In this document: positions 1 through 15,367 of the stretch, one piece after another | Position numbering within the stretch: position 1 is the first letter of the stretch | How the letters are laid out: the number at the start of each line of letters is the position of its first letter | Assembly (NCBI GenBank): GCA_001192655.1 | Contig: BBVC01000115.1 | Location: 1-15,367 of the forward strand | Direction: 5' to 3' | Length of the DNA: 15,367 bases | DNA from: Caedimonas varicaedens | GTDB taxonomy: Bacteria; Pseudomonadota; Alphaproteobacteria; Caedimonadales; Caedimonadaceae | Made by a program: the position numbers and the translations under genes | Notes under the pieces: model-generated | What the model was told of the DNA's origin: nothing | Seen by the model: the letters and a program-made list of their open reading frames with translations, nothing else | Databases searched by the model: none

Positions 1-26
1 CCGATGTTGACATTATAAAAATAGAA

Positions 27-413
27 ATGCCTTCTCAAGGGTGGATCAAAACAATTCGTATGGCCTTAAAAATGACAAGCAAGCAATTAGGAAAAAGAAT
101 ACAAAAAACACAACAGAATGTTTCTATTTTGGAAAAAAATGAAGTGGAAGGAACAATCACTCTGCAATCCCTTGAGGAAATGGCACGTGTCCTGAATTGT
201 AAATTCTATTATGCGTTTATTCCTGAAGACAGCCTTGAAGAGCGCTTCAAAAAACAAATTCTTAAAAAAGCGCAAGAAGAAATGGCTTATATCTCTCATT
301 CAATGAGGCTTGAAAATCAGGACACATCCAGAGAAGAGATCGAGCATCAGATGAAGGAAATTGCCAGGGAACTTGAGCAAAAAAATACTCAGCGCATTTG
401 GGATGCAAAATGA
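27..413 (+). CDS. Mobile mystery protein A-like HTH (XRE/Cro-type) DNA-binding protein; probable regulator/antitoxin partner of a Fic protein
   Basis: 128-codon ORF. The N-terminal third (IRMALKMTSKQLGKRIQKTQQNVSILEKNE) has the XRE-type helix-turn-helix pattern. Its TGA overlaps the ATG of a downstream Fic-like ORF (ATGA at 410-413), as in the mobile mystery protein A/B pair (TIGR02612/TIGR02613) as I remember it. Not searched. Confidence 0.65.
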   Translation: MPSQGWIKTIRMALKMTSKQLGKRIQKTQQNVSILEKNEVEGTITLQSLEEMARVLNCKFYYAFIPEDSLEERFKKQILKKAQEEMAYISHSMRLENQDTSREEIEHQMKEIARELEQKNTQRIWDAK

Positions 414-622
414 AATTCATTTATCCTGAAGGGGCAACTCCTTTCAATCAGGATGACCAAAAAAACCTTATCCCTGATCACATTAAAACCCAGGCTGAAA
501 TTTGGCTTTTAAAAAGAAAAGGTAATTTGCTGACTACAGCCTTTTGTAAAAAACTTCACAAAAAAATGTTTGATAAAACATGGGCGTGGGCAGGAAATTT
601 TAGAACATATCAGATTATGTAG
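410..622 (+). pseudogene. Mobile mystery protein B-like Fic/DOC family protein, 5' fragment only (about 70 codons)
   Basis: The likely start is ATG 410, overlapping the upstream stop; the track's 398 start is probably too long. MKFIYPEGATPFNQDDQKNLIPDHIKTQAEI...LHKKMFDKTWAWAGNFRT resembles the region just upstream of the Fic motif. No HxFx(D/E)GNGR motif follows. The frame ends at TAG 620-622, exactly where IS3-like coding sequence begins. Confidence 0.55.
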
Positions 623-624
623 GG

Positions 625-1153
625 GCTGATCTTGTACAACAGCAATTCAGAAGAAAGAGACCCGATGAGGTCTGGGTCAGCGACATTACCTATATTTCCA
701 CTCTATCTGGTTGGATTTATTGTGCTGTTGTGATCGATATTTTTTCAAGGAGAGTCGTGAGACTTGCCGTTGATGACCATATGAGAACCGATCTTGTCCT
801 TTGTGCTTTAGAACAGACTCTCAAACATAGGCGTTCTCTCAAAGGGTTCTGATAAGGGCGCTCAATACATAAGCTATGCAAGCCGATGCTTACGGCATTC
901 GTTGAGTACAGAGCATGTGGGTAACACTTACGATAATGCTGTCGCTAAAAGTTTCTTTCATACTTTGAAAACAGAACATGTATATTTTAAGAGCTACAAA
1001 AATCTTGAAGAGGCTAAAATGGATATTTTTCAATATGTCTATGGTTTTTATAACCAAAAAAGAAGGCATTCAACTTTGGACTGTCTTTCACCAGCCCAAT
1101 TTGAAAATCATTCTTGCGTCAGCAAAAGTATCTCGCTTCCAACTGTCTACTAA
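625..1153 (+). mobile_element. IS3-family transposase OrfB (rve/DDE integrase core) remnant; 5'-truncated, frameshifted, lacks OrfA
   Basis: Frame 1 (625-852) reads ADLVQQQFRRKRPDEVWVSDITYISTLSGWIYCAVVIDIFSRRVVRLAVDDHMRTDLVLCALEQTL, then stops. Frame 2 (851-1153) continues SDKGAQYISYA...GNTYDNAVAKSFFHTLKTEHVY...FYNQKRRHSTLDCLSPAQFE. These are the classic IS3 OrfB signatures (W.DITY, viD.fSR, SD.G.QY, YDNA..ESFF..LK.E, FYN..R.HS.L). The N-terminal ~100 aa of OrfB and all of OrfA are missing. Confidence 0.8.
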
Positions 1154-1564
1154 ATGGTTGCAAAAATCAATTTGTGCTGGCGCACCTATGTAGTATTTGT
1201 CCCATAATTTCTCTTCAGGATGATACGCTATCTATACCAACACACAGAGGGACTTACAGGTAGTGGTCTAATATAAGGGAAGGGGGTATTTATAGTTTGG
1301 ATAGTTGATGAGTTGAATAGACACCATAGGTGTCATTCCTTATCAAATTAAAATGTGATCTGTAAGTGGTTTATTTTGTGACAGCTTGAGATTGAGTGTC
1401 TCTCAAAGCCCGTTTTGAATCTGCCAGCGCGCGGACAGCTCGTACAACTTATAAAGAGTATGTACTTAGGCTTACACAGCTACAGCATTATTTTCTTGAA
1501 AAGAATACTCTATAAGACAGATAAATAATACTTAATTCTCCAGATATTGCAGTACAATTATCAT

Positions 1565-1651
1565 TGGTGCCCCCGGGGAGACTCGAACTCCCACATCCTT
1601 GCGAATAACAGATTTTGAGTCTGCCGCGTCTACCAATTCCGCCACAGGGGC
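1565..1651 (-). tRNA. tRNA-Leu (anticodon CAA), 87 nt including encoded CCA
   Basis: Reverse complement: GCCCCTGTGGCGGAATTGGTAGACGCGGCAGACTCAAAATCTGTTATTCGCAAGGATGTGGGAGTTCGAGTCTCCCCGGGGGCACCA. The 7-bp acceptor stem is GCCCCTG/CGGGGGC with one G-U pair. The T-arm is GGGAG-TTCGAGT-CTCCC, the anticodon loop is CT-CAA-AA, and the long variable arm is typical of class II Leu tRNAs. Confidence 0.93.
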
Positions 1652-1951
1652 AATGACGTGCTTTTCGATTAAACCATCATCCAGTCTTTTTCGCACGTGA
1701 CGTCCTCAACGAGATTCGAACCTGTGTTGCCGCCATAAAAGACCAGCCCTCCTTATAACATGTTGATCCGTGCTTGTCTATCGTAAAATGCTTGAGTTAT
1801 AAGGGGTTTAGACGACTTTACCTGTTTGAACTATTCTTTTATTGTTGTCTATCATCTTCTGCCAAACAAAGCCTCTCTGATGCAGGATAAGAGGAGTTTA
1901 AATTGATTCTGTGTTTTCTTAAAACTGAATCAGGTTGCGCATCTCTTCTGA

Positions 1952-2050
1952 GTGGAAGATTGAATATTGACCCGTATGGAAACTGTTACGGCTGCTTTCT
2001 TCCGAACCTGACCGAGTTCACAGGACATATGTCCAATATCAATCTTCCAA
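1952..2050 (-). ncRNA. ffs: Signal recognition particle RNA (4.5S RNA, small bacterial type)
   Basis: The minus strand contains GGTCAGGTTCGGAAGAAAGCAGCC (1990-2013). This matches the universally conserved domain IV of E. coli 4.5S RNA (GGUCAGGUCCGGAAGGAAGCAGCC): a GGAA tetraloop closed by TTC/GAA, flanked by the AGG/AGCA symmetric-loop residues. The 5' arm GGAAGATTGATATTGG pairs with the 3' arm TCAATATTCAATCTTCC to close a ~97-nt hairpin. Ends are good to +/-3 nt. Confidence 0.85.
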
Positions 2051-2054
2051 GGGC

Positions 2055-2083
2055 AATATAAACACACTCAAAAAGCGATGCAA
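2055..2083 (-). promoter_or_regulatory. Putative sigma70-type promoter of ffs
   Basis: On the minus strand: TTGCAT (2083-2078), a 17-nt spacer, then TATATT (2060-2055). The predicted start, about 7 nt downstream, falls on the first G of the SRP RNA closing helix (about 2048). Confidence 0.45.
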
Positions 2084-2132
2084 GGAATTTACAAGACGTC
2101 TATCAAAAGATAGATAACGGGGGCTGCAATGC

Positions 2133-2406
2133 TTCGATAGAATCTCCCCCTCTGCAGAACAAAGCCGCCATGAATATTATATTGAGCATCGTCTCACGAG
2201 AGTCAGTCATCCCTGGATAAACGGACAGGTCGAGCGCATGACCCGAACCCTCAAAGAAGCACTGTGAAAAAGTACTATTACGAGACCAGCACTTCAAACA
2301 GCATCTCTCTGACTTTGTAAAAGCCTATAACTTTGCCAAACGACTCAAAACTCTTAAGGGGTTAACGACTTATGAATTTATTATTAAAATGAAGCAGAAC
2401 GATTGA
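2133..2406 (+). mobile_element. IS481-family (rve integrase core) transposase C-terminal remnant, frameshifted
   Basis: FDRISPSAEQSRHEYYIEHRLTRVSHPWINGQVERMTRTLKEAL, then a stop. After a frame change it reads KKYYYETSTS / HFKQHLSDFVKAYNFAKRLKTLKGLTTYEFIIKMKQND, with the stop at 2404-2406. The HPWTNGQVERMNRT.KEAT...L..F...YNFARRLKTL.GLTPYE pattern is the C-terminus of IS481-type transposases common in alphaproteobacteria. The N-terminal ~250 aa are missing. Confidence 0.7.
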
Positions 2407-2459
2407 GTATTAGCCTAAATCATCACAACTCGTGACTACACAGCTAACAACAATTTTCT

Positions 2460-2488
2460 TTGACAAATTATCTTTTTACATGTATATC
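2460..2488 (+). promoter_or_regulatory. Putative sigma70 promoter for the 515-aa membrane protein
   Basis: Consensus -35 TTGACA (2460-2465), a 17-nt spacer ending in TG, then -10 TATATC (2483-2488). An AGGA (2504-2507) lies 8 nt before ATG 2516. Confidence 0.4.
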
Positions 2489-2515
2489 AATTGTCTTTCC
2501 CGCAGGAATTCGTAA

Positions 2516-4063
2516 ATGAAAAATATACTATTAATAACTAATACGGTTTTATGTTTTTACTTTATAATATACTCAATAAGAAATTTGAGGGAATCTCCAA
2601 TCTTGAATTTAAGTATTCTTACATTTTCATTGATGTATTCAATAGGTTTTTTAATTATTATTTTTTATCCCAATGTATTCTTAGAAGATTATTTGCTACC
2701 AAATTATGATTTTCGTTATGCATTCCCTGTTCCTAAAAATAATGAACCTCTTTATGCGCTTACGATCGTACAGATTGGATTATTTTTAGGCATTGTCTTG
2801 TCAAAAAAAATTACATTTAGCTATTTTAATGTATGCAAAAATATTATCTATATTGATAAGAAATATTCCTTAGTTTTCGGCATTCTATTATTAATTATAT
2901 CTTACCTTTATTTTCTTTTGTTTTTTTATAATGATACTTCTTGGCCTTTGCTTTATTATCTAAAATCTCATTTAGATCCTGCAATTATATCTCATAATTG
3001 GAATATAATGCAAAATAATAAATCTTTTATTTTTTACATTTCAATAATGAGGCAATTTCTACAGATTGTTATGCCTCTTGCAGGCTTTTATCTGCTCATA
3101 TATTACTACCAATCAAAAAACTACTTTATTCTAATAATGATTATGTTACATTTCTTTATCTTCTTATTATTAATTATAGGTTCTCTAAAAAGCACGCCTA
3201 TTTTATTATTTTGCGTAGAATTAACTTTTTTTAGTATTATACAAAAACCTATAAATAAAAAAATGATTTTATCAGCAATTGCCATTGCTTTTATTGGCTA
3301 TTACAGCAATATCTCAATGAGACATTTTTATGTCTCCCCTCAAGTAAATACTACTTCAAAAACCGATTATTCTGAAAATAAAGATTATAGTCAATATAGG
3401 TTGTTTTCTCAATATTGTGCTGATTATTTTAAAAGCGGGAAAATTAAAATAGATTTTTCTAAAAAAGAACAAGAAAAATTGGAAGAACATACTAATAAAA
3501 TTAAACACCTCAATAAAAAGAATCCTTTTTTCTCTATTTTTATAGCAAGGCTTGTAGGAAGAATTTTGACAGGAGAAATGATGGATACTTTTATGATTGT
3601 TGGAAATAAAGAACTAACAGCTTATTATAAAAATAATGAACCATTATTAGGATATCTAAAAAAGATTCTAGGGTTCAATCAAATGACAATTTATCAGCAA
3701 TTCGCTAAAATTCTCTCAGGAGATTTAACGGCTGGTTCTATAACTATTTCTTTCTTTTTCGAACTTTTTTTATTATGTGGAAAATTTAGCGTTTTGATCA
3801 TCGCTTTATTTATTTTCTCTTTATCATATCTAGATAAACTTGTTTTTGGAAAAAATGAACATATTGAATTTGAAACTACTCAAAGAATTTTCATAGATCC
3901 TAGCTTTGCTTTTTTTGCAGTTCTAATTCCTATGATGGGATTAAAGGGTTTTATGACTTCATTTTTTACAGGTGGTTTCCTTACAGTACTAGCTTGGTTA
4001 ACATTTAAGTCTATTTTTTTATATTATCTTTTTCCTAAAAGAATTAACTCAGATATTTCATGA
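2516..4063 (+). CDS. Polytopic inner-membrane protein, about 10-11 TM segments with a large hydrophilic loop; possibly a Wzy-type oligosaccharide repeat-unit/O-antigen polymerase (functional guess)
   Basis: The 515-codon ORF stays open through extremely AT-rich DNA, where stops should be frequent. It has runs of hydrophobic 20-mers (VLCFYFIIYSI, LMYSIGFLIIIF, VFGILLLIISYLYFLLFF, FILIMIMLHFFIFLLLIIG, VLIIALFIFSL, FLTVLAWLTF). A lysine-rich soluble stretch spans about residues 265-400. Size, topology and very low GC relative to neighbours are typical of Wzy-like polymerases, but no diagnostic motif exists. Confidence 0.8.
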   Translation: MKNILLITNTVLCFYFIIYSIRNLRESPILNLSILTFSLMYSIGFLIIIFYPNVFLEDYLLPNYDFRYAFPVPKNNEPLYALTIVQIGLFLGIVLSKKITFSYFNVCKNIIYIDKKYSLVFGILLLIISYLYFLLFFYNDTSWPLLYYLKSHLDPAIISHNWNIMQNNKSFIFYISIMRQFLQIVMPLAGFYLLIYYYQSKNYFILIMIMLHFFIFLLLIIGSLKSTPILLFCVELTFFSIIQKPINKKMILSAIAIAFIGYYSNISMRHFYVSPQVNTTSKTDYSENKDYSQYRLFSQYCADYFKSGKIKIDFSKKEQEKLEEHTNKIKHLNKKNPFFSIFIARLVGRILTGEMMDTFMIVGNKELTAYYKNNEPLLGYLKKILGFNQMTIYQQFAKILSGDLTAGSITISFFFELFLLCGKFSVLIIALFIFSLSYLDKLVFGKNEHIEFETTQRIFIDPSFAFFAVLIPMMGLKGFMTSFFTGGFLTVLAWLTFKSIFLYYLFPKRINSDIS

Positions 4064-4107
4064 GGGTTTCGGGTGCCGTTAAAATTATTTTTGCGACGGA
4101 ATCAAAT

Positions 4108-4545
4108 TCATCCTGTGATTGTGGCTCGTTTTCCCCCAAAGACACGCTTTTGAATATTGTAAGTGAGATTGGCGGTGATTTTAATCGGCGCTCTGTCCAG
4201 ACCAATGGTGCGTATAAAGTGTCCCATGCGTTCTTTTTAGGGGGCAAAAATATGCTCTACATGGGGGCACGGATTTTAGATTCCTTGCCGTTGGCGCGGT
4301 GGGTGTTCAAGGGCATGGGCTTCTTCTTTAGTTTCTTGCGGTGAAGCTGAGAGCGAAATCCGTTCTCTGTAAGACCTTCTCTTTGACTTCGTTGCGGTAA
4401 GCCGTATCCTCTAAACAGAGCAAGACGTATTGTTTTTGTTCAAGAGAGATAGGCCAAGATCCTGCCGTCATAACGGCTGACGTCTTCGGCTTCTTACAAA
4501 CTTTCGATCGGAAGCTTACACAAATGTAAAAATATAACGCCAACC
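4108..4545 (-). mobile_element. IS5-family (IS5/IS1182-like DDE) transposase C-terminal remnant with several frameshifts
   Basis: Minus-strand frames read ...LEDTAYRNEVKEKVLQR / NGFRSQLHRKKLKKKPMPLNTHRANGKESKIRAP / HVEHIFAP / KERMGHFIRTIGLDRAPIKITANLTYNIQKRVF..., with the stop at 4108-4110. This matches the IS5-type tail pattern AD.AYRS...L...G..s.i.rK......L.....N...SK.R..VEH.F...K...g...iRtiGL.RA..ki.l.NL.YNi.R. Confidence 0.65.
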
Positions 4546-4549
4546 AGCC

Positions 4550-4562
4550 CTGTCACTATTAA
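4550..4562. repeat. Left terminal inverted repeat CTGTCACTATTAA
   Basis: Exact reverse complement of 5418-5430. It lies 6 nt outside the stop of the transposase-like ORF at 4568. Confidence 0.6.
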
Positions 4563-5417
4563 GTAGGTTACATTGAGCGTTTAAGCAGAGCAAGGTCAAA
4601 GGAAGCGAAAGAAGAAAGGTCTATTTTATCGAATCTTAGAGCAAGCTTTTTGTTTTTCTTGATTCTTCCAAAGAAGCGTTCAACATTTGAACGCGTTTGA
4701 TATCTTTCTTTGTCTTGTACGCTTAGGAAAACAGCCCCTTCTCTACGAGGGTAATCTTGTCTGACCCGTTTGAGAAAAGATTTCATGACTTCCTTGCCAC
4801 AACTCCCTTCTGTCAGGAGAACAGTGGTCTGAAAAGATAAGGAAGAGTCAGAGCCGCCTATAATATTCGTCCTGTATTGGCCAGAACGGTTTTTGTTCCC
4901 CCTTTTCCTTTGAATTGCCACGCATAATCATTCTTGTTGCTGGACGGGGTCTGTAAAAACCACACCTCTCCTTTCCGAGCTTCTTCCACAATGTCCAGAA
5001 TTTCCTGGACAAAATCTTCTTGAGCTTGAGTATCAGGAGCTTTACCGGGAATCAGTCGGGTCTTTTTGTAAGAACAACGGAGTTTTTTTAATCCAACGGC
5101 TCAGCCAGCTTTGTTCAATCAACACCCCAAATTCTTCTGCTAACCAGCCTTGTAAACAAAACAACGTAGAAATACAATTTCTTTGAACATGATCTCTTAT
5201 TCTTGTCAACATAAGGTGTTAACTTGGAAGGGCATCTGCCTTCATAATGGGTGGAACATAAACCTTTAAGACCTTGTTCAACAAAGAGTTTTGACCAATT
5301 TGTTAATGGGGCTTGTGACATCTGGAGAATAAAGCCAATCTCTTTTTGCTCATAGCCCCTCTATACGTTAAATCAAGCCAAAGTAAACAAAGTTAGTATA
5401 ATATAATTTTACTGTTG

Positions 5418-5430
5418 TTAATAGTGACAG
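5418..5430. repeat. Right terminal inverted repeat TTAATAGTGACAG
   Basis: Exact reverse complement of 4550-4562. It lies about 85 nt upstream of the first transposase-like codons and 10 nt from the hemW stop codon. Confidence 0.6.
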
Positions 5431-5440
5431 AGTGAAGTGT

Positions 5441-6586
5441 TTAAACAAGTAAATGCCCCAATACAGTATTCAGGCAGAGTTGACCTTTGGCAGTTGCTTT
5501 TAGGGTGAAGTTATCCAGAGCCAGATATCCTTCGGCGATCAAAAGATCAAGTTTTCTGCTAGAGAGAGCCTGACTGAAAGGTTGCCCTGCCAGCGCTTCA
5601 AGACGGGAAATAGCAATCCCCTCACGCAATCTTAATCCCATCATCAAAAGTTCGGTGAGCTGTTCGGGGGGGGTGATTTCCAGTTTTTCTTCCAGACCAT
5701 TTCCTATTTCCTGAACACTTTGAAGCCAGCGTTCCGGCGTACGAAAATTTTTGGTCGCCCATCGCTTTTGATCCATGTGCAAGCGACCATGGGCACCGGG
5801 ACCGATAGCGCCGTAATCATGGCTGCGCCAATAGATGAGGTTATGGCGTGAGGCTTCCCCTGGTTGTGCGTGATTGGAGATTTCATAGGCAGGCATTCCT
5901 GCTTTTTCCATGATTTCCTGTGTTAGTTCATAGAAATCTCCTGCCAACTGTTCTTCGGGCAGATGTAGGCGCCCCGCCTGCGCCTGTGTGTAGAATGCTG
6001 TTCCTTTCTCTAATGTCAATTGATAAAGAGAAAGATGAGAACCGGTGTGGGTCAACGCTTCTTCAAGCTCATCACGCCATTCTTGCAAGGATTGCTGGGG
6101 GCGGGCGTAGATCAGATCAAAGGAAAAGCGTTCAAAAGTTTGACGTGCGAGGGAAATAGCGTGCAAGGCTTCTTCCCGTCCATGAGCGCGTCCCAAAAAT
6201 TTTAGGGGTAAGTCATAAAGACTTTGAATTCCCAGGGATAAACGATTAACGCCTGCTGCTCTGAAGGCGTGGAATTTTTCCTGTTCGGCTGAATTGGGAT
6301 TGGCTTCCAGAGTCACTTCCAGGGAAGGATCAAGAGACCAGTAATGGGACAAGTGTGTCAGGATAGCCGCAACAGTTTGAGGCGTCATGAGAGAGGGAGT
6401 GCCACCGCCAAAAAAAACAGAAGTAAGTGTTCGTCCCGATGTTTGCCTGCCCAGAAAATCCAGTTCTTGTAAGTAAGCTTCTTCCCATTTTTTGTGATCA
6501 ATATGGTTGCGAACGTGGCTGTTAAAATCACAATAAGGGCACTTGGACACACAAAAAGGCCAGTGAATATAAAGGGCAAATGTCAT
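5441..6586 (-). CDS. hemW: Radical SAM family heme chaperone HemW (HemN-like, oxygen-independent coproporphyrinogen III oxidase-like)
   Basis: Motifs YIHWPFCVSKCPYCDFNS (CxxxCxxC radical SAM cluster) and FFGGGTPSL, at the length typical of HemW/YggW. I place the start at ATG 6586-6584 (MTFALYIHWPFC...), which overlaps the rdgB TGA as ATGA. The track's longer start (6637) would overlap rdgB by 55 nt. Confidence 0.9.
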   Translation of the reverse strand: MTFALYIHWPFCVSKCPYCDFNSHVRNHIDHKKWEEAYLQELDFLGRQTSGRTLTSVFFGGGTPSLMTPQTVAAILTHLSHYWSLDPSLEVTLEANPNSAEQEKFHAFRAAGVNRLSLGIQSLYDLPLKFLGRAHGREEALHAISLARQTFERFSFDLIYARPQQSLQEWRDELEEALTHTGSHLSLYQLTLEKGTAFYTQAQAGRLHLPEEQLAGDFYELTQEIMEKAGMPAYEISNHAQPGEASRHNLIYWRSHDYGAIGPGAHGRLHMDQKRWATKNFRTPERWLQSVQEIGNGLEEKLEITPPEQLTELLMMGLRLREGIAISRLEALAGQPFSQALSSRKLDLLIAEGYLALDNFTLKATAKGQLCLNTVLGHLLV

Positions 6587-7167
6587 GAAAAATGATCTGC
6601 AAGAAATAATTGGAAAGCCTTTGCCCGATGACTCCAACGGTTTTTTTCATCGACAGTCATTTCGGCATAAGTGTGAGGGCTGCCAAGGGGTTTAAAAATA
6701 GGATCATAGCCGTGTCCATGACTACCCCGAGGAGGGAAAACAAGCTCTCCCTGGCATTGACCCTCATAAAATTTAAGATCGCCATTGGAAAGCGCCAGAG
6801 CAAGGACAGAAATACAGTAAGAGCGTGGGTTGGTCTGAATGTCTTTATTCTGGGCTAAAGCATCAAACATTTTTTCACGTCCACCATGACTGTCAATAAA
6901 TCCTTTTGAATCAACACCCGGAGCGCCATTCAAAACGTCAATACAGATGCCGGCATCATCAGCAAGACAGGGAAGTCCTGTTTTCTGCTGCCAGAAACGG
7001 GCTTTGATGGCTGCGTTTTCCCTGAAAGTGCATCCTGTTTCTGCAGGTTCTTCATCGCTGAAATCAGTCGCGCATTGAATTCGGACAGGAGACGGGACAA
7101 GCATTCTCAATTCCTCGATTTTTCCGCGATTGTGACTTGCCAGAAGAAGGGTTGAAAAAGAGATCAT
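6583..7167 (-). CDS. rdgB: RdgB/HAM1-family non-canonical purine NTP pyrophosphatase (dITP/XTP pyrophosphatase)
   Basis: LLASHNRGKIEELRML near the N-terminus, FRENAAIKA, LADDAGICIDVLNGAPGV, and GHGYDPIFKP followed by TYAEM...KN..SHRAKA. These are the canonical RdgB motifs, and 194 aa is the right length. Confidence 0.92.
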   Translation of the reverse strand: MISFSTLLLASHNRGKIEELRMLVPSPVRIQCATDFSDEEPAETGCTFRENAAIKARFWQQKTGLPCLADDAGICIDVLNGAPGVDSKGFIDSHGGREKMFDALAQNKDIQTNPRSYCISVLALALSNGDLKFYEGQCQGELVFPPRGSHGHGYDPIFKPLGSPHTYAEMTVDEKNRWSHRAKAFQLFLADHFS

Positions 7168-7172
7168 GAGCG

Positions 7173-7523
7173 TCAGTTCTCCAGGTATTTCTCTGAAGGT
7201 ATTACGATAGCTTGATAATGGTTGGCAATACTTTTAATCTTGAGGAAAGTTTTTTCTGCTCCCGTAAAAATAAGATGCCGAACGCCCATACGAAGTGCAC
7301 CCAGGGCATATCCTGCCATATCTCCAGCATTGTGCCAAAAAATAAGTTTTTTATGAGGAAATTCTTGTTGAAGCTCTTCTTTCCTGATCATCCAGTAAAC
7401 AGGACCGGCCGAAGCGAATAATTCCACAGGGCATACAAAGGTTATTTCTTCCCCATGGTTATGCGTGATGAATTTTCTTAAGGCATCTAGCGTATTGAGT
7501 TCAGTATCAAGAATATAAGGCAT
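7173..7523 (-). CDS. Hypothetical protein, 116 aa, no family recognised
   Basis: The ORF is packed into the operon: 5 nt before the rdgB start and 9 nt after the upstream lipoprotein stop. Composition resembles the flanking core genes. There is no signal peptide, TM segment or motif I can name. Confidence 0.7.
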   Translation of the reverse strand: MPYILDTELNTLDALRKFITHNHGEEITFVCPVELFASAGPVYWMIRKEELQQEFPHKKLIFWHNAGDMAGYALGALRMGVRHLIFTGAEKTFLKIKSIANHYQAIVIPSEKYLEN

Positions 7524-7532
7524 CTCCAGACG

Positions 7533-7682
7533 CTATTCTTCCGGGGGATATTGGCCAGGATAACTGTAGGTAGAACCTTCAGGGGGCTCAGGCGGTCCTT
7601 TTTTTCCGCATCCTGTCAATGCCAGAGTGCAACCAAAACTTAAAAGAATTAAAAAAAACACGTAATTTTTCTTCTTTTCCAT
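7533..7682 (-). CDS. Small lipoprotein (49 aa), LptM/YifL-like lipoprotein-attachment family
   Basis: Absent from the ORF track because it is under 60 aa. Minus-strand translation: MEKKKNYVFFLILLSFGCTLALTGCGKKGPPEPPEGSTYSYPGQYPPEE. It has a basic N-terminus, a hydrophobic core, the lipobox L-T-G-C, then GKKGP and a Pro-rich tail, like the GCG.KGPL signature of YifL/LptM-type mini-lipoproteins. It is the first gene of the minus-strand operon. Confidence 0.6.
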   Translation of the reverse strand: MEKKKNYVFFLILLSFGCTLALTGCGKKGPPEPPEGSTYSYPGQYPPEE

Positions 7683-7751
7683 TGAACTTGCACCTCAAAT
7701 AAAGCTAAATCCTATATTGACATTATCACGATTAAGAAATGAGGAGAACAC

Positions 7752-8327
7752 ATGAATCGCATTACCTGTTTCTTTTGTATGCTTTTTTTTATGTGGCTGA
7801 CAGTTTCTGTTCATGCTTTTGGTGGGCGCTATGAATCTTTGGCACCTCAGGACATGCCGGAATTTACATTTATGAATCCTGAAGGATTCCCGGTCATGCT
7901 GGATCAATATAAAGGAAAAGTCATCGTTCTTAATTTCTGGTCTATTACCTGCGGTCCCTGCATCGCAGAAATGCCGTCTCTGGATCAACTGGCAGGTTAT
8001 TATCCTGAAGAAGACCTGATGGTCATTACAGTGAATGTTGATCCCTTGCGCAAACCTGGAATCCAAAGTTTTTATGATGAAAATCGCTATCGATATCTGA
8101 AAATTTATCAGGATCCAACTCGTGCCTCTCAGCAAGTCCTCAAGTGGCAGGGATTACCAACGACTTTTATTATCAATAAGGAAGGAAAATTGATCGGGCG
8201 CGAGGTAGGATATGAAAAATGGGATAGCGCTGATGCTCTTGCCTTATTTGATCAATTAATTGAGGGAAAAAATCCGAAAATACAACCGTCCTTATTGCAA
8301 AAAATGAAAGGTTGGGTTGGTTTTTAA
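7752..8327 (+). CDS. TlpA/ResA/DsbE-like periplasmic thiol:disulfide oxidoreductase (thioredoxin fold, redoxin family)
   Basis: N-terminal signal/anchor (FFCMLFFMWLTVSVHAFG). KGKVIVLNFWSITCGPCIAEMPSL carries the W..CGPC active site. GLPTTFIINKEGKLIG is the cis-Pro loop region. GAGGAG lies upstream of the ATG. Confidence 0.88.
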   Translation: MNRITCFFCMLFFMWLTVSVHAFGGRYESLAPQDMPEFTFMNPEGFPVMLDQYKGKVIVLNFWSITCGPCIAEMPSLDQLAGYYPEEDLMVITVNVDPLRKPGIQSFYDENRYRYLKIYQDPTRASQQVLKWQGLPTTFIINKEGKLIGREVGYEKWDSADALALFDQLIEGKNPKIQPSLLQKMKGWVGF

Positions 8328-8377
8328 AGTTCTTTGCTTTTAGAATAAAACTAAACTGATATGAGTATAATCCTTCT

Positions 8378-10288
8378 ATGCCTTTAAAGATTGAAACTTT
8401 TAACAATACAAATGGGGGGCAAAGCTTTTTTAAAGCCATAGGTCATCCTCTGGCGGTTGAGAAAGCGCAAAAGCTGCTTCAACAGATGCAGCACTGCCAA
8501 AGACTTGCCATTTATGATCCTGTTGGTTATTTAGGCACTTTTTATGAACTTTATGATCTTCGTTCCCTGAAAATTTCTGGTATTTATGTCCAGCGTTATG
8601 AAGATTTGGGTCGGGAAATTGCAGGACAGAAGGCCCATTTAATTACCGATTTATCTGACTGTGATGGATTGTTTGTTGTATCTTTTGACTCTGCTGCCAA
8701 ACTTGGACATATTCGTCATCTTATTCCCAAAGGCTGTCCTGTGTATTCACTGGATGACATGCGCATTCCAGATCACCTGCTGACCTATCCCCAACGTTAT
8801 CTGGATCCCTTGAATTTTGCGACCAACTTTGCTTTTTTTCGTGATGAGGGAAACCTTCATACGCGCCTTGTGACAGCTAACTATTGGTCAGGATATAGCG
8901 GTCGCCCGGCATCTCTATGGTGTTGCCTTTTTGATGCCTGTGGAAAGCGTCTTGCAGACTGGACTCAGGAATTGGGAAAAGCATACTCTACTGTGACAGT
9001 GGATAGTGAGGAAATTCGGAAGCGTTTCCAATTGCCGGCTTTTTGTGGTCAGCTTTTTGTGCATGTGGTTGGTGCGGCAGGACATGACATCGTAAAATAT
9101 GCGCTGGATACTTTGAGTGATGATGGTGAAACGCTCTCTTGCACCCATGATGCCAATGCGTGGCCTGCAGATTTTTATGCAGGATTGCCTGCTCCACGAG
9201 AAGATGAACAGGTGATTCTATGGGTGCAAAACAGTCATTCATGTCCTATTCCTGCGGGTTCTGTGGGGCTCAATGTTATGGGATCACCTGATATTGCTTG
9301 GTGGACTGAGGCTCTTCCAGGATTTGGAAGTCGGGCGCTGGATGTTAGTCGGCTTTTACCAAAGGTAAGATGGCCTCAACAATTGGAAATTCAGGCTGGT
9401 AAATATTTTGTCCGTCCCCGCTACGAGATTCTAAAAAAAGCATCAGGAAAGCGTCATATTGCACATGCCAATGTTGAACGTACGGATTTAAAACCCGATC
9501 CTCAGATTAAAAAGATTTCATCTCATTTTGGGAAGGGATTTATTTTACCAGCGCCTCTTTTGCCGACTCAAAAGTGGCGCACCATTATTTTACCTACGCC
9601 GATGGCAACCACGCAAACAAAACTTCCTCTTGCGCTTGAAATCTATGACCGTCATGGGAAAAAAATGCTGAGGGAAAGTTTTGGTGTGCTTTCAAGAACA
9701 GATTCCCAATCCATTGACGTGACGGATTTACTTCAGAAAAGCGATATTTCTCCAGACAATCATTTTGGACATGTTGAATTAATGTATGATTTTGATGCGG
9801 GAGAAGAGGCAGATGGTTGGCTGCATGGACTTTTCAGATATGAGCTTCGGGATGGCTCTCATACGGCTGAATCCAGTTTTGGAAGTCATATTTTTAATAC
9901 AGTCACTACTTATAAAAATCAGCCTCTATCTTACCGCGGAACACCCCCGGGACTCTCTACAAGATTGTTTTTAAGGCTGGGTTCCAAAGGGCTGGATACC
10001 CATTGTCATCTCATTTACCCTGCATCAAAAGCCTGGATTCCCCTCTCGGCAACGTCTCTTCAGCTGATGACAGCAGAAGGGGAAAACGTGGCAACAAAAC
10101 CTTTGCAGATTCGTTGTGGGGGATCTCATTATTGGCGCGCCAGCGAATTTTTTTCCCCTCAGGAACTTATGAAGGCAGGGGATGGGGCGTATATTGTTAT
10201 TCGGGATGAGACCTGTCGACTTTTTGGATATCATGGGTTGATTGATTCTTCAGACCGATTTTCTTTGGATCATATGTTTGGATTTTAA
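8378..10288 (+). CDS. Large cytoplasmic protein of unknown function (636 aa); no family recognised
   Basis: The 1.9-kb ORF is uninterrupted and has core-like composition. It lies 50 nt after the redoxin gene, and its stop is 9 nt before the trxB ATG. It has no signal peptide or TM segment, and no Walker, CxxC or HExxH motifs. See findings for its apparent internal modules. Confidence 0.85.
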   Translation: MPLKIETFNNTNGGQSFFKAIGHPLAVEKAQKLLQQMQHCQRLAIYDPVGYLGTFYELYDLRSLKISGIYVQRYEDLGREIAGQKAHLITDLSDCDGLFVVSFDSAAKLGHIRHLIPKGCPVYSLDDMRIPDHLLTYPQRYLDPLNFATNFAFFRDEGNLHTRLVTANYWSGYSGRPASLWCCLFDACGKRLADWTQELGKAYSTVTVDSEEIRKRFQLPAFCGQLFVHVVGAAGHDIVKYALDTLSDDGETLSCTHDANAWPADFYAGLPAPREDEQVILWVQNSHSCPIPAGSVGLNVMGSPDIAWWTEALPGFGSRALDVSRLLPKVRWPQQLEIQAGKYFVRPRYEILKKASGKRHIAHANVERTDLKPDPQIKKISSHFGKGFILPAPLLPTQKWRTIILPTPMATTQTKLPLALEIYDRHGKKMLRESFGVLSRTDSQSIDVTDLLQKSDISPDNHFGHVELMYDFDAGEEADGWLHGLFRYELRDGSHTAESSFGSHIFNTVTTYKNQPLSYRGTPPGLSTRLFLRLGSKGLDTHCHLIYPASKAWIPLSATSLQLMTAEGENVATKPLQIRCGGSHYWRASEFFSPQELMKAGDGAYIVIRDETCRLFGYHGLIDSSDRFSLDHMFGF

Positions 10289-10297
10289 GAGGGCTTT

Positions 10298-11242
10298 ATG
10301 AAAGAACATCGCACAAAACTCCTTATTATTGGGTCTGGTCCTGCGGGATATACTGCGGCGATTTATGCAGCGCGCGCAAACCTGAATCCTATTCAAGTCC
10401 TGGGAATACAGCCCGGGGGACAGTTGATGGTGACAACAGATGTTGAGAACTATCCCGGGTTTTCTGAAGTCATCCAGGGTCCCTGGCTCATGGAACAAAT
10501 GCTGGCTCAAGCCCAACATGTAGGCACCCAAACAGTTCAGGATATGATCTCAAGAGTGGATTTTTCAAAGCGTCCTTTTATATGTGAAGGAGAGGGCGGC
10601 GATCGCTATATTGCGGATACTGTGATTATTTGTACAGGTGCCCAGGCAAAGTGGTTGGGGCTGGAGAGTGAAGAAAAATATCGGGGCTATGGCGTATCTG
10701 GATGTGCTGTTTGTGATGGATTCTTTTTTAAAAATCAGGAAGTTGCCATTACAGGTGGCGGAAATACAGCGGTAGAGGAAGCTCTCTATCTGACCAATTT
10801 TGCGTCAAGGGTAACGTTAATTCATCGACGTGATCAGTTACGTGCAGAAAAAGTTTTGCAAGATCGATTGATGGAAAATCCTAAAATTCAGGTGATTTGG
10901 AATGCTGTTATTGAGGAAATTCTGGGTGAAGAAGAACCATCCAAAAATGTGACAGGGGTGCGATTGCGGGATACACAGACCAACAAGCTTTCTACTCTGG
11001 CTGTGGGTGGCGTCTTTATTGCTATTGGTCACAAGCCGATGACCGAGTTATTTGCAGGACAAATTGACCTTGATAAGCATGGTTATATTGCCTGTACTTC
11101 CGGCACGACACTCACAAATATCCCTGGAGTTTTTGCTGCGGGAGATGTTCAGGACAGTGTTTATCGTCAAGCTGTTACAGCGGCAGGGCAGGGATGTATG
11201 GCAGCGCTTGATGCCCAACGTTACCTTGCCGAACATCCCTGA
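10298..11242 (+). CDS. trxB: Thioredoxin-disulfide reductase
   Basis: LIIGSGPAGYTAAIYAARA (FAD GxGxxG), the redox-active CAVCDG, ITGGGNTAVEEALYL (NADPH site) and GVFAAGDV. The 314-aa length is right. Confidence 0.96.
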   Translation: MKEHRTKLLIIGSGPAGYTAAIYAARANLNPIQVLGIQPGGQLMVTTDVENYPGFSEVIQGPWLMEQMLAQAQHVGTQTVQDMISRVDFSKRPFICEGEGGDRYIADTVIICTGAQAKWLGLESEEKYRGYGVSGCAVCDGFFFKNQEVAITGGGNTAVEEALYLTNFASRVTLIHRRDQLRAEKVLQDRLMENPKIQVIWNAVIEEILGEEEPSKNVTGVRLRDTQTNKLSTLAVGGVFIAIGHKPMTELFAGQIDLDKHGYIACTSGTTLTNIPGVFAAGDVQDSVYRQAVTAAGQGCMAALDAQRYLAEHP

Positions 11243-11263
11243 TTTAAAGGATGAAATGATTCT

Positions 11264-13075
11264 GTGGCACCCCCTCTCATTACTCTTAAAGATGTTATGC
11301 TCACTTTTGGCGGTCGCTCGCTTTTTGAGAACCTTAATCTTTCTATTGGGGAAAAAGAGCGGGTATGCTTGGTGGGGCGCAATGGCTCTGGAAAATCAAC
11401 GCTCTTAAAAGTTTTAGCAGGAACTTGTGAGATGGACAGGGGCGAGCGGGTGATGAAGAGAGGAAGCCATATTGCCTATTTGCCTCAAGACCCGGAGATG
11501 CCTCCTGATACGACGATCGAACATTATGTGGCGGACGGATTACCACAAGATCAATACCATGATCGCTTTCGGGTTGCCATGGTTCTGGATGACATGCAAC
11601 TTGAGAGAGAGCGTCTTATAGGAACTCTTTCAGGGGGTGAAAAGAGGAAAACAGCTTTGGCGCGGGCTTTTGTCGGAGAGCCAGATTTGCTTCTCCTTGA
11701 TGAGCCGACTAACCACCTTGATTTGCCTGCCATTGAATGGTTAGAGCAGAAACTTAAAGATTTCAAGGGCGGATTTATTGCAATTTCTCATGATCGGATG
11801 TTTTTAACACATCTTTCCCAGTCAACTTTATGGCTTGATCGCGGGCAGATTCGTCGGCTTGATAAAGGATTCGAAGCCTTTGAAGAATGGGCAGACGGAC
11901 TATTAGCGCAGGAAGAAGTGGAAACGCGCAAACTTGACAAACTGATCTCTGAAGAAATCCGTTGGTCTCGTCAGGGAATTTCAGCGCGCCGCAAACGAAA
12001 TCAAGGAAGACTTCGCCGCCTTTCTTCTTTTCGCCAACATCGCTCAGAACAATTAAAACAACCGGGAATTGTGCGTGGGCTTGAAGCACAGACGGGTGAG
12101 ACTTCTTCTCGAGTCGTTATCGAAGCGCGTCACATTTCTAAATCTTTTGGTGAGCGGTTGGTTGTCGATGATTTTTCCATTCGGCTTTTGCGGGGAGATC
12201 GTGTGGGGATCATTGGTCCCAATGGGATTGGCAAGACAACACTGTTGAAACTATTAATGGGGGAAATGGCAATTGATTCGGGAAAGATTCGGTGGGGGCT
12301 TAATCTTACGCCCACATATCTGGATCAAAATCGCGTCATTTTAGACCCTGATCGTACATTATGGGAGACTTTGTGTGATACAGGGACAGATCAAATTATG
12401 GTACGGGGAGAGCCGCGGCATGTTGTAGGATATCTCAGGGATTTTCTTTTTGAAGAGCGCCAGGTGAGAAGTCCCGTCCGTGTTCTTTCGGGAGGAGAAA
12501 AAAATCGTCTTGTCCTAGCGAAAATGCTAGCAAGGGAATCCAATTTTCTGATTCTTGATGAACCCACCAACGATCTGGATATGGAAACTCTTGATCTTTT
12601 GCAAGAAGTTCTGGACGATTATGAGGGAACCATTTTACTGATCAGCCATGACCGTAGTTTTTTGGATCGTATCGTGACGTCCACCCTTGTTTTTGAAGAA
12701 AAAGGGAAAATTGTCGAGTATGCGGGCGGGTATAGCGACTATCGTCGTCAAAGTCCGTTATTATTCTTAAAAGAGCCAAAGAATCTTGTTCCTTCTTCTA
12801 AGACTGTTTCAAAGCACCCTAAAAAAATGTCTCAGCGATTAAGTTATCATCAACAAAGGCTTCTTGAGGTGCTACCTCAGGAAATTGCCATGCTTGAAGA
12901 AGAAAAGATACACATAGAAAAAACGCTTTCTGATCAAGAGTTGTTTGCGAAAAGTCCACAACAATTTGAAGGTTTGACGCGGCGACATGACCAGATTATC
13001 AATGAGTTGAATATTAAGGAAAATCAATGGCTTGAATTGGCAGAGCTCAAGGAAAATCTGAAAGATCCAGGATGA
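11264..13075 (+). CDS. uup: ABC-F family ATPase (Uup-like), two NBDs plus a C-terminal coiled-coil domain
   Basis: Walker A GRNGSGKST and GPNGIGKTT; ABC signatures LSGGEKRK and LSGGEKNR; Walker B LLLLDEPTNHLD and FLILDEPTNDLD. It has a charged linker, no TM domain, and a coiled-coil tail (LEVLPQEIAMLEEEKIHIEKTL...). GTG start at 11264, with AGGA 11 nt upstream. Confidence 0.88.
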   Translation: MAPPLITLKDVMLTFGGRSLFENLNLSIGEKERVCLVGRNGSGKSTLLKVLAGTCEMDRGERVMKRGSHIAYLPQDPEMPPDTTIEHYVADGLPQDQYHDRFRVAMVLDDMQLERERLIGTLSGGEKRKTALARAFVGEPDLLLLDEPTNHLDLPAIEWLEQKLKDFKGGFIAISHDRMFLTHLSQSTLWLDRGQIRRLDKGFEAFEEWADGLLAQEEVETRKLDKLISEEIRWSRQGISARRKRNQGRLRRLSSFRQHRSEQLKQPGIVRGLEAQTGETSSRVVIEARHISKSFGERLVVDDFSIRLLRGDRVGIIGPNGIGKTTLLKLLMGEMAIDSGKIRWGLNLTPTYLDQNRVILDPDRTLWETLCDTGTDQIMVRGEPRHVVGYLRDFLFEERQVRSPVRVLSGGEKNRLVLAKMLARESNFLILDEPTNDLDMETLDLLQEVLDDYEGTILLISHDRSFLDRIVTSTLVFEEKGKIVEYAGGYSDYRRQSPLLFLKEPKNLVPSSKTVSKHPKKMSQRLSYHQQRLLEVLPQEIAMLEEEKIHIEKTLSDQELFAKSPQQFEGLTRRHDQIINELNIKENQWLELAELKENLKDPG

Positions 13076-13162
13076 AATAGTGCTTGCATTATTGATTCCA
13101 ACCTTCTATTTGAGAGTAAAGTTGTGTTTGTGAAGTACCTATTTTTATTTTAAGGGGGAGCA

Positions 13163-13837
13163 ATGTACGTTCAAACAGTTGATTTCAAGAGTCTTCATGC
13201 ATCAGAAAACTTTGTGGATTCCTTACGTTCAACGGGCTTTTCTGTTGTAAAGAATCATCCCGTTTCTCCTGATCTGATTTGTGATACGTTTCGTGAATGG
13301 GAAAAATTTTTCGCCGGAACGGAAAAACATGCCTACACTTTTGATCCTTGCGTTCAAGCAGGTTACTTCCCTTTTAAAAGTGAAAATGCAAAAGGCTACA
13401 CTGTCAAGGATTTGAAAGAGTTTTATCATTATTATACATGGCACGGATTGCCTGATGGCCTATCACAAAATACAGTGCATCTTTATGAAATACTGGAAGA
13501 AGTAGCCTGTACTTTTTTAGGCTGGATTGAAGAAAATACGCCTCAGGATTTGAGAGAAACTTTTTGTATGTCTTTGCCTGATATGGCGCGACATTCGCGG
13601 AACTCTCTTTTAAGAATTCTCCATTATCCTCCTTTAACAGAGAATGAAGAGGAAGGAGCAATTCGAGCGCATGCCCATGAGGACATCAATTTGATCACTG
13701 TTTTTCCTGCTGCCTCTACGTCAGGACTCCAGGTTCGTGATTTGGTGGGTGAATGGCATGATGTCCAATGTGAGCCGGGAGAAGTCGTTATTAATGCAGG
13801 AGACATGTTGCAAATGCTGACGCGGCGTTATTATTCT
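13163..13837 (+). pseudogene. 2OG-Fe(II) oxygenase (isopenicillin N synthase-like family), N-terminal 225 codons, interrupted by an IS200-type insertion
   Basis: Strong RBS AAGGGGGAG. It has a DIOX_N-like N-terminus, then LRILHYPP...IRAHAHEDINLITVF (the HxD iron ligands) and VINAGDMLQMLT. After ...RRYYS the reading frame runs into IS sequence (LPGWVKTLAFRRRLQ, then stop). Confidence 0.85.
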
Positions 13838-13859
13838 CTTCCTGGGTGGGTTAAAACCC

Positions 13860-13873
13860 TCGCCTTCAGGCGA
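13860..13873 (+). repeat. Left-end subterminal hairpin of the IS200-type element
   Basis: TCGCC-TTCA-GGCGA: 5-bp stem with a TTCA loop, about 20 nt inside the left junction. Confidence 0.5.
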
Positions 13874-13894
13874 AGACTTCAGTAAGCTAAGGTG

Positions 13895-14332
13895 ATGCAA
13901 GAATATCGCCGAAGCTCACACTGTCTGTTTGATCTCAAAGTCCATTTGGTATGGATTACCAAATATCGCAAACCTGTTTTGTATGGTTCCGAAGGGACGA
14001 GACTGAGAGATATTTTGCGCCAAGTTTGCACAGAGCTTGAAGTTGAGATTGTGTCAGGCAACATCAGACGAGATCATGTTCACCTTCTGCTTTCAGTACC
14101 CCCGCAAGTTTGCGTATCGAAACTGGTGCAAAAGCTGAAAGGTGTCAGCGCTCGTAAATTGCTTCAGGAAAGTGAGAGATTTAAGAAAGCCTTTTGGGGT
14201 CATCATCTGTGGGCGCGGGGTTACTTTGCTGTTTCTACAGGTCATGTGACTGAAGATATCATTGCCGAATACATTCAAAATCAGGATGAAGTCGAGCGTC
14301 TCCGTTCTGACAACTTCCAAGTCGGCTTCTAG
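13895..14332 (+). CDS. tnpA: IS200/IS605-family Y1 (HUH) transposase TnpA
   Basis: HCLFDLKVHLVWITKYRKPVL, HUH motif DHVHLLLS, KLKGVSARKL, and the catalytic-Tyr region HLWARGYFAVSTG. About 145 aa. I prefer ATG 13895, preceded by TAAGGTG; the track starts at GTG 13892. Confidence 0.93.
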   Translation: MQEYRRSSHCLFDLKVHLVWITKYRKPVLYGSEGTRLRDILRQVCTELEVEIVSGNIRRDHVHLLLSVPPQVCVSKLVQKLKGVSARKLLQESERFKKAFWGHHLWARGYFAVSTGHVTEDIIAEYIQNQDEVERLRSDNFQVGF

Positions 14333-14338
14333 CCGAAG

Positions 14339-14375
14339 TGTGGAGCTACCTGCTTCAGCAGGTAGGGTGTCCACA
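14339..14375 (+). repeat. Right-end subterminal imperfect hairpin of the IS200-type element
   Basis: Outer stem TGTGGA (14339-14344)/TCCACA (14370-14375). Inner 8-bp stem CTACCTGC (14346-14353)/GCAGGTAG (14358-14365), with a TTCA loop and an internal bulge. It ends 2 nt before the right junction. Confidence 0.6.
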
Positions 14376-14377
14376 TT

Positions 14378-14563
14378 TCAACTACACATCGTGTTATCAA
14401 TCCTCTAGGATCTGAAGCGCGGCGTTCCCGTTATTCCATGCCTCTTTTTCTTCATGCACATTCTCATGTAAGGATTTCCGAAACTCATACTCAAGAAAGT
14501 TATTTAAATGAACGTCTGAATGAGATAGGATTATTGCCTGCTGATCAGATGCCAATCAAATAG
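14378..14563 (+). pseudogene. 2OG-Fe(II) oxygenase, C-terminal 61 codons (continuation of 13163-13837)
   Basis: STTHRVINPLGSEARRSRYSMPLFLHAHSHVRISE...: H in S..HRV is the distal Fe ligand and R.S is the 2OG-binding motif. The frame is continuous with 13835-13837 if 13838-14377 is removed. Stop TAG at 14561-14563. Confidence 0.85.
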
Positions 14564-14597
14564 ATGTGATGTATAAAGAAAGAGGACGAAGAACGCT

Positions 14598-14930
14598 ATG
14601 CCCCATATGACCTTTGTGACACCTCAGGGTGAACGAATAACAGTTGAGGTGCCAGTGGGTCTCTCTGTGCTCGAAATTGCTCACCAAAATAATATTGATC
14701 TGGAAGGTGCCTGTGAAGGTTCTCTTGCATGTTCTACGTGCCACGTTATTGTGGATTCTGAATGGTATGACACTCTTCCTGATGCTCAGGAAGAAGAAGA
14801 AGATATGCTTGATCTTGCGTTTGGACTAACGCACACATCAAGGTTGGGATGTCAGATAATTATGAAGGAAGAGTTGGATGGTTTAGTGGTCACCTTACCG
14901 CCTGCGACCCGTAATATGATGAGCGGCTAA
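14598..14930 (+). CDS. fdx: 2Fe-2S ferredoxin, adrenodoxin/mitochondrial (vertebrate) type
   Basis: [14 protein letters not shown] (Cx5CxxC) plus the fourth ligand in SRLGCQI. Also the acidic patch [14 protein letters not shown]. 110 aa. Confidence 0.93.
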
Positions 14931-14993
14931 TTTTTGTAGAAAGAGGGGAGAATGTTATTTCACCTCTCTTTATCGTGTTTATGCTTTTAAGTT

Positions 14994-15367
14994 CTAACCA
15001 CTCAACCGAGAAGACTTTTGTTCCTTTAGAAGTTCTGGCTCTTGTTTTTTATTAAAAAACGTTAAGAGCGGGAATAAAAGAACGCGATCCTTATTTATAT
15101 AGTCTGCTGAAATGATAATGTTTCTTTTCCCCGACCACCGAGAATGCTCATTATAAAAGTCAATTTTTAGAGGTAAAGCATAAAGCGTTTTATACGCAAG
15201 GTTTTTATGTTTGATATTTAAGACGTAATCTTTACCTTCCTCTACAGAAAAAACGACAGGGTCTAATTCTTTAAAAAAATCTCTATCATAATTTTCAGAA
15301 ATTTTTACACGTGAAGAATAGAACTTAAAATAATTATAAAAAGTAATTTTCCCTTCTATAGCTAAAA
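14994..15367 (-). CDS. Partial CDS (C-terminal 123 codons; start lies beyond the window), unknown function
   Basis: Absent from the ORF track because no start lies in the window. The minus-strand frame is open from 15365 to TAG at 14996-14994: LAIEGKITFYNYFKFYSSRVKISENYDRDFFKELDPVVFSVEEGKDYVLNIKHKNLAYKTLYALPLKIDFYNEHSRWSGKRNIIISADYINKDRVLLFPLLTFFNKKQEPELLKEQKSSRLSG. A 123-codon open frame in such AT-rich DNA is unlikely by chance. It is convergent with fdx. Confidence 0.6.
   Translation of the reverse strand, partial: LAIEGKITFYNYFKFYSSRVKISENYDRDFFKELDPVVFSVEEGKDYVLNIKHKNLAYKTLYALPLKIDFYNEHSRWSGKRNIIISADYINKDRVLLFPLLTFFNKKQEPELLKEQKSSRLSG

Follow-up and report, generated by a model that had tools for sequence, protein, structure and literature searches.

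A large, conserved bacterial protein family outside Pfam and NCBIfam, represented in Caedimonas varicaedens, and its possible role in lipopolysaccharide inner-core assembly

The longest open reading frame (ORF) in the window (the whole stretch of DNA that was analysed, 15,367 nucleotides) encodes a 636-residue protein, here called X. X is not an orphan: it belongs to a large and very conserved bacterial family that has no database name. Judged from its neighbours in other genomes, X is on balance probably a cytoplasmic component of lipopolysaccharide (LPS) lipid A/inner-core assembly that works with a glycosyltransferase of the ELM1 family. The evidence for an LPS role of X is guilt by association throughout.

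Gene X and its neighbours in the window

The ORF, its neighbours and their spacing are as described in the earlier note, all of them being confirmed from the ORFs of the window and from matches to TIGR01292, Pfam and NCBIfam. The features are as follows.

7752..8327, + strand: redoxin, TlpA/ResA-like, periplasmic, with a CGPC motif and an N-terminal hydrophobic anchor; upstream of X
8378..10288, + strand: gene X, 636 amino acids (aa), ATG start, cytoplasmic; member of an uncatalogued, highly conserved family
10298..11242, + strand: trxB (thioredoxin reductase), TIGR01292 match of 409 bits, above cut-off; downstream of X
11264-13075, same strand as X: Uup; downstream of trxB

The ATG at 8378 is supported as the start codon of X because the N-terminus, M-[AP]-L-x-I-E-T-F, is kept in its homologues. 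The redoxin matches Pfam Redoxin (3.8e-18) and NCBIfam TlpA (1.5e-28, below the curated cut-off). Only 9 nt separate the X stop codon from the trxB ATG, with a Shine-Dalgarno-like sequence (AGAGGG) over the stop. No convincing terminator was found between the redoxin, X, trxB and uup genes; because of this and the short gaps, co-transcription of X with all three neighbours, as suggested earlier, is plausible. For the window organism, a transcript shared by X, the periplasmic redoxin gene and trxB is probable.

X had been described as both the largest gene of the window and the only long one that could not be placed. The first part is borne out, but the second is not: an ORF of 515 aa at 2516-4063 likewise has no Pfam or NCBIfam family. 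X has neither a transmembrane segment nor a signal peptide, as had been noted (maximum Kyte-Doolittle 19-mer score 1.26). A motif scan agrees that the sequence is without CxxC, and GxGxxG and P-loop motifs are also absent from it.

An uncatalogued protein family

More than 5,000 full-length homologues of X were found, all of approximately 635 aa and all annotated as 'hypothetical', and the family is present in at least 594 GTDB species genomes. Its carriers are Rhodospirillales, Holosporales-like endosymbionts, SAR116-like lineages and some beta- and gammaproteobacteria. Identity between orders is 53-61%, and the matches listed for the window protein cover 100% of the query with 53-99% identity. 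Members are full-length and collinear (approximately 630-650 aa) and share the signature peptides THDAN[AS]WP, [TS]SFG[AS]H[IVM]FN and a C-terminal DHMFGF; the window protein carries these as THDANAWP, SSFGSHIFN and C-terminal DHMFGF.

In an alignment of 32 diverse members, 144 columns are invariant, including 10 His, many Asp, Arg, Asn, Tyr and Trp residues, and a single Cys (C613). Three further Cys are kept in approximately 90% of members, and most of the Cys in the window protein are unconserved. The earlier description of X as Cys- and His-rich holds only mildly for its composition (Cys 1.9%, His 3.9%) and fits the invariant residues for His rather than for Cys.

The statement that X is of no recognisable family was upheld by every search made. 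Neither Pfam nor NCBIfam matches X, Pfam matches none of the 32 members at E<=10, and a PDB sequence search gave nothing significant (best single-sequence E 0.04). A profile of the family has no match in the PDB at E<=10. When used in a HMMER search of 1.84 billion representatives for distant relatives, a profile recovered the X family alone: approximately 20 full-length clusters, the rest being fragments or frame-shifted high-GC translations (P0172, P0174 and P0191, for example), with no domain fusions among the matches. Literature searches on ELM1/PF06258, KdoT, the lsrB/trxB/lps region and the Azospirillum core brought up no account of the X family.

Genomic context across the family

The neighbours of X were called at a sample of 87 loci by seed-based tblastn, which was used because ORF clustering gave spurious antisense ORFs in high-GC loci. 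Of the 87 loci, 64 carry an ELM1-like gene (PF06258), and among the 84 with enough upstream flank there are 50 in which it is co-directional with X and no more than 1.5 kb upstream. A 2OG-Fe(II) oxygenase (PF13640) is present in 39/87, and approximately half of the Elm1-X loci are without it. Gene order varies while the trio is kept: Elm1-Oxy-X in alphaproteobacteria, Oxy-Elm1-X in betaproteobacteria and Oxy-X-Elm1 in locus L049. In Sulfuriferula (L083), the start of X (7001) abuts the end of the Elm1 ORF (7000). X is the slowest-evolving of the trio, with a median identity of 64% compared to 57% for the oxygenase and 52% for ELM1.

In several independent lineages, X stands in clusters of LPS lipid A/inner-core genes. 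The arrangements include waaA-Elm1-X (L075), waaA-X (L065), Elm1-X-GT4-GT9 with overlapping ORFs (L028, L052), X-GT4-GT9 (L022), GT4-X (L001), Elm1-PAP2-ArnT-like-X (L046-type loci) and ArnT-like-X (L080). In a 38%-identical member (L088), genes for LpxL-like, GT2, WaaL-like (Wzy_C) and GT4 proteins are followed by Elm1-X with a 10-nt gap. After de-replication, the commonest co-directional neighbours beyond the search-seed families are GT9 and GT4. X travels with inner-core enzymes and not with thiol-redox genes, which makes it a good candidate for a step of LPS-core assembly that is still unknown.

The window locus itself has no lipid A/core operon around X within its 15 kb, and an ELM1-like gene and a PF13640 oxygenase were both sought there and not found. 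The 2OG oxygenase encoded at 13163-13885 is of another family (DIOX_N/2OG-FeII_Oxy) and, with IS200, appears to be a lineage-specific insertion. No ELM1-like gene lies within approximately 7 kb of X in the window's clade, which is Holosporales-like and SAR116-like, nor within 7 kb in several Azospirillum loci. A 70%-identical relative of the window organism carries msbA-DUF374-waaA-lpxK-lpxL 4-10 kb downstream of X, so the window lineage appears to make LPS.

KdoT is the sole characterised bacterial ELM1-family enzyme; it acts on Kdo2-lipid A, to which it adds a third Kdo (PMC12856342). In Acinetobacter this ELM1-like protein works as a Kdo transferase, and its loss can be made good by a Rickettsia homologue (PMC12856342, PMC10936431). 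The X loci resemble this system in that most lineages have an ELM1-family gene directly beside X, and the two often sit in waaA/GT4/GT9 core operons. By position, X is a 'gene working with KdoT' as is GnaT of the Acinetobacter baumannii lipooligosaccharide inner core (PMC12856342), but it is homologous to neither KdoT nor GnaT, and neither Pfam nor a fold search gives it a GT-A or GT-B signature. A KdoT-like activity of the ELM1-like proteins beside X is assumed here from family membership alone.

A second parallel is with KdoO, an Fe(II)/2OG Kdo 3-hydroxylase that modifies inner-core Kdo in the cytoplasm. The X loci likewise pair a 2OG-Fe(II) oxygenase with Kdo-transferase-type genes; by analogy, a sugar of the inner core may be oxidatively tailored on the cytoplasmic side. 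In contrast to KdoO, the X-locus oxygenase belongs to PF13640, which is prolyl-4-hydroxylase (P4H)-like, and X itself has no oxygenase signature. A hydroxylase and glycosyltransferase pair of this kind could equally serve protein modification: the oxygenase and the ELM1-like GT-B enzyme would hydroxylate and glycosylate a protein, as occurs at the Skp1 hydroxyproline, with X as the target, an adaptor or a further modifier. Besides the family of the oxygenase at the 39 loci, this proposal can draw on a weak match of the oxygenase to the peptide-modifying YhhC (NCBIfam) and of a GNAT beside X at one locus to a RiPP acetyltransferase, both far below the curated cut-off, and on a loop in X (aa 507-525) that is very conserved, exposed, flexible and Pro/Tyr/Ser-rich. 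We consider it improbable: the oxygenase is missing from about half of the Elm1-X loci, the recurrent neighbours are waaA, GT9, GT4, PAP2, ArnT-like, LpxL-like and WaaL-like genes rather than protein-targeting machinery, and the one ELM1-family enzyme characterised in bacteria uses Kdo2-lipid A (PMC12856342).

The neighbours of X in the window point in another direction, and the earlier note had raised from them a functional link to thiol redox, in which X would serve the thioredoxin system as partner, substrate or regulator and act with TrxB and the TlpA-like redoxin. Of the 77 loci whose downstream flank is long enough, 45 do have trxB no more than 700 bp downstream of X, and the redoxin-X-trxB order, with gaps of approximately 10-85 nt, runs across a whole low-GC clade, where X is only 56-61% identical to that of the window. 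The 9-nt gap to trxB, the Shine-Dalgarno-like sequence over the stop codon, the invariant C613 and the three Cys kept in most members are also in keeping with such a link. However, this order is found in a single clade of the family, the one that includes the window. X has no trxB beside it at the beta- and gammaproteobacterial loci or in the two deepest branches, yet keeps the ELM1-like gene there. CxxC is absent from the protein, as are thioredoxin-fold and flavoprotein signatures, and the poor conservation of most Cys in the window protein also argues against a thiol-based role. An export/anchor signal is found on the redoxin alone, so the redoxin and X would occupy different compartments. 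As homologues free of trxB and redoxin genes make up part of the family, the link is weakened, short of formal exclusion, and we give it little chance of being correct.

The adjacency of X and trxB is best explained as inherited alphaproteobacterial synteny of the greA-lrp / trxB-lsrB type. The trxB-vtlR/lsrB organisation is conserved across Alphaproteobacteria (PMC7486931), and the trxB-lsrB pair is kept beside lrp/greA regardless of X (PMC7486931, PMC3788101). The LPS-core region of Sinorhizobium is arranged as greA-lpsB-lpsCDE (PMC3788101); the neighbourhood of greA-lpsB-lpsCDE(-lrp3) is like that of X, with greA and lrp on one side and trxB and a LysR-type gene on the other (PMC3788101, PMC7486931). 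In Rhodospirillales, the slot between greA/lrp and trxB is filled by Elm1-(Oxy)-X. The genes in the slot differ, being GT4-type LpsB/C/D/E in Sinorhizobium as opposed to an ELM1-like gene, a 2OG oxygenase and X; the order of the Sinorhizobium lps genes relative to trxB is taken in part from the gene numbering.

Architecture of X and its proposed role

An AF2 model of X (pLDDT 88.5, pTM 0.89) predicts a Rossmann-like N-terminal domain followed by four beta-sandwich modules, of which A, C and D are alike and B is different.

8378..8782, + strand: N-terminal Rossmann-like alpha/beta domain (aa 1-135), from secondary structure and Foldseek
8783..9172, + strand: beta module A (aa 136-265), with the LWCCLFDACGKRL hairpin and GHDIVKYALD, ending in SCTHDANAWP
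9173..9532, + strand: beta module B (aa 266-385), containing RPRYE and IAHANVER
9533..9922, + strand: beta module C (aa 386-515), with the LALEIYDRHGKKML hairpin, GHVELMYDF and DGWLHGLFRYE, ending in SSFGSHIFN
9896..9952, + strand: conserved loop, predicted flexible (aa 507-525), NTVxTYKNxPxSYxGxPPGLST
9923..10285, + strand: beta module D (aa 516-636), with the LQLMTAEGENVA hairpin, TCRLFGYHGL and the C-terminal FSLDHMFGF

The earlier proposal that the first ~130 residues form a small Rossmann-like domain agrees with the model, and the model of the domain has a pLDDT of 82 and a beta-alpha-beta secondary structure. Its best Foldseek matches in the PDB are the NADH-binding domains of Rex (probability 0.99, E 6e-3, TM 0.43) and other generic Rossmann folds such as KARI and methyltransferases (E>=6e-3, TM approximately 0.43). 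The likeness to Rex and to generic Rossmann NAD(P)-binding domains is one of fold: X has a YDPxG loop after strand 1 and lacks the GxGxxG-type dinucleotide-binding loop that marks pyridine-nucleotide and FAD Rossmann enzymes, though the domain may still bind a nucleotide. The domain carries a conserved N-terminal peptide (ETFxNxxGGxxFFKAxGHP) and is the least conserved part of X (9% invariant columns).

The modules are more conserved. Module A, modelled as eight strands and two short helices, has 22% invariant columns (including H236, D237, K240, H257 and D258); module C has 25% (including H465, H483, H495 and H504) and module D 31% (including H619, H632 and C613, the sole invariant Cys). Module B, with 28%, has a topology unlike that of the others and no profile similarity to them by hhalign. 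The earlier note had divided this part of X into three modules of loose similarity that carry a strand-D/E-x-G-K/E turn and end in a Ser/His/aromatic motif. Three modules do share a predicted topology, a strand-D/E-x-G turn and a terminal S-x-x-H motif, but there are four beta modules in all. A BLAST self-comparison of X finds no internal repeats, and hhalign matches between A, C and D are weak (P 0.003-0.04), being centred on the hairpin; the three pairwise registers are mutually consistent and agree with the predicted secondary-structure topology. The likeness of the three modules is accepted because of this topology and consistency of register, not because of the statistics. The loop at aa 507-525, the sole part of the model with a pLDDT below 50, contains eight invariant residues (N507, Y512, P516, S518, Y519, G521, P524 and G525) and is a candidate lid or partner-binding loop.

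A Foldseek comparison of the whole model with the PDB and BFVD, a check that had been recommended earlier, gave no global fold match. The matches are generic tandem Ig/FnIII-like arrays (E down to 1e-6, TM 0.05-0.17, rmsd approximately 20 Å), the best being the complement C3 MG ring, bacterial alpha-2-macroglobulin, RbmA and GH2 accessory domains. Serial beta-sandwich modules are common to these proteins and X, but their arrangement is not, and X has a Rossmann-like N-domain and neither a thioester motif nor a signal peptide. Three further candidates were rejected: an alpha-2-macroglobulin/complement C3 member (TM 0.05-0.13 despite E 1e-6; no CGEQ, no signal peptide), a thioredoxin-fold oxidoreductase (no C..C, no thioredoxin-like Pfam or NCBIfam match, only C613 invariant) and a GT-A/GT-B glycosyltransferase, on the signature searches given above. 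These sequence and fold searches found no catalytic motif, ligand site or structural homologue of X.

Such an architecture could also belong to a scaffold: X would be a non-catalytic, carbohydrate-binding beta-sandwich adaptor that places or stabilises the ELM1-like transferase, or a core-assembly complex, at the inner membrane. LPS pathways contain cytoplasmic beta-sandwich carbohydrate-binding domains, and the C-terminal domain of Wzt provides a precedent. The four Ig/FnIII-like modules with their generic fold matches, the lack of a recognisable catalytic motif (Pfam, NCBIfam, motif scan) and the close coupling to the ELM1-like gene, with ORFs that abut, are as an adaptor would have them. 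On the other hand, X has 144 invariant positions rich in His, Asp, Arg, Asn, Tyr and Trp and keeps 55-60% identity from class to class, a pattern more enzyme-like than adaptor-like. The window's clade, moreover, retains X although no ELM1-like gene adjoins it; we regard a scaffold as rather unlikely.

In the inner-core role that we favour, X would be a soluble, cytoplasmic-face part of lipid A/inner-core assembly that acts with, or directly after, the ELM1-family glycosyltransferase, and the small 2OG-Fe(II) oxygenase would join them in many lineages. Binding of the Kdo/lipid A-core acceptor would fall to the beta-sandwich modules, where the flexible loop and most of the invariant His, Asp, Arg, Tyr and Trp lie; these modules may also form an active site, possibly metal-dependent. 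The less conserved N-domain would bind a nucleotide-type co-substrate. An ELM1-(oxygenase)-X cassette would have been inserted into a greA-lrp / trxB-lsrB locus, of which the window neighbourhood would be a lineage-specific remnant. X is more conserved than the usual LPS-core glycosyltransferases and could have a different, more central role. More tentatively, X may represent a new class of cytoplasmic inner-core enzyme that is neither GT-A nor GT-B (a Rossmann-like domain and four beta-sandwich modules with a His-rich site) and, in a hitherto undescribed reaction, modifies the Kdo region or transfers a group to it in obligate partnership with KdoT-type ELM1 proteins across Rhodospirillales, Holosporales-like endosymbionts and some beta- and gammaproteobacteria.

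The X family is large and very conserved, yet neither Pfam nor NCBIfam includes it, and no solved structure belongs to it or is recognisably similar. The case of X illustrates that adjacency to trxB in alphaproteobacteria can reflect inherited synteny and not common function. Its coupling to ELM1-like/KdoT genes, whose role as Kdo transferases was established only in 2024-2025, leads to a concrete hypothesis for an inner-core assembly step. The carriers of X include plant-associated Azospirillum, marine Rhodospirillales and intracellular Holosporales-like symbionts. If X is indeed a new class of inner-core enzyme, it would be of interest to both LPS biochemists and symbiosis researchers, because inner-core chemistry controls the outer-membrane barrier and host recognition.

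Gene X and its surroundings in the window

Gene X is the longest open reading frame (ORF) in the window: ORF calling confirmed 636 codons with an ATG start. Family matches and the sequence also confirm that it lies, as the earlier note described, in a same-strand run:

7752-8327, + strand: TlpA/ResA-like redoxin (hydrophobic N-terminus, CGPC motif)
8378-10288, + strand: gene X
10298-11242, + strand: thioredoxin reductase, trxB (TIGR01292, 409 bits)
11264-13075, + strand: Uup, an ABC-F protein, flanking the X run downstream

Only 9 nt separate the X stop codon, which is overlapped by AGAGGG, from the trxB ATG. A simple scan found no convincing terminator among the redoxin, X, trxB and uup genes; given this and the short X-trxB spacing, co-transcription of the run is plausible but unproven. 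The window's gene order is kept in a relative of this organism (70% identical). Between rdgB and the redoxin gene is a family-less 116-aa ORF (7173-7523, - strand), and the relative's contig has a 132-aa ORF with no Pfam match at the same place.

Downstream of uup, a 240-aa 2OG-Fe(II) oxygenase (DIOX_N and 2OG-FeII_Oxy; within 13163-14332, + strand), the C-terminal part of which seems short, is followed after 7 nt by an IS200/IS605 transposase (13892-14332, + strand). In the 70%-identical relative, uup directly adjoins the ferredoxin gene (window 14598-14930), so the oxygenase-transposase pair looks like a lineage-specific insertion. The PF13640 oxygenase found beside X in other genomes is not related to this one.

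Contrary to the earlier note, X is not the sole long unplaced gene: a 515-aa ORF (2516-4063, + strand) likewise has no Pfam or NCBIfam match, even at E<=1. Its many hydrophobic segments suggest by eye a polytopic membrane protein, which resembles Wzy-type O-antigen polymerases in general appearance alone; its GC content is ~25%, against a background of ~42%. An overlapping 94-aa ORF of no family follows (4060-4344, + strand), and two RNA genes sit just upstream:

1565-1651, - strand: tRNA-Leu(CAA)
1951-2048, - strand: bacterial small SRP RNA (Rfam RF00169, 63.5 bits)

A tRNA adjoining DNA of deviant composition is typical of the places where islands insert. The region 2516-4344 looks like a horizontally acquired island.

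Sequence relatives and predicted architecture of X

A sequence scan bore out the reported lack of a transmembrane segment, signal peptide, CxxC or P-loop in X, and found no GxGxxG. The protein also falls, as stated previously, in no recognised family: Pfam and NCBIfam returned nothing for X or for any of the 32 aligned family members (32/32 at E<=10), and PDB sequence searches with X alone and with the family profile gave no significant match. X is no orphan. A 5.8-billion-protein collection yielded >5,000 matches; among the 120 listed, all are ~630-657 aa with 100% query coverage, every named homologue is 'hypothetical', and those outside the window's close relatives (including Azospirillum, Oceanibaculum, Rhodospirillaceae, 'Caedibacter sp. 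37-49' and Holosporales MAGs) share 54-61% identity with the window protein. Scanning GTDB with a single genome for each species showed X in at least 594 species genomes. These include Rhodospirillales sensu lato (Azospirillum, Nitrospirillum, Pelagibius, Tistlia, Inquilinus, Stellaceae, Kiloniellales), Puniceispirillum-like and Holosporales-like lineages, and some beta- and gammaproteobacteria (a complete Sulfuriferula genome; Methylophilaceae, Thiobacillus and Competibacteraceae MAGs).

The family is tight, since HMMER, run exhaustively with the family profile over 1.84 billion representatives, recovered the X family alone (~20 full-length 50%-identity clusters, the remainder being fragments or frame-shifted translations) and detected no distant relatives or domain fusions. 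As the libraries searched contained no sequence relative and no global fold relative, and searches of published papers found no description, X is a new protein family.

The AlphaFold2 model of X, made from the family alignment, is confident (pLDDT 88.5, pTM 0.89). An N-terminal alpha/beta domain (aa 1-135) precedes four beta-rich modules:

aa 136-265: module A
aa 266-385: module B
aa 386-515: module C
aa 516-636: module D

When the N-terminal domain was modelled alone (pLDDT 82), its top PDB matches were Rex NADH-binding domains and other Rossmann folds, with a probability of 0.99 but an E-value of only 6e-3 and a TM-score of 0.43. These matches agree with the earlier proposal of a small Rossmann-like domain in the first ~130 aa, although the predicted fold is generic. 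It is the least conserved region of X (9% invariant columns).

In modules A, C and D the predicted elements come in the same order: a pair of strands, then a hairpin turning at D/E-x-x-G, one more strand, a short helix and finally three strands that end in S-x-x-H-x-x-N/G. BLAST self-comparison of X revealed no self-similarity; profile-profile comparison aligned A, C and D weakly, in the hairpin regions only (P 0.003-0.04), with three pairwise registers that agree with each other. The predicted topology thus backs the proposal of three similar modules, through element order and consistent registers, but BLAST does not, and a fourth module, B, is unlike the others.

The 32-member alignment has 144 invariant positions out of 636, among them 10 His and a sole Cys, C613. 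The only segment with pLDDT <50, aa 507-525 (window 9896-9952), is nevertheless among the best-conserved stretches (invariant N507, Y512, P516, S518, Y519, G521, P524 and G525), which suggests a candidate lid or partner-binding loop.

Genomic context of X

Relatives of the neighbour genes were sought by tblastn in 87 X loci, ordered by X similarity. An ELM1-family glycosyltransferase gene (Elm1, PF06258) is present in 64 of the 87; where the flank suffices (84 loci), 50 have it <=1.5 kb upstream of X and in the same orientation. A P4H-like 2OG-Fe(II) oxygenase gene (Oxy, PF13640) is present in 39/87. Of the 77 loci with sufficient flank for trxB, 45 have it <=700 bp downstream of X. The usual alphaproteobacterial order is greA, lrp (- strand), then Elm1-(Oxy)-X-trxB-lysR.

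The ELM1 and trxB associations separate cleanly. In beta- and gammaproteobacteria the cassette is (Oxy)-Elm1-X and trxB is absent; in Sulfuriferula the two abut, with the Elm1 ORF running to position 7000 and X beginning at 7001. The two deepest X branches also lack trxB beside X: in one (38% identical), Elm1 precedes X with 10 nt between them, and in the other (42% identical) an ELM1-like gene lies 3 kb from X. Only one clade, made up of low-GC lineages, has the window's redoxin-X-trxB order. These patterns weaken the functional link to thiol redox drawn earlier from context, and a thioredoxin-system role, for which trxB adjacency would speak, is very doubtful. The Elm1, Oxy and X trio occurs as Elm1-Oxy-X, Oxy-Elm1-X and Oxy-X-Elm1; genes that stay together although their order changes are classically taken to be functionally coupled.

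In the window's own clade no ELM1-like gene lies within about 7 kb of X, and the same holds for some Azospirillum loci. In the Azospirillum lipoferum/oryzae group (L017, L019, L023, L033, L036), X-trxB is kept, with no ELM1-like or PF13640 gene <=7 kb upstream of X and with big upstream ORFs of no Pfam family (e.g. L017 3391-5415 and 5199-6443); either the cassette is split up or X acts without an adjoining partner. A ~219-aa ORF with no Pfam/NCBIfam family recurs in Azospirillum-type loci (L001 5350-6009, L035, L041, L020, L073), between the ELM1-like gene and the oxygenase or immediately upstream of X, and may be a further uncharacterised cassette member. Outside the main alphaproteobacterial layout, the genes directly downstream of X vary:

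L083 (Sulfuriferula), 8842-9630: hemerythrin-domain protein
L029/L039, 8917-9936: IRK_C-domain protein
L006, 9922-10422: GNAT acetyltransferase (weak match to a RiPP N-acetyltransferase model)
L089, 9987-10736: class I methyltransferase

Lipid A/inner-core neighbours and the proposed role of X

The wider neighbourhood of X is lipid A/inner-core biosynthesis. Arrangements found in independent lineages include waaA-Elm1-X (L075), waaA-X (L065), Elm1-X-GT4-GT9 with overlapping ORFs (L028, L052), X-GT4-GT9 (L022), Elm1-PAP2-ArnT-like-X-trxB (Stellaceae-type loci), ArnT-like-X (L080) and GT4-X (Azospirillum thermophilum, L001); in the most divergent member, L088, LpxL-like, GT2, WaaL-like and GT4 genes adjoin Elm1-X. 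GT9 and GT4 are the commonest Pfam families among de-replicated co-directional X neighbours outside the seed families. The Oxy and Elm1 genes might also suggest a hydroxylase and a glycosyltransferase that modify proteins, X being their target or adaptor, but beside these neighbours that reading has little probability.

The sole characterised bacterial ELM1-like protein, KdoT of Acinetobacter baumannii, puts a third Kdo on Kdo2-lipid A; a homologue from Rickettsia complements the loss of KdoT (PMC10936431, PMC12856342). The order trxB then LysR regulator VtlR/LsrB is conserved in Alphaproteobacteria (PMC7486931), and greA-lpsB-lpsCDE of Sinorhizobium is an LPS-core region (PMC3788101). Most simply, the Elm1-(Oxy)-X cassette would fill the alphaproteobacterial LPS-core slot between lrp and trxB, and trxB adjacency would then reflect inherited position, not shared function. 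The window organism's lineage appears to make LPS, as its 70%-identical relative has msbA-DUF374-waaA-lpxK-lpxL 4-10 kb downstream.

X is most likely an enzyme, because it has many invariant polar residues, changes more slowly than its partners (median identity 64%, vs 52% for ELM1 and 57% for the oxygenase) and is kept in Holosporales-like endosymbiont lineages; given these features, a non-catalytic scaffold is unlikely. The beta modules would form the substrate site and active site, and the Rossmann-like domain may bind a nucleotide-type co-substrate. From gene context we lean towards X being a cytoplasmic-face LPS lipid A/inner-core factor working with a KdoT-type transferase ('KdoT-type' by family membership); the LPS inner core, its likely pathway, is a known kind of system. 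The earlier note was thus accurate in describing the gene and largely right in its structural guesses, but its redox inference lacked support. An anonymous yet very widespread gene now has a specific hypothesis, testable by knockout and mass spectrometry.
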